DNA of 64,000 bases from Pseudoxanthomonas sp. (GTDB taxonomy: Bacteria; Pseudomonadota; Gammaproteobacteria; Xanthomonadales; Xanthomonadaceae): the NCBI RefSeq assembly GCF_027498035.1, contig NZ_CP114978.1:4015957-4079956 (forward strand). The letters run 5' to 3'. Below, piece after piece: positions 1-64,000 of this stretch. How positions within the stretch are numbered: position 1 is the stretch's first letter; each line of letters opens with the position of its first letter. A program made the position numbers and the translations under genes. The notes beneath the pieces are model-generated. The model saw only the letters and a program-made list of their open reading frames with translations, made no database searches and was not told the DNA's origin.

Positions 1-373
1 CGCGGGTGCGACGCATGACCGCGCGGATGCGCGCCAGCAATTCGCGCGAGGAGAAAGGCTTGACCACGTAGTCGTCGACACCGGCTTCCAGGCCGCCGAC
101 GCGGTCGTTCTCTTCGCCGCGCGCGGTCAGCATGATGATCGGCACTTCGCGGGTCAGGGCGTCCTTGCGCCAGCGCCGGGCCAGCTCCAGGCCGCTGGTG
201 CCGGGCAGCATCCAGTCCAGCAGGATCAGGTCGGGCACCTTGTCGGCGATGGCGCCCTGCGCCTCGCGCGCGTCGCCGGCATGGATCGGCTCGAATTCGC
301 CCTTGCGCAGGGCGAAGGCGACCATGTCGCGGATCGCGGGCTCGTCATCGACGATCAGAATGCGTTTTTGCAC
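1..373 (-). CDS. phoB: Phosphate regulon response regulator PhoB (5' part; runs off window start)
   Basis: Manual translation from GTG at 373: MQKRILIVDDEPAIRDMVAFAL...PDLILLDWMLPG...VPIIMLTARGEE...GVDDYVVKPFS; not in ORF track because truncated. Confidence 0.93.
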   Translation of the reverse strand, partial: MQKRILIVDDEPAIRDMVAFALRKGEFEPIHAGDAREAQGAIADKVPDLILLDWMLPGTSGLELARRWRKDALTREVPIIMLTARGEENDRVGGLEAGVDDYVVKPFSSRELLARIRAVMRRTR

Positions 374-409
374 GGGTTTTTCGCCGGACTGTGGGGACAG
401 CGACAGTAG

Positions 410-437
410 ACGACAATTTTATGACTTGATTGTGACA
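410..437 (-). promoter_or_regulatory. Tandem Pho-box-like repeats upstream of phoB
   Basis: Minus strand TGTCAC-aatca-AGTCAT-aaaat-TGTCGT with 11-bp periodicity, resembling the CTGTCAT repeat. Confidence 0.7.
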
Positions 438-555
438 CTCGCCATGGGCCGCGCTGGCTCGGCTGCCTGGCAGGCGGGCGCGGGAGGACGCTCCGGCGGA
501 GTCCCCAGGATGGGACCGCCACGCGTTCTGCTCTACACAGAGTGCGCGAGCCGAC

Positions 556-2199
556 TCAGCGGTTGCCGTCCACATCCGGGTCGCGTACGCCGGCATCGCG
601 CAATTCCAGGACCTCGGGAGTCATGGCCGTAATCCGGGCCTCGACCCGGGCGCGGGCGTAGTAATCCAGGTTCTCGCGGCGTTTGAGGTTCTGCAGCTGG
701 ATCAGGGCCTGCTCCGGTCGCCCGTTCAGGTAGGCGGTCTGGGCATAGGCCTCGGCGGCCTTGACGGTATCGCCGGCCAGTTCGCAGGCACGGGCAAAGG
801 CGGCCTGGAACACCGGGTCATCGTTGCTGGCATCGAGCAGCGGCTGCAGGACGGCACGGGCCTGTTCGCCGCCGGACTTGTCGCCCTGGTCGTTGAGCAG
901 CTGGGCGAAGGTCAGCGCCACTGGCCGACTGTTGGGTGTGGCCTTGAGCAGGTCGCGGAAGCGGGCCTTGGCCGCGGCCATGTCGCCGCTCCTGGCCTGG
1001 GCGTCGGCCAGGGCAATCCCCAGCCACGCGTTCCCGGGATTTTCCTGCACCAGTTGGGCGAAGGCATTGGCCGCGACGGCGGGTTGGTTGTTGCGCAGCT
1101 GTGCCAGGGCCAGGCCGTAACGCTGGGGTGCAGTGAGTTCGCCGGTGCTGCGGCGGATGCTTTCGTATTCGCGGATGGCTTCGCCGGCAGTGTTGGCGCT
1201 GAGCACGCGCAGGCGTTCGCGCGCCCAGGGGAACAGGCCGGTGCCGCCGCTGTCGAAGCTGCTGGCTGGCAGGGTCACCTGGAAGGGCAGCAGTGGGTTG
1301 TTGCTGCGGATGCCGGCAGCGTAATTGCCTTCGCGCGGGTTGGATTCGGTGATCTTGCCGCCGGGGGTGGAGACGGTGGTGATCACGTTCTTCTCGCGCT
1401 TGAGGCGCTCGGCGCGGTCGTGCGCCTCGCTGATGCGCGAGGTGGTGACGGGATGGGTCTGCAGGTAATCGGGGGTGCGCTCGCGTTCGCCACCGCGATT
1501 GGCGCGCATCACCTGGTCCATGCGATTGAAGAAATCGGCCATCGCATCCGGGTCGTAGCCGGCGCGCTGCAGGGTGTAGATGCCGATCCGGTCGGCCTCG
1601 CTTTCGTTGGCGCGGGTGTAGTCGATCTGGCGCTGCTGCATCAGGCCCAGGCCGCTGATGAGCGCCGCCTGCGAAGCATCGCCGCTGGAGCTGCCGCCGG
1701 CCGCCTGCGCGGCCACGATCGCGCCCAGGATGCCCAGCAGGATCGGCACCTGGTCGCGCTTGGCACGCTCGACCCCGCGCAGCACGTGTTGCTGGGTGAC
1801 GTGGGCGATTTCGTGGGACAGCACCGCGGCCACTTCGTCCTCGCGTTCGGCGGTCAGGACCAGGCCCGAGTTGACCGCGATGTAGCCGCCCAGCGTGGCG
1901 AAGGCGTTGATCTGGCGGTCGCGCAGCATGAAGAAGGTGAAGGGCTGGCTGGGCCGGTCGCTGTTGGCGGCGAGCTTCCCGCCGACCTTGTCCAGCCAGT
2001 CGTCCACCAGTGGGTCATCCAGCAGGTAGCCGTAGTTGCGTAGCTCGCGCAGGGTCATCGCGCCGTACAGCTGCTGGCGTGCAGGGGTGAGCAGTTCGCC
2101 CGCGGATGATCCGATATCGGGCAGGCGGTCGACCTGCGCGTGGGCCAGTGGTGCGGCAACCAGCAGGGTCAGGGCAGCGGACAACAGGGTCGGGCGCAC
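556..2199 (-). CDS. bepA: M48 metalloprotease with TPR-like C-terminus (BepA/YfgC-like)
   Basis: HEIAH zinc motif, INAFA, ESEADRIG, YLQTHP; signal peptide after probable GTG start at 2199. Confidence 0.88.
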   Translation of the reverse strand: MRPTLLSAALTLLVAAPLAHAQVDRLPDIGSSAGELLTPARQQLYGAMTLRELRNYGYLLDDPLVDDWLDKVGGKLAANSDRPSQPFTFFMLRDRQINAFATLGGYIAVNSGLVLTAEREDEVAAVLSHEIAHVTQQHVLRGVERAKRDQVPILLGILGAIVAAQAAGGSSSGDASQAALISGLGLMQQRQIDYTRANESEADRIGIYTLQRAGYDPDAMADFFNRMDQVMRANRGGERERTPDYLQTHPVTTSRISEAHDRAERLKREKNVITTVSTPGGKITESNPREGNYAAGIRSNNPLLPFQVTLPASSFDSGGTGLFPWARERLRVLSANTAGEAIREYESIRRSTGELTAPQRYGLALAQLRNNQPAVAANAFAQLVQENPGNAWLGIALADAQARSGDMAAAKARFRDLLKATPNSRPVALTFAQLLNDQGDKSGGEQARAVLQPLLDASNDDPVFQAAFARACELAGDTVKAAEAYAQTAYLNGRPEQALIQLQNLKRRENLDYYARARVEARITAMTPEVLELRDAGVRDPDVDGNR

Positions 2200-2335
2200 G
2201 CGGGAATTCCGTCCGGGGAAAGGTCCAGGCCGGCGCAGGATGGCCGGCGCCGGGGTCTTGCGAGTGAATCGGTGGTTAATCCGCAGCGTTGCATGCCCAG
2301 CTCTGGTTTGGTGCCGCCATGCCACCATGATGCAT

Positions 2336-2362
2336 TCAGACCTTTCACCGTGCGGAGAATTC
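2336..2362 (-). promoter_or_regulatory. Candidate sigmaE promoter for bepA
   Basis: Minus strand GAATTC-N16-TCTGA versus consensus GAACTT-N16-TCTGA. Confidence 0.4.
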
Positions 2363-2365
2363 CCC

Positions 2366-2635
2366 ATGAGCACTCCCGAGATCACCATCTATTCCACTGC
2401 GGTGTGCCCGTACTGCGTGGCCGCCAAGAATTTCCTCAAGTCCAAGGGCCAGACCTGGACCGAGGTGCGCATCGACACCGATCCGGTCGAACGCGAAAAA
2501 ATGATGGCCAAGACCCGCCGCACCAGCGTGCCGCAGATCTTCATCGGCGAAACCCACGTCGGTGGCTACGACGACATGATGGCCCTGCACCGTGCGGGCG
2601 GCCTGGAGCCGCTGCTGGCCGGGAGCAGCGCATGA
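2366..2635 (+). CDS. grxC: Glutaredoxin 3
   Basis: CPYC active site, SVPQIFIG, GGYDD. Confidence 0.95.
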   Translation: MSTPEITIYSTAVCPYCVAAKNFLKSKGQTWTEVRIDTDPVEREKMMAKTRRTSVPQIFIGETHVGGYDDMMALHRAGGLEPLLAGSSA

Positions 2636-3030
2636 GCCAGCCCAGTGGCGAGAGCGAACAGGACCGCGTCCAGGCGTTCACTGAATTCCGCCAGCGCATG
2701 AACAAGCAGATCCTGGCCGAGCCCAACCAGGTCGTGCGCCGGTTCTTCGCGCTGGATACCCAGACCTACCAGGCCGGCGCGCTGGACGTGAAGACCAAGG
2801 AGTTGTTGGGCCTGGTGGCTTCGATGGTGCTGCGTTGCGACGACTGCATCAGCTACCACGTGGCCCAGTGCAAGGAAGTCGGCGTGACCCGCGAGGAGTT
2901 CTTCGAGACCTTCTCGGTCGGTCTGGTGGTCGGTGGGTCGATCGTGATCCCGCACCTGCGCCGGGCGGTGGATTTCCTGGACCAGCTCGAAGGCGGCGCG
3001 CCGGCACCGGCAGTGCACGACCACGGCTGA
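2632..3030 (+). CDS. Carboxymuconolactone decarboxylase / AhpD-like protein
   Basis: LDVKTKELLGLVASMVLRCDDCISYH (CxxC); ATGA overlap with grxC. Confidence 0.85.
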   Translation: MSQPSGESEQDRVQAFTEFRQRMNKQILAEPNQVVRRFFALDTQTYQAGALDVKTKELLGLVASMVLRCDDCISYHVAQCKEVGVTREEFFETFSVGLVVGGSIVIPHLRRAVDFLDQLEGGAPAPAVHDHG

Positions 3031-3107
3031 TCCGCGCAGATCGGCCAGGAACCAGGTATGTATTCGTGATGCATACCTGAATGCGCGTACTTTATTTTGA
3101 TGACAAG

Positions 3108-3150
3108 AAGGCTGCGAAATTGCGATTTTTCATCGCATTTCGCGGCTTTT
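3108..3150 (+). terminator. Long hairpin followed by T-rich tract downstream of the grxC operon
   Basis: aaggctgcgaaattgcgat / atcgcatttcgcggcttt, then T-rich sequence. Confidence 0.45.
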
Positions 3151-3268
3151 ATCGTTTTTCGATCGAGAGGGCCATTTGGGAGGATCTCGCCAGATCGGGC
3201 ATACTTTGTCCACAACATCCTCCCAGTGCCCGCCATTGCGGCGCGGCGCGCTTAGTTCGGAAACTCTC

Positions 3269-4276
3269 ATGACGCAAACGATTACGGTCATCCGCGGCGA
3301 CGGCATCGGCCCGGAAATCATGGACGCAACCTTGTTCGTCCTGGATGCACTCAAGACCGGCCTGTCCTTTGAAGATGCCGACGCCGGCCTGGTCGCGCTG
3401 GAAAAGCACGGCGAGTTGCTGCCGGCCGAAACCCTCGCGTCCATCCAGAAGAACAAGATCGCGCTGAAGAGCCCGCTGACCACGCCGGTCGGCGAGGGCT
3501 TTACGTCGATCAACGTGACCTTGCGCCGGCATTTCGATCTGTACGCCAATGTGCGTCCGGCGATCTCGTTCCCGAACACCAAGTCGCGCTTCGGTACCGG
3601 CGTGGACCTGATCACCGTGCGCGAGAACACCGAAGGCGCCTACCTGAGCGAAGGCCAGGAAGTTTCGGCCGACGGCGAGACCGCCATCTCGATGACCCGC
3701 GTGACCCGCACCGGCTCCGAGCGCATCGTGCGCTATGCCTTCGAGCTGGCACGCGCCACCGGTCGCAAGAAGGTGACCCTGGTCCACAAGGCCAACATCA
3801 TCAAGTCGACCTCGGGCCTGTTCCTGAAGGTTGGCCGCGAAGTGGCCGCGCAGTACCCGGACATCGAGTGCAACGAGATGATCGTGGACAACACCTGCAT
3901 GCAGCTGGTGATGCGTCCGGAGCAGTTCGACATCATCGTGACCACCAACCTGTTTGGCGACATCTTGTCGGACCTGTGCGCCGGCCTGGTTGGCGGCCTG
4001 GGCCTGGCGCCGGGCGCCAATATCGGCACCGAGGCGGCGATCTTCGAAGCCGTGCACGGCTCGGCCCCGGATATCGCAGGGCAGGGCAAGGCCAATCCGT
4101 GCGCGCTGCTGCTGGCTGCTGCGCAGATGCTGGATCACGTTGGCCAGCCGGACAATGCCACGCGCCTGCGCAAGGCCATCGTCGCCACGCTGGAAGCCAA
4201 GGATTCGGTCACCCCGGACCTGGGCGGCACCGGCAACACGATGGGCTTTGCCAAGGCGATCGCTAGCCGCGTCTGA
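3269..4276 (+). CDS. icd: Isocitrate dehydrogenase, NAD-dependent type (isocitrate/isopropylmalate dehydrogenase family)
   Basis: GDGIGPEI, RENTEGAY, VHKANI, NLFGDILSDL, EAVHGSAPDIAG. Confidence 0.9.
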   Translation: MTQTITVIRGDGIGPEIMDATLFVLDALKTGLSFEDADAGLVALEKHGELLPAETLASIQKNKIALKSPLTTPVGEGFTSINVTLRRHFDLYANVRPAISFPNTKSRFGTGVDLITVRENTEGAYLSEGQEVSADGETAISMTRVTRTGSERIVRYAFELARATGRKKVTLVHKANIIKSTSGLFLKVGREVAAQYPDIECNEMIVDNTCMQLVMRPEQFDIIVTTNLFGDILSDLCAGLVGGLGLAPGANIGTEAAIFEAVHGSAPDIAGQGKANPCALLLAAAQMLDHVGQPDNATRLRKAIVATLEAKDSVTPDLGGTGNTMGFAKAIASRV

Positions 4277-4298
4277 TCGACCGCGAATGCTGGAAACG

Positions 4299-4326
4299 AA
4301 GAAGGGCGCCGCAAGGCGCCCTTCTT
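4299..4326. terminator. Bidirectional intrinsic terminator
   Basis: aagaagggcgcc-gcaa-ggcgcccttctt between convergent genes. Confidence 0.85.
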
Positions 4327-4367
4327 GTTTACCTCGCCTCGCAACTGTGGCGAGACGATGGTTTGGA

Positions 4368-5144
4368 TCAGTTGCGCGACTGCAGCTTGGACAGCAGGCG
4401 CAGGAATTCCACATACAGCCACACCAGCGTGACCATCAGGCCGAAGGCGCCGTACCACTCCATGTACTTCGGTGCGCCAGCCTCCACGCCGCTTTCGATG
4501 AAGTCGAAATCCAGCACCAGGTTCAGGGTGGCAATCACCACCACGACCAGGCTGAAGCCGATGCCGATCACGCCAGAGCCGTGCACGTAGGACACGTTCA
4601 TGCCGAACATCTGCATGACCATCGTGCCCAGGTACACCAGGAAGATGCCGCCGGTGGCTGCGACCACGCCCAGCTTGAAGTTCTCGGTCGCCTTGATCAG
4701 GCCGCTGCGGTAGGCCATCAGCAGCGCGAACAGCGTGCCGAAGGTCAGCAGCACGGCCTGGAACACGATGCCGTGGAACTTCAGCTCGTACATCGCCGAG
4801 ACCGAGCCCAGGAAGAAGCCTTCCACCAGTGCATACAGCGGCGCGGTGACGGGTGACCATGTCTTCTTGAACGTGGTGACCAGGGCCAGGATGAAGCCGC
4901 CGATGGCGCCGCCCAGCATGTAGCCGATCACGCCGGCCGAGGGGGCCATTTCGCCATTGGCCAGGGGTACGGTCGACTGGTTCCAGGCAAAGGCCGCCGT
5001 GATCAGGCTCAGCAACAACAGAAAGCCGGTCTTGTTGACCGTGCCGTTCAAGGTCATCGCCCCGCCATCGCGGGTGACCACCGTGCCGGTGCCAAGGTCG
5101 AGGAAGGTGGACTCTTTCAGAGTCGGATTGCCGCTGCGGATCAT
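4368..5144 (-). CDS. Bax inhibitor-1/YccA family membrane protein
   Basis: Multiple hydrophobic segments; C-terminal LVLDFDFIE...EWYGAFGLMVTLVWLYVEFLRLL. Confidence 0.88.
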   Translation of the reverse strand: MIRSGNPTLKESTFLDLGTGTVVTRDGGAMTLNGTVNKTGFLLLLSLITAAFAWNQSTVPLANGEMAPSAGVIGYMLGGAIGGFILALVTTFKKTWSPVTAPLYALVEGFFLGSVSAMYELKFHGIVFQAVLLTFGTLFALLMAYRSGLIKATENFKLGVVAATGGIFLVYLGTMVMQMFGMNVSYVHGSGVIGIGFSLVVVVIATLNLVLDFDFIESGVEAGAPKYMEWYGAFGLMVTLVWLYVEFLRLLSKLQSRN

Positions 5145-5184
5145 TGCGTTTCCTTAGGCCGTCATCCATCCATGGATCATTGAC

Positions 5185-5271
<87 letters not shown>

Positions 5272-5356
5272 AGTTCATGTGCATTCTACCTGTGCGCAGC
5301 ATCCGTGGCGGCTGACGATCATGAAATCGTGCACGATGCGCCCGTGCGATCAGGAT

Positions 5357-5394
5357 GAAAAGAAAAAGGCACCAGGATTTCTCCTGGTGCCTTT
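5357..5394 (-). terminator. Intrinsic terminator after tRNA-Lys
   Basis: aaaggcaccagga / tcctggtgccttt stem followed by U-run on minus strand. Confidence 0.8.
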
Positions 5395-5401
5395 CCTTGT
5401 T

Positions 5402-5477
5402 TGGTGGGCCGTCAAGGATTCGAACCTTGGACCTATTGATTAAGAGTCAACTGCTCTACCAACTGAGCTAACGGCCC
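5402..5477 (-). tRNA. tRNA-Lys(CTT)
   Basis: Cloverleaf, anticodon CT-CTT-AA, CCA. Confidence 0.96.
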
Positions 5478-5493
5478 CGAAAACTGGTCGCGC

Positions 5494-5521
5494 AGTATAC
5501 GCGATGAATCCGGATCTGCAA
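5494..5521 (-). promoter_or_regulatory. Candidate sigma70 promoter for tRNA-Lys
   Basis: TTGCAG-N16-TATACT. Confidence 0.5.
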
Positions 5522-5550
5522 CACCCTTGCGGGAAGAAATCCTGCGGGAG

Positions 5551-5628
5551 TGGGGTGGCTGAGGGGACTCGAACCCCCGACATCTGGAATCACAATCCAG
5601 TACTCTAACCAACTGAGCTACAGCCACC
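5551..5628 (-). tRNA. tRNA-His(GTG)
   Basis: Cloverleaf with G-1, anticodon TT-GTG-AT, CCA. Confidence 0.96.
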
Positions 5629-5669
5629 ACATGTACCGCTTTACCACGCCCGCCTTGCCGCCGATGGAT

Positions 5670-5746
5670 TGGCGCGCCCGACAGGAATCGAACCTGTAAC
5701 CGCCGGCTTAGAAGGCCGGTGCTCTATCCAGTTGAGCTACGGGCGC
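5670..5746 (-). tRNA. tRNA-Arg(TCT)
   Basis: Cloverleaf, anticodon CT-TCT-AA, CCA. Confidence 0.96.
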
Positions 5747-5795
5747 CCGGCTGGAATTGCACCCGGACTTAGATCTGCATGGCCCACTGCTTGGA

Positions 5796-5872
5796 TGGTC
5801 GGGGTAGAGGGATTCGAACTCTCGACATCCTGCTCCCAAAGCAGGCGCGCTACCAGGCTGCGCTATACCCCG
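5796..5872 (-). tRNA. tRNA-Pro(TGG)
   Basis: Cloverleaf, anticodon TT-TGG-GA, CCA. Confidence 0.95.
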
Positions 5873-5938
5873 GAAACACTCAAGCGGGCCGGCAACTTGC
5901 CGGTCCTTGCCAGCGACGGGTCGCCGGAAAGGACGCGT

Positions 5939-5967
5939 ATTGTCTGGATCGAAAGCGCACCTGTCAA
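5939..5967 (-). promoter_or_regulatory. Candidate sigma70 promoter of the tRNA cluster
   Basis: TTGACA-N17-GACAAT followed by GC-rich discriminator. Confidence 0.6.
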
Positions 5968-6123
5968 CGAAAACCGTAGCTTCTGTGGTCAAACCGCGTT
6001 TGATCAGCGAAACTAGCGCGTTCGGCAAGGGTGAAAGCGTTCTTGAGCGCCTCCGCACCCGGGCCACTCCCTTTCCCAACGATGACCCGTGGCCTCGAGG
6101 CTGCGGTTGCAGGAGCCAGTGAC

Positions 6124-7416
6124 ATGACCGTTTCCGTCGAATCGATCGGCAGCCTTGGGCGCCGCATGAGTTTCACTCTGCCGGCCGAGCGCCTGGATAC
6201 CCATATCGGTGGCCGCCTGCGCGAGCTCAGCCGCACCGTGCGCATCAAGGGCTTCCGCCCGGGCAAGGTGCCGCCGAAGGTGATCGAGCAGCGCTTCGGC
6301 AAGCAGGTCCGCGCCGAGGCGCTGGATGGCCTGCTGCGCGAAACCTTCGACTCGGCCGTGCGCGACCAGTCGCTGCAGCTGGCCGGCAATCCGCGCCTGG
6401 AACCGGCGGGCGAAGGCGAACTGGAGTGGGTTGCCACCTTTGAAGTGGTGCCGGACTTCGGTGACATCGACGTCTCCAAGCTCAATGTCGTGCGCCACAC
6501 CTCGGAAGTGACCGACGCCGACATCGAGCAGATGATCGAAAACCTGCGCCTGCAGCGCCGCACCTTCGCGCCGGTCGAGCGCGCTGCCGCCGAAGGTGAC
6601 CGCGTGGCCCTGGAAACCTGGTCGCAGGCTGGCGAAGAGCGCCTGCCGGCAGAGGGCTTCGAGACGGGTGCGACCCTGATCGGGTCGGGCGTGATGTTCG
6701 CCGACATCGAAAAGGCCCTGATCGGCATGGCCAAGGGTGAGGAAAAGGAAATCACCGTCGCGTTCCCGGCTGACTGGCGCGTGCCGCAGCTCGCGGGCAA
6801 GAGTGTCCAGGTGCACCTGAAGGTCACCGATGTCTCTGAATCGGTGCTGCCGGTGGTGGACAAGGACTTCATCAGGAGCTTTGGCGTGAAAGCTGGCGAC
6901 GAAACCCAGTTCCGCGCCGATATCCGCACCAACCTGGAGCGCGAGCTCAAGGGCGCGCTGGCCAACCGCCTGCGCCGTGAAGTGGGTGAGCAGCTGATTG
7001 CGGCCTATGCCTCGGTCGAGATGCCCGAACGCCTGGTCGACAACGAAGCCCGCGCGATGCTGGGCCAGCAGGTTGAGCAGGCTCGCCGCCAGGGCCAGAA
7101 CGTGCAGCCGGCGGAGGGCGCGCACGAAGGCTTCAAGGACGCCGCCCGCAAGCGTGTGCTGGTCGGCCTGCTGGTGGGCGAAGTTGCCCGTCGCAACGAG
7201 CTGCGCCTGGATCCCAAGCGCGTGCAGGAAACCATGCGCCTGATCGCCTCGACCTACGAAGAGCCCGAGCAGGTCATTGAGTTGTACCGCAACGATCCCC
7301 AGATGATGTCCGGGCTGCAGTCCCGCGTGATGGAAGAGCAGGTGATCGACTGGATCGCTGAGCGCGCCCAGCACGACGAACAGGCACTGTCGTTCCAGGA
7401 CGCCATCCGGCAGTAA
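6124..7416 (+). CDS. tig: Trigger factor
   Basis: GFRPGKVP signature, FKBP-like domain; upstream of clpP. Confidence 0.96.
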
Positions 7417-7534
7417 CGGCGCTTGGTTTCGCCATCGGTCCGGTCCCTTCCGGGGCTGGACCGGTTCAATGAGGCGGGATCCGGCAACTCCACGCACGCA
7501 AGTGCGGATCCAACAATGAAAGGTGCCTCACTCC

Positions 7535-8161
7535 ATGGATAACCTGACCAAGGCCTTGAATCTCGTTCCGATGGTGGTCGAGCAGACCAGCCGCGGCGAG
7601 CGCGCCTACGACATCTATTCGCGCCTGCTGAAGGAGCGTGTGATCTTCCTGGTGGGCGGTGTGGACGACCACGTGGCCAACGTCATCGTGGCGCAGATGC
7701 TGTTCCTCGAAGCCGAAAATCCCGAGAAGGACATCAGCCTGTACATCAACTCGCCCGGTGGCGTGGTGACCGCAGGCATGGCCATCTACGACACCATGCA
7801 GTACATCAAGCCCGATGTGAGCACGATCTGCCTGGGCCAGGCGGCCAGCATGGGCGCGCTGCTGCTGGCGGCCGGTGCGGCAGGCAAGCGCTATGCGCTG
7901 CCCAACTCGCGCGTGATGATCCACCAGCCGCTGGGCGGCTTCCAGGGCCAGGCCACGGACATCGACATTCATGCCCGTGAAATTCTGACCCTGCGCCACA
8001 AGCTCAACGAGATCCTGGCCAAGCACACCGGCCAGTCGCTGGAAACCATCGCTCGCGACACCGAGCGCGACAACTTCAAGAGCTCCTTCGACGCCAAGGC
8101 CTACGGCCTGGTCGATGAGGTGCTGGAGCGTCGTCCGGACGAGCTGATCCAGTCTGCCTGA
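7535..8161 (+). CDS. clpP: ATP-dependent Clp protease proteolytic subunit
   Basis: [34 protein letters not shown]. Confidence 0.97.
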
Positions 8162-8406
8162 GCGGACTGAGGCTGGATTGCCAGGCCAGCAGGGTCCTCG
8201 CGCGCCGGGCGGCAACGTGCCGGCGCGCAGTGTTTCCAGGAGATGCAGGTCTGCGCTCCGTCGTCGGCCCGGGAATTGCATGCGGGTTTCTGCGTTCCGC
8301 AGGCAGATTCCATGCCCGGGGGTACCGGGCGCCACCGGCGTCAAACCGGTGCTATTCTCGAATTCGAATGCCCCTGCGGGGGCCGCAGTGAGTGGGTAAA
8401 ACAAGC

Positions 8407-9693
8407 ATGAGCGAAGACCGCCAAGGCCGTTCCGGCGACAGTAACAAGATCCTGTACTGCTCGTTCTGCGGTAAGAGTCAGCACGAGGTCCGCAAGCTGA
8501 TCGCGGGCCCGAGCGTGTTCATCTGCGATGAATGCGTCGAGCTGTGCAACGACATCATCCGCGAGGAGCTCGAGGAAAAAGCCCAGTCGGCCCGCAGTTC
8601 GCTGCCCAAGCCGCGCGAAATCCTCGAAGTGCTGGACCAGTACGTGATCGGCCAGCAGCGCGCCAAGCGCACGCTCGCCGTGGCCGTGTACAACCACTAC
8701 AAGCGCATCGAGAGCCGCCAGAAGAGCGACGAGGTCGAACTGGCCAAGTCCAACATCCTGCTGGCTGGCCCGACCGGTTCGGGCAAGACGCTGCTGGCTG
8801 AAACGCTGGCGCGCCTGCTCAACGTGCCGTTCACCATTGCCGACGCCACCACCCTGACCGAAGCCGGTTACGTGGGCGAGGATGTGGAAAACATCATCCA
8901 GAAGCTGCTGCAGAAGTGCGACTACGACGTCGACAAGGCGCAGCAGGGCATCGTCTACATCGATGAAATCGACAAGATCTCGCGCAAGAGCGAGAACCCG
9001 TCGATCACCCGTGACGTGTCCGGTGAAGGCGTGCAGCAGGCGCTGCTGAAGCTGATCGAAGGCACCGTGGCCAGTGTGCCGCCGCAGGGTGGCCGCAAGC
9101 ACCCGCAGCAGGAATTCCTGCAGGTCGACACCAAGAACATCCTGTTCATCTGCGGTGGTGCATTCGCCGGCCTGGACAAGATCATCCAGGCGCGGTCGAC
9201 CGAAGCCAGCGGGATCGGCTTTGGCGCCAAGGTGAAGTCCTCCGAGAAGCGTCCGGAGATCGGCAAGGTGCTGTCCGAGGTCGAGCCGGAAGACCTGATC
9301 AAGTTCGGCCTGATTCCCGAGTTCGTCGGCCGCCTGCCGGTCGTGGCGACGCTGGAAGAGCTGGACGAGCCGGCGCTGATCAAGATCCTGACCGAGCCCA
9401 AGAACGCCATCACCAAGCAGTTCAAGCGCTTGTTCGACATGGAAGGCGTGGAGCTGGAGTTCCGCCCCGATGCGCTGTCGGCGATCGCCAAGAAGGCGCT
9501 CAAGCGCAAGACCGGCGCCCGTGGCCTGCGCACCATCGTCGAGTCGGTGCTGCTGGACACCATGTACGACCTGCCGTCGCTGGAAAATGTCGGCAAGGTG
9601 GTCGTGGATGAGTCGGTGATCGAGCACAAGTCCGAGCCCTACCTGATCTACCAGAACCCGCCGGCGCCGCCGAAGGTCGCTTCGGCTGAATGA
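8407..9693 (+). CDS. clpX: Clp protease ATP-binding subunit ClpX
   Basis: CSFCGK zinc finger, [11 protein letters not shown] loop, [10 protein letters not shown]. Confidence 0.97.
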
Positions 9694-9733
9694 AGCACTA
9701 AGTTCTTGATCGGGCAGGGGGTTCAGATTCCCG

Positions 9734-9760
9734 CTTGCATCACCTCACCAATGGCCCCAT
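9734..9760 (+). promoter_or_regulatory. Candidate sigma32 (heat-shock) promoter of lon
   Basis: CTTGCA-N15-CCCCAT versus consensus CTTGAA-N13-15-CCCCAT. Confidence 0.6.
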
Positions 9761-9838
9761 AACGGGGCCATTGGCATATTTGCGGCATGGTTTTCGCGTT
9801 GCTTCGAATTGTCCCCTGACCTCTTTCTGGAGCCCCCC

Positions 9839-12283
<2,445 letters not shown>

Positions 12284-12344
12284 AATGATGCGGTTCATGT
12301 AACCGAAAACCGGCTGAAACCCGCGCCGTTATTGGGATTTTTGG

Positions 12345-12373
12345 TTGCGATACAGGGGTGTCGCTGGTATAAA
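12345..12373 (+). promoter_or_regulatory. Candidate sigma70 promoter of hupB
   Basis: TTGCGA-N17-TATAAA with TGn extension. Confidence 0.6.
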
Positions 12374-12492
12374 AGCCGCACCCCGCAGGCAGCCATCCGG
12401 ATGCCTGGTCCGGGATCCAGCCGGCCCGCAGCGGCGCAAGCCCCGGGCCGGTCACTCATTCAGCGGTTCCCTACCGCACCTGGAGTAACTCA

Positions 12493-12765
12493 ATGAACAA
12501 AGCCGAATTGATCGAGGCCGTTGCTGGCCGTTCCGACCTGAGCAAGGCTGATTCCACCCGTGCCGTCGACGCCGTCGTCGCCAGCATCACCGAAGCCCTG
12601 AAGGGCGGCGACTCGGTGACCATCGTTGGCTTCGGCACCTTCCAGGTCCGTGGTCGCGCTGCCCGTACGGGCCGCAATCCGAAGACCGGCGAGAACATCG
12701 AAATCGCTGCTTCGAAAAATCCTGCATTCAAGGCTGGTAAGGCTCTGAAGGACGCGGTAAACTAA
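12493..12765 (+). CDS. hupB: DNA-binding protein HU
   Basis: [31 protein letters not shown]; conserved position after lon. Confidence 0.95.
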
Positions 12766-12781
12766 TCCGCTCAGCTCGCAA

Positions 12782-12856
12782 GGGTGCTTAGCTCAGCGGT
12801 AGAGCGTCTCCTTTACACGGAGAGGGTCGGGGGTTCGAAACCCTCAGCACCCACCA
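12782..12856 (+). tRNA. tRNA-Val(TAC)
   Basis: Cloverleaf, anticodon TT-TAC-AC, CCA. Confidence 0.96.
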
Positions 12857-12881
12857 AGCACCAGAGCAACGTTTCAAGTGC

Positions 12882-12958
12882 GGAGTGGTAGTTCAGTTGG
12901 TTAGAATGCTGGCCTGTCACGCCGGAGGTCGCGGGTTCGAGTCCCGTCCACTCCGCCA
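12882..12958 (+). tRNA. tRNA-Asp(GTC), copy 1
   Basis: Cloverleaf, anticodon CT-GTC-AC, CCA. Confidence 0.96.
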
Positions 12959-12966
12959 GTCACATC

Positions 12967-12996
12967 AAGCCCCCGAGCGATTGGGGGCTTTGTTTT
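12967..12996 (+). terminator. Terminator-like hairpin between the two tRNA-Asp genes
   Basis: aagccccc / gggggctt followed by tgtttt. Confidence 0.55.
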
Positions 12997-13037
12997 CCCA
13001 GGTGAGAACCTGGTTGCGGTAACAAGGTTCAAAGTGC

Positions 13038-13114
13038 GGAGTGGTAGTTCAGTTGGTTAGAATGCTGGCCTGTCACGCCGGAGGTCGCGGGTTCGAGTCC
13101 CGTCCACTCCGCCA
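13038..13114 (+). tRNA. tRNA-Asp(GTC), copy 2
   Basis: Identical to copy 1. Confidence 0.96.
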
Positions 13115-13120
13115 GTTTTA

Positions 13121-13160
13121 AAAGAACGCCCGTCGGTCACCCCGGCGGGCGTTTTCTTTT
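13121..13160 (+). terminator. Intrinsic terminator after the tRNA-Asp pair
   Basis: aacgcccgtcgg / ccggcgggcgtt followed by ttctttt. Confidence 0.8.
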
Positions 13161-13256
13161 GGCTGACCGTTGCGACCGCCAGCGTGGCACCGGCGTCGAA
13201 ACAGGCGTGGAACCACGCTAAACTGCGCGGCTTGCCGAACCAGACGTAACGAATCG

Positions 13257-15227
13257 ATGCTGCAGACACTTCGCGAAAAGACTTCCGGCTGGATCGCCAC
13301 CGTGGTGATGGGCCTGCTGATCATTCCATTCGCCTTCGTCGGCGTGAACGAGTACATGGGTAGCGGCCCGGATACGGCCGTGGCCACCGTCAAGGCGCCG
13401 CCTGCGTGGTGGTCGTCCGCACCCGCCTGGTGGCCGGTGTCGATGGCCTGGCAGCACGCCGATGTGAGCGTGCAGGATTTCCAGCAGGCCTTCCGCAACG
13501 AGCGCCAGCGTCAGCAGGCGCAGCAGGGCGAAGCCTTCGATGCGCGTGAGTTCGATTCGGTCGACAACAAGCGCAAGGTGCTCGACGGCCTGGTGGACCG
13601 CAAGGTGGTTGAACTGGCTGCCAAGCGCGCCGGTGTCGCGGTCAGCAATGGCGCGCTGCGCGATGCGATTGCGGCTGACCCGAATTTCCAGGTGGGTGGC
13701 AAGTTCGATGGCGCCACCTATGCGGCCCTGCTGGCCCAGCAGGGCCTGACGCCGACGACCTATCAGCAGCAGTTGCGCGACGACATGACGATCTCGCTGG
13801 TGCCGCAGGCGCTGGCGCAGTCGGGCTTCGTCACCGACAAGCAGATGGACCAGGTGTTCGCGATGCTGGGTGAGACGCGCGACGTGACGCTGGCTTCGCT
13901 GCCGGCGCCGGCTCCCGACACCGCGCCGGTCAGTGATGACCAGGCCAAGCAGTGGTACGACGCGCATCGCACGGCGTTCCGCAAGCCGGAACAGGTCAGC
14001 GTGGAATACGTGGAAGTCGATGCCGGCAAGCTGCCGCCGCCGGCTGCAGTGGACGAGGCCGAACTGCGCAAGCGCTATGAGGCCGACAAGAGTCGCTTCT
14101 CCAGCGAGCAGCGCATGGCCTCGCACATCCTGATCCCGGTTGCCGCGGGTGCCGATGCGGCCACGCAGAAAGCCGCGGAAGAAAAGGCCGCCAAGCTGGC
14201 AGAAGAAGCCAAGGCGCCGGGCGCGGATTTCGCAGCGCTGGCCAAGGCCAATTCACAGGACCCTGGCTCGGCTGAAAACGGTGGCGACCTGGGTTGGGTG
14301 AGCCGCGGCATGATGGTGGCGCCGTTCGAAGAAGCGCTGTTCTCCATTGCCAAGCCGGGCGATGTAGTCGGCCCGATCAAGACCGAGTTCGGCTATCACG
14401 TGATCAAGCTTACCCAGGTCAAGGGTGAGGCTGGCAAGCCATTCGAAGCGGTGCGCGACCAGCTTGCAAGCGAAGCGAACAAGGACGCCGCCGCGCGCAA
14501 TTACAACGATGTTGCCGGCAAGCTGGTCAGCGCCACCCTGGATAATCCGGATTCGCTGGCCGCCGGTGCGCAGGCTGCGGGCCTGGAAGTGCAGAAGGCG
14601 GGGCCGTTCTCGGCCAACGACGCGCCGGGCCTGCTGTCCAACGCAGCGGTGCTGCGCCAGGTGTTCGACGAACAACAGATCGCCGACCGGACCGCCAGCC
14701 AGCTGATCAAGATCGACGACACGCACAGCCTGGTGGTGCGCGTGACCGATCACAGCCCGGCTGCCGACCAGCCGCTGGACAAGGTCAAGGAACAGGTGAT
14801 CGCCGCGGTGCGCGCCGATCGTGCCGGCAAGGCGGCAGCGGCCCAGGCCGATGCGGTGCTGGCGCGGGTGAACAAGGGTGAATCGCTGAAGGCGATCGCC
14901 GATGCGGAGAAATTCCAGTCAGGCCAGATTCCGGCGCTGCCGCGTGGTGCACCGATTCCGTCGCAGAAGGGCAATGAAGCACTGTTCGCTGCGCCGGCAC
15001 CGGAGAGCGGCAAGGTCTCGGCTGGCAAGGTCAAGCTGGAGAATGGCAGCTTCGTGGTGTTCACCGTCGACAAGGTCAACCCGGGCGATGCCAGCAAGAT
15101 GCCGGCGGCTCAGCGCGACCAGTTGCGTGAACAGATCACCCAGCTCTATGCCGGTGCCGACGTGCAGGAGTTCGTTGTCGCCACCCGCAAGCAGTTCAAG
15201 ATCGACGTGCACGAAGACCGGCTGTAA
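13257..15227 (+). CDS. ppiD: Periplasmic peptidyl-prolyl isomerase/chaperone PpiD
   Basis: N-terminal TM anchor, SurA-like domain, parvulin motifs ([21 protein letters not shown]). Confidence 0.92.
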
Positions 15228-15247
15228 GCCCCTCCCTGTACTGGAAC

Positions 15248-15278
15248 GAAAAACCGCGCCGCCCAGGCGCGGTTTTTT
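15248..15278. terminator. Bidirectional intrinsic terminator
   Basis: aaaaaccgcgcc / ggcgcggtttttt. Confidence 0.85.
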
Positions 15279-15366
15279 CTTGGGCGATGGGAAGCGAGAT
15301 CGCGTGCTGACAGGTCCGTCGTTGTCGACGCAGCGGCCAGGCAACCACGCCACGTGCCGGGTGGTT

Positions 15367-16584
15367 TCAGCGCGAAGGATCGGCCAGCAGCAGCACCATG
15401 CCGGGCTTGATGACCGAATGGGCTTTGAGCTTGTTCCACTGCAGCAGCTGCGGGGTGCGCAGACCGTGGCGCCGGGCGATGGACGAGAGCGTGTCGCCAC
15501 GCGCCACCGTGTACGAGGAGGCAACGCGGTTTTCGGACGCATGGCGCGTGGCGGGCGGTGCATCGGCGGTGCCGGTGCTGTCGCCCGCTTCGATCAGGTC
15601 CGATGCGGACAGGTGGGCTGACGCGCCGTCGGCTGCGGGTGCCAGCACCCACAGCGGCCCGCCGCTGGCAGGCGTGCCCTGCAGGTTCGACAGCACGGGA
15701 TTCAGGCCGGCCAGTTGGTCGGCGTCGTGGCCTTCGTGGCGGGCCCACGAAGACAGGCTGCCGAAGTTCGAAGGCAGCGCCACCGGTTGCAGGCGCGGGA
15801 CCGGTCGCTGCAGCGCGTTCAGCCATGCAGGCCGTTCGCCGGCCTGTTCCAGGCTGCAGGCCAGCGCATGCAGTTTTTCCACGTAGGTGACGGTGGTATT
15901 GGACAGCCCGGGCAATTTGGACTTGCGCGCGTTGCCGGCGGTGACGCCAGCGCTCCGCATGGCCTGCAGCACGCGGTTCTCGCCAGCGTTGTAGGCCATC
16001 ACTGCCAGCTGCCAGTCACCGCCGAACATGCCATGCAGGGTTTTCAGGTACCGCACGGCCGCCTGGGTGGAATCGACCGGCGACAGGCGCCCGTCGTAAC
16101 CGCGGCGCATGCGGACGCCGTGGTTGCGTGCGGTCAGCGAGACGAACTGCCACAGGCCTGCCGGGCCGCTGCGGCTGCTTGCGCCGGGGTGGTAGCCGCT
16201 CTCGACGAACGGGATCAAGGCGAATTCGGTCGGCAGGTCGGCATCGTGCATGACGCCGACCACGTAGCCGAACAGGGGCAGGATGTCGTCCTCACGATCG
16301 GCCAGGCGTTCGGGGGCATGGCTGAAGTGGCGCTGCCATTTGGCATCGGTCGATTGCGGCTGGCAGTCCGGCTCGGCCAGGCCCTCGCGGAACTGCTGGT
16401 AGATCTGGACGCCATCGAGCATGTCGGGCGGCAGCTGGCCGGCGATGGAGGGTTCGGCAGACAGTGCGGGCTGCGGATCGGTTGGGCTCGGCGCAGGGCT
16501 GTCAGCACGCGTAGTCTGTGCCCACGCGACCGGGTTGCCGCTGGCGATGGCCAGCAGGCACAGCGCCCGGCGCAGCGGCTTCAT
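15367..16584 (-). CDS. mltD: Lytic murein transglycosylase with LysM (MltD-like)
   Basis: IPFVESGY, AGLWQF, AYNAGE, C-terminal LysM YTVARGDTLSSIA. Confidence 0.88.
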   Translation of the reverse strand: MKPLRRALCLLAIASGNPVAWAQTTRADSPAPSPTDPQPALSAEPSIAGQLPPDMLDGVQIYQQFREGLAEPDCQPQSTDAKWQRHFSHAPERLADREDDILPLFGYVVGVMHDADLPTEFALIPFVESGYHPGASSRSGPAGLWQFVSLTARNHGVRMRRGYDGRLSPVDSTQAAVRYLKTLHGMFGGDWQLAVMAYNAGENRVLQAMRSAGVTAGNARKSKLPGLSNTTVTYVEKLHALACSLEQAGERPAWLNALQRPVPRLQPVALPSNFGSLSSWARHEGHDADQLAGLNPVLSNLQGTPASGGPLWVLAPAADGASAHLSASDLIEAGDSTGTADAPPATRHASENRVASSYTVARGDTLSSIARRHGLRTPQLLQWNKLKAHSVIKPGMVLLLADPSR

Positions 16585-17357
16585 GCGCGGAAGCCGTCTT
16601 TCCACCGGCGCAGGCCGGCAAAGGTTTCCACCCGATCGGCTGCGGTCGCCTGCAGCCAGGTATCGACCGACTGGGCGACCTCGGGGACGCCCACGCGCAG
16701 GAAGGGGTTGGTCGCCCGTTCGGTCGCCAGGCTGACCGGCAAGGTCGATTGGCCTGCAGCGCGCAAGGCGCGCACTTGTGCGGCCCGCGCCTGCAGGGCG
16801 ATGTTGCCGGGCTCCACGGCCAAGGCGAAAGCCGCGTTGGACTGGGTGTATTCGTGGCCGCAGCAGAGCGGCGTGTCGTCGGGCAGGGCCGCGAGGGTGT
16901 CCAGCGAGGCCAGCATCTGCGCTGGCGTGCCTTCGAACAGTCGCCCGCAGCCCAGGCTGAACAAGGTATCGCCCGAGAACAGCTCACCGCCCGCCGCCTG
17001 GCGGTGGAACGCCACATGGCTGCGGGTGTGCCCGGGCACGAAGATCGCCTTGAACGGCATGCCGGCCGCGTCGAAGCGCTCGCCATCGACCACCTTGTGG
17101 GTGGCGGTGGTGATGCGTTCATCGTTGGCGGCGATCACCGGCAGGTCGGGCCACTGCTGCAGCAGGCCAACCACGCCGCCGATATGGTCATCGTGATGGT
17201 GGGTCAGCAGCACCGCGGCCGGCTTGAGTCCTTGCTGTGCGGCGGCCAGCACCGGGGCGGCATCGCCTGGATCCACGATCACCGTGCCTCCTTCGTCGCT
17301 GGTCAGCGCCCAGATGTAGTTGTCGTCGAAGGCGGTCAGCGCGGTGAGGATTGGCAT
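16581..17357 (-). CDS. gloB: Hydroxyacylglutathione hydrolase (glyoxalase II)
   Basis: AFDDNYIW, THHHDDH, PGHT, GDTLF, CGHEYT. Confidence 0.95.
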   Translation of the reverse strand: MPILTALTAFDDNYIWALTSDEGGTVIVDPGDAAPVLAAAQQGLKPAAVLLTHHHDDHIGGVVGLLQQWPDLPVIAANDERITTATHKVVDGERFDAAGMPFKAIFVPGHTRSHVAFHRQAAGGELFSGDTLFSLGCGRLFEGTPAQMLASLDTLAALPDDTPLCCGHEYTQSNAAFALAVEPGNIALQARAAQVRALRAAGQSTLPVSLATERATNPFLRVGVPEVAQSVDTWLQATAADRVETFAGLRRWKDGFRA

Positions 17358-17403
17358 AAGGCTCGGTCGGCAGACGCGGGGGCGTCCTCTACAATCCCCG
17401 ACC

Positions 17404-18039
17404 ATGCCTGCCGCTGCCTCCCACCGTCAACCCGAGCCACTGGCGTGGTTCGGTACGCCCGACGGTCAGCGCCTGCTGGCTGCTGAACAGCAGACCATCT
17501 CGCGGATCCTCGCCGCCAAGGCCGCTGCGCCGACGCTGTGGTTGCATCCAGGCAGTACGGCGGGCGTGTCGGTCGTGCCCGCGGGGTTGTCGCTGCGGGC
17601 CAGTAGCGGCGGTTTCGACGGGCCGCTGCGCTGTGGCGTATCCCTGCCTTTGGCTTCGGACAGCTTCAGTGCGGTGGTGCTGCAGCATGTGCCGGAGAGC
17701 GGTACGCGGGCGTTGCTGGAAGAGTGCGCCCGGGTGCTCGAGCCCGGCGGCCGGCTGTGGCTGTTCACCCTCAATCCGGTCAGCCCCTACCGGCTGCGCT
17801 GGCGTCGCACCGGCCTGTCGATCCGTGGCCCCGGGCGTTGGCGTCGCTACCTGCAGGCCGCCGGCCTGGACGGCAGCACGCATGCGCCACAGTGGCTGGG
17901 ACCGGCCTGGCGCAACGGCAGCCGTTCGCCGGAGCTGATGCGCGCGGTCTGCCTGCTGCAGGCAGACAAGCGTGGCCCGGACCTGATCCTGACCCCTTCG
18001 CGCCCGAACCGCTGGCAAGGCGGCGCGGTTCCGGCGTGA
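17404..18039 (+). CDS. Class I SAM-dependent methyltransferase-like (YafS-like)
   Basis: [17 protein letters not shown]; conserved gloB-yafS-rnhA synteny. Confidence 0.75.
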
Positions 18040-18070
18040 CCCATTTGTGCAACACGAGCTTTTGGACTTC

Positions 18071-18529
18071 ATGAAACAGATCACCATCAACGCCGACGGC
18101 TCCTGCCTGGGCAATCCCGGCCCGGGTGGCTGGGCGGCGCTGCTGCGCTTTGGCACCATCGAGCGCGAGCTCTCCGGTGGCGAAGCCCACACCACCAACA
18201 ACCGCATGGAGCTGATGGCCGCCATCATGGCGCTGGAGGCCCTCACCGAGCCCTGCCAGGTCACTCTGGTCACCGATTCGCAGTACGTGCGCCAGGGCAT
18301 CACCGAATGGCTGCCCGGCTGGATCCGCAAGCACTGGAAGACCGCCGGCGGCGGCGCGGTGAAGAATCGCGAGCTGTGGGAACGCCTGCAGACGGCGACC
18401 CTGCGGCACACGATCGAATGGCGCTGGGTGAAAGGCCATTCCGGCGATCCGGACAATGAGCGCGTGGACGTGCTGGCGCGCGACCAGGCCATCGCCATCC
18501 GCGATGGTGGACCCGGAGCTTCGGCATGA
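18071..18529 (+). CDS. rnhA: Ribonuclease HI
   Basis: [37 protein letters not shown]. Confidence 0.96.
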
Positions 18530-19071
18530 GCGCGACTGGCGACACCCTGGTCCTGCGCACGCAGCGGCTGGAGCTGCACTTCTTCACCGACAGTGACCGC
18601 GATGCAGCGCTGATGCTGGCGGTACTCAACGACCCGGACTTCATCCATCACGTGCGCGACAGCGGCGTGCGTGAACTGGAGCAGGCCCGTGCGGCCGCGC
18701 GGACCGGACCGATGGCCTTCCGCCAGGCCAACGGCCTGGGCCTGTGCCGGGTGACCGAAACCGCGACCGGCCGCGACCTGGGTCAGCTTGGCATCGTCAC
18801 CCGCGAGGGGCTGCCTGCCCCGGACCTGGGCTACGGGTTTCTGCCCGCCGCGCGCGGGCAGGGCTACGCGGTGGAGGCCGGTCGCGCCGTCGTTGACTAC
18901 GCGCGCGATACCCTGAAGCTGCCGCGGCTGCTGGCCATCGTGTCGCCGACCAACGCCCCGTCGCTGGCGGTACTGGGCAAGCTCGGCTTCCGCTTTGAGA
19001 CAATGACGCGGCTGCCGGGGGGCGAGAAGGACCTGCAGCTGTTGACCCTCGCTTTGAACAAGGACACCTGA
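18526..19071 (+). CDS. GNAT N-acetyltransferase (RimJ/RimL-like)
   Basis: [33 protein letters not shown]. Confidence 0.85.
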
Positions 19072-19075
19072 GGCC

Positions 19076-19822
19076 ATGCGCCAGATCATCCTGGACACCG
19101 AAACCACGGGCCTTGAGTGGAAGAAAGGCAACCGCGTGGTCGAAATCGGCTGCGTTGAACTGCTGGAGCGTCGCCCCAGCGGCCGCAACTTCCACAAATA
19201 CCTCAAGCCGGACTGCGAGTTCGAACCCGGCGCGCAGGAAGTCACCGGCCTGACCCTGGAGTTCCTGGCCGACAAGCCCCGGTTCGAGGAGGTGGTCGAG
19301 GAGTTCCTGGCCTACATCGACGGCGCCGAAGTCATCATCCACAACGCGGCCTTCGACGTCGGCTTCCTGGACAACGAACTGCGGTTGGCCGGCAGCCAGT
19401 ACGGCAAGGTCACCGACCACTGCAGCGTGACCGATACCCTGGCGATGGCGCGTGCGCGCTTCCCGGGGCAGCGCAATTCGCTGGACGCGCTGTGCAAGCG
19501 GCTGGGCGTGGACAACACCCACCGGCACCTGCACGGCGGCTTGCTCGATGCGCAGATCCTGGGGGATGTCTACATCGCGCTGACATCGGGCCAGGAAGAG
19601 ATCGGCTTCGGCACGATGGAGGAAGAGGGGGGCGATGCGGCGCAGGTCCGCCATGCCTTCGACGCGAGCAATGTCGGCTTGCGCGCCCGGGTCACGCCGA
19701 CCGCGGGCGAACTGGAAGCCCATGCCAAACGGCTGGAGAAGCTGCGTGCCAAGGGGGGCGGCAGCTGTCTGTGGGATGTGCTGGAAGCCCTGCCGGCACC
19801 GGTGGCCGAAGCCACCGTCTGA
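19076..19822 (+). CDS. dnaQ: DNA polymerase III epsilon subunit
   Basis: LDTETTG, HNAAFD, LDALC, HGGLLDA. Confidence 0.96.
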   Translation: MRQIILDTETTGLEWKKGNRVVEIGCVELLERRPSGRNFHKYLKPDCEFEPGAQEVTGLTLEFLADKPRFEEVVEEFLAYIDGAEVIIHNAAFDVGFLDNELRLAGSQYGKVTDHCSVTDTLAMARARFPGQRNSLDALCKRLGVDNTHRHLHGGLLDAQILGDVYIALTSGQEEIGFGTMEEEGGDAAQVRHAFDASNVGLRARVTPTAGELEAHAKRLEKLRAKGGGSCLWDVLEALPAPVAEATV

Positions 19823-19839
19823 GGGTCGGGCGCTGCGGC

Positions 19840-20544
19840 TCAGCTGCAGCGCACCAGGATCGCGGTGACGTTGTCCGAGCCGCCGCTATCCAATGCGGCG
19901 GCGATCAGCGTATCGACCAGTTCCTGCGCGCTGCAGTCTTCCTGGCGCAGGGCCTCGGCGATGCGGCGGTCGTCCACTTCCTCGGTCAGGCCGTCACTGC
20001 ACAGCAGCAGCTGCATGCCCGGACGCAGGTCGCCGGTCAGGGTCTCGACATTGAGTTGGTTCGGATCGGTCACGCCCAGTGCCTGGGTAACCACGTTGCG
20101 GTGCGGATGCGAGCGCGCCTGCTCGCTGGTCAGCGCACCCTGAGCGATCAGTTCCTGCACGTAGCTGTGGTCCTGGCTGAGCTGGGCCAGCTGTCCGTCG
20201 CGCCATAGGTAGGCGCGGCTGTCGCCGACCCAGGCTACTTCGAAGCGGTTGCCCTGCACGCGGGCGGCCACCACGGTGGTCCCCATCGGCAGGGAATCGT
20301 TGCGCCGGCGCGAGGTGCGGATGATTTCCTCATCAGCCAGGCGGATGGCCTGGCCAAGCGGCTTGCCGTCACGGATCTCACGGACGATGGTTTCGCGGGC
20401 CAATGCGCTGGCGACTTCGCCGCAGGCGTGACCGCCCATGCCGTCAGCCACCAGCCATAAACCCAGGTCGCTGTCGCCGTAGTACGTGTCTTCGTTGAGG
20501 GCGCGCCGCAGGCCGACGTGGCTGAGGTGTCCAAACTCGATCAT
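19840..20544 (-). CDS. PP2C-family Ser/Thr protein phosphatase
   Basis: NED, VADGMGGH, MGTT, VGDSR, LLCSDGL, DNVT. Confidence 0.92.
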   Translation of the reverse strand: MIEFGHLSHVGLRRALNEDTYYGDSDLGLWLVADGMGGHACGEVASALARETIVREIRDGKPLGQAIRLADEEIIRTSRRRNDSLPMGTTVVAARVQGNRFEVAWVGDSRAYLWRDGQLAQLSQDHSYVQELIAQGALTSEQARSHPHRNVVTQALGVTDPNQLNVETLTGDLRPGMQLLLCSDGLTEEVDDRRIAEALRQEDCSAQELVDTLIAAALDSGGSDNVTAILVRCS

Positions 20545-20797
20545 GGGCGACCCTGCATGGCCTGTTTCTGGTGATGAGAACGGCATGATCGCGGGGATGA
20601 GGACAGGCCACAAGCAGTGATGCGGCATCGGCCGGTGGCGCGGGCGGTGGATGTGACGGCGTGGACGCTTGCCAGCCTGGTGACCGCGACCTGCCGGGGC
20701 CGCCGACAGGGGTGCTTGTCCGCGGCTGGCTGGCCCCGTATCATGCGCAACCCCGGAACGACCATCGGGGATCGCCATCACTGGCGGTGCGACACCC

Positions 20798-20887
<90 letters not shown>

Positions 20888-20892
20888 ATACC

Positions 20893-20925
20893 ACGAACGG
20901 CTCCGCAAGGGGCCGTTCGTTTTTT
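20893..20925 (+). terminator. Intrinsic terminator after tRNA-Ser
   Basis: acgaacggctcc-gcaa-ggggccgttcgt followed by T-run. Confidence 0.85.
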
Positions 20926-21007
20926 CGTGCTTCCGAAGCAAGTGCCGCGGACGCGCCTGCGGGCGTCGCCCGGTAAACTGGCGGTCTTTCCCCTGGCGGT
21001 GCGCACC

Positions 21008-21418
21008 ATGTCCGAGATCCTCACCCCCGTGTCCTTCGGCGAGCTGCTGGACAAGATTTCCATCCTGCAAATCAAGTCCGAGCGCATGAGCGACGCGGCC
21101 AAGCTGGCCAACGTGCGCAAGGAATTGTCCGCCCTGGAGCAGACCTGGATGGCGCATCCGGCCGCGGCGCAGGACGTGGCCAAGCTGCGTGCCGATCTGA
21201 AGGCCGTCAACGAGCGCCTGTGGGTGATCGAGGACGACATCCGGGTCAAGGAAAAGGCCCAGGCCTTCGACGACGAATTCGTCCGCCTGGCCCGCAGCGT
21301 GTACTTCGAGAACGACACCCGCGCGCGGATCAAGAAGGACATCAACCTGGCGCTGGGCTCGTCCTACGTCGAAGAGAAGTCCTATGAGGACTACGCCTCC
21401 GGCGCTGCTGCGCCGTAA
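21008..21418 (+). CDS. Conserved hypothetical coiled-coil protein (DUF6165-like)
   Basis: PVSFGELLDKISILQIK...LWVIEDDIR...ARSVYFENDTRARIKKDIN...EEKSY. Confidence 0.75.
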   Translation: MSEILTPVSFGELLDKISILQIKSERMSDAAKLANVRKELSALEQTWMAHPAAAQDVAKLRADLKAVNERLWVIEDDIRVKEKAQAFDDEFVRLARSVYFENDTRARIKKDINLALGSSYVEEKSYEDYASGAAAP

Positions 21419-21439
21419 GCACGAATCACACCCCGCAAT

Positions 21440-21469
21440 CGACAAGGGCCGCGATCGCGGCCCTTGTCG
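21440..21469. repeat. Perfect 30-bp palindrome between convergent genes (probable terminator hairpin)
   Basis: cgacaagggccgcga|tcgcggcccttgtcg. Confidence 0.85.
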
Positions 21470-21493
21470 TGTCTGGCAGGCCGCGCGCGGCCG

Positions 21494-22540
21494 TCAGCGC
21501 GGATGGTCGCTGCGATAGCGCTCGAATGCTGCGATCGCATCGTCGGTGGTGACCAGCTGCATCACATCGTCGAACTCGATCTTGGTGCCCCATTTGAGCG
21601 CGTCGGCCGGTTTGGACAGGAACTTTCGCGCCGCCGCGTCGTAGCGGTCCACGCAGTAGCGCACGTCCGAATACGGGCCACTGCGCAGCGGGTTGCTGGC
21701 CGCATGCAGCCCCAGCACCTTGGCGCCCATGGCGTTGGCGATGTGCATCGGGCCCGAATCCGGGGTGACCACCAGACTGGCGCGGGCGAGCAGGGCCGGC
21801 AGCTGTTTCAGCGTGTCCTTGCCGACCAGGTCCAGCACCGGTGCCTGCATCTTTGCGGCGATGGCATCGGCGGTGTCGCGCTCCAGCGTGCTGCGGCCGC
21901 CACACAGCACGATGCGCCAGCCCTGCGCGGCGGCGTGGTCGGCCAGCGCCGCGTAGCGGTCCGGATACCAGTTGCGACGCACGTGGCTGGAGCACGGCGA
22001 AATCATCAGTACCGGCTGGCCATCGTCAGGCCATTGCGCGGCAGCCCATTCGAAGGCGGCCTGCGGCACCGGCAGATCCCAGTGGACTGTGTTCTGCTTC
22101 AGGCCCAGCGGTTCGCAGAAGCTGCCGATGGCGTCGAGTACGTGGATGCCGGGGCGGTCGGCGATGCGTTCGTTGATGAAGAGCCCATGCAGATCTTTCG
22201 AACGGCTGCGGTCATAGCCGATCCGGCGCCTGGCCGGCACGAACGCCGACAACACGTTGGCGCGAAAGGCCACCTGCATCTGCAGCAGCGCATCGAAACC
22301 GTCCGCGGGCAGCTTGGCGCGCAGTGCGCGCATGCCGGCCACGCCAGTCTTCTTGTCGTAGGTGTGGAACTGCACGCCGGGCAGGCCTTCCAGCAGCTTG
22401 TAGCCGCCGCCGTCGATGATCCAGTGCAATTCCTGCCGTGGCCATGCGCGCTGCAGGGTGCGCACCAGGGGCACGACATGGGTGACATCACCCAGCGCGG
22501 ACAGGCGCAACAGACACAGGGACTCAGGAGCGTTGGACAA
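21494..22540 (-). CDS. Glycosyltransferase family 9 (LPS core heptosyltransferase-like, OpsX-like)
   Basis: LLRLSALGDV, DLVGK, VTPDSGPMHIA; probable TTG start. Confidence 0.88.
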   Translation of the reverse strand: MSNAPESLCLLRLSALGDVTHVVPLVRTLQRAWPRQELHWIIDGGGYKLLEGLPGVQFHTYDKKTGVAGMRALRAKLPADGFDALLQMQVAFRANVLSAFVPARRRIGYDRSRSKDLHGLFINERIADRPGIHVLDAIGSFCEPLGLKQNTVHWDLPVPQAAFEWAAAQWPDDGQPVLMISPCSSHVRRNWYPDRYAALADHAAAQGWRIVLCGGRSTLERDTADAIAAKMQAPVLDLVGKDTLKQLPALLARASLVVTPDSGPMHIANAMGAKVLGLHAASNPLRSGPYSDVRYCVDRYDAAARKFLSKPADALKWGTKIEFDDVMQLVTTDDAIAAFERYRSDHPR

Positions 22541-22558
22541 AGTTGATAGACTCGCGTG

Positions 22559-23308
22559 ATGGCCGCTTTTGACGCGACGGAAGTACTGGTGCCGTACCGC
22601 GAAGGCCGCGGCTACGGCGCGATTCTGTTCGACCACGAACGCCTTCGGCAAGCCGAAGCGCGATGGATGGACCCAGCTTACTGGGCCGAGCGCGCGCGTC
22701 CCGTCGACAGTGGTGGCCGGGGTGGTGCGTGGTTCATCGATGCGCCGTTCGGGCCCAGCCTGCTGCGCCTGTACAAGCGCGGCGGCATGGCAGCCAATGT
22801 CAGCACCGACCGTTACCTGTGGCGCGGCGCCAACCGGACCCGCAGCTTCGCCGAATTCCGCCTGACCCGCGCGCTGCTGGCCAAGGGCCTGCCGGTGCCG
22901 CGCCCGTTCGTGGCCAGCTACGTGCACGAAGGCATGGGCTACCGCGCGGCGATCCTGATGGAGCGCCTGCCGGATGTGCGTTCGCTGGCGGATCGGTTCC
23001 AGGTCGCTGGCGGCGGTGCGCCGCTGGAAGAAACCGGCCGGCTGATCGCGCGCTTCCATCGAGCCGGCCTGGACCATGCCGACCTCAACGCACACAACAT
23101 CCTGTTCGATGCGCAGGGCCATGGCTGGCTGATCGATTTCGACCGCGGCGTGCTGCGCATCCCGGCCACGCGTTGGCGCGAGGCCAACCTGGCCCGGCTC
23201 AAGCGTTCGCTGCTGAAGCTGCGCGGCGAGCGTGCCGTGGCATTGGTGGAAGAAGACTTCGTGCGCCTGCGCAAGGCTTACGACCGCGTCTGGGAGCGGG
23301 GCTTCTAG
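22559..23308 (+). CDS. kdkA: 3-deoxy-D-manno-octulosonic acid kinase
   Basis: [37 protein letters not shown]. Confidence 0.92.
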
Positions 23309-23310
23309 GC

Positions 23311-24066
23311 ATGGGCTGGACGTTGCGGTTTCAGGGCGTGGGTAACGCTTCGGCGGTCGAGCTGGGCTCGGCCATGGCGACCATCGAACGCGATGGCGCG
23401 CCGTGGCTGACCATCGACTGCGGTAGCGAAGGGCTGGACGCCTTCATCCACCAGTACGGCCATGCGCCGTCGGCGGTGTTCGTCACCCATACGCACCTGG
23501 ACCATGTGGGCGGCTTCGAGCGCCTGTTCGGCAGCGCCTACTTCAATCCCGCGCGACGTGGCCAGGTGCTGCTGTACGTGCCGGCGCCGATCGTGCCACT
23601 GCTGCACCAGCGGGTGGCCGAATATCCGAACGTGCTGGCCGAGGGTGGGGCGAACTTCTGGGATGCCTTCCGGCTGGTGCCGGTGGGCGAGGCGTTCTGG
23701 CACGACGGCGTGCGGCTGGAAGTCTTCCCGGTGCGCCACCACTGGCCGCAGACCGCGTTCGGCCTGCGCCTGCCGCATTCGCTGGTGTGGACCGGCGACA
23801 CCAGGCCGATCCCCGAGATGCTGGCCCGTTACGCGGATGCCGATGAAGTGATCGCCCACGACTGCGCGCTGCACGGCAATCCTTCGCACAGCGGCATCGA
23901 GGATCTGGAGCGTGAATACGCGCCGGCGCTGCTGGCCCGCTGCGTGCTGTACCACCACGCCAGTGCCGACGAGGCCCAGGCACTGGTCGCACGCGGCCAC
24001 CACGTGGCATTGCCGGGGCAGGTGCTAGCCTTGCGTGACCCGATGGTGGACCACACCTTCTCCTGA
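23311..24066 (+). CDS. MBL-fold metallo-hydrolase
   Basis: IDCG, THTHLDH (HxHxDH), GDT, HDC, SHSG. Confidence 0.85.
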   Translation: MGWTLRFQGVGNASAVELGSAMATIERDGAPWLTIDCGSEGLDAFIHQYGHAPSAVFVTHTHLDHVGGFERLFGSAYFNPARRGQVLLYVPAPIVPLLHQRVAEYPNVLAEGGANFWDAFRLVPVGEAFWHDGVRLEVFPVRHHWPQTAFGLRLPHSLVWTGDTRPIPEMLARYADADEVIAHDCALHGNPSHSGIEDLEREYAPALLARCVLYHHASADEAQALVARGHHVALPGQVLALRDPMVDHTFS

Positions 24067-24067
24067 C

Positions 24068-25093
24068 ATGAACGCTGTCCTGCGCACGCCCGAACTGCCG
24101 CTGGATCTGCGCGGCCGGCCGCTGCGCGACCTGCGCCTGTCGGTGATCGAAGCCTGCAACTTCCGCTGCGGCTACTGCATGCCGGCCGACAAGGTGCCGG
24201 ACGATTACGGGCTGGAAGCGGCCTCGCGCCTGTCCTTCGACCAGATCGAGGTGCTGGTGCGCAGCTTTGCCCGGGTCGGGGTGAACAAGCTGCGCCTGAC
24301 CGGCGGCGAGCCGCTGCTGCGCAAGCGCCTGCCCGAACTGGTCGAGCGGTTGGCGCGGATTCCCGGCATCGATGATCTGGCCATGACCACCAACGGCTCG
24401 CTGCTGGCGCGCCACGCACAGGCGCTGCACGACGCGGGGTTGCGCCGGATCACCATCAGCCTGGATGCGCTGGAGCCGGCGCGCTTTGCCGAAATGTCCG
24501 GTGGGCGCGGGCAGATCGACGCGGTGCTGGCGGGTATCGACGCAGCCAGGGCCGCCGGGTTTTCCAGCCTCAAGCTCAACTGCGTGGTCCAGCGCGGGGT
24601 CAATGAAGACCAGGTGCTGCCGTTGGTCGAACACTTCCGCGGCAGCGGCCATGTGTTGCGCTTCATCGAATTCATGGACGTGGGCACCTGCAATGGCTGG
24701 CAATCCGGCCAGGTGGTGTCCTCGGCCACGCTGCGCGACCGCGTCCACGCGCGCTGGCCGTTGCATGCGCTCGATGCGCACTATCGTGGCGAGGTGGCCG
24801 AGCGACATGCGTTCGACGATGGCGCCGGCGAGATCGGGTTTGTGTCTTCGGTGACCGCGCCGTTCTGCGGCGACTGCCATCGCGCCCGCGTCTCGGCCGA
24901 CGGCCAGCTTTATACCTGCCTGTTTTCCGGTGCCGGCAGCGACCTGCGGCCGGCGCTGGGGCAGGGCGAAACCGCATTGGCCGAGCACCTGGCCGGCCTG
25001 TGGTCGCGACGCGGCGACCGCTACAGCGAGATTCGCGGCCAGGCCGCGCAGCCACCACGCAAGCGCGTGGAAATGTTCTTGATTGGGGGTTGA
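24068..25093 (+). CDS. moaA: GTP 3',8-cyclase MoaA
   Basis: CNFRCGYC radical SAM motif, second Cys cluster CGDCHRAR...C, C-terminal GG. Confidence 0.96.
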   Translation: MNAVLRTPELPLDLRGRPLRDLRLSVIEACNFRCGYCMPADKVPDDYGLEAASRLSFDQIEVLVRSFARVGVNKLRLTGGEPLLRKRLPELVERLARIPGIDDLAMTTNGSLLARHAQALHDAGLRRITISLDALEPARFAEMSGGRGQIDAVLAGIDAARAAGFSSLKLNCVVQRGVNEDQVLPLVEHFRGSGHVLRFIEFMDVGTCNGWQSGQVVSSATLRDRVHARWPLHALDAHYRGEVAERHAFDDGAGEIGFVSSVTAPFCGDCHRARVSADGQLYTCLFSGAGSDLRPALGQGETALAEHLAGLWSRRGDRYSEIRGQAAQPPRKRVEMFLIGG

Positions 25094-25598
25094 GTGAGTG
25101 CTGACGAACCGCGTCTGGTCGATGGGCTGACGCACCTGGATGCCGCCGGCCAGCCGGCGATGGTGGATGTGTCGGGCAAGGCCGTGACCGCGCGCCAGGC
25201 CACGGCCGAATGCGCCGTCGTGTTTCCGGCCGGAGGTCGCCCAGCAGCTGCGGCGTGATGCGCTGCGCAGCGCCAAGGGCGGCATCGTCGATACGGCAGT
25301 GATCGCCGGGACCATGGCGGTCAAGCGCACCCACGAGCTGATCCCGTTCTGCCATCCGCTGCCGATCGACGGCTGCAGGCTGTCCATCGATTGGAGCGGC
25401 GAGCACGCGCTGCGGATCGAATGCACGGTGCGCACCACCCACCGTACTGGCGTGGAAATGGAAGCCATGACCGGCGCCACGGTCGCGGCGCTGACGGTCT
25501 ATGACATGTGCAAGGCGCTGTCGCACGACATCGTGCTCGGCCCGGCGCGGCTGATCGGCAAGCACGGCGGCAAGCGCGATTTCGGGGTCGGCGCATGA
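25094..25598 (+). pseudogene. moaC: Cyclic pyranopterin monophosphate synthase MoaC with +1 frameshift (pseudogene or sequencing error)
   Basis: Frame from GTG 25094 gives [18 protein letters not shown]...VFP then TGA at 25256; the +1 frame continues EVAQQL...LIPFCHPL...TGVEMEAM...YDMCKA. Confidence 0.88.
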
Positions 25599-25837
25599 CC
25601 GGCGTGCAGGTGCTGTACTTCGCCAGCCTGCGCCAGGGCGCGGGCGTGGAAACCGAAAACGTACAGACCCACGCACGGGACCTGGCCGGCCTGTACGCGG
25701 AGTTGCGCGCCCGGCATGGATTCGCATGGGAGCCCGCGCATCTGCGCGTGGCGGTGGACGGCGCGTTCGCGCGCTGGGACGATGCGCTCGCCGAAGGCGC
25801 GCAGGTCGCCTTCATTCCGCCCGTCAGTGGAGGCTGA
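25595..25837 (+). CDS. moaD: Molybdopterin synthase sulfur carrier MoaD
   Basis: [10 protein letters not shown]-terminal AFIPPVSGG. Confidence 0.93.
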
Positions 25838-25844
25838 CCCACCC

Positions 25845-26279
25845 ATGCCACGTTTCGCACTGACCACCGATGCCATCGAGACCGCGCCGCTGCGCGCGCA
25901 ACTGCTGGATGCCCGCGCGGGCGCTTTCGCCAGCTTCGAAGGCTGGGTGCGCGACAACAACCAGGGCCAGCGCGTGTCCGGCCTGCATTACCAGGCTTAC
26001 GTCGAACTGGCCCAGGCCGAAGGCGAAAAGGTCATCGACGAGGCGCTGTCGAAATTCGACATCCTCGACGCGCGCTGCGTGCACCGCACTGGCGAACTGG
26101 CGATCGGCGAGATGGCGGTGTGGGTGGGCGTGAGTGCGGGTCATCGCGATGGCGCATTCGCCGCCTGCCGCTGGATCATCGACCAGGCCAAGCTGCGCGT
26201 GCCGATCTGGAAGCGGGAGCGCTACGCCAGCGGTACCGACGAATGGCTGCACCCGCAGGCGCCTGAAATCGCGGATTGA
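25845..26279 (+). CDS. moaE: Molybdopterin synthase catalytic subunit MoaE
   Basis: GAFASFEGWVR, HRTGEL, HRDGAF, PIWKRE. Confidence 0.94.
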   Translation: MPRFALTTDAIETAPLRAQLLDARAGAFASFEGWVRDNNQGQRVSGLHYQAYVELAQAEGEKVIDEALSKFDILDARCVHRTGELAIGEMAVWVGVSAGHRDGAFAACRWIIDQAKLRVPIWKRERYASGTDEWLHPQAPEIAD

Positions 26280-26290
26280 CCCCAGCCTTT

Positions 26291-26385
26291 TGTAGAGCGG
26301 AGCTTGCTCCGCTGCTCTACGGCCAGATCGCATGAAAGCCCCAGCGGAGCCCCCAAGATGGGATTGCCACAAGCTCCGCTCTACA
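26291..26385. repeat. REP doublet (REPIN); right REP carries a 20-nt insert
   Basis: GTAG-AGCGGAGC-TT-GCTCCGCT and inverted copy agcggag[cccccaagatgggattgcca]caagctccgctctac. Confidence 0.85.
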
Positions 26386-26421
26386 CAAGCGGCGCCGCCA
26401 CGGATTCCCGGGTCCCAAAAA

Positions 26422-26532
26422 GGTGGCGGCCCCGCCGGCTGACCTCGGCGCCCGCATCAGTCGATACCGTTGCTGCCTTCCGGCCCTGGCGGAGTTTTCG
26501 ACCTAGCGTCGCGAGGGGCCGACGGGGCCACC
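26422..26532 (-). ncRNA. ffs: Signal recognition particle 4.5S RNA
   Basis: Minus strand CAGGGCCGGAAGGCAGCA helix-8 motif, paired 5'/3' ends, about 111 nt, then U-run. Confidence 0.93.
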
Positions 26533-26602
26533 ATAGACGCGGGCCGCGCATGAGGCGCGGCCCGGGTTTGCTGCAATCATTGTTGGAAGCAATGATCAAA
26601 AC

Positions 26603-26695
26603 TGGCGGAGAGAGGGGGATTCGAACCCCCGAAGCGCGGTTTAGACGCTTACACACTTTCCAGGCGTGCTCCTTCAACCGCTCGGACACCTCTCC
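26603..26695 (-). tRNA. tRNA-Ser(GGA)
   Basis: Cloverleaf, anticodon CT-GGA-AA, long variable arm, CCA. Confidence 0.96.
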
Positions 26696-26873
26696 GGGAC
26701 CTGGATACGACCGCTGGCCGTACTCAGGGGCGCAGATTCTAGCCGCGCGCGGGATTTAAAGCGAGCCCTCGCGGCAGCTTGCATTGCTGGCGGTCATTCA
26801 GTTCCCGGGCCCGTGGCGTCCGGCCTGGCATCCCGTCCTTGGAACGTTCCACCTGGCGCGGCACAATGACGCC

Positions 26874-28793
26874 ATGTCCTATCTCGTCCTGGCCCGTAAA
26901 TGGCGCCCCAAGCGTTTCGCCGAGCTGGTTGGGCAGGAACACGTGGTCCGCGCGCTTTCCAATGCACTGGATAGTGGTCGCATCCACCACGCCTTCCTGT
27001 TCACCGGCACGCGTGGTGTGGGCAAGACCACCATCGCGCGCATCTTCGCCAAATCGCTGAACTGCGAGACCGGCACCAGCGCCGACCCGTGCGGCCAGTG
27101 CCCGGCCTGCCTGGACATCGATTCGGGCCGCTACATCGACCTGCTGGAAATCGACGCCGCGTCCAACACCGGCGTGGACGACGTGCGCGAGGTGATCGAA
27201 AATGCCCAGTACATGCCCTCGCGCGGCAAGTACAAGGTCTACCTGATCGACGAAGTGCACATGCTCTCCAAGGCGGCGTTCAATGCGCTGTTGAAGACGC
27301 TGGAAGAGCCACCGGAGCACGTGAAGTTCCTGCTGGCCACGACCGATCCGCAGAAGCTGCCGGTCACCGTGCTCAGCCGCTGCCTGCAGTTCAACCTCAA
27401 GCGCCTGGACGAGGAACAGATCGGTGGCCAGATCACCCGGATCCTGGCGGCCGAGCAGATTCCTTCGGAAGAAGGCGCCGTGCGCCAGATCGCCAAGGCG
27501 GCCGATGGATCGTTGCGCGACGGACTGTCGCTGCTGGACCAGGCCATCGCCTACACCGGCGGCGAACTGGGCGATGCCGGCGTGCGCACGATGCTGGGCA
27601 GCGTCGACCGAACCCAGGTCAGCGCGCTGCTGCAGGCGCTGGCTGATGGTGATGGTGGCCAGCTGATGGCGACCATCGGCGCGGTGGCCGAGTTTTCGCC
27701 CGACTGGGGCGGCGTGCTGGAGGCGGTGGCCGAAGCGCTGCATCGCATCCAGGTGCGCCAGCTGGTACCGGGCGTGGCGATCGAGGCCGAGGGTTTCGAT
27801 GCCAGCGTCTTCGCCGGGCGCCTGCGGCCGGAAGTGGTGCAGCTGTGGTACCAGATGGCGCTCAACGGGCGCCGCGACCTGTACCTGGCGCCGAGCCCGC
27901 GTGCCGGCTTCGAAATGAGCGTGCTGCGCATGCTGGCGTTCCGTCCGGCATCGGCTGGCGACATGGCGCCAGCAGGCGCTGCGCCAGGGCGTTCTTCCGT
28001 GGCATCGAGTGGCGCGGGAACCTCGGCGACGGGGTCGGCAGCGGCTTCGGCAGCGGCGGCTTCAGCGCCGGACCCTGTGCCGGTCGCACCTGAAGCCGCA
28101 ACGGCGCCGCCTGCGCCGCCCGAACAACATCAGTCGGCGATGCCGGTTGCGGCTAACAGGCCTGCGCCTCCCGCCATGGATGACACCCCGCCGTGGGACG
28201 TGCCTGCGCCCAAGCCCGTCGCCAGCGCGCCCGTGGCGTCCGCCGCCGCGCCGAAAGCGGCAGCGCCCGCGCCCAGCGTCGACGACGTGCCACCGTGGGA
28301 CGTGCCCGGGCAGCCGGTCGTGGCCACCGCTTCGCCGGCCGCGCCGCAAATCGCAGTCGACACTGCACCGGTGCATGCGCCGGTGGCAGGCCAGGGCATC
28401 GACATCGCCGATGCCGATCACTGGCTGGCGCTGGTGGCCTCGGCGCAGTTGACCGGTCCGTCCAAGCAGCTGGCCGCCAATGCTGCGTTTTCCAGCTATG
28501 GCGATGCGGTGCTGCGACTGTCGCTGGCGCCGGGCTTCGAATACCTGCGCACCGATCGTTCGATTGGTGATCTTTCCGATGCGCTGTCCAGTGCGCTCGG
28601 TCATGCGCCGAAGATCGTGTTCGAAGCTGCAGCCGACCACGGCGAAACCCTGGCCACGCGCGATGCGCGCAAGCAGGACGAGCGTCGCTCTTCGGCGGAA
28701 GAAAGCTTCATGAACCATCCCGACGTGCAGCGCCTGATCGAACAGCAGGGCGCGCGCGTGGTCCCCGATTCCATCCGACCTTTTGACGAGTAA
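26874..28793 (+). CDS. dnaX: DNA polymerase III subunit tau/gamma
   Basis: LARKWRP, GTRGVGKT, DEVHML, SRC; long Pro/Ala linker. Confidence 0.96.
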   Translation: MSYLVLARKWRPKRFAELVGQEHVVRALSNALDSGRIHHAFLFTGTRGVGKTTIARIFAKSLNCETGTSADPCGQCPACLDIDSGRYIDLLEIDAASNTGVDDVREVIENAQYMPSRGKYKVYLIDEVHMLSKAAFNALLKTLEEPPEHVKFLLATTDPQKLPVTVLSRCLQFNLKRLDEEQIGGQITRILAAEQIPSEEGAVRQIAKAADGSLRDGLSLLDQAIAYTGGELGDAGVRTMLGSVDRTQVSALLQALADGDGGQLMATIGAVAEFSPDWGGVLEAVAEALHRIQVRQLVPGVAIEAEGFDASVFAGRLRPEVVQLWYQMALNGRRDLYLAPSPRAGFEMSVLRMLAFRPASAGDMAPAGAAPGRSSVASSGAGTSATGSAAASAAAASAPDPVPVAPEAATAPPAPPEQHQSAMPVAANRPAPPAMDDTPPWDVPAPKPVASAPVASAAAPKAAAPAPSVDDVPPWDVPGQPVVATASPAAPQIAVDTAPVHAPVAGQGIDIADADHWLALVASAQLTGPSKQLAANAAFSSYGDAVLRLSLAPGFEYLRTDRSIGDLSDALSSALGHAPKIVFEAAADHGETLATRDARKQDERRSSAEESFMNHPDVQRLIEQQGARVVPDSIRPFDE

Positions 28794-28799
28794 ACCAAG

Positions 28800-29120
28800 A
28801 TGCGTGGAAATATCGCCCAGATGATGCAGCAGGCGCAGAAGATGCAGGAAAACCTGCAGAAGGCGCAGGAAGAACTGGCCAAGCTGGAAGTCACCGGCAA
28901 CGCTGGCGGCAACATGGTCAGCGTGACCCTGACCGGTGGCAAGGAATGCCGCAAGGTCCGCATCGACCCGACCCTGCTGTCCGATGCGGAGATGCTGGAA
29001 GACCTGATCGCTGCGGCCTTCAACGATGCGTCCAACAAGATCGACGCCGAGTCCAAGACGCGCATGGGTTCGGCCACCGCCGGCATGCAGCTGCCGCCGG
29101 GCATGAAGCTGCCGTTCTGA
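28800..29120 (+). CDS. ybaB: Nucleoid-associated protein YbaB/EbfC
   Basis: [29 protein letters not shown]; dnaX-ybaB-recR synteny. Confidence 0.95.
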
Positions 29121-29178
29121 GCCGGCTGACTTCCGTCTGCGCCGGCCTGGTGCCGGCGCGTCGACGCGCCGCCATCGC

Positions 29179-29775
29179 ATGAGCGCTTCGCTGCTCGAAC
29201 AACTCATCGACGCGCTGCGCGTATTGCCTGGCGTGGGCAACAAGAGTGCCCAGCGCATGGCCTACCAGCTGCTGGAGCGCGACCGCGAAGGCGGCCGGCG
29301 CCTGTCCGGTGCGCTGGCCGAGGCGATGGAGCACATCGGTCACTGCGCGCAGTGCCGTGATTTCACCGAGGGTGAGCTGTGCGCGATCTGCGCCAGCGCC
29401 AGTCGCGACCGGCACCAGTTATGCGCGGTGGAGTCACCGGCCGACCGCCTGGCGATCGAACAGGCCACCGGCTACCGCGGCCTGTATTTCATCCTGCAGG
29501 GGCGGCTGTCGCCGCTCGATGGCATCGGGCCGCGCGAGCTGGGGCTGGAGCGGCTTGCGAGGCGCCTGGCCGAAGGCGAGGTCAATGAGTTGATCATCGC
29601 CACCAATCCCACCGTGGAAGGCGAGGCTACCGCGCACTACCTCGCGCAGCTCGCACGGCAAGCCAGTGTGCGGCCGATGCGCCTGGCCCACGGCGTGCCG
29701 CTGGGCGGCGAGCTGGAATACGTGGACCGCGGCACGCTGTCGCATGCGTTCGGTTCGCGTAGCGAGATGGGCTGA
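29179..29775 (+). CDS. recR: Recombination mediator RecR
   Basis: [12 protein letters not shown]4 zinc finger, [17 protein letters not shown]. Confidence 0.96.
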
Positions 29776-29860
29776 CGCCTCGCTCGATAGATGCGGGCTT
29801 GCCGGTCATCGCATGCAGGCTAAGCTGGTGCGCTCATCCGCAACGCAATCCGGCAGGCCC

Positions 29861-30214
29861 ATGAACGACACCATCTTCGGCAAGATCATCCGGCGCGAGA
29901 TTCCCGCCAGCATCGTCTATGAAGACGATGAGGTGCTGGCTTTCAAGGACATCGCGCCGCAAGCGCCGGTGCATGTGCTCTTCATCCCCAAGGCCGTGCA
30001 CGTGCCGACCCTGGATGACCTCAAGCCGGACCAGGCCACGCTGGTCGGAAAGCTGGTGCTGGCCGCCGCCGAATATGCGCGGCAGGAGGGCTTCGCTGAC
30101 AAAGGCTACCGCGTGGTGATGAACTGCCGCGAGGACGCGGGCCAGACCGTCTACCACATCCACCTGCACCTGCTGGCCGGTGCGCCGCTGGGGCATTTCG
30201 GCGCGGGCGGCTGA
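29861..30214 (+). CDS. HIT-family nucleotide-binding protein (HinT-like)
   Basis: HIHLH histidine triad, DIAPQAPVHVL. Confidence 0.93.
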   Translation: MNDTIFGKIIRREIPASIVYEDDEVLAFKDIAPQAPVHVLFIPKAVHVPTLDDLKPDQATLVGKLVLAAAEYARQEGFADKGYRVVMNCREDAGQTVYHIHLHLLAGAPLGHFGAGG

Positions 30215-30248
30215 TCGGCAACCCGCCACATCCATTCGCGTACAAACA

Positions 30249-30276
30249 AGAAGGGCCGGAAATCTCCGGCCCTTCT
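30249..30276. terminator. Terminator hairpin between convergent genes
   Basis: agaagggccgga / tccggcccttct. Confidence 0.75.
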
Positions 30277-30306
30277 GTGTTGGAGGGAAAGCCCTCCAGG
30301 TCGTGC

Positions 30307-30858
30307 TTACCAGCGACCCCAGCCCGGGCCCCAGCCTGGACCGCGACCCCAGCCCGGACCCCAGAACGGGTCGTAGAAGTACGGTGACGGATACGGGCGC
30401 ACTTCCACTTCGCGCACCTGCGGCCACAGATAGACCACGTCGGCATTCACGCGCGGCAGGCGGTAGTCGTAATCGCCGATGCGGGTGTTCTCGATGCCAT
30501 CGACGCGGCCGATGAAGGTGACTTCGCGACCCTTGGCAAAGATCGCCGGATCGTAAAAGCCGGCGCGGCAGGCGATGAAGCGGCCGTCGGTGGCATCGGG
30601 CGAGTCATGCGTCGGCCGGCCGGTGGCATTGAGTGGCGAGGAGATCATCTGGAAGCAGGTGCTGTCCGCACCCGGCCTGGTTTCGACAATGCGACCACCC
30701 CATCGGACCTGCGCGCCGACCTGGACGCCGCTCACCGCATCGCGCGGCGTGACGCCTGGGAACTCGCCCTGCAGGGGCTTGGGGGCCGTGGCGCAGGCGC
30801 CAAGGAGGATCGCCATGGCTCCAACAGCCAGCAAGCGGACGGAAGACGTGGTGTTCAT
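30307..30858 (-). CDS. slp: Slp-family outer membrane lipoprotein
   Basis: Lipobox LGAC, VRWGG, GRFIA, FYDPA; W/G/P-rich tail. Confidence 0.85.
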   Translation of the reverse strand: MNTTSSVRLLAVGAMAILLGACATAPKPLQGEFPGVTPRDAVSGVQVGAQVRWGGRIVETRPGADSTCFQMISSPLNATGRPTHDSPDATDGRFIACRAGFYDPAIFAKGREVTFIGRVDGIENTRIGDYDYRLPRVNADVVYLWPQVREVEVRPYPSPYFYDPFWGPGWGRGPGWGPGWGRW

Positions 30859-30874
30859 ACAGGCCTCGCAGTGT

Positions 30875-32851
30875 TCACGGACGGTGCCGGCGCAGATCGC
30901 GTATCAGCGCCCGGACGTCCGCGTAGGTTGAAGCGTAACGCGCTTGCGCGAAACGGTGGCTGAGTGAGATGAGGTTCTCGTTTGTGGCAGGACGGTCACT
31001 TCGCGCCACCGCGACGCGCTGTGCCCAGGTCTGTGCCGGTTCGAAGGGTGCCGGTTGCAGGCCCAGGCGACGATAGCGATGGCCCAGGCGATGCCATTGG
31101 CGCAGCAGTGGATCGGCCTCGCGTTCGCCGCGCGCCAGCAGCCAGGCCATGCCGAGCAGCGTGGCGCCGCCGGCCAGTGCGAACAGCAGGCCGAGCCTGC
31201 TCTGGTCCAGGCTGTCCACGCCGAAGGGTTTGAGCAGCTGGCTCTGGCGTTCGGCATTGAAGCCCAACACCAGGTTGTTCCAGTTGCTGCGCAGCCAGTC
31301 ACTGACCTGGGCGTAGCGGCTCAGGTTGATCAGGCTTTCGCGGCCATCGTTGCCGGCCTGGGCGCGGTTCTCGATGGTGTCGTAGATGCGTTCGGGCGCG
31401 ACTGCGGCGGTCGGATCCACGCGCACCCAGCCACGCTGCGGTAGCCAGACTTCGGTCCAGGCATGGGCGTCCTGGCGACGGATGATCCAGTAGCCACCAC
31501 CCATGGGATTGCGCACGCCGCCGACATAGCCGGTCACCACGCGCGCCGGGACACCGGCAGCGCGCATCAGGATCACGAACGAGGAGCTGAAGTGTTCGCA
31601 AAAACCCTGCCTGGTCTGGAACAGGAACTCGTCGGCGATGTCGCGTCCGGGCAGCGGCACATCCAGCGTGTAGCTGAAGTCCTTGCGGATCCATGCAAGC
31701 GCGCGCTGGACGATGGCTGCATCGCCATCAGGCCCGGCTTCGGCACGCCACTGCTTGCCGAGCGCAATGGTGCGCGGGTTGAACCCGGGCGGCAGGCGCA
31801 GGGCCTGGCGCAGGACCCCGGGCTGAGGTTGTGGATCGAAGGCCGACACGCCCTGCGATTGCAGCCGCCAGCGGGTCAGTGACGACAGCGGACGCTGCGC
31901 GGTCGTTTCGTAGTCGTCGGACAGGCGCGCGCCGTCGGGTGCGGTCGAAGCCAGATCCAGTGCGATCAGCTGGCGGCGATCGGTGGGTTCGTAATCCAGC
32001 TGGTAGTCGTAATGCGGGCCCTGGCGCGTCACCGGAACCGGTGCGCGTGGCCAGTCGGCCTGTCGCCAGGTGCGGCCATCGAATTCGGTCATCACCGGTC
32101 CGCGCCAGTACATTTGCGACGGGGGAGGTGTTGGTCCGAAGAACGTCACGCGTGCGGCTGGCGTGTCATCGGCCAGCAGGTCGATCCATTCGCCCGGACG
32201 CATCGTGTCCGACAATCCAGGTCGGCCGACCGCGCGGTCCGGCAATCCCCACAACGGGCTTGCCAGCCGTGGGAACAGCCAGAAGGTCAGCAGCACCAGT
32301 GGCAGGCCCATCAACACCAACCGGCCGATCTGCCACGGATTGGTGCGGCCGCTGCTGGCGCCGCTGCTCGACAACAGGCCCGACTCCAGTGCGGCCAGGC
32401 GCAGCATCGCTACCAGTGCGCACAGCACCGATACCAGGCCGAGCGCCATCGTCATCGGCCCCTGGTCGAGCAGGAAAGCGGCGAACGGGGCGAACAAGGC
32501 GAACCCGACCAGGCTGCGTCCGTCACGCAGCGAGGTCGTCTCGGTTGGCTTGATCGCCAGCATCGCCGCCAGCAGCGCACAGCCGGTATCGCGGCCGAAG
32601 CGCGGACCTGCGGCCCACAGCACCGCGGCCAATGCCGCGATGGCCAGCAGGATGCGCAGCACCAGCGGTATCGGCCGTCGCCACGACACCGAGGCGCTCA
32701 GGACGCCGACCACGCCGACGGCGATTGCGGTCATTCCGGGCAGCTGCAGCAACAACGGCAGCAGCCCGAACGCGGCAGAGGCCAGCGCCCACAGCCGGCT
32801 GTGGGCATCCAGCGGGAACGCGCGTGACGCGGTGCGCGTGCTGCTACTCAT
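30875..32851 (-). CDS. Membrane transglutaminase-like protein (DUF3488/TgpA-like)
   Basis: N-terminal TMs, YWRGPV, GFCEHF, AHAWTEV, VRVDPT triad motifs. Confidence 0.88.
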   Translation of the reverse strand: MSSSTRTASRAFPLDAHSRLWALASAAFGLLPLLLQLPGMTAIAVGVVGVLSASVSWRRPIPLVLRILLAIAALAAVLWAAGPRFGRDTGCALLAAMLAIKPTETTSLRDGRSLVGFALFAPFAAFLLDQGPMTMALGLVSVLCALVAMLRLAALESGLLSSSGASSGRTNPWQIGRLVLMGLPLVLLTFWLFPRLASPLWGLPDRAVGRPGLSDTMRPGEWIDLLADDTPAARVTFFGPTPPPSQMYWRGPVMTEFDGRTWRQADWPRAPVPVTRQGPHYDYQLDYEPTDRRQLIALDLASTAPDGARLSDDYETTAQRPLSSLTRWRLQSQGVSAFDPQPQPGVLRQALRLPPGFNPRTIALGKQWRAEAGPDGDAAIVQRALAWIRKDFSYTLDVPLPGRDIADEFLFQTRQGFCEHFSSSFVILMRAAGVPARVVTGYVGGVRNPMGGGYWIIRRQDAHAWTEVWLPQRGWVRVDPTAAVAPERIYDTIENRAQAGNDGRESLINLSRYAQVSDWLRSNWNNLVLGFNAERQSQLLKPFGVDSLDQSRLGLLFALAGGATLLGMAWLLARGEREADPLLRQWHRLGHRYRRLGLQPAPFEPAQTWAQRVAVARSDRPATNENLISLSHRFAQARYASTYADVRALIRDLRRHRP

Positions 32852-33813
32852 GTGCGCCCCAGCGGCAGCAGGGCCAGGGCGCGCAGGCACTGGTGGCGGT
32901 GTGCGGGGCCCAACGCCGGGCCGATCGGCGGCTGGCCCGGCAGGCGCAGGCGATAGCGGCGTGCCTGGCGTTCGGCCAACTCCACCCAATGGGTTAGCCG
33001 GCGGATACGGGCTTCGTGGGTCAGGGGCGCCAGCAGGGTCCAGTCGAGGGTGACTTCGACGCCGACCGGTTGTTCGTATTCGCGCACCAGCAGTACGTCG
33101 CGCCGCGCGCTCGGCTTCCAGGCGATGGTGTGCTGCGGATCGCCCGGACGATAGGCGCGCAGATGGTGGAGCTCTTCGCCGGCCGCATCGACGCGGGTCT
33201 GGCGAGCGGTGCCGGCTGGCTCGGGCAGCGCGGGGCCATCGGCTTCGACGGCGGGATAGACCAGCAGCGGCGTGGCCGGCCACACCCACGACCAGGCCAG
33301 CGCGACGCCGAGGGGTTGGGTCGTGGACAGGCGGATGCGCTCGGGCTGCAGCCAGCCGCGGGCCTTGGTGGGATATGCCACTTCGGCCGTGACCGCCGGG
33401 CCGTTCAACGCGGGTATCAGCGCATCCTGCTGGCCGGCGCGCAGGCGCAGGCCGATGCGTGGCCGGCGGTCGTTGCTGGCGAAGGCGAGCTGCAGCAGCA
33501 GCGGTGTTCCTGCATGGACGGGTTCGGCGCCGATGGATTCGACACGCAATCCGGACAACTGCAGATGCGCGGCCATCAGGCTGGCCATGAAGGTCGCCGC
33601 CAGCAGCAGCGCCAGCAGCAGTGCCGGGTTGTTGTTGTAGTTCAGCGCGCCCAGCAACATCGTGCCGACCAGTCCGCCGGCGAACAGGCCGAACGCGGTG
33701 GGCAGCACATAGACCCGGCGCCGGTCGAGCGTGACCGGCAGTGCTTCGGAGGTACGCGGACGCGCCAGCAGCGCCAGGCGTGCACGCAGCCGCTGCGCGG
33801 TGCCCGCTGCCAT
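32848..33813 (-). CDS. DUF58 domain protein
   Basis: LRAYRPGD, IAWKPSAR, VREYE. Confidence 0.88.
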   Translation of the reverse strand: MAAGTAQRLRARLALLARPRTSEALPVTLDRRRVYVLPTAFGLFAGGLVGTMLLGALNYNNNPALLLALLLAATFMASLMAAHLQLSGLRVESIGAEPVHAGTPLLLQLAFASNDRRPRIGLRLRAGQQDALIPALNGPAVTAEVAYPTKARGWLQPERIRLSTTQPLGVALAWSWVWPATPLLVYPAVEADGPALPEPAGTARQTRVDAAGEELHHLRAYRPGDPQHTIAWKPSARRDVLLVREYEQPVGVEVTLDWTLLAPLTHEARIRRLTHWVELAERQARRYRLRLPGQPPIGPALGPAHRHQCLRALALLPLGRT

Positions 33814-33816
33814 CGC

Positions 33817-34770
33817 TCAGTCCACCGCCACCGCATGCAGGATGGCGTGGGACAGCTCGGTGGCCGAGCTGCCTTCCGAATCCGGCACCAGCCGGTGCGA
33901 GGCCACCGCCGGGAACAGGGTCTGCACGTCTTCGGGCAGGACGTGGTCGCGCCCCAGCAGCAGTGCGTGCGCGCGTGCGCCCTTCAGCAGTGCCAGGCCG
34001 GCACGCGGCGACAGGCCCACGCGCACGCCCGGATGCTGGCGGCTGCGGGTGAGCAGGGCCTGCACGTAATCGATCAGGGCCTCGCTGGCATGCACCTGCG
34101 CGACCGCTGCGCGCAGCCCCAGGATCTCCTGGATGCCGAGCAGCGGCTCCGCCTGTGCGATCAGTTCGCGACGATCGCTGCCTGCGAGCAGGGCGCGTTC
34201 GTCCTTGCGGTCCGGATAGCCCAGCCCCATGCGCAGCAGGAAGCGGTCCAGTTGCGAATCGGGCAGGGGATAGGTGCCCGACAGGTCCACCGGATTCTGC
34301 GTGGCGATCACGAAGAACGGTTCGGCCAACAAGTGCGTGGTGCCATCCAGGGTGACCTGGTGTTCGGCCATGGCTTCGAGCAATGCGCTCTGCGTGCGTG
34401 GTGGCGCGCGGTTGATTTCATCGGCCAACAGCACGTTGGTGAACACCGGGCCGGGGTGGAACTGGAACCGCCTGGCCTGCGCGTCGTAGATCGACACGCC
34501 GAGTACATCGCCGGGCAACAGATCCGAGGTGAACTGTACACGCTGGAAGCCCAGTCCCAGCGTTGCCGCCAGGGCATGGGCCAGGGTCGTCTTGCCCAGG
34601 CCGGGCAGGTCTTCGATGAGCAGATGGCCATCGGCCAGCAAGGCGACGAAAGCCAGGCGCACCTGCAGGGGTTTCCCCAGCACCAGTCCGTTTACCTGCG
34701 CTTGTGCCTGCTGCAATGCCTTGGACAAGTCATCGGTTAGCATCTTGGTTGCTGCGGAACTGACCTGCAT
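33817..34770 (-). CDS. MoxR-family AAA+ ATPase
   Basis: EDLPGLGKT, FTSDLLP, DEINRAPPRTQSALLEAM, ATQNP; start may be 34743. Confidence 0.93.
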   Translation of the reverse strand: MQVSSAATKMLTDDLSKALQQAQAQVNGLVLGKPLQVRLAFVALLADGHLLIEDLPGLGKTTLAHALAATLGLGFQRVQFTSDLLPGDVLGVSIYDAQARRFQFHPGPVFTNVLLADEINRAPPRTQSALLEAMAEHQVTLDGTTHLLAEPFFVIATQNPVDLSGTYPLPDSQLDRFLLRMGLGYPDRKDERALLAGSDRRELIAQAEPLLGIQEILGLRAAVAQVHASEALIDYVQALLTRSRQHPGVRVGLSPRAGLALLKGARAHALLLGRDHVLPEDVQTLFPAVASHRLVPDSEGSSATELSHAILHAVAVD

Positions 34771-34813
34771 TTGACTTCCGGTTTCGCTGATCCCAATCGA
34801 GTGTAGCGACAAT

Positions 34814-36694
34814 ATGAATGAAGAGGCGCGGGCTCAGCGCACGTTCCTGATGCTGTGGGTGTGCCTGACCGTGATCAAGATCCTGATCGCGGCGCAGCTG
34901 CCGTTGTTCGTCGATGAGGCGTTCTATTGGCAGGAAGGTCGCCACCTTGCGGCCGCGTATTCGGACCTGCCCGGATTGACTGCATGGATGACGCGACTGG
35001 GCACGGCCATCGGCGGCCAGCACGTGCTGGCCATCCGCATGCCATTCCTGCTGCTGTCCGCGCTGTTGCCGTGGTTCCTGGCAGGGATTGGTTCGCGCTG
35101 GTTCGGTGCAGTGGCAGGCTGGCGTGCCGGCATGCTGGTATTGCTGATGCCCTTGTCCGGAAGCCTGGGGATCATGGCGGTGCCGGACGTGCCGATGGCT
35201 TTTGCCACGGTGCTGTGCCTGGATGCCGGTGCGCGCCTGTTGCGCGAGATCGATGCTGCGGCGGCTGCAGAGCTGGCACTGGGCCTGGTGATCGGTGCAT
35301 TGAGTCATTACCGGTTTGTCGGCGTGATCGGCGTCGGCTTCATCGCACTGCTGCTGATCCCGGAAGGTCGCCGGATGCTGCGCGACGTGCGCGTGTGGGT
35401 TGCCCTGGCGCTGGGTGTCGCGGCGTGGGCACCCCTGATCGCCTGGAACATCGAGAATGCTGATGCAGGCCTGCGTTTCCAGCTGGTCGATCGCCATCCA
35501 TGGACCTTCCAGTGGACCGGGCTGCTGTTCCTGGTGATCCAGGCCGCGCTGGTCACGCCGCTGTTGTTCTACGCCTTGCTGCAGGTCCTGAAGCGTTCCT
35601 TCGGCGACGCGGGCGACATGCCATCGCAGTGGCGGTATTTCGGCTTGCTGGGCGGGTTGTCGACGATCGGGTTCTTCGTGCTGGGCTTCTTCGCCGATGT
35701 CGAGCGTGTCAGTTTCCACTGGCCATTGCCGGGCTATCTGCCGCTGCTGTTGGCCGTGCCCGCGTTGTTGCGCCGCTGGCCGGTGATGTTGCGGCGGGCG
35801 ACCTGGGCGATGTGTGGTGCGGGGCTGGCGGTGGTGCTGGGTTATTACCTGGTGGCCTCGGTGCCACGCTGGCGTGCGGACCTGGCCTCCAGCAAGTTCT
35901 ATCCCTACAACTTCGCCGGCTGGGACGTGCTGGCCCAGGCGGTACGCGAAGAACTGGCGCGTCATCCGGGGCAGACCGGCCTGCTCGCCGATAACTTCAA
36001 GGTCGGTTCCGAGCTGGGTTTCGCCTTGGGTGATGACGCGATCCCGGTCCTGGATCACCCGCTCAACATCAAGCACGGGCGCGCGCCGCAATTGCGCCTG
36101 TGGAACCTGCAAAGTGACGGCACCAGTCCGACCGCACAGCTGCTGGTCGTTGGTGCCAGCGAGGTGCAGTACAAGGGCTTGCTGGCGCAGTACCACGCGC
36201 TGTGCGCGCGGGTCGGTCCACTGCCGGCGCCGCGCGTGATCAATGTCGACCATGGCCGCCAGCGCTTCCTGTTGTTCTATCTGCCCAGGGCGGCCGGGGC
36301 AGCTGCAAGCGCGAAGTCGGACTCGCCCAAGACCGCTGCCTGCATCGCACCGGCGATGGCATGGATCGATGTCCCGATCGACGGCGCCACGGTGCCCGGT
36401 CGGTTCGAGGTCAGCGGCTGGGCGTTCAAGGATGGCATGGGCTTGAAAGCAGTGGATGTGCTGATCGATGGGCATGTCGTCGCCAGCGCCGACTACGGTC
36501 TACCCGATCCGGGCGTGGCCCAGTACTGGAAGATCTCCAACGACCCGAATCATCCCAAGGTCGGTTTCCGCGCGCAGATCGACGCACGCAAGTTCAGCTC
36601 GGGCCGGCACTGGCTGGGCCTGCGCCTGCATGCCGCCGATGGCAGCATCGAGGATTGGTCCGAGCAGCCGATCGACCTGTCACGGCACGAGTGA
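34814..36694 (+). CDS. GT39/ArnT-like integral membrane glycosyltransferase with periplasmic C-terminal domain
   Basis: DEAFYW motif, SDLPG, about 11 hydrophobic segments, beta-rich C-terminus. Confidence 0.78.
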   Translation: MNEEARAQRTFLMLWVCLTVIKILIAAQLPLFVDEAFYWQEGRHLAAAYSDLPGLTAWMTRLGTAIGGQHVLAIRMPFLLLSALLPWFLAGIGSRWFGAVAGWRAGMLVLLMPLSGSLGIMAVPDVPMAFATVLCLDAGARLLREIDAAAAAELALGLVIGALSHYRFVGVIGVGFIALLLIPEGRRMLRDVRVWVALALGVAAWAPLIAWNIENADAGLRFQLVDRHPWTFQWTGLLFLVIQAALVTPLLFYALLQVLKRSFGDAGDMPSQWRYFGLLGGLSTIGFFVLGFFADVERVSFHWPLPGYLPLLLAVPALLRRWPVMLRRATWAMCGAGLAVVLGYYLVASVPRWRADLASSKFYPYNFAGWDVLAQAVREELARHPGQTGLLADNFKVGSELGFALGDDAIPVLDHPLNIKHGRAPQLRLWNLQSDGTSPTAQLLVVGASEVQYKGLLAQYHALCARVGPLPAPRVINVDHGRQRFLLFYLPRAAGAAASAKSDSPKTAACIAPAMAWIDVPIDGATVPGRFEVSGWAFKDGMGLKAVDVLIDGHVVASADYGLPDPGVAQYWKISNDPNHPKVGFRAQIDARKFSSGRHWLGLRLHAADGSIEDWSEQPIDLSRHE

Positions 36695-36695
36695 C

Positions 36696-37265
36696 TCAGG
36701 GCAGGCGGAAGCCTGCCTGGCGCAGCAGCGCGGCGGTGGCAATCAGTGGCAGGCCAATCAGGGCGGTCGGGTCGCGGGTGTCGATGGCTTCGAACAGTGC
36801 CACGCCCAGGCCCTCGCACTTGAAACTGCCGGCGCAGTCGAAGGGTTGTTCGGCATCGACGTACCGCGCGATCTCATCGTCGGTCAGGATTCGCAGCGTC
36901 ACTGTGGTCGTGTCCAGCGCAGTCAGGTCCCGGCCGTCGTGGCTGACGCAGACAGCGGTGTGGAACTGAACCTGGCGGCCTGACATGGCGCGCAGCTGGG
37001 CGATGGCGTTTTCCCGGTTGCCGGGCTTGCCCAGCGGCTGGCCATCCAGATCGGCGGCCTGGTCTGAGCCGATCACCCAGTGTCCCGGTGCCTGTTCAGC
37101 GATCGCCCGGGCCTTGGCGTGAGCCAGGCGCTGGGACAGTGCTGACGGGGCTTCGCCCTGGCCTGGCGTTTCATCCACGTCCGGGCGGGCGGTTTCGAAA
37201 GGCAGGCGCAGGCGTTCCAGCAGCTCGCGGCGGTACACTGAGGTGGAGGCAAGGATCAGCGACAT
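36696..37265 (-). CDS. maf: Maf-family nucleotide pyrophosphatase (YceF-like)
   Basis: LASTSVYR, IGSDQ, LGKPG, CAGSFKCE; next to yceD. Confidence 0.92.
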   Translation of the reverse strand: MSLILASTSVYRRELLERLRLPFETARPDVDETPGQGEAPSALSQRLAHAKARAIAEQAPGHWVIGSDQAADLDGQPLGKPGNRENAIAQLRAMSGRQVQFHTAVCVSHDGRDLTALDTTTVTLRILTDDEIARYVDAEQPFDCAGSFKCEGLGVALFEAIDTRDPTALIGLPLIATAALLRQAGFRLP

Positions 37266-37381
37266 GCGGGTCCAGGGGATGGGCGAGGGCGCGCAGTGTG
37301 GCGTTCCGGGGCGTCGGCCGGCAATCCGAGGGTATCGCCCATTTGACAGGTGCCCGGCACCTCTCTACCATTTTGCGGCTT

Positions 37382-37888
37382 ATGTCCGCGCACGTGCCCG
37401 AAATTCTAGATGCTTGGCGCATGGTCGCGGCACGGCGTAGCTTCGAAGGCAAGGTGCCGCTGGCGGCATTGCGCCGGCTGGATGGCTTGCTGACCGATGC
37501 CGAGGGTGAGGTGACGTTCGCGCTGCAGTTTGATCGCGATGCGCTGCAGGTGCCCTATGTGGAACTGAAGATCGATGCGGCGCTGCCGCTGGAATGCCAG
37601 CGCAGCCTGCAGCGGTTCCTGTTCCCGGTGTCGATGGTGCAGAAGCTCGGCCTAATCCGGGACGAGGCTGACGAAGCGGCCCTGCCGGAAGATGTCGAAG
37701 CGCTGCTGGTGCCCGAAGACGGCATGCTGCGGACGCTGGATCTGATTGAGGACGAACTGGTGCTGGCCGTGCCTGCAGTACCGATGAATCCGGATTTGCC
37801 TGCGGTGGAACTCGATGTTTCCCCGCAGCAGGAAGAACTGGCGCAGGCCAGCCCGTTCGCGGCGCTGGCTTCGCTCAAGAAGAACTGA
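37382..37888 (+). CDS. yceD: DUF177 / YceD ribosome-related protein
   Basis: LECQRSL, LIEDELVLAVP, PFAALASLK; upstream of rpmF. Confidence 0.9.
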   Translation: MSAHVPEILDAWRMVAARRSFEGKVPLAALRRLDGLLTDAEGEVTFALQFDRDALQVPYVELKIDAALPLECQRSLQRFLFPVSMVQKLGLIRDEADEAALPEDVEALLVPEDGMLRTLDLIEDELVLAVPAVPMNPDLPAVELDVSPQQEELAQASPFAALASLKKN

Positions 37889-37932
37889 TCGCCTGCTGGC
37901 GGTTGGAATAAAGACTCGTTTGGAGCAAGACC

Positions 37933-38127
37933 ATGGCAGTTCAGAAATCCCGCGTCACCCCGTCCCGTCGCGGCCAGCGCCGTTCGCACGACGCCCTCAC
38001 CGCCAAGCAGCTGTCGACCGACCCGACCACGGGCGAGACCCACATCCGTCACCACGTGACTGCTGACGGTTACTACCGCGGCAAGAAGGTCATCGCGACC
38101 AAGTCGTCGGCTGTCAGCGAAGAGTGA
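37933..38127 (+). CDS. rpmF: 50S ribosomal protein L32
   Basis: [22 protein letters not shown]. Confidence 0.96.
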
Positions 38128-38203
38128 TTCCCGCGGCGCGCGGTGACGCGCGCCTGACGGTTTCATTTTTCAGGTCCGCTCCCCGGGCCGCGCAACGGGA
38201 ATC

Positions 38204-39202
38204 ATGATGAGCCAGCCGGTGACGAACGGTCGTATTTACTCGCGTATCGCAGGCACCGGCAGCTTCCTGCCGGAGAAGGTCCTGACCAACGACGACCTGT
38301 CCAAGATCGTCGAGACCAGCGACGAGTGGATCCGCAGCCGCACCGGCATCCGTGAGCGTCACATCGCGGCCGAAGGCGAGAACAGCAGCGACCTGGGTTA
38401 CCAGGCCGCGCTGCGCGCGCTCGAGGCGGCGGGTGTGGCGCCGTCGGACATCGACATGATCGTGGTCGGGACGACCACGCCCGACATCGTGTTTCCCTCC
38501 ACGGCCTGCCTGATCCAGGCGCGCCTGGGGGCCGAAGGCTGCATGGCGCTGGACGTCAACGCGGCCTGTTCGGGTTTCATCTACGCGTTGACGGTGGCGG
38601 ACAAATTCATCCGTACCGGTGACGCCAAAACCGTGCTGGTGGTCGGCGCCGAGACGCTGACCCGCATCACCGACTGGACCGACCGCACCACCTGCGTGCT
38701 GTTCGGCGACGGTGCTGGCGCGGTCGTGCTCAAGGCCGACAGCGAGACCGGCATCCTCAGCACCCATCTGCATGCCGACGGCAGCAAGAAGGAACTGCTG
38801 TGGAATCCGGTCGGCATCTCGGCGGGCTTCAACGCCGACGAGGTCAACAACGGCTCGCGCATCCTGATGAAGGGCAATGACGTGTTCAAGTACGCCGTCA
38901 AGGCGCTGGATTCGGTCGTTGACGAGGCCTTGAACGCCAACCAGCTCGACAAGAGCGACCTCAACTGGCTGGTCCCGCACCAAGCCAACCTGCGCATCAT
39001 CGAAGCCACGGCCAAGCGCCTGGACATGTCGATGGATCAGGTCGTGGTGACGGTGGATAAGCATGGCAACACCTCCTCCGCATCGGTGCCGCTGGCACTG
39101 GACGAAGCGGTGCGCGATGGCCGCATCCAGCGTGGCCAGCTGCTGTTGCTGGAAGCCTTTGGTGGTGGTTTCACCTGGGGCTCGGCGCTGATCCGCTACT
39201 GA
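38204..39202 (+). CDS. fabH: Beta-ketoacyl-ACP synthase III
   Basis: AACSGF, VPHQAN, GNTSSAS triad. Confidence 0.96.
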
Positions 39203-39223
39203 CGCCGCAACCGCGCCACAGGC

Positions 39224-39376
39224 TCAGCCGTGGCGCTTGAAGTACTGCACTTCCCTTTCATGCTGTTCCGCTGCGGCCCGCGTATCGAACGTGCCCAGAT
39301 TGCGGTGCTTGCCTGTGCGCCGGCTCTTCTTTTGCGAATACAGGCGGAACTGACCTGACGCGAGCTTGCGGATCAT
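39224..39376 (-). CDS. Small basic 50-aa protein (not in ORF track); AP2/integrase-arm-like motif
   Basis: GAGGA RBS then ATG: MIRKLASGQFRLYSQKKSRRTGKHRNLGTFDTRAAAEQHEREVQYFKRHG*. Confidence 0.82.
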   Translation of the reverse strand: MIRKLASGQFRLYSQKKSRRTGKHRNLGTFDTRAAAEQHEREVQYFKRHG

Positions 39377-39558
39377 GGCGGCGTCCTCGTTTTTTTTGGG
39401 GTCTGGCGATGAAACGACCTATCGCGTCAAGGCGGCGTCGGTCTGCGTGCCCAATCTCTTCATGTGTGCTTTCCGGTGTCTGCAGCGGACGCTGCGTTGC
39501 GGGCGGTGGCGCGCGTGTTTCATTTGCGTTAACGCGCGGCGTTTAACATGTTTCCGAC

Positions 39559-39574
39559 ATGACAGATCTGTCAT
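39559..39574. promoter_or_regulatory. Perfect 16-bp palindrome (candidate operator)
   Basis: ATGACAGA|TCTGTCAT, 21 bp upstream of the kinase-like ATG. Confidence 0.5.
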
Positions 39575-39595
39575 CGAGAGACGGAGTACGCCCCC

Positions 39596-40387
39596 ATGGT
39601 TGAACTGATCCAGATGGAAGGCCGCCAGGCCTGGCTCAAGCGTTACGGAGACGGCAGCAGCCGGGCCCTGTCGCTGGGTGCGTTGGATTTCATTGCCCAC
39701 CGCATGGGCATGGGGCCGCTACGGCCGCCGCCGCATCGGGTGGGCGTCGAAGCGCTCGACACCGAGGCGCGTCGCCTTGCCGAACTGGCTGCGCAGCGCG
39801 TGCACGTGCCGCAGGTGATCGGTCGCGGCAAGGACTCCCTGGTCCTCAGCGATAACGGCCGCTCGCTGGCTGGCTGGTTGCGTGATGCGCGCGACGAAGC
39901 CGAATGTGATCGTCTTGTGCGTAAGGCGTTGCAGGCGATTGCGCAGGCGCACGCCACCGGCGCGTATTTCGGTCAGCCATTGCCGCGCAACATGACCTTC
40001 GATGGCCAGCGCATCGGCTTCATCGACTTCGAGGAAGATCCGCTGGAAGTAATGGATCTGGCGCAGGCCCAGGCGCGCGATTGGCTGATGTTCGGCTATG
40101 GCGTGGCGCGCTACTACGAGCGGCGTCCAGCCGCATTGCAGGCGCTGATGCAGGAGGCGATGTCCGGCGAAGCGCGCGATGTCAATGCGCAGACGCACCA
40201 GGTCACAGGGCGTCTGCAGCGCCTGGCCGCGGTGTGCAATCGACTGGGACGCAAGGCGCGCCGGCTCTCGCACGCGGTGCTGGTGCTGCATTCTGCGACC
40301 ACGCTCAGCGTGCTGGTGATTGGCACGTTGGCGATCGACTGGTTCAGCGATGGCGATCTGGACGTGCTGCGTCTGCTGGTGGGTTGA
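39596..40387 (+). CDS. Atypical kinase-fold protein (Kdo/WaaP/InaA/Bud32-like), catalytic Asp replaced
   Basis: WLKRY (beta3 Lys), EARRL (alphaC Glu), VPQVI, H..GAYFGQPLPRN, GFIDFE. Confidence 0.7.
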   Translation: MVELIQMEGRQAWLKRYGDGSSRALSLGALDFIAHRMGMGPLRPPPHRVGVEALDTEARRLAELAAQRVHVPQVIGRGKDSLVLSDNGRSLAGWLRDARDEAECDRLVRKALQAIAQAHATGAYFGQPLPRNMTFDGQRIGFIDFEEDPLEVMDLAQAQARDWLMFGYGVARYYERRPAALQALMQEAMSGEARDVNAQTHQVTGRLQRLAAVCNRLGRKARRLSHAVLVLHSATTLSVLVIGTLAIDWFSDGDLDVLRLLVG

Positions 40388-40474
40388 GCGCGGCAATACG
40401 CCCCAGTACAGACGCACGGGCGGTTTCACCCGTATCATCGCCGCTCGTTTTTTCGCACCAGGGCGTTTTCGCGC

Positions 40475-41422
40475 GTGACAGATCCCACACTCGCCTTTGT
40501 ATTCCCCGGCCAAGGGTCGCAATCGCTGGGCATGCTGGCCGAACTGGCCGAGCTGCATCCGCAGGTCCGCGAGACGTTCAACGAGGCATCCGAAGGCGCA
40601 GGTGCCGACCTGTGGGCACTCTCGCAGGGCGGCCCCGAGGAAATGCTCAACCGCACCGAATACACCCAGCCCGCGCTGCTGGCCGCCGGCATCGCCGTGT
40701 GGCGCCTGTGGCAGCAGGAAGGTGGTCCGTCGCCTTCGCGCCTGTCCGGCCACAGCCTCGGTGAATACACCGCGCTGGTTGCCGCAGGTGCGCTGTCGCT
40801 GAAGGACGGTGCGCACCTGGTCCGCATCCGCGGCCAGTTGATGCAGGAAGCTGCGCCCGCCGGTGTTGGCGCGATGGCCGCCGTGCTGGGCGCCGAAGAT
40901 GCGCTGGTGGTCGAAGTTTGCGGGCAGGTCTCCGGCAGCAAGGTCGTCGTGCCTGCGAACTACAACTCGCCAGGCCAGATCGTGATTGGCGGCGACGCTG
41001 AAGCAGTCGATGCGGCCATTGCCGAACTCAATGCGCGCGGCGTGCGCAAGACCGTCAAGCTGGCGGTGAGCGTGCCTTCGCACACCCCGCTGATGCGCGA
41101 AGCCGCCAATCGCTTGGCCGAAACCATCAAGGGCCTGTCCTGGCACCTGCCGTCGTTGCCGGTGGTGCAGAACGTCGATGCCCAGGTGCACGGCAGCATC
41201 GACGCCATCGGCGAGGCGCTGGTGCGCCAACTCTATCTGCCGGTGCGCTGGACCGACTGCGTGCAGGCACTGGTTGCCGCTGGTGCAACGCGCGTGGCCG
41301 AATGCGGTCCGGGCAAGGTGTTGACCGGCCTGGTCAAGCGCATCGACAAATCCATCGACAGCCGCGCGCTGTCCACGCCCGCCGATTTCCAGGGCGCCCT
41401 CGAAACATGGAAAACCGCATGA
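40475..41422 (+). CDS. fabD: Malonyl-CoA:ACP transacylase
   Basis: FPGQGSQ, TQPA, GHSLGEY, SVPSH. Confidence 0.96.
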   Translation: MTDPTLAFVFPGQGSQSLGMLAELAELHPQVRETFNEASEGAGADLWALSQGGPEEMLNRTEYTQPALLAAGIAVWRLWQQEGGPSPSRLSGHSLGEYTALVAAGALSLKDGAHLVRIRGQLMQEAAPAGVGAMAAVLGAEDALVVEVCGQVSGSKVVVPANYNSPGQIVIGGDAEAVDAAIAELNARGVRKTVKLAVSVPSHTPLMREAANRLAETIKGLSWHLPSLPVVQNVDAQVHGSIDAIGEALVRQLYLPVRWTDCVQALVAAGATRVAECGPGKVLTGLVKRIDKSIDSRALSTPADFQGALETWKTA

Positions 41423-42168
41423 ACGCAGCCCTTCCCCTGGCCGGCGAAATCGCCCTGGTCACCGGCGCCAGCCGTGGCATCGGCGCGGCGATCGCCGACA
41501 CGCTGGCTGCGCAGGGCGCGACCGTCATCGGTACCGCCACCACCGATAACGGTGCGCAAGCCATCGCCCAGCGCATGGAGTCCGCCGGCGGCCACGGTCG
41601 CATGCTGGACGTGACCGATGCCGCGGCGGTTGATGCGCTGATCGATGCGATTACCAAGGAATTCGGGCCGGTCTCGATCCTGGTCAACAATGCCGGCATC
41701 ACCCGCGACAACCTGTTGATGCGGATGAAGGACGATGACTGGAATGCGATCATCGATACCAACCTGACCAGCGTGTTCCGCACTTCCAAGGCGGTGATGC
41801 GCGGCATGATGAAGGCGCGCAAGGGTCGCATCATCAACATTGCCTCGGTGGTCGGCGTCACCGGCAATCCGGGCCAGACCAACTACGCCGCGGCCAAGGC
41901 CGGCATCATTGCCTTCTCCAAGTCGCTGGCCAAGGAAATCGGTTCGCGCGGGGTCACGGTGAATGTCGTCGCCCCCGGTTTCATCGACACCGACATGACC
42001 AAGGCATTGCCGGAAGACGCCAAGGCTGCGCTGATCGGGCAGATTGCCCTGGGTCAGTTGGGCGAGCCGGCGGACATCGCCAATGCAGTGGCCTTCCTGG
42101 CTAGCCCGTCGGCCAAGTACATCACCGGCGAGACCCTACACGTCAACGGCGGCATGTACATGCCCTGA
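41419..42168 (+). CDS. fabG: 3-oxoacyl-ACP reductase
   Basis: [22 protein letters not shown]. Confidence 0.96.
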
Positions 42169-42283
42169 TGCAGAATTCGGCCCTAAGTGGCTGATTCAAC
42201 GGGTGTTGCGGGCCGATGCCCGCAGCGCCCGCTTTCCACTACACTATCCCGTGTTTACCCATCTCCGTCTGGAGCGAAAATCC

Positions 42284-42523
42284 ATGAGCAGCATTGAAGA
42301 GCGCGTCAAGAAGATCGTTGTTGAACAGCTTGGCGTCAAAGAAGAAGAAGTCACCACCAGCGCATCGTTCGTGGACGATCTGGGCGCCGACTCCCTGGAC
42401 ACCGTCGAGCTGGTCATGGCGTTGGAAGAAGAGTTCGAGTGCGAAATTCCGGACGAAGAGGCCGAGAAGATCACCTCCGTCCAGCAGGCCATCGACTACG
42501 TCAAGGCCCACGTCAAGGCCTGA
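42284..42523 (+). CDS. acpP: Acyl carrier protein
   Basis: [14 protein letters not shown]. Confidence 0.97.
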
Positions 42524-42549
42524 TCCGGCCTGATGGAAGCAAGTCACGC

Positions 42550-42571
42550 CGGGGCCGCGATTGCGGCCCCG
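42550..42571 (+). other. Intergenic hairpin after acpP
   Basis: cggggccgc-gatt-gcggccccg, no U-tract. Confidence 0.6.
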
Positions 42572-42648
42572 CGCGCATCTGGCGGCACGCGCCAGGGTTC
42601 CCAGTCAACGCCGGACAGTGCCGGCAGCAGCATGCGGAGTAGAACGTT

Positions 42649-43887
42649 ATGAGCCGACGTCGCGTCGTCGTTACCGGCATGGGCATGGTCTCGCCATTGG
42701 GCAATGACCTGGCCAGCAGTTGGGACGGCATCAAGAATGGTCGTTCGGGTATTGCCCCGCTGACCTCGTTCGATGCCTCCACGTTCGCCACCCGCATCTG
42801 CGGTGAAGTGCGTGACCTGGACATCACCCAGTTCATCAACCCCAAAGACGCCAAGAAGATGGATGCCTTCATCCACTATGGCGTGGCGGCCTCGCTGATG
42901 GCCCTGGAAGACTCCGGCCTGGAAGTGACCGAAGCCAATGCCGAGCGCATCGGCGCGATGGTCGGTTCGGGCATCGGCGGCATCCTGGGCATCGAGCAGC
43001 AGACCGAAAAATACCTGGAGGGCGGCGCACGCAAGGTCTCGCCGTTCTACATCCCCAGCACCATCATCAACATGCTGCCGGGCCACCTGAGCATCATGAA
43101 GGGCCTCAAGGGCCCGGGTTTCTCCGCGGTGTCCGCGTGTGCGACCGCCAACCACTCGATCGGCATGGCCATGCGCACCATCCAGTACGGCGATGCCGAC
43201 GTGATGGTGGCCGGTGGTGCCGAGCGCGGCTCGTCGCCGACCTCGATGGCCGGCTTCTGTTCGATGAAGGCCATGTCCACCCGCAACGATGACCCGACGC
43301 GTGCCTCGCGTCCGTGGGACGCCGAGCGCGACGGTTTCGTCATGGGCGACGGCGCCGGCATCCTGGTGATCGAGGAGTACGAACACGCCAAGGCCCGCGG
43401 CGCGCGCATCTACTGCGAACTGGCCGGTTTCGGCGCCAGCCAGGATGCCTGGCACATGACCGCGCCCAGCGAGAACGGCGACGGCCCGGCGCGCTGCATG
43501 ACCATGGCCATGAAGGACGCCGGCGTGAATCCGGAGCAGGTCGAATACCTCAATGCGCACGGCACCTCCACGCCGCTGGGTGACCTGGCCGAAACCCTGG
43601 CGATGAAGCGCGCCATGGGCGACCACGCCTACAAGATGATGGTCAGCTCGACCAAGTCGATGACCGGCCACCTGCTGGGTGCGGCTGGTGGCATCGAGGC
43701 GATCTTCTCGGTCATGGCGCTGCACGAGAACGTGATCCCGCCGACCATCAACCTGGACAATCCGGGCGAAGGCTGCGACCTGGACTACGTGCCGAACATC
43801 GCGCGCGACAAGAAGATCGACGTGGCCATGTCCAATGGCTTCGGCTTTGGCGGCACCAACGGCACGCTGGTGTTCAAGCGCCTCTGA
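42649..43887 (+). CDS. fabF: Beta-ketoacyl-ACP synthase II
   Basis: VSACATA, NAHGTST, GHLLGAAG, NGFGFGG. Confidence 0.96.
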   Translation: MSRRRVVVTGMGMVSPLGNDLASSWDGIKNGRSGIAPLTSFDASTFATRICGEVRDLDITQFINPKDAKKMDAFIHYGVAASLMALEDSGLEVTEANAERIGAMVGSGIGGILGIEQQTEKYLEGGARKVSPFYIPSTIINMLPGHLSIMKGLKGPGFSAVSACATANHSIGMAMRTIQYGDADVMVAGGAERGSSPTSMAGFCSMKAMSTRNDDPTRASRPWDAERDGFVMGDGAGILVIEEYEHAKARGARIYCELAGFGASQDAWHMTAPSENGDGPARCMTMAMKDAGVNPEQVEYLNAHGTSTPLGDLAETLAMKRAMGDHAYKMMVSSTKSMTGHLLGAAGGIEAIFSVMALHENVIPPTINLDNPGEGCDLDYVPNIARDKKIDVAMSNGFGFGGTNGTLVFKRL

Positions 43888-43911
43888 TTGCGCTGCGATA
43901 CCGGTGGCACC

Positions 43912-43950
43912 TGCAGATCGGGAGCGGCGTGATGCCGCTCCCGATCTGCA
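43912..43950. repeat. 17-bp perfect inverted repeat between fabF and pabB
   Basis: tgcagatcgggagcggc-gtgat-gccgctcccgatctgca. Confidence 0.8.
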
Positions 43951-43966
43951 TTCAAGAGGCACTTGC

Positions 43967-45337
43967 ATGTTGTTGACCCGCCCGCTGCCCGATCACCTGG
44001 ACCTGCTGTCACTGCAGCGCGTGGCGCCGCGGCGCTACCCGCTGCTGATGGAATCGGTTGCCTCAGGCACCGCCCACGGGCGCTGGGATCTGCTGCTGGC
44101 TTGCAGTGGAGAGGGCCTGCGGCTGGATGCCGATGGCGTCACCCGGACGCTGCAGGGCGATGTGCTGACAGGGATGTTCCTCGACGTGCTCGACGCGCAG
44201 TGGCAGCCGCTGCGCACGCTGCGCGACGAGCCGCGTTGGCCATTCCATGGTGGCTGGGCCTTGATGCTGGATTACGAACTGGCGGGGCAGGTGGAACCGG
44301 TCCTGCAGTTGCCGCAAGGTGAGGGCGTCGTCCCCGCCGCGCTCGCGCTGCGTTGCCCGGCTGCGGTGCTGCGCGATCGCGCCACTGGCGAATGCGTGAT
44401 GGTGGCCGAGGCCGGGCATGCGGAACTGTTCGATGTGATGGCCGCGGACCTGGAGACAGGTCGCACGCTGGCCCCGCCTGCCTGGTCGCCACCATCGGTG
44501 CTGGTCGAAGACGCGCCGCAGGCTTTTGTCGCGGGTGTCGAACGGATCCTCGACTACCTGGCGGCTGGCGACATCTTCCAGGTGAACCTGTCGCGTGGCT
44601 GGCAGGCACGGTTCGATGTGTCGCTGGAGCCGGCGGCGTTGTACACGCGACTGCGCGACTGCAATCCGGCGCCATTCGCCGGGCTGTTCCAGTACGACGG
44701 CAGGGCCGTGGTCAGCGCGTCGCCGGAACGTCTGGTGTCGGTGCGTGGCGGGATTGCCGAAACGCGGCCCATCGCCGGGACGCGCGCGCGCTTTGCGGGT
44801 GACGACGATGCCGCGCGGATCCGCGAACTGGTCGGCCATCCCAAGGAGCGCGCCGAACACGTGATGCTGATCGATCTGGAGCGTAACGATCTGGGCCGCG
44901 TGTGCACGCCGGGCAGCGTTGAAGTGGATGAACTGATGGCGGTCGAAAGCTATGCGCACGTGCATCACATCGTCAGCAACGTGCGCGGCCAGTTGCGCGC
45001 CGAGGTCACGCCGGGCCAGGTGATCGCCGCGACCTTCCCGGGCGGCACCATCACCGGCTGTCCCAAGGTGCGCTGCATGCAGATCATCGCCGAGCTGGAG
45101 CGAACCCCGCGCGGTGCCTACACCGGTGCGTTCGGCTGGCTGGGCCGTGATGGCGACATGGATCTGAACATCCTGATCCGCAGCGCGGCGCTGGCCGACG
45201 AGGACGACGGCAGCACGCTGTGCTTCCGCACCGGGGCTGGGATCGTGATCGATTCCGATCCCCAGGCCGAACTGGAGGAAACCCGGGCCAAGGCGCGCGG
45301 CATGCTGGCCGCGCTGGGTCAGGCGGCGGGCGTCTGA
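43967..45337 (+). CDS. pabB: Aminodeoxychorismate synthase component I (chorismate-binding family)
   Basis: FQVNLS, SASPERL, RPIAGT, KERAEHVMLIDLERNDL, FPGGTITGCPK. Confidence 0.88.
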   Translation: MLLTRPLPDHLDLLSLQRVAPRRYPLLMESVASGTAHGRWDLLLACSGEGLRLDADGVTRTLQGDVLTGMFLDVLDAQWQPLRTLRDEPRWPFHGGWALMLDYELAGQVEPVLQLPQGEGVVPAALALRCPAAVLRDRATGECVMVAEAGHAELFDVMAADLETGRTLAPPAWSPPSVLVEDAPQAFVAGVERILDYLAAGDIFQVNLSRGWQARFDVSLEPAALYTRLRDCNPAPFAGLFQYDGRAVVSASPERLVSVRGGIAETRPIAGTRARFAGDDDAARIRELVGHPKERAEHVMLIDLERNDLGRVCTPGSVEVDELMAVESYAHVHHIVSNVRGQLRAEVTPGQVIAATFPGGTITGCPKVRCMQIIAELERTPRGAYTGAFGWLGRDGDMDLNILIRSAALADEDDGSTLCFRTGAGIVIDSDPQAELEETRAKARGMLAALGQAAGV

Positions 45338-45398
45338 ACAGCCTTCGTCGCGGCCGGCTGGTATCCTGCGCGACCGTTCTCACAGCCGACTGATCGCC

Positions 45399-46526
45399 GT
45401 GGCATCAGGTTGCAGGCGCGGTTGCCGCGCCATCGTCCTTGTCGTGTTCCTGCTCGCGCTGGCCGTTGCGGCCGCCGCGCTATGGGGCTGGCAGCGCTAC
45501 CAGCATTTCCAGTCGCAACCGCTGCCGGGCTTGCACGCCGGCCAGGTCGTGCAGGTGAAGCGGGGCGACTCCTTCCGTGGCGTATTGGCGGGCCTGCGCG
45601 CGCAGGGCGTGAGCACCGGCAGCGATATCGAATGGCAGGTGCTGGCCCGCCAGCTCGATGCTGCCGGCAAGCTCAAGGTGGGCGAGTACGCGCTGGCACC
45701 TGGCACGACGCCACGCACGCTGCTGCAGAACATGCGTGCGGGCCGGATCATCCAGTACCGCTTCACCATCGTGGAGGGCTGGAACTTCCGCCAGGTGCGC
45801 GCCGCGCTCAACGCGGCCACGCCGCTGCTCCACGAGACCACGCAATTGGACGACGCTGCGCTGATGGCTGCCATTGGTCACGCAGGCGAACATCCGGAAG
45901 GCCGTTTCCTGCCTGAGACCTACGTGTACTCGCGTGGCGACAAGGACATCGACGTACTCAAGCGCGCCCATGACGACATGGGAAAAACGCTGGCCACGGT
46001 GTGGGCGCAGCGCGCCGCCGACCTGCCGTTGACCACGCCCGACCAGGCGTTGACGCTGGCCTCGATCGTGGAGAAGGAAACCGGCATTGCCGAAGAGCGC
46101 GCGCAGATCGCCGGCGTGTTCGCACGACGCCTGGCGATGGGCATGAAGCTGCAGACCGATCCGACCGTGATCTATGGCATCGGCAGCAGCTACGACGGCA
46201 ACATCCGCCGCCACGACCTGACCACCGACACCCCGTACAACACCTACACCCGCGTGGGCCTGACGCCCACGCCGATCGCCATGCCCGGGCGCGCGGCGCT
46301 GCAGGCGGCCACGCATCCGGTCGCCGGCGATGCGTTGTACTTCGTCGCGCTGGGTGACGGCAGCGGCCGGCATGTGTTCTCGGCCACGCTGGCCCAGCAC
46401 AACGCGGCGGTGCGCCAATACCTGGATCGCATGCGCCGCCCGCCGTTGCCGGAGGAAGCGGCCGCGCTGCCGCCCGCCGATGCGCAGGCAGCGCCGCCGC
46501 AGGACGCCAGGGCGAAGCAGCCATGA
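45399..46526 (+). CDS. mltG: Endolytic transglycosylase MltG
   Basis: EGRFLPETY, ASIVEKE, LQTDPTV, PYNTY, GLTPTPI. Confidence 0.94.
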   Translation: MASGCRRGCRAIVLVVFLLALAVAAAALWGWQRYQHFQSQPLPGLHAGQVVQVKRGDSFRGVLAGLRAQGVSTGSDIEWQVLARQLDAAGKLKVGEYALAPGTTPRTLLQNMRAGRIIQYRFTIVEGWNFRQVRAALNAATPLLHETTQLDDAALMAAIGHAGEHPEGRFLPETYVYSRGDKDIDVLKRAHDDMGKTLATVWAQRAADLPLTTPDQALTLASIVEKETGIAEERAQIAGVFARRLAMGMKLQTDPTVIYGIGSSYDGNIRRHDLTTDTPYNTYTRVGLTPTPIAMPGRAALQAATHPVAGDALYFVALGDGSGRHVFSATLAQHNAAVRQYLDRMRRPPLPEEAAALPPADAQAAPPQDARAKQP

Positions 46527-47170
46527 GTCCGCAGCCTGTGGCGCATCCGCGCTTCCTGAGCCTGGAAGGTGGCGAGGGCGCCGGCAAGACCAGCGCGCTG
46601 GGCGCGATTCGCGACACCTTGCAGGCTGCAGGGCATGAGGTCGTGCTGACCCGTGAACCGGGCGGCACGCCGCTGGCCGAACGCATGCGCGGCATCCTGC
46701 TGGACCCGGGCGATGAAGCGCTGGCACCGGAAGCCGAGCTGCTGCTGATGTTCGCCTCGCGCGCCCAGCACGTGCAGCGGGTGATCGCACCGGCGCTGGC
46801 GCGTGATGCGTTCGTGGTCAGCGACCGCTTCACCGATTCCAGCTATGCCTATCAGGTGCATGGCCGTGGCCTGGACCGCAGCCTGGTGGAGGAGCTTGAG
46901 CGCCGCGTCGTCCACGTCGCGCCGGCGATGACCCTGCTGCTCGATCTCGACGTCCGCGAAGGCCGTGCCCGCACCGCCGGGCGCGACCTGTGGCCGGACC
47001 GGATCGAAAGCGAGCAGGATGATTTCTTCGAGCGCGTGCGCGAAGGCTATCGCCGGCGTGCGCAGGCGTTTCCGCAACGCTTCCGCGTGATCGATGCATC
47101 GCGCACGCCGATTGAAGTGGCCGCTGCGGTGACTGCCGCAGTCGCTGACTGGTTGCAGGTGCAGCGATGA
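46523..47170 (+). CDS. tmk: Thymidylate kinase
   Basis: EGGEGAGKT, TREPGG, SDRF. Confidence 0.96.
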   Translation: MSPQPVAHPRFLSLEGGEGAGKTSALGAIRDTLQAAGHEVVLTREPGGTPLAERMRGILLDPGDEALAPEAELLLMFASRAQHVQRVIAPALARDAFVVSDRFTDSSYAYQVHGRGLDRSLVEELERRVVHVAPAMTLLLDLDVREGRARTAGRDLWPDRIESEQDDFFERVREGYRRRAQAFPQRFRVIDASRTPIEVAAAVTAAVADWLQVQR

Positions 47171-48129
47171 GCGACGTCGTTTTCACGCCGTGGCAGCAGC
47201 GCGCCTACGATCAAGCACTGGCCGCGCTGCAGTCCGGGCGCCTGGGTCACGCGATGGTGCTGTGCGGGCCTGCAGGCATCGGCAAGCGCGCGGTGGCCGA
47301 CCGACTGGCGCGCTACGTGCTGTGTGGTGAAGTGCCGGCTCTGGGCAATCGCGATGCGCAGCTGATCGCAGCGGGGACGCATCCGGACCTGCAGCAGGTG
47401 TCCTTCATCCCGACCAAGGACGGCACCAAGCTGCGCTCCGAGATCGTGATCGACCAGATTCGCGAACTCTCGCAGAAGCTGACGCTGACGCCGCAGTACG
47501 GGCGTGCGCAGGTGGCGATCATCGACCCGGCCGACGCGGTCAACCGCGCCGCCTGGAACGCCCTGCTCAAGACCCTGGAAGAGCCGCAACCTGGTCGCTA
47601 TCTGTGGTTGCTCAGCGCCGAGCCGATGCGTTTGCCGGCGACCATCCGCAGCCGCTGCCAGAAATTGGAGATCCGCCTGCCGCCGCGTGCCGAAGCCATG
47701 GCCTGGCTGATGGCGCAAGGCTATCCAGAAGTCAGTTCCGCCGAAGCGCTGGATGCCGCGCGCGGCCATCCGGCGCTGGCGTTGTCATGGATGAGCGAAG
47801 GCGGCATGGCGCTGCGCCGGGAAGTCGCTGGCGACCTGGGCAAGCTCGAACGCGGCCAGTTGGCCGTGGTCGAAACCGCCCAGCGCTGGGCGGCCGATGA
47901 ACATGCCGCGCTGCGCCTGCGTCATGCGGCCGACCTGGTCCTGGCGCAGGCGGCCGATCCCGCCTTGACCGATCCGGTGCGATTGAACAAGCTGGCTGCG
48001 TGGTTCGACGCGGCCAACCGCACGCGCGATCTTTTGCGGACCACGGTGCGCGCCGATCTGGCGATGGTGGATCTACTGCTGGCCTGGCGTGATGGTGCGC
48101 GCGGGCCAGCGAACGGGGGAAGGGGATGA
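47167..48129 (+). CDS. holB: DNA polymerase III delta' subunit
   Basis: GTHPD, NALLKTLEEP, TIRSRC. Confidence 0.95.
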   Translation: MSDVVFTPWQQRAYDQALAALQSGRLGHAMVLCGPAGIGKRAVADRLARYVLCGEVPALGNRDAQLIAAGTHPDLQQVSFIPTKDGTKLRSEIVIDQIRELSQKLTLTPQYGRAQVAIIDPADAVNRAAWNALLKTLEEPQPGRYLWLLSAEPMRLPATIRSRCQKLEIRLPPRAEAMAWLMAQGYPEVSSAEALDAARGHPALALSWMSEGGMALRREVAGDLGKLERGQLAVVETAQRWAADEHAALRLRHAADLVLAQAADPALTDPVRLNKLAAWFDAANRTRDLLRTTVRADLAMVDLLLAWRDGARGPANGGRG

Positions 48130-48479
48130 GTGCAACGACTCCGAAAGGCGGCATGGTCTCGCTGACGGTGAAAGACAAGGCGCAGCTCTATAGCGCCTAC
48201 ATTCCTTTCGTGAAGAACGGGGGGATCTTCGTCCCCACGCCCAAGCGCTATTTTCTCGGCGATGAAGTATTCCTGATGCTGACCTTGCCCGAGTCCAGCG
48301 AGCGGCTGGGATTGGCCGCCAAGGTCATCTGGATCACGCCGGTGGGCGCCCAGGGTGCGCGCACGGCCGGCATCGGCCTGCAGTTCTCCGAAGGCGGCGA
48401 AGGTGACATGGTGCGCAACCGCATCGAAACCCTGCTGGCCGGCACGCTCAACGCGGACAAGCCCACGCACACGATGTAA
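48126..48479 (+). CDS. pilZ: Type IV pilus PilZ protein
   Basis: YSAYIPFVKNGGIFVPT...GIGLQF...PTHTM; follows holB. Confidence 0.93.
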   Translation: MSATTPKGGMVSLTVKDKAQLYSAYIPFVKNGGIFVPTPKRYFLGDEVFLMLTLPESSERLGLAAKVIWITPVGAQGARTAGIGLQFSEGGEGDMVRNRIETLLAGTLNADKPTHTM

Positions 48480-48505
48480 CGCGGTTGTTGCCTGTCGTGC
48501 AAACG

Positions 48506-48536
48506 AAAACGCAGCCCTTCGGGGCTGCGTTTTTTT
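48506..48536 (+). terminator. Intrinsic terminator after pilZ
   Basis: aaaacgcagccc-ttcg-gggctgcgtttttt. Confidence 0.88.
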
Positions 48537-48603
48537 GTTGCGCTGCGTGCGATTTGCGGCGTGCCTACAAGCCCTTGGAGTAGGCTGCCGATCAGCAGGG
48601 CGT

Positions 48604-48709
48604 GTAGCCCGGATAAGGCAGCAGGCCGCATCCGGGGCCATTCGTGACGAAAGCGGGTCTATCGCGGCGGGACGAGAAGCCCCGGGTGCGCTGCGCTTAC
48701 CCGGGCTAC
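48604..48709. repeat. REP doublet of a second family
   Basis: GTAGCCCGGATAAGGCAGCAGGCCGCATCCGGG ... CCCGGGTGCGCTGCGCTTACCCGGGCTAC (inverted). Confidence 0.85.
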
Positions 48710-48739
48710 GGTTTGCCCCGGGAAACGCAGCTCTTGTTG

Positions 48740-48913
48740 CTACAGCCCCTTGAACAGGTTGCCGATCAGCAGGACCACTAGCCCGGCACAGATCAGCCAG
48801 AACGCATAGGGCACCAGTGCGGGGATGTAGTGCAGCTTGGCCGCAACGCCCAGGCCGCCGAGCAGCAGGGACAGGAAGAACATGCCCGAGGTGGGCGCAC
48901 TGAGGTTGAACAT
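48740..48913 (-). CDS. Small two-TM membrane protein (57 aa)
   Basis: MFNLSAPTSGMFFLSLLLGGLGVAAKLHYIPALVPYAFWLICAGLVVLLIGNLFKGL*. Confidence 0.75.
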   Translation of the reverse strand: MFNLSAPTSGMFFLSLLLGGLGVAAKLHYIPALVPYAFWLICAGLVVLLIGNLFKGL

Positions 48914-49080
48914 TGATCGGCCCGTCCGGGTTGCCAGGGGAGGGCGGCGCAGGCCGCCGGCCGGGAAGTCTGGCGGGATGACGGGCCCGACGCAATGGCG
49001 TATCGCCAGCGACCGGGCCGGTGATGTGGTTGACCTGCTGATGTAGGCTGTCCCTTCTACAGACAATCACGGGAAGTCCC

Positions 49081-49740
49081 ATGAAAGCCATGATCGGGCT
49101 CGGTGCCCTGGTGTTGTTTTCTGCGGTCTTTTACGCGCGGCCCGCGGAGGCGAGCGAGCGCGCCTATCTCACCTCTTCGGCAAACCTGCGGACCGGTCCC
49201 AATGCGGACTATCCCAGGATCGTCAGCGTGTCCTCGGGCACGCGCGTGGAGGTCTTCGGTTGCATCGACGATTGGTCCTGGTGCGACATCGCCACGCGTG
49301 GCGAGCGCGGCTGGGTGTCCGCCTCCTACCTGGACTACGACAATGGCGGACGCCGCACCAGGATCTATGGCAATGGCGCCAGCCTGGGCCTGCCGGTGCT
49401 GACGTTCGTGTTGGGCACCTACTGGGATGCGCACTACCGTAGCCGCAGCTGGTACGGGCAACGTTCGCGCTGGGAGCAGCATCCGCCGCAGCGCCCGCGC
49501 CAGGGCGCTGCGCCGCGCAACGTGAATCCGCGGGCGCAGCAGGGGTATTCCCCATCCGCTCCAGCCAATCGGGCTTCGTCCGATGGGCGGGGCGGCAGTG
49601 CGCCGGGCAATCGTGGGAACGCTGCCCCCAGCCCGCAGGCGTCGCAGCAGCCCAAAGCCTCGGGTCAGCCGCAGCAGCGTGGCGGACAGCCCGCGCAGAA
49701 GTCACAGGACAGAAAACAGCAGGACCAGCCGCGACGCTGA
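49081..49740 (+). CDS. Secreted bacterial SH3-domain protein (YraI-like) with Gln/Pro-rich tail
   Basis: Signal peptide ending AEA, NLRTGP...GC...WC...GWVSASYL, YWDAHYR..WY. Confidence 0.82.
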   Translation: MKAMIGLGALVLFSAVFYARPAEASERAYLTSSANLRTGPNADYPRIVSVSSGTRVEVFGCIDDWSWCDIATRGERGWVSASYLDYDNGGRRTRIYGNGASLGLPVLTFVLGTYWDAHYRSRSWYGQRSRWEQHPPQRPRQGAAPRNVNPRAQQGYSPSAPANRASSDGRGGSAPGNRGNAAPSPQASQQPKASGQPQQRGGQPAQKSQDRKQQDQPRR

Positions 49741-49813
49741 TCCATCCCGATCCGGATGAGGTCGTCCGGATCGCATCGCGTTGAACTGTCGTCATTGCTG
49801 CCAGCAAGCGTCT

Positions 49814-49843
49814 CCCGGGTAAGGCCGAAGGCCGTAACCCGGG
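49814..49843. repeat. Degenerate REP-like palindrome
   Basis: cccgggtaaggccgaaggccgtaacccggg, lacks GTAG. Confidence 0.5.
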
Positions 49844-49937
49844 GCTTCCACGCCACGCCTCGTCCGGTCTTGCCGACCCGGGTTACGCGTGGCGAGGCGT
49901 TCGATCCGCCCTGGCGGCTACCGACATTTTACGGGGG

Positions 49938-51998
49938 TCAGACCACCGCTTCACGCAGTGCCGCGGCATCCCAGCCCGGGCGTGGCGCGAAGCGGTCGCC
50001 GTAGCGGCCCTGCAGGGCCTTGAGCCGTTCGACCAGCGCATCGGCACCGGTGGCGCGGATGTGCTGGATCGGGCCGCCGCGGAACGGCGCGAACCCGGTG
50101 CCGAAGATCACGCCGGCATCCAGCAGGTCGGCATCGGCCACCACTTCGTCGTGCAGGCAGGCCACGGCCTCGTTGAGCAGTGGCAGGATCAGGCGGTCTT
50201 CCAGGTCGGCCGGCGCCTGGTAGTCCTTGGGCACTTCGGGCTTCACCGCGCGACCGTTCTCCCACTTGTACAGGCCCTGGCCGTCCTTCTTGCCGCGTTT
50301 GTCCGGTTCGACCGTGGCCAACGCGGCGGGCACCTGCAAGCCCAGGAACGGTGAGAGTTCCCTGCCCACGCCGGCGGCCACGTCCAGGCCGACGGTGTCG
50401 ATCAGTTCGATCGGGCCCATCGGCATGCCGAACTTGACCGCAGCCTTGTCGATCACCGCGCCGGGAATGCCTTCGGCGTAGGCATTGGCCGCTTCCAGCA
50501 TGTATGGGAACAGCACCCGGTTGACCAGGAAGCCCGGCGTGCCGGCCACCGGCACCGGGAACTTGTCCAGCGCCTTGCAGAACGCGGCCAGGCGCTGGCC
50601 AGTCTCGGCCGACATGCCGTCGTGGTGGACGATTTCCACCAGCGGCATCATCGACACCGGATTGAAGTAATGCAGGCCGCCGAACTGCGCCGGCCGGGCG
50701 ATGTGGTCGCGCAGCTCCACCAGCGGGATCGACGAGGTATTGGTGGTCAGCAGCGCGTCGGCTTTCAGGTTCGGCTCGATCGACTGGTAGAGCGCGCGCT
50801 TGGCCTCGGGGTTCTCGATGATGGCCTCGATCACCAGATCGGCGCTGGCGACGCCTTCGCCCGCCAGATCGGCTTTCAGGCGCGCGGCCACGGCCGGGCG
50901 CTTGCTCTCGTCCTTGACCTTCTTCTCGAACAGCGCCTGCGCGCGGGTCATGGCTGGGTCGATGAAGCGCTGTTCGCGGTCCTGCAGGGTGACCTCGAAG
51001 CCCTTGTAGGCCGACCACGCGGCGATGTCGCCGCCCATCACACCCGCGCCGACCACATGCACGTGCTTGACGCCGTGATCTTTCCCGCCCAGGCCCTTGA
51101 GCCGTTCGGTCAGGAAGAAGATACGGATCAGGTTGCGTGCGGCCGGCGTGCTGGCCAGCTTGACCACGGCGCGACGCTCGGCGTCCAGGCGCCCCTGGAT
51201 CGGCTTGCCGCCGAAGCGCTCCCAAGTGTTGATCAGCGCATACGGCGCCGGGTACTGGTCCTTGCGGGCCTTGCGCGCGACCTGCTTGGCCATCTGTGGT
51301 GCGAGCAGTTTGCGCGCGGGCAGGGTGTTCGTGAGCCAGCCCAGGGCGCGCTGCTTGAACGGACGCGTGGTGCCTTTCAGTGCCAGGGCGGCGGCGGTGT
51401 CGATCAGCACGGCCTGCTCCACGACTTTGTCGACCAGGCCCATCGCGCGTGCAGCGCTGGCCGAGACGGTACGGCCCGTCAGCATCAGGTCCATCGCCGC
51501 CGGTGCGCCGATCAGGCGCGGCAGGCGTGCGCTGCCACCCCAGCCGGGGAAGATGCCCAGCTTGGTCTCCGGCAGGCCGATCCGGGTGGAGGCCTCCTTC
51601 GACGCCACGCGATAGCGGCAGGCCAGCGAGATCTCGGTGCCGCCGCCCATGCAGAAGCCGTGGATGGCCGCCACCGTGGGGCAGGGCAGTTCGGCCAGCT
51701 TCTGGAACGTGGCCTGGCCGCGGCGGATCGCGTCATTGACCGTGCCCTTGCGGTCGAAGTCCTGGAACTCCTTCAGGTCCGCGCCGGCGGCGAAGGCGGC
51801 CTTGGCAGAAGCGATCACCACGCCCTTGGGCGGGTCGACGGCCAGGCGATCGATCACATCGCCCAGTTCGATCAACACGTCCTGGGAGAAGGCGTTGACC
51901 GAGGCGTTCTCGCGGTCGAAGGACACGACGACCACGCCGTCCGGACGGGTCTCCGTGCGCCAGTGACTGAATCGGAGCCCATCGAAGCTGGCTGTCAT
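49938..51998 (-). CDS. Fatty-acid oxidation multifunctional enzyme (enoyl-CoA hydratase / 3-hydroxyacyl-CoA dehydrogenase, FadJ/FadB-like)
   Basis: GADLKEF, GGGTE, PETKLG, GAGVMG, TNTSS, HYFNPV. Confidence 0.92.
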   Translation of the reverse strand: MTASFDGLRFSHWRTETRPDGVVVVSFDRENASVNAFSQDVLIELGDVIDRLAVDPPKGVVIASAKAAFAAGADLKEFQDFDRKGTVNDAIRRGQATFQKLAELPCPTVAAIHGFCMGGGTEISLACRYRVASKEASTRIGLPETKLGIFPGWGGSARLPRLIGAPAAMDLMLTGRTVSASAARAMGLVDKVVEQAVLIDTAAALALKGTTRPFKQRALGWLTNTLPARKLLAPQMAKQVARKARKDQYPAPYALINTWERFGGKPIQGRLDAERRAVVKLASTPAARNLIRIFFLTERLKGLGGKDHGVKHVHVVGAGVMGGDIAAWSAYKGFEVTLQDREQRFIDPAMTRAQALFEKKVKDESKRPAVAARLKADLAGEGVASADLVIEAIIENPEAKRALYQSIEPNLKADALLTTNTSSIPLVELRDHIARPAQFGGLHYFNPVSMMPLVEIVHHDGMSAETGQRLAAFCKALDKFPVPVAGTPGFLVNRVLFPYMLEAANAYAEGIPGAVIDKAAVKFGMPMGPIELIDTVGLDVAAGVGRELSPFLGLQVPAALATVEPDKRGKKDGQGLYKWENGRAVKPEVPKDYQAPADLEDRLILPLLNEAVACLHDEVVADADLLDAGVIFGTGFAPFRGGPIQHIRATGADALVERLKALQGRYGDRFAPRPGWDAAALREAVV

Positions 51999-52285
51999 GA
52001 AGAGGACCATCCGTTACGGTACGGGGAGGTCGTTATGATCGTGAGGTTGTTTGGCCTGCGTCAAATCCCCATCTAAGGGTGCCGCTTCACGCCCCCATCC
52101 TCGCCATGCGCTTGCCCTCGTCCCGGATCCCCGCGTCGCAGCCCTTGCCAAGACCATCGGTCCTGGCAGCGCGCAAGGCGAGGCCGGGAACGCGAAGCGG
52201 CGCCGGTCACCTGACAGGCAGTCCACGCGCGATGCGCTACTTTCTCACCCGAACCCCTATGCAGCAGGATTTTAATGCCGACGGT

Positions 52286-52312
52286 GAACTTTCCACCGCA
52301 GCCGCGGTCACA
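52286..52312 (+). promoter_or_regulatory. sigmaE autoregulatory promoter
   Basis: GAACTT-N16-TCACA upstream of rpoE. Confidence 0.72.
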
Positions 52313-52353
52313 GGATGCGGACCATGACGGCGCCCACAGGCGTGCGGCCCGGC

Positions 52354-52971
52354 ATGACCGACGCTGATCCACCCATCGAGCTGGATCTCGAGCTGGTCAA
52401 GCGCGTACAGCGCGGGGACAGCGCCGCATTCGACCTGCTGGTGCGCAAGTACCAGCACAGGATCCTGGCGCTGATCGGCCGCTATGTGCATGACTGGAGC
52501 GAGTGCCAGGACGTGGCGCAGGACACTTTCATGCGCGCCTACCGCGCCATCGGGAGTTTCCGTGGAGACGCGCAGTTCTATACCTGGCTGCACAGGATCG
52601 CCGTGAACACCGCCAAGAACCATCTCGTTGCCCACAACCGACGCCCGCCCACCGACGATGTCGATGCGACCGACGCCGAACAGTACGACTCAGGTGCGCG
52701 CCTGCGCGACACCGATACGCCCGAGCGCGAACTCATGCGCCAGCAACTCGAGCAGACCGTGATGAAGGCGGTCGAAGCACTGCCCGAAGAGCTGCGCATG
52801 GCGATCACCCTGCGCGAGGTCGAAGGGCTGAGTTACGACGAAATTGCTGCAAGGATGGGCTGTCCGATCGGCACGGTGCGTTCGCGCATCTTCCGTGCCC
52901 GCGATGCCATCGACGTCGAGCTGCGCCCATTGCTTGAAACCGACAGCGCCACCCGGGAGCGCGCCCGATGA
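52354..52971 (+). CDS. rpoE: ECF sigma factor RpoE (sigma24/AlgU-like)
   Basis: DVAQDTF, FYTWLHRIAVN, GTVRSRIFRAR; followed by rseA-mucD-lepA. Confidence 0.95.
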   Translation: MTDADPPIELDLELVKRVQRGDSAAFDLLVRKYQHRILALIGRYVHDWSECQDVAQDTFMRAYRAIGSFRGDAQFYTWLHRIAVNTAKNHLVAHNRRPPTDDVDATDAEQYDSGARLRDTDTPERELMRQQLEQTVMKAVEALPEELRMAITLREVEGLSYDEIAARMGCPIGTVRSRIFRARDAIDVELRPLLETDSATRERAR

Positions 52972-53834
52972 TCGACGACAAGTTCCAGCAGCACTACCGC
53001 CAGCAGATGTCCGCGCTGATGGATGGCGAGCTTGCACCCGACCAGGCACGTTTCCTGATGCGCCGCATGGGCGAGGACGATGCCCTGAACGACACCTGGG
53101 AGCGCTGGCAGCTGTGTGGCGACGTCTTGCGTGGCCGCGCCCAGGCACCGGCGCCGCAGGGATTTGCAGAACGCGTGGCCGCAGCCATCGCCGAGCAGTC
53201 CGTGCAGCCGGCGGCCAACCAGGAATTCCGCCGCAGCGGCAACCGCCTGCTGCGCTGGGGTGGCGGTGCGATTGCCGCGTCGGTCGCGCTGGTCGCGTTG
53301 TTCATGGCCGGGCAGCAGTCCAAGCCGGCGGCCACCGTGCAGACCACTGAGCTGGCCAGCGCTGCGGTGCCTGCCGCGTTGCAGGCACCGCCTTCCACGC
53401 CGGCGCCGGCACCGTCGTTGCCTGATGCGGGCGCTGCTCTGGCCGGGTCTGCAGTGGCCGTGGCCAGCCTGCCGCGTCGGATCGACAGCGACAGCCGTCG
53501 TGGCAGCGCCACCCGCAACCAGCAGGCCGCACGGGCGACGGCCAACGTGACCCGGCAGGCGCTGGCGGCGGTGAATGCGCCTCCGGCGCGGGCCGTTGCT
53601 GCCGAGACACCGGCCAACACGCAGGACCCGTTCTCCGGTGCGCACCTGGGGCAGGCCAGTGCCCGTCCGTGGCCGCGCGCATCGCTGCCGCAGTTCCGCG
53701 CGGGCGGCAGCTACACGGCCGGCTACACGCCGGGCGAGCAGGCACCGTATTACCCGTTCCAGCCGCGCCTGCCCGATGTGCAACCGGCCACTTCCGGATC
53801 GGCCGCTGACGCCGAGAGCCCACCGCAGCCGTGA
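52968..53834 (+). CDS. rseA: Anti-sigma factor RseA/MucA-like
   Basis: MSALMDGEL, WERWQLCGDVLRG, single TM. Confidence 0.85.
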   Translation: MIDDKFQQHYRQQMSALMDGELAPDQARFLMRRMGEDDALNDTWERWQLCGDVLRGRAQAPAPQGFAERVAAAIAEQSVQPAANQEFRRSGNRLLRWGGGAIAASVALVALFMAGQQSKPAATVQTTELASAAVPAALQAPPSTPAPAPSLPDAGAALAGSAVAVASLPRRIDSDSRRGSATRNQQAARATANVTRQALAAVNAPPARAVAAETPANTQDPFSGAHLGQASARPWPRASLPQFRAGGSYTAGYTPGEQAPYYPFQPRLPDVQPATSGSAADAESPPQP

Positions 53835-53908
53835 TGCCAGCGCGTGGCGCCTGGCGCGCCGCGTGCGATCCACCTCCCCTTTCCCGCGACGCAAGAGGCA
53901 AGCAGTCG

Positions 53909-55489
53909 ATGAATCCACGTGCCCGCAATGGCCTGATTGGCCTGATTTCCCTCACCATGCCGCTGGCCGCCTGCGCCAAGCAGGACGCCGGTGGCGCCGC
54001 GGCAATTGCGCCGACCATCGCCCAGAGCAGTGCCCCGCAGATTGTCACCGGCCTGCCGGACTTCACCCGCCTGGTCGAACAGGTCGCCCCCGGCGTGGTC
54101 AACATCGATGCCACCATCGGCGGCGGCGACAGCAGTGCCGACGACGATGAGCAGGCCAGTGACAGCGATAGCGATGGCGATGACGACCAGTCGCAGTTGG
54201 ACCAGTCGCAGATCCCGGAAATCTTCCGCCAGATCTTCGGTCCGGGCATGCAGATGCCGGGGCAGGGCGGCGGTCGCGGCAATGCGCGTCCGCGCGGTGA
54301 ATCGATGGGTTCGGGCTTCATCATCTCGCCCGACGGCTACATCCTGACCAACAACCATGTGGTCGATGGCTCCAGCAACGTCAAGGTGAAACTGTCCGAC
54401 GGTCGCTCGTTCAAGGCCAAGGTGATCGGGACCGACAAGGGCTACGACGTGGCCCTGCTGAAGATCGACGCCAAGAGCCTGCCATCGCTGCGCATGGGCG
54501 AGTCGAACAACCTCAAGGCGGGCCAGTGGGTGGTGGCGATCGGTTCGCCGTTCGGCCTGGACCACTCGGTCACCGCTGGCGTGGTCAGCGCCACCGGCCG
54601 CACCCAGGCGGGAATGGGCGGGTCGAACTACGTGCGTTTCATCCAGACCGACGTGGCCATCAACCAGGGCAATTCAGGCGGCCCGCTGCTCAATACCTCC
54701 GGTGAAGTGGTCGGCATCAACTCGCAGATCTTTTCCCAGTCGGGCGGCTACATGGGCATCAGCTTCGCGATCCCGATCGACCTGGCGATCAGTGCCGCCG
54801 ACCAGCTGAAGAAGACCGGCAAGGTCAGTCGCGCCATGCTGGGCGTGGCGATGAATGCCGAGATCAGCGAAAGCATGGCCAAGAAGCTCGGCCTGCCCGA
54901 TACCAATGGCGTGATGGTCACCACGGTGTCCCCGGGCAGCGGTGCCGAGAAGGCCGGGATCAAGCCGATGGACGTGATCACCGAATTCAACGGAGAGAAG
55001 GTCACTGATTATTCCGACCTGCCGTCGCGCGTGGCGCCGCTGCCGCCGGGCACCAAGGTCACCCTGACCGTGATCCGCGATGGCAAGCCGCGCAAGGTGG
55101 ATGTCACCCTGACGGCGTTGGACCAGAAGGCCCTGGATGCGACCACCGGCGGCGGGCGTGACAAAGAAGACAGTGCCGACAAGGCGCCATCGGTCACGCC
55201 CAAGGTGCTCGGCTTTTCGGTCCAGGCGCTGCCCGAGGCACAGCGCCAGCGCCTGGGTCTGCCGGACGGCGGGGTGGTCATCTCCGGTGTCAACCGCGAC
55301 CTGGCGGCTGACACCGGCCTGTCGCCGGGCCTGATCGTGCTGCAGGTCAACCGCAGTGCCATCGGCAGCGTCGCCGATTTCAACAAGGCCGTGGCCGGGG
55401 TCAAGAAGGGCGATGTCCTGATGTTGCTGATCCAGAGCCAGCGCGGCGTCAAGCAGTTCGTGGCCGTCACCGTCGGCGGCGAAGGCTGA
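53909..55489 (+). CDS. mucD: DegP/DegQ-family serine endoprotease with two PDZ domains (MucD-like)
   Basis: GSGFII, TNNHV, IQTDVAINQGNSGGPL. Confidence 0.92.
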   Translation: MNPRARNGLIGLISLTMPLAACAKQDAGGAAAIAPTIAQSSAPQIVTGLPDFTRLVEQVAPGVVNIDATIGGGDSSADDDEQASDSDSDGDDDQSQLDQSQIPEIFRQIFGPGMQMPGQGGGRGNARPRGESMGSGFIISPDGYILTNNHVVDGSSNVKVKLSDGRSFKAKVIGTDKGYDVALLKIDAKSLPSLRMGESNNLKAGQWVVAIGSPFGLDHSVTAGVVSATGRTQAGMGGSNYVRFIQTDVAINQGNSGGPLLNTSGEVVGINSQIFSQSGGYMGISFAIPIDLAISAADQLKKTGKVSRAMLGVAMNAEISESMAKKLGLPDTNGVMVTTVSPGSGAEKAGIKPMDVITEFNGEKVTDYSDLPSRVAPLPPGTKVTLTVIRDGKPRKVDVTLTALDQKALDATTGGGRDKEDSADKAPSVTPKVLGFSVQALPEAQRQRLGLPDGGVVISGVNRDLAADTGLSPGLIVLQVNRSAIGSVADFNKAVAGVKKGDVLMLLIQSQRGVKQFVAVTVGGEG

Positions 55490-55633
55490 TCTCCGCCTGT
55501 CGCGCCGGGAAACCGCCCGGCGCACCCCGGGCCGCCCGATCCGGGCGGCCCGCATGCTGCCATGCGATAATCCTCGTTTGTCCTACGACGGCCCCGAGCC
55601 GCCGCCTCCATGCCGCCTGAATCACCCGCCTCG

Positions 55634-57427
55634 ATGCGGAACATCCGCAATTTCTCGATCATCGCCCATGTCGACCACGGCAAGTCCACGCTGGCCGACC
55701 GCATCATCCAGCTGTGCGGTGGTCTGCAGGCCCGTGAGATGGAGGCGCAGGTGCTCGACTCGAACCCGATCGAGCGCGAGCGCGGCATCACCATCAAGGC
55801 CCAGTCCGTGTCCCTGCCGTATACGGCCAAGGACGGGCAGACCTACCAGCTGAATTTCATCGACACCCCCGGGCACGTGGACTTCTCCTACGAAGTCAGC
55901 CGCTCGCTGGCCGCCTGCGAGGGCGCGCTGCTGGTGGTTGATGCCGCCCAGGGCGTGGAAGCCCAGTCGGTGGCGAACTGCTACACCGCGGTGGAGCAGG
56001 GCCTGGAAGTGGTGCCGGTGCTGAACAAGATCGACCTGCCCACGGCCGACATCGACAAGGCCAAGGCCGAGATCGAAGCCGTCATCGGCATCGACGCCGA
56101 CGACGCGGTGCCCGTCAGCGCCAAGACCGGCCTGAACGTGGACCTGGTGCTGGAGGCGATCGTCCAGCGCATTCCGCCGCCGGTGCCGCGCGATACCGAC
56201 AAGCTGCAGGCGCTGATCATCGATTCCTGGTTCGACAACTACCTGGGCGTGGTCTCGCTGGTGCGCGTGATGCAGGGCGAGATCGGCCCGAAGAGCAAGC
56301 TCCTGGTGATGTCCACCGGCCGCACCCACGAGGTCGACAAGGTCGGCGTGTTCACCCCCAAGCGCAAGGAGCTGCCGAAGCTGCGCGCGGGCGAAGTGGG
56401 CTGGATCACCGCCTCGATCAAGGATGTGCATGGCGCGCCGGTCGGCGACACCCTGACCCTGGCCAGCGATCCGGCAGCCAAGCCGCTGCCGGGCTTCCAG
56501 GAAATGCAGCCGCGCGTGTTCTCCGGCCTGTTCCCGGTCAATGCCGAGGACTACCCGGCACTGCGCGAGGCGCTGGACAAGCTGCGCCTGAATGACGCGG
56601 CGCTGCGGTTCGAGCCGGAAAGCTCCGAGGCGATGGGCTTCGGCTTCCGCTGCGGCTTCCTCGGCATGCTGCACATGGAGATCGTGCAGGAGCGCCTGGA
56701 GCGCGAATACGACCTGGACCTGATCGGCACCGCGCCGACCGTGGTCTACGAAGTGCTCAAGACCGACGGCAGCATCCTGTCGCTGGATAACCCATCCAAA
56801 CTGCCGCAGTCCAACCTGATCCAGGAAGTGCGCGAGCCCATCATCCGCGCCAACATCCTCACGCCCGAGGCCTACATCGGCGCGATCATCAAGCTGTGCG
56901 AGGAAAAGCGCGGCGTGCAGATCAGCATCCAGTACCTGGCCAGCCAGGTGCAGATCAGCTATGAACTGCCGATGGCCGAGGTGGTGCTGGATTTCTTCGA
57001 CAAGCTCAAGTCGGTCAGCCGTGGCTACGCGTCGCTGGATTACGCGTTCCTGCGCTTCCAGGAAGGCCCGTTCGTGCGCCTGGATACGCTGATCAATGGC
57101 GACAAGGTCGATGCGCTCAGCCTGATCGTGCACCGCAGCCACGCCGATCGTCGTGGCCGCGAACTGACCGAGAAGATGCGCGAACTGATCCCGCGGCAGA
57201 TGTTCGACGTGGCCATCCAGGCTGCGGTCGGCGCGCAGATCATCGCCCGGTCCACGGTCAAGGCGATGCGCAAGAACGTGCTGGCCAAGTGCTATGGCGG
57301 CGACATCAGCCGCAAGAAGAAACTTCTGGAAAAGCAGAAGGAAGGCAAGAAGCGCATGAAGCAGGTCGGCCGCGTGGAGATTCCGCAGGAAGCTTTCCTG
57401 GCCGTGTTGCAGGTCGACAGCAAGTAA
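55634..57427 (+). CDS. lepA: Elongation factor 4
   Basis: [30 protein letters not shown]. Confidence 0.97.
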
Positions 57428-57517
57428 GGGACGCGACTGGCCTGCGCTGCGCGCGGAAGGCCGGGTTCGCATGTGTGATCGCCGGGGAGTCCCGGTTCTC
57501 CAGTTCTAGGAAAAACG

Positions 57518-58312
57518 ATGGTCTGGTTCGAAACAATCCTGGTGGTGCTCACCCTGCTGACCGGCGTGATCTGGCTGGCCGACAAGCTGTTCCTGGCCAA
57601 GCGCCGCGCTGCCAGGTCTGGCCTGCTGGACGAAGAGCCGGTCCTGGTCGATTACTCCAAGGCGTTCTTCCCGGTGCTGGCCATCGTGCTGATCCTGCGC
57701 AGCTTCGTCGCCGAGCCGTACAAGATCCCGTCGGCCTCGATGATGCCCAACCTGCTGATCGGCGATTTCATCCTGGTCAACAAGTTCTCCTACGGCCTGC
57801 GCCTGCCGATCACCAACACCAAGTTCCTGCCGATCGGCGAGCCCAAGCGCGGCGACGTGGTGGTGTTCAAGCCGCCGATGGATCCGGAAAACAACTGGGT
57901 CAAGCGCATCGTCGGCCTGCCGGGCGACACCATCAGCTTCACCGGCAACACGCTGTCGGTGAATGGCACCGAGGTGCAGTACAAGCCGCTGGGCAGCTAT
58001 ACCGGCCGGGGCCTGCCGCCTGGCAGTGACCGGGTCACCCTGTTGCAGGAAGACCTGCCGGGCCACACCCACACCTTGTACGAGGATCTGGGGCGCTACA
58101 CCGGCGAAGGTACCTGGACGGTGCCGGCTGGCCACTATTTCGTGATGGGCGACAATCGTGATAATAGCGAGGACGGCCGCCTGTGGACGGATACGCACTT
58201 CCTGCCCGAGGAGAATCTCAGGGGCAAGGCGTTCCTGATCTGGCTCAATTGCGAAGGCTGGTTCTGCAAGAACGGGTTCGATCCGTCCCGCATCGGGCAT
58301 GGCATCGAGTGA
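57518..58312 (+). CDS. lepB: Signal peptidase I
   Basis: IPSASM, VKRIVG, GDNRDNS. Confidence 0.96.
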   Translation: MVWFETILVVLTLLTGVIWLADKLFLAKRRAARSGLLDEEPVLVDYSKAFFPVLAIVLILRSFVAEPYKIPSASMMPNLLIGDFILVNKFSYGLRLPITNTKFLPIGEPKRGDVVVFKPPMDPENNWVKRIVGLPGDTISFTGNTLSVNGTEVQYKPLGSYTGRGLPPGSDRVTLLQEDLPGHTHTLYEDLGRYTGEGTWTVPAGHYFVMGDNRDNSEDGRLWTDTHFLPEENLRGKAFLIWLNCEGWFCKNGFDPSRIGHGIE

Positions 58313-58343
58313 TCTGGTTGTTCTAATGGGGATGGGGAAGGTC

Positions 58344-58727
58344 ATGAAGCGCAACCAAAGTGGCATCACGCTGATCGGGTTCCTGATCACGTTGGCGGTG
58401 GTCGGTTTTGCCGCGTACATCGGCATGAAGCTGTTCCCGATGTACGAGGAGTACTACTCGCTGAAGATGGCGGCCAAGGGCCTGGCCGACGAGCCGGGTT
58501 CGGCCAACATGGATCCCGCCAAGCTGCAGGACCTGCTGTTCCGCCGGCTGGACATCAACTATTCCGACAGCGTCAAACCGGCTGACGTGAAGTTCAAGCG
58601 CATCGATGCGGGCTGGAACATGCATGTCCAGTACGAGGTGCGCAAGCCGCTGGTCGGCAACCTGGATGTGGTCGGCAAGTTCGAGGTGTCCCAGGACATC
58701 ACCCGGAGTGGTGGTGGCGAAGGCTGA
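58344..58727 (+). CDS. DUF4845-like protein (pilin-like N-terminus)
   Basis: QSGITLIG plus TM; conserved lepB-X-rnc position. Confidence 0.8.
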
Positions 58728-59394
58728 GCCCGCCGCCGGCAGTGACCGGATCGGCCACCGTTTCGCTGATCCGCAGCTGCTGGCACAGGCGCTGACCCAT
58801 CGCAGCGCCGGCACGCCGCACAACGAGCGACTGGAATTCCTCGGCGACGGCATCGTCAACCTGCTGATCGCCGAGGTGCTGTTCCAGCGCTGGCCCAAGG
58901 CCGACGAAGGCGCGCTGACCCGCGCCCGGGCCGAACTTGTACGCGAAGCTTCGCTGGCCACGCTCGCGCGCGAACTCGAACTGGGCGCGCGCCTGACCAT
59001 GGGTCCTGGCGAAATGAAGTCCGGCGGCCATCGTCGCGATTCGATCCTGGCCGACGCTCTGGAAGCGGTCGTGGCAGCCATCTATCTGGATGCCGGTTTC
59101 GAGGCCTGCCGCGACCGGGTCCTGCCCTGGTTCGAAGCCTCGCTGGCAGCGCTGCCGGTCGGCAAGCCGGAAAAAGATCCCAAGACCCGGCTCCAGGAAT
59201 GGCTGCAGGGTAAGCAGAAGCCGCTGCCGGTCTACGAACTGGTTTCCGAAACGGGCGAGGAACACGCCCGGCATTTCCAGGTGCGCTGCGTCACCAGCGA
59301 GCCGTCGCTCTCCGCAGAAGGCGAGGGCAATTCGCGCAGGGTCGCCGAACAGGCGGCCGCGGCCGGTGTCATCAGCCAGTTGCCACGCAAATAG
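58714..59394 (+). CDS. rnc: Ribonuclease III
   Basis: [15 protein letters not shown], ds[11 protein letters not shown]. Confidence 0.96.
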
Positions 59395-59420
59395 ACCTGC
59401 CCCCCGATGCCGATCGCGCG

Positions 59421-59515
59421 CCCTGTAGAGCGGAGCTTGCTCCGCTGGGGGCATTCCCGGCAAAGCTCCAGCCGAGTCCCCAAAAGGGGATCGCCACAAG
59501 CTCGGCTCTACAGGG
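59421..59515. repeat. REP doublet; right REP carries the 20-nt insert
   Basis: ccctGTAGAGCGGAGCTTGCTCCGCT ... agccgag[tccccaaaaggggatcgcca]caagctcggctctacaggg. Confidence 0.85.
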
Positions 59516-59565
59516 AAGATCACGATCATTCGCACTCATTCCCCGTACGCTCTAAGCTTCCTGCC

Positions 59566-60474
59566 ATGAATACCCCAGCATCCCACCGCAGCGGCAGCGT
59601 TGCGGTCATCGGCCGTCCCAACGTCGGCAAATCCACCCTGACCAATGCGCTGGTCGGGGCCAAGGTGTCCATCACCTCCAGTCGCCCGCAGACTACGCGG
59701 CACCGGCTGCTGGGCATCGCGACCTTCCCGGAGGGGCAGATCGTGTTGGTCGATACACCCGGCCTGCACAAGCAGCAGGGCAAGTATTCGGCCTCGGCGA
59801 TGAGCCGGGTGATGAATCGTGCCGCGCGCGGTGCGCTGGAAGGCGTCGATGCCGGCCTGCTGGTGATCGAAGCCGGCCGCTGGGACGAGACCGACACCCT
59901 GGCCTACAACGTCCTCAGCGATACCGGCATCCCGGTGGTGCTGGTGATCAACAAGGTCGACCGGCTCAAGGAAAAATCCGAGCTGCTGCCGTTCCTGGCC
60001 CAGATCACCGAAGGCCGCATCTTCGCTGCCGTGCATCCGATCTCGGCATTGAAGAAGAACGGCCTGGAGGCTCTGGTGCGTGACGTGCTGTCGCACCTGC
60101 CCGAGGCGCCGGCGATGTTTGGCGAGGACGAAATCACCGACCGCAGCGAACGTTTCCTGGCCGGTGAGCTGATCCGCGAGCAGCTGATGCGCCAGCTCGG
60201 CGCCGAGCTTCCATACGCCACGACCACCGAGATCGAAAGCTTCACCGTGGACGGCAACATGCTGCGCATCGGAGCGGTGATCTGGGTCGAGCGCGAAACC
60301 CAGAAGGCCATCGTCATCGGCAAGGGCGGCGCCCGCCTGAAGGACATCGGTACCAAGGCGCGCCAGCAGATGGAGCACCTGTTCGACCGCAAGGTGTTCC
60401 TGGAAACCTGGGTCCGCGTGCGCGAAGGCTGGTCGGATGACGAAACGGCGCTGAAGGCGTTCGGTTACGAGTGA
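59566..60474 (+). CDS. era: GTPase Era
   Basis: [23 protein letters not shown] domain. Confidence 0.96.
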
Positions 60475-60506
60475 CGTCGTCGGGAGCGCCGAGTTCCGAG
60501 CCCCCC

Positions 60507-61250
60507 ATGCAACTCGATGACGTCACTGCCTTCGTCCTGCACACCCGCCCTTGGCGCGAGACCAGCCTGCTGGTGGAAGTGCTGACCGACCAGCATGGTC
60601 GGGTCGGGCTGATCGCGCGCGGCGTGCAGGGGCCGAAGCGGCATGTGCTGCGGGCCGCGCTGCAGCCGCTGCAGCACATCCGCCTGAGCGCGCAGCTGCG
60701 CGGCGAGCTGGGGCGGCTGGTGTCGGCCGAAGCGCTGGATGCGGCGCCGCGGCTGGAAGGCGAGGCGATGCTCTCGGCTTTCTACGTCAACGAGCTGATG
60801 CTGCGGCTGGTGCCGCGCCAGGACCCGCAGCCGGACCTGTTCGTGGCGTATGCGAAAGTGCGCGCGCGGCTGGCGCATGGCGCGGCGCTGGGCTGGACGT
60901 TGCGCCGGTTCGAACGCGACCTGCTGGATTCGCTGGGATTCGGCGTCGGCCTGGACATCGATGGCGATGGCGAGCCGATTGATCCAGCGGCGCGCTACCG
61001 GCTGGACCCCGAACACGGCGCGCGTCGCTTGCTCAGCGAGCGCGCTGGCGAGCGCCAGTCCGCACCGACCGGGCAGGCGTTGCTGGCACTGGCGAACGAC
61101 ACGCTGCCCGAGCCATCGGATCTTGCCGACCTGCGCCGCGCCATGCGCCAACTGCTCTCGCATCATCTCGGCCCGCGTGGACTGAAGTCCTGGGAAATGT
61201 TGGCTGCGCTGCCGCGCGCTCCACGCTTGCCGGACCCGGATGCTGCCTAG
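60507..61250 (+). CDS. recO: DNA repair protein RecO
   Basis: [19 protein letters not shown]; follows era. Confidence 0.94.
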
Positions 61251-61291
61251 CGGGATTGCGCGGGATTGGGATGGATGGACTCGCTCGATGC

Positions 61292-61361
61292 CTGTAGAGC
61301 CGAGCTTGCTCGGCTGAAGCTCCGCCGGGAAGGCCTCAGCCGAGCAAGCTCGGCTCTACAG
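61292..61361. repeat. REP doublet, uninterrupted form
   Basis: GTAGAGCCGAGCTTGCTCGGCT ... AGCCGAGCAAGCTCGGCTCTAC. Confidence 0.9.
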
Positions 61362-61496
61362 ACGAGCGAGGGCCGCCTGCAAAACGTCTCGCGAGCCCTG
61401 GATGCGCCGGGTTTACCCGGGGCTGTGTGCTGAACCGCACGGCCACAGGGGGCGATGTGGCTTTATCGGTCAAGTTCTCGAGCCGATGGCCCGCTC

Positions 61497-62192
61497 CTAC
61501 GCGCGGGTCTGCTGCCAGGCGGCCTGGAACGCGGGTTCACCAGAAAGATCGGGCAGGCCGGCGTCCAGGGTCTGGGCTGCGGCCTGCAGCCGTGCGGCAC
61601 CGACGAAACCGGTGCTCGCGCGCAAGCGATGCAGCTGCTGGTGTGCGGTAGCCCAGTCGCCGCTGGCCAGGGCCGTGATGATGGCCGCAGCCTGCACGTC
61701 GAGCTCCTGCAGGAACAGGTCGCGCAGCGTCTGCAGGTGCGTGGCGTTGCCGCCCAGGGCGGCCAGTGCGCTGGCGTCGTCCCAGACCGGCAGGTCATCG
61801 CTGCCTGCCTGCACCGCGGCGGTGGGTCGCGGTGCGCGGGATTCCAGTACGCCCAGCGCGGCCTGGCGCAGCGCGGCGGCGGCGACCGGTTTGACCACCA
61901 CCGCGGCGAAGCCTGCTTCACACAACGTGGCGTGCAGGGCTGGCGAATGATCGGCGGTGTGGGCCAGCGCGGGCAGGCCAGGCTGGCGCGTGCGCAGGCG
62001 TTGCAGCAGGTCTTCGCCGCGGCCGTCGGGCAGGTTGGCGTCCACCAGGCACAGGTCGAAGGTCTGCGCCAAACCCAGGGCTTCGGCCTGGCTGCGCGCG
62101 GTCTGGACCGTGGCGGGCAGGGCTTCCAGCGCCACGCGCATGAATTCGGCGGTGGTCGGGTCGTCCTCGACCAGCAGGATGCGGGGTGTCAT
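61497..62192 (-). CDS. Stand-alone receiver (REC) plus Hpt domain protein
   Basis: LLVEDD, LVDANLPD, TA, VKP; C-terminal LHRLRASTGFVGA. Confidence 0.82.
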   Translation of the reverse strand: MTPRILLVEDDPTTAEFMRVALEALPATVQTARSQAEALGLAQTFDLCLVDANLPDGRGEDLLQRLRTRQPGLPALAHTADHSPALHATLCEAGFAAVVVKPVAAAALRQAALGVLESRAPRPTAAVQAGSDDLPVWDDASALAALGGNATHLQTLRDLFLQELDVQAAAIITALASGDWATAHQQLHRLRASTGFVGAARLQAAAQTLDAGLPDLSGEPAFQAAWQQTRA

Positions 62193-62306
62193 GACCTCAT
62201 TCCTCCGTGAAAGGGTGCCTGTCGGCGCGCGCTGGAACCGCGCCGGCTGCCGCGCCCGGCGCATCTGCGACAATACGCGATTCCCTGCACGCAGCCAGAC
62301 CGCCAC

Positions 62307-63647
62307 GTGGCCCGTTCCCCGCGCATCGACAAGACCCCTTTTGAACTCAACGTCCACGACCTGAGCCATGACGGCCGGGGCGTGGCCCGCCGCCCGCCGC
62401 TGGTGGAGGGCGAATCCGGCAAGGCCGTGTTCGTCCGTGGCGCCCTGCCGGGCGAGCGCGTGCTGGTCGAACAGACCGCCAGGAGCCGCCATTTCGATGA
62501 AGCCCGCACGCTGGAAGTGCTGGAGGCCTCGCCGGACCGGGTGACCCCGCGCTGCCCGCATTTCGGCACCTGCGGTGGCTGCGTGCTGCAGCACCTGGAC
62601 GAAACCAAGCAGATCGCCGCCAAGCAGCACACGCTGATGGAAAACCTGGAGCGCATCGGCCACGTCAAACCCGAATCGGTGCTGGCGCCGCTGTGCGAAG
62701 GCAGCTGGGGTTATCGCCGCAAGGGCCGCTTCTCCGTGCGTCGCGTCGAGAAGAAGGGCAAGACCCTGGTCGGTTTCCGCGAGCAGGATCCGCGCTTCGT
62801 CGCCGAGCTGCGCGAATGCCACACGGTGATCCCGGAGATCGGCTTCAAGATCGACGTGCTGGCACAGTTGGTCGACAGCCTGGACGGCCGCGCCGACATC
62901 CCGCAGATCGAGTTCATCGCCGGCGACGACGCCATCGCGTTCGTGTTCCGCCACATGAATCCGTTGACGCCCGGCGATATCGAGAAGCTCACTGCGTTCG
63001 CACAGGCCGAGAACTTCGCCATCTTCCTGCAGCCCGGTGGCAACCACACCGTGCATCCGCTGTGGCCGGCGGAAGTGCCGCTGTCGTTCCGGTTGGCGCC
63101 GTGGGATGTTGAGCTGACGTTCCGGCCACTGGACTTCATCCAGGTCAACGCCAAGCTCAACGAGACGATGATCGCCCACACCTTCAAGCTGCTGGACCTG
63201 CAGCCGGGCGAGCGGGTGCTGGACCTGTTCTGCGGGCTGGGCAACTTCACCCTGCCGATGGCGCGACTGGTGGGCGAAGTGGTGGGCGTGGAAGGCGAGG
63301 CCGGCCTGGTTGCGCGCGCGCAGGAAAACGCAGTGCGCAACGGGCTGGCCAACGCGCAGTTCTTCGCCGCCGACCTGACCCAGGACCAACGCAACGCGCC
63401 TTGGATGAAGCAGGGCTTCGACAAGCTGCTGCTGGACCCGCCGCGCTCGGGCGCGATCGACGTGCTCAAGCAGCTACCGCTGAAGAACTTCAACCGCATC
63501 GTCTACGTCAGCTGCCACCCGGGCTCGCTGGCGCGCGACGCCGGCTATCTGGTCAACGAGTGTGGCTTCCGGCTGGTCAGTGCCGGGGTGATGGACATGT
63601 TCCCGCACACCGCGCACGTGGAATCGATTGCGTTGTTCGAGCGCTGA
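62307..63647 (+). CDS. rlmD: 23S rRNA (uracil-1939-C5)-methyltransferase
   Basis: TRAM domain, CPHFGTCGGC, FIQVN, LDLFCG, LDPPRSG, YVSCHP. Confidence 0.95.
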   Translation: MARSPRIDKTPFELNVHDLSHDGRGVARRPPLVEGESGKAVFVRGALPGERVLVEQTARSRHFDEARTLEVLEASPDRVTPRCPHFGTCGGCVLQHLDETKQIAAKQHTLMENLERIGHVKPESVLAPLCEGSWGYRRKGRFSVRRVEKKGKTLVGFREQDPRFVAELRECHTVIPEIGFKIDVLAQLVDSLDGRADIPQIEFIAGDDAIAFVFRHMNPLTPGDIEKLTAFAQAENFAIFLQPGGNHTVHPLWPAEVPLSFRLAPWDVELTFRPLDFIQVNAKLNETMIAHTFKLLDLQPGERVLDLFCGLGNFTLPMARLVGEVVGVEGEAGLVARAQENAVRNGLANAQFFAADLTQDQRNAPWMKQGFDKLLLDPPRSGAIDVLKQLPLKNFNRIVYVSCHPGSLARDAGYLVNECGFRLVSAGVMDMFPHTAHVESIALFER

Positions 63648-63737
63648 AATCTGCTGCTTGGCTAGCGCTCCGGTAACGGGTGCTGGTCTAGGCTATCGGC
63701 CCGGCGTTGCCGGGCCTTTCTTCATCTGGTGTCGCAC

Positions 63738-64000
63738 ATGGGTCTGGAAATCGAACGCAAATTCCTGCTGGCCAACGAGGCCTGGCGCGCAGCGGCGCAC
63801 CGGGCCATCCCGATGGCGCAGGGCTACCTCAACGATCTGTCCGTGGTGGCCGGCGGGGCGCAGAAGGCCTCGGTGCGGGTGCGGATCGAAGGTGACACCG
63901 CCGCGCTGAACCTGAAATCCCGCGAGACCGGCCACACCCGCCAGGAATTCGAATACCCGATCCCTGTGGCTGATGCACAGGCCCTGCTCAAGCTGTGCGT
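63738..64000 (+). CDS. CYTH-domain protein (partial; runs off window end)
   Basis: MGLEIERKFL, QGYL, VRVR, RQEFEYPIP. Confidence 0.9.
   Translation, partial: MGLEIERKFLLANEAWRAAAHRAIPMAQGYLNDLSVVAGGAQKASVRVRIEGDTAALNLKSRETGHTRQEFEYPIPVADAQALLKLC

Follow-up and report, generated by a model that had tools for sequence, protein, structure and literature searches.

A small kinase-like protein without the catalytic aspartate, encoded in the fab cluster of Pseudoxanthomonas

The ORF at positions 39596-40387 of the plus strand, in the 64,000-nucleotide stretch of Pseudoxanthomonas DNA that was analysed as a whole (the window), is the gene for a small protein-kinase-like protein (263 codons, 263 amino acids) devoid of the catalytic aspartate, as read from the list of open reading frames and from the DNA. 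Together with its homologues, this protein makes up a family that is new and still unnamed, lacks the Asp throughout and belongs to a known class of folds. The function that we favor, at a probability of roughly one half, is that of a nucleotide-binding, non-phosphorylating switch, slow ATPase or scaffold that would act on a partner protein and be linked to lipid synthesis; this reading draws on analogy with the proteins that are closest in fold.

Gene call, fold and predicted membrane tail

The ORF is a genuine gene under purifying selection. A word-index search returned 190 homologues at E<=1e-3, and a full HMMER scan of 1.84 billion representatives, at the same threshold, returned 665 relatives as representatives at 50% clustering. 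The dN/dS ratio is 0.05 against a relative with 94% identity (dS 0.65), 0.19 against one with 79% and about 0.3 against one with 65% (range 0.05-0.31). Across the 20 sequences of alignment A1, which share 50-80% identity, 60 columns are invariant, and the GC content at third codon positions (GC3) is 0.78 in the ORF and 0.79 in the adjacent fabD. An antisense ORF of 503 amino acids overlaps the gene (Table 1) and is taken to be an artefact of GC-rich DNA; the plus-strand reading is real, because it has hundreds of homologues, a low dN/dS, a GC3 like that of fabD and a confident AlphaFold2 model.

The databases offer little on this family. No Pfam model matches the protein at E<=10, a literature search found no paper on the family, and longer, fused forms of family proteins were looked for and none was found, a negative of little weight. 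Homologues are named either ‘hypothetical protein’ or, in NCBI and UniRef, ‘serine/threonine protein phosphatase’. These names, together with the frequent absence of the gene in relatives, might suggest a phosphatase, a degenerate relic or a spurious ORF in GC-rich DNA; however, with dN/dS at 0.05-0.2 for unsaturated dS, the invariant columns, the confident fold and the match in GC3 to fabD, any of these would be very hard to credit. Decay and spurious origin are ruled out by dN/dS and the model. No phosphatase domain, whether PPP, PPM or other, is found in the protein with Pfam or NCBIfam, and its fold is that of a kinase, so that the phosphatase name is without support.

The AlphaFold2 model of the protein (mean pLDDT 87.6, pTM 0.83, with values below 50 only in the last ten residues) displays a protein kinase-like (PKL) fold of a minimal type. 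A kinase fold had been claimed in the first-pass annotation, which had also proposed structure prediction and alignment with KdkA, WaaP and Bud32 as a check, and the structural matches now bear the claim out. In VIA-align, the closest matches are Bud32/PRPK structures (Z 14.3-14.5 with 176-184 residues aligned, the highest being 3en9_A at 14.5), followed by Rio1 and Rio2 (Z 13.4-14.2, with Rio1 at 14.2), aminoglycoside phosphotransferases (Z about 12; APH(3') at 12.4) and WaaP in complex with ACP (6dfl_A, Z 12.1). The WaaP match is not better than the Bud32 or the RIO match. The best Foldseek matches of the model are likewise Bud32/PRPK, and the pseudokinase domains of RNase L and JAK2 (JH2) are also among its fold matches. 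As in Bud32 and RIO proteins, the modelled chain passes from Asp144 to alphaF within ten residues and has neither an activation segment nor a P+1 loop; nor does the model contain an obvious substrate-binding lobe.

Two elements are added to this minimal core. The first is an insert between beta3 and alphaC (Table 1), in which alignment A1 shows no variation at L42, P44-46, H47 or G50, although H47 is not conserved family-wide; the KdoK and RIO families carry an insert at the same place (PMC1821047). The second is a C-terminal hydrophobic helix, the best 19-residue window of which starts at residue 229 with a mean Kyte-Doolittle value of 1.94. It is preceded by a basic stretch with seven Arg or Lys in 22 residues, and followed by an acidic tail, D-x-x-x-D-G-D-L-D, in which D248, D252 and G253 do not vary across alignment A1. 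A hydrophobic C-terminal segment is present in 115 of 118 close homologues; it is absent from the short fab-linked forms of one genus and from the majority of the distant representatives. On hydropathy, the protein is probably tail-anchored, with its kinase-like domain in the cytoplasm.

Table 1. Features in and around the ORF, with window coordinates and the equivalent residues of PKA
Feature	Coordinates	Strand	PKA residue	Basis or remark
KdkA of the window	22556-23308			compared by hhalign
fabH	38204-39202	+
50-codon gene	39224-39376	-		in the fabH-ORF spacer
Conserved upstream stretch, candidate promoter and leader of the ORF	39490-39594	+		87% identity over 105 bp with Pseudoxanthomonas sp. 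GM95
Gly9			G52	assigned by position between strands 1 and 2, no tool alignment
Lys15 in W-L-K, equivalent of the beta3 ATP-binding Lys	39638-39640	+	K72	strand E10-16 of the model
beta3-alphaC insert, residues 17-50	39644-39745	+		helix 23-36 in the model, then L-R-P-P-P-H motif
Overlapping antisense ORF	39719-41230	-
Glu57, equivalent of the alphaC Glu	39764-39766	+	E91	helix 50-66 of the model
Pro72			P104
His119			H158
Catalytic-loop equivalent, F125-G126-Q127-P128-L129-P130-R131-N132	39968-39991	+		Bud32/PRPK and KdkA alignments
Phe/Leu in the Gln clade, His in the sister clade			H164
Gln127, at the position of the catalytic Asp	39974-39976	+	D166 (Asp absent)	the same two alignments
Asn132			N171
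D144-F145-E146-E147-D148-P149, with Asp144 as the DFG Asp, then conserved acidic run	40025-40042	+	D184
Arg161-Asp162, start of alphaF	40076-40081	+	D220 (Asp162)	helix 155-174 of the model
C-terminal hydrophobic helix, about residues 225-247, predicted membrane tail-anchor	40268-40336	+		hydropathy
fabD	40475-41422	+

The catalytic position across the family

The site expected to hold the catalytic base was located by two alignments. When an HMM profile of the family, built from 66 diverse members, was searched against PDB sequences, its ‘lGqpflRnm’ aligned to ‘iHGDLTTSN’ of the Bud32/PRPK chains 9x4g_B, 8k20_B and 7sza_A, in a longer alignment of ‘HakglylGqpflRnmtl...igFiDF’ with ‘HrgGLIHGDLTTSNIIL...mtFIDF’. 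Separately, hhalign against the KdkA encoded in the window paired ‘AHATGAYFGQPLPRNMTFDGQRIGFIDFEED’ with a 32-letter segment of KdkA (probability 63%, E 6.8e-5), which places the FGQ-type loop opposite ‘HADLNAHN’, with Q opposite D. In both alignments Gln127 falls at the catalytic Asp, Asn132 matches the Asn of the loop, and D144-F corresponds to the DF of DFG. The first-pass annotation had read FGQPLPRN as replacing the HxD loop; the DNA does encode these residues, and the two alignments, the one with KdkA and the one with Bud32, concur in setting Gln127 against the catalytic Asp.

Ten residues are common to all kinase-like families according to Kannan et al. (PMC1821047), who also give the role of PKA D220, and nine of these ten can be mapped in the ORF family (Table 1). 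Lys15, Glu57, His119, Asn132, Asp144 (as DFE) and Asp162 are kept in the ORF protein. The comparison with the PKL fold thus yields a bilobal arrangement with the Lys, the Glu, the Asn, the DFG Asp and the alphaF Asp all in place, and without the HxD catalytic Asp, PKA D166. In the operational sense, by which a kinase fold without one or more of the VAIK Lys, the HRD Asp and the DFG Asp is classed as a pseudokinase, the protein is one, since the equivalent of the HRD Asp is missing throughout its family.

Conservation was followed in 255 proteins: 120 close homologues, which stand for 90%-identity clusters of the genera Pseudoxanthomonas, Stenotrophomonas, Xanthomonas and Thermomonas, and 135 full-length representatives aligned from the HMMER relatives as a more distant set. 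The retention of the beta3 Lys, the alphaC Glu, the loop Asn and the DFE motif, also part of the earlier reading, agrees with both the alignments and these counts. Lys is found at position 15 in 119/120 close homologues and in 123/135 of the representatives, with Arg in six others, Glu57 is E in 120/120 and 132/135, D144 is present in 120/120 and 134/135, and E146 in 120/120 and 127/135. Among the representatives, P149 is kept in 123, R161 in 131 and D162 in 134 of the 135; position 147 is E or D in 121 and D148 is present in 112, with R131 also conserved. In all, W13, K15, E57, P72, H119, D144, E146, P149, R161 and D162, and likewise N or D at position 132, are kept in 90-100% of the family.

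All 120 close homologues have Gln at position 127. In the 135 representatives it is Q in 78, R in 39, A in 8, E in 3, N in 3, S in 2 and H in 1, and Asp occurs in none of the 255 family proteins. The conservation of Gln in homologues, which the earlier annotation had singled out for checking, therefore settles that the replacement is family-wide, and a strain-specific loss of Asp is ruled out. Two loop types are found, ‘Y-[LF]-[GS]-Q-x-x-x-R-N’ and ‘H-G-R-P-x-x-[RK]-D’: of the 39 proteins with Arg127, 38 have Asp132, a residue not once found together with Gln127. Since the two types correspond to two clades, this covariation is no independent sign of functional coupling. Nevertheless, it shows what looks like a site that was remodelled rather than left to drift.

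That the base is lost everywhere, that the ATP and Mg ligands are kept and that purifying selection is strong argues for a retained nucleotide-dependent function. One form that such a function might take is that of an active enzyme with non-canonical chemistry: either nucleotidyl (AMP) transfer of the SelO kind, with ATP bound the other way round, or phosphorylation of an acceptor that already carries a negative charge and for which a general base is not required. Such an acceptor could be a carboxylate or a phosphate group on a lipid or on an ACP-linked intermediate, and a Gln or an Arg in place of the base would fit an anionic group. Kinase folds without the base can indeed catalyse other reactions, as SelO and SidJ do. 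Consistent with this, only the base is changed, the ATP/Mg ligands being strongly constrained, the acidic run E146-E147-D148 and R131 are conserved, and the replacement differs by clade and varies together with position 132 (Q with N132, R with D132), as in a remodelled site and not in decay; yet that covariation, tracking the two clades, is phylogenetically confounded. Apart from the fold, the protein shows no similarity to SelO or SidJ; it has no match in Pfam, its model lacks an obvious substrate-binding lobe, and outside the Xanthomonadales no neighboring gene suggests a substrate. On balance, an enzyme of this kind is a tentative possibility and somewhat unlikely.

Alternatively, the protein could be an ordinary protein, sugar or lipid kinase in which E147 or D148 of the DFEEDP motif has taken over the role of the base in three dimensions. 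In kinase structures, the residues at DFG+3 and DFG+4 normally point away from the acceptor site, which counts against a relocated base here, in spite of the conservation of acidic residues at positions 147 and 148 directly after the DFG Asp. In addition, a substitute base that acts nearby on a hydroxyl is difficult to square with the cationic Arg that the sister clade has at the base position, and no family member keeps Asp as an intermediate state. Even with the precedent that catalytic residues have migrated in other kinase-like families, such as the Lys of WNK (Kannan et al., PMC1821047), this explanation is improbable.

Gene neighborhood, distribution and phylogeny

The gene lies between fabH and fabD on the same strand (Table 1), within the wider order maf (on the minus strand), yceD and rpmF before fabH, and fabG, acpP, fabF and a pabB-like gene after fabD. 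This place, already pointed out in the first-pass annotation, proves to be conserved. The order rpmF-fabH-ORF-fabD-fabG-acpP-fabF-pabB recurs in 9/9 sampled loci from three Xanthomonadales families, down to 35% protein identity, and it is also seen in all 80 of the closest loci listed (76 complete, four cut by contig ends), which come from species genomes, mostly of Stenotrophomonas, with Pseudoxanthomonas, Xanthomonas hortorum and X. chitinilytica. In total, 89/89 loci examined have the fabH-ORF-fabD order. Same-strand gaps in the loci of the nine sampled relatives are 21-92 bp between fabH and the ORF and 35-160 bp between the ORF and fabD. Because no terminator-like site was found between the ORF and fabD in the window, co-transcription of the ORF with fabD is plausible on the layout of the locus.

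On the fabH side the window differs. Its fabH-ORF spacer measures 393 bp and contains a 50-codon gene on the minus strand, so that the ORF is not simply contiguous with fabH in this genome. This small gene was found in none of the 103 related loci, including the locus of the 94%-identical neighbor, which rules out a two-gene module with the ORF; by this comparison it is a local insertion and not a partner. Directly upstream of the ORF, a stretch shared with the locus of Pseudoxanthomonas sp. GM95 (Table 1) is a candidate promoter and leader, the rest of the spacer being unrelated between the window and that locus. A consensus scan found no sigma-70 promoter.

Conservation of place goes together with a patchy distribution. 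A homologue is present in 33 of 201 genomes of the order and in 13 of 25 of the window's own family. In five relatives without a match, one of them of the same genus, fabH and fabD are intact, and the 190-580 bp that separate them contain no trace of the ORF. The consecutive numbering of FabD and FabH as Xcc1016 and Xcc1017 in one paper on X. campestris pv. campestris suggests that this organism, too, has no such gene. The ORF is hence an accessory gene and not a core component of the fab cluster, and any role that it has in fatty-acid synthesis is dispensable, because the gene is often absent in close relatives.

In a maximum-likelihood tree, the fab-linked genes group together with good support (97/94), and two members that have moved elsewhere fall within their group. 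The topology fits one ancient insertion that would have been followed by many losses. Family members also occur in other Xanthomonadales families and in other gammaproteobacterial orders (9 of about 400 sampled genomes). In the sampled loci outside the fab-linked Xanthomonadales lineage, neither linkage to a fab cluster nor a common neighbor theme was found; the neighbors there include Acyl_transf_3 with LytTR (in one genus), an enoyl-CoA hydratase, an SDR, an MsbA-like ABC exporter with NDK, glutamine synthetase, PHO4 and RimP/NusA. Since the members outside the Xanthomonadales are not in fab clusters, the link to lipids may be specific to one lineage or merely positional.

Proposed function and comparison with known systems

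According to the favored reading, a switch, slow ATPase or scaffold, a small cytoplasmic domain of the Bud32/RIO/Kdo type would be held at the inner membrane by the predicted C-terminal transmembrane tail. With the ATP/Mg residues kept (the Lys15-Glu57 pair, Asn132 and Asp144), along with the structural His119, Pro72 and Asp162, a nucleotide would still be bound. Activation of a hydroxyl acceptor falls to the Asp of the catalytic loop, which the family never has, Gln standing in its place here and Arg in the sister clade; classical O-phosphorylation would consequently not take place. Instead, the protein would act on a partner in a nucleotide-dependent manner, much as Bud32 and RIO proteins act on theirs and as WaaP holds acyl-ACP in a tight complex. 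A switch, slow ATPase or scaffold is the most likely reading on two grounds: the model has no substrate-binding lobe, and the nearest relatives, Bud32 and RIO, act as ATPases or switches on partners. Judged from gene position, the partner process may be fatty-acid or phospholipid synthesis, in which case the ORF would be expressed alongside fabD-fabG-acpP-fabF in Xanthomonadales and its product would serve as an accessory modulator rather than as a core enzyme. The interpretation given in the first-pass annotation, a pseudokinase or an enzyme of altered chemistry with lipid/LPS or Fab/ACP substrates, is supported in part, through the fold, the replaced Asp and the conserved gene position, the substrates being candidates.

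The genome encodes PlsB and neither PlsX nor PlsY, in line with the report that Xanthomonadales rely on PlsB without the PlsX/PlsY route (PMC11633183). This is the only order of bacteria for which such reliance has been reported. A core role as replacement for the missing PlsX was considered and rejected: the ORF is absent from, and so dispensable in, many relatives within this PlsB-only order, and it occupies the slot between fabH and fabD, not that between rpmF and fabH. A more specific version of the proposal would have a tail-anchored, ATP-binding pseudokinase clamp acyl-ACP in the manner of WaaP, or else another Fab protein or PlsB, at the inner membrane, to tune how the products of fatty-acid synthesis are handed over to phospholipid synthesis in Xanthomonadales, or would have it carry out a new modification of ACP or lipid at the Gln/Arg site; drawn from analogy, this is speculative and is offered as a long shot.

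Small bacterial pseudokinases of the Bud32/RIO/Kdo type are essentially undescribed, and the family, for all its 665 representatives, stands under a misleading phosphatase name and without a Pfam model, an annotation that can now be corrected. The constant position that it occupies within the fab operon of Stenotrophomonas, Pseudoxanthomonas and some species of Xanthomonas, groups that include opportunistic and plant pathogens and lack the PlsX/PlsY route, provides a testable link to membrane lipid homeostasis. If the acyl-ACP/PlsB clamp were true, bacterial lipid synthesis would have a regulator of a type not described before, one that makes use of a kinase fold. The importance of the family would rise substantially if it bound acyl-ACP or PlsB in a nucleotide-dependent way, or if it modified its target by a chemistry that is new.

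The general features of the protein, a kinase fold in which the HRD Asp is gone and the Lys, the Glu and the DFG Asp are kept, are shared with HER3, JAK JH2, the pseudokinase domain of RNase L, SelO and SidJ. By contrast, these proteins are either eukaryotic and derived from ePKs or, in the case of SelO and SidJ, large domains, whereas the core of the ORF protein is bacterial, of roughly 220 residues and Bud32/RIO-like, and no specific sequence relationship connects them. Membership of the SelO family (PF02696) finds no backing in a Pfam match at E<=10, nor is any SelO chain among the structural matches listed.

Bud32/PRPK, the kinase/ATPase of KEOPS, provides the best structural match and the best PDB profile matches, and is also alike in having an N-lobe that starts at beta1, no activation loop and a short helical C-lobe. 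Bud32 is an ATPase acting on a partner and not a substrate kinase. However, its loop is HGD where that of the ORF protein is FGQ, and the score of the ORF protein against the Bud32 model TIGR03724, its sole NCBIfam match, is 24.9 bits (E 1.2e-5) for a cut-off of 125. Bud32 is archaeal or eukaryotic and paired with Kae1; the ORF protein is bacterial, encoded in a fab cluster, and has the beta3-alphaC insert and the predicted membrane tail.

RIO proteins (PF01163), which are ATPase-type kinases without an activation loop, resemble the ORF protein both in fold (Z values as given above) and in the presence of the beta3-alphaC insert (PMC1821047). They differ in having HxD and a winged helix or N-terminal RIO helix, and in acting on ribosomes; the ORF protein has no RIO1 match in Pfam at E<=10, and distant family members reach 12-19 bits for a cut-off of 22. 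The Kdo/WaaP family (PF06293) is bacterial and belongs to the same cluster of kinase-like proteins, with WaaP at the Z value given above. In the hhalign comparison with the KdkA of the window, alphaC, alphaE, the catalytic loop and IDF align, and the metal-binding loop ‘IDFE/IDFD’ is common to both. Here again the ORF protein has no Pfam match, and its distant relatives score 12.9-20.6 bits against a cut-off of 21.3; KdkA and WaaP keep HxD, whereas the ORF family is without HxD and lies outside LPS core clusters. Taking the scores below cut-off and the missing HxD together, the ORF protein does not count as a member of the Bud32, RIO or Kdo/WaaP families. Among these systems, WaaP of P. aeruginosa, related in fold, offers a precedent for the proposed action on a partner: it forms a very tight complex with acylated ACP, in which the acyl chain occupies a tunnel that runs between alphaE and alphaF and is not transferred (PMC6147952).

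Active-site pairs and divergent homologues of the ORF

In the sister clade of the kinase-fold ORF family, which carries Arg rather than the Gln of the ORF at the catalytic-Asp position (127), the loop reads H-G-R-P-x-x-[RK]-D, and the family alignment pairs this Arg with Asp at the loop-Asn position (132) in 38 of 39 cases. Gln127 is never paired with Asp132 in the same alignment. The Arg127/Asp132 combination may represent a charge-swapped or self-occluded active site.

Three fab-linked homologues from genus g4 of the window's own family (loci L019, L022 and L023) are short, at about 240 residues, with no hydrophobic tail and with S-Q in place of G-Q. They branch outside the remaining fab-linked genes, even those from other families, in conflict with taxonomy; this placement could reflect fast evolution or same-site replacement. 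In the genome search, one in-frame TGA was flagged within the matches for G112 and G199.

Two further loci, with ORF identities of 60–64%, show a Stenotrophomonas-like fabH-ORF-fabD arrangement under the record titles Bacillus subtilis SK7B5 (L074) and Nocardiopsis yanglingensis A18 (L078), and these records are probably contaminated or mislabelled assemblies. In L024 and L025 (family f9, genus g36), the homologue adjoins a membrane Acyl_transf_3 acyltransferase, a LytTR regulator and an HTH-2TM protein, an arrangement that is recurrent in genus g36 only.

Surroundings of fabH

Neither PlsX (PF02504) nor PlsY (PF02660) was found in the whole genome holding the window, in which PlsB is present (table below). 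Here, fabH directly follows rpmF, leaving the customary plsX slot empty. The spacer between fabH and the ORF harbours a small, very basic reading frame, for which a tblastn search of 103 related loci, of fabH-ORF-fabD or fabH-fabD type, gave no match; except for its last 105 bp, the spacer of the relative with a 94%-identical ORF protein (L036) is unrelated to that of the window. This reading frame appears to be a local insertion and may be a small mobile gene.

Coordinates of the genes discussed
Feature	Location	Strand	Evidence
PlsB	C1 (contig of the window):3084188-3086602		TIGR03703, 1012 bits
Very basic 50-codon ORF	window 39224-39376	-	
KdkA, bona fide Kdo kinase	window 22556-23308	+	PF06293, 180 bits

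The Kdo kinase of the window

KdkA, which adjoins a minus-strand heptosyltransferase-like gene, carries the motifs HADLNAHN and IDFD, and is the sole strong Kdo-family member in the genome.
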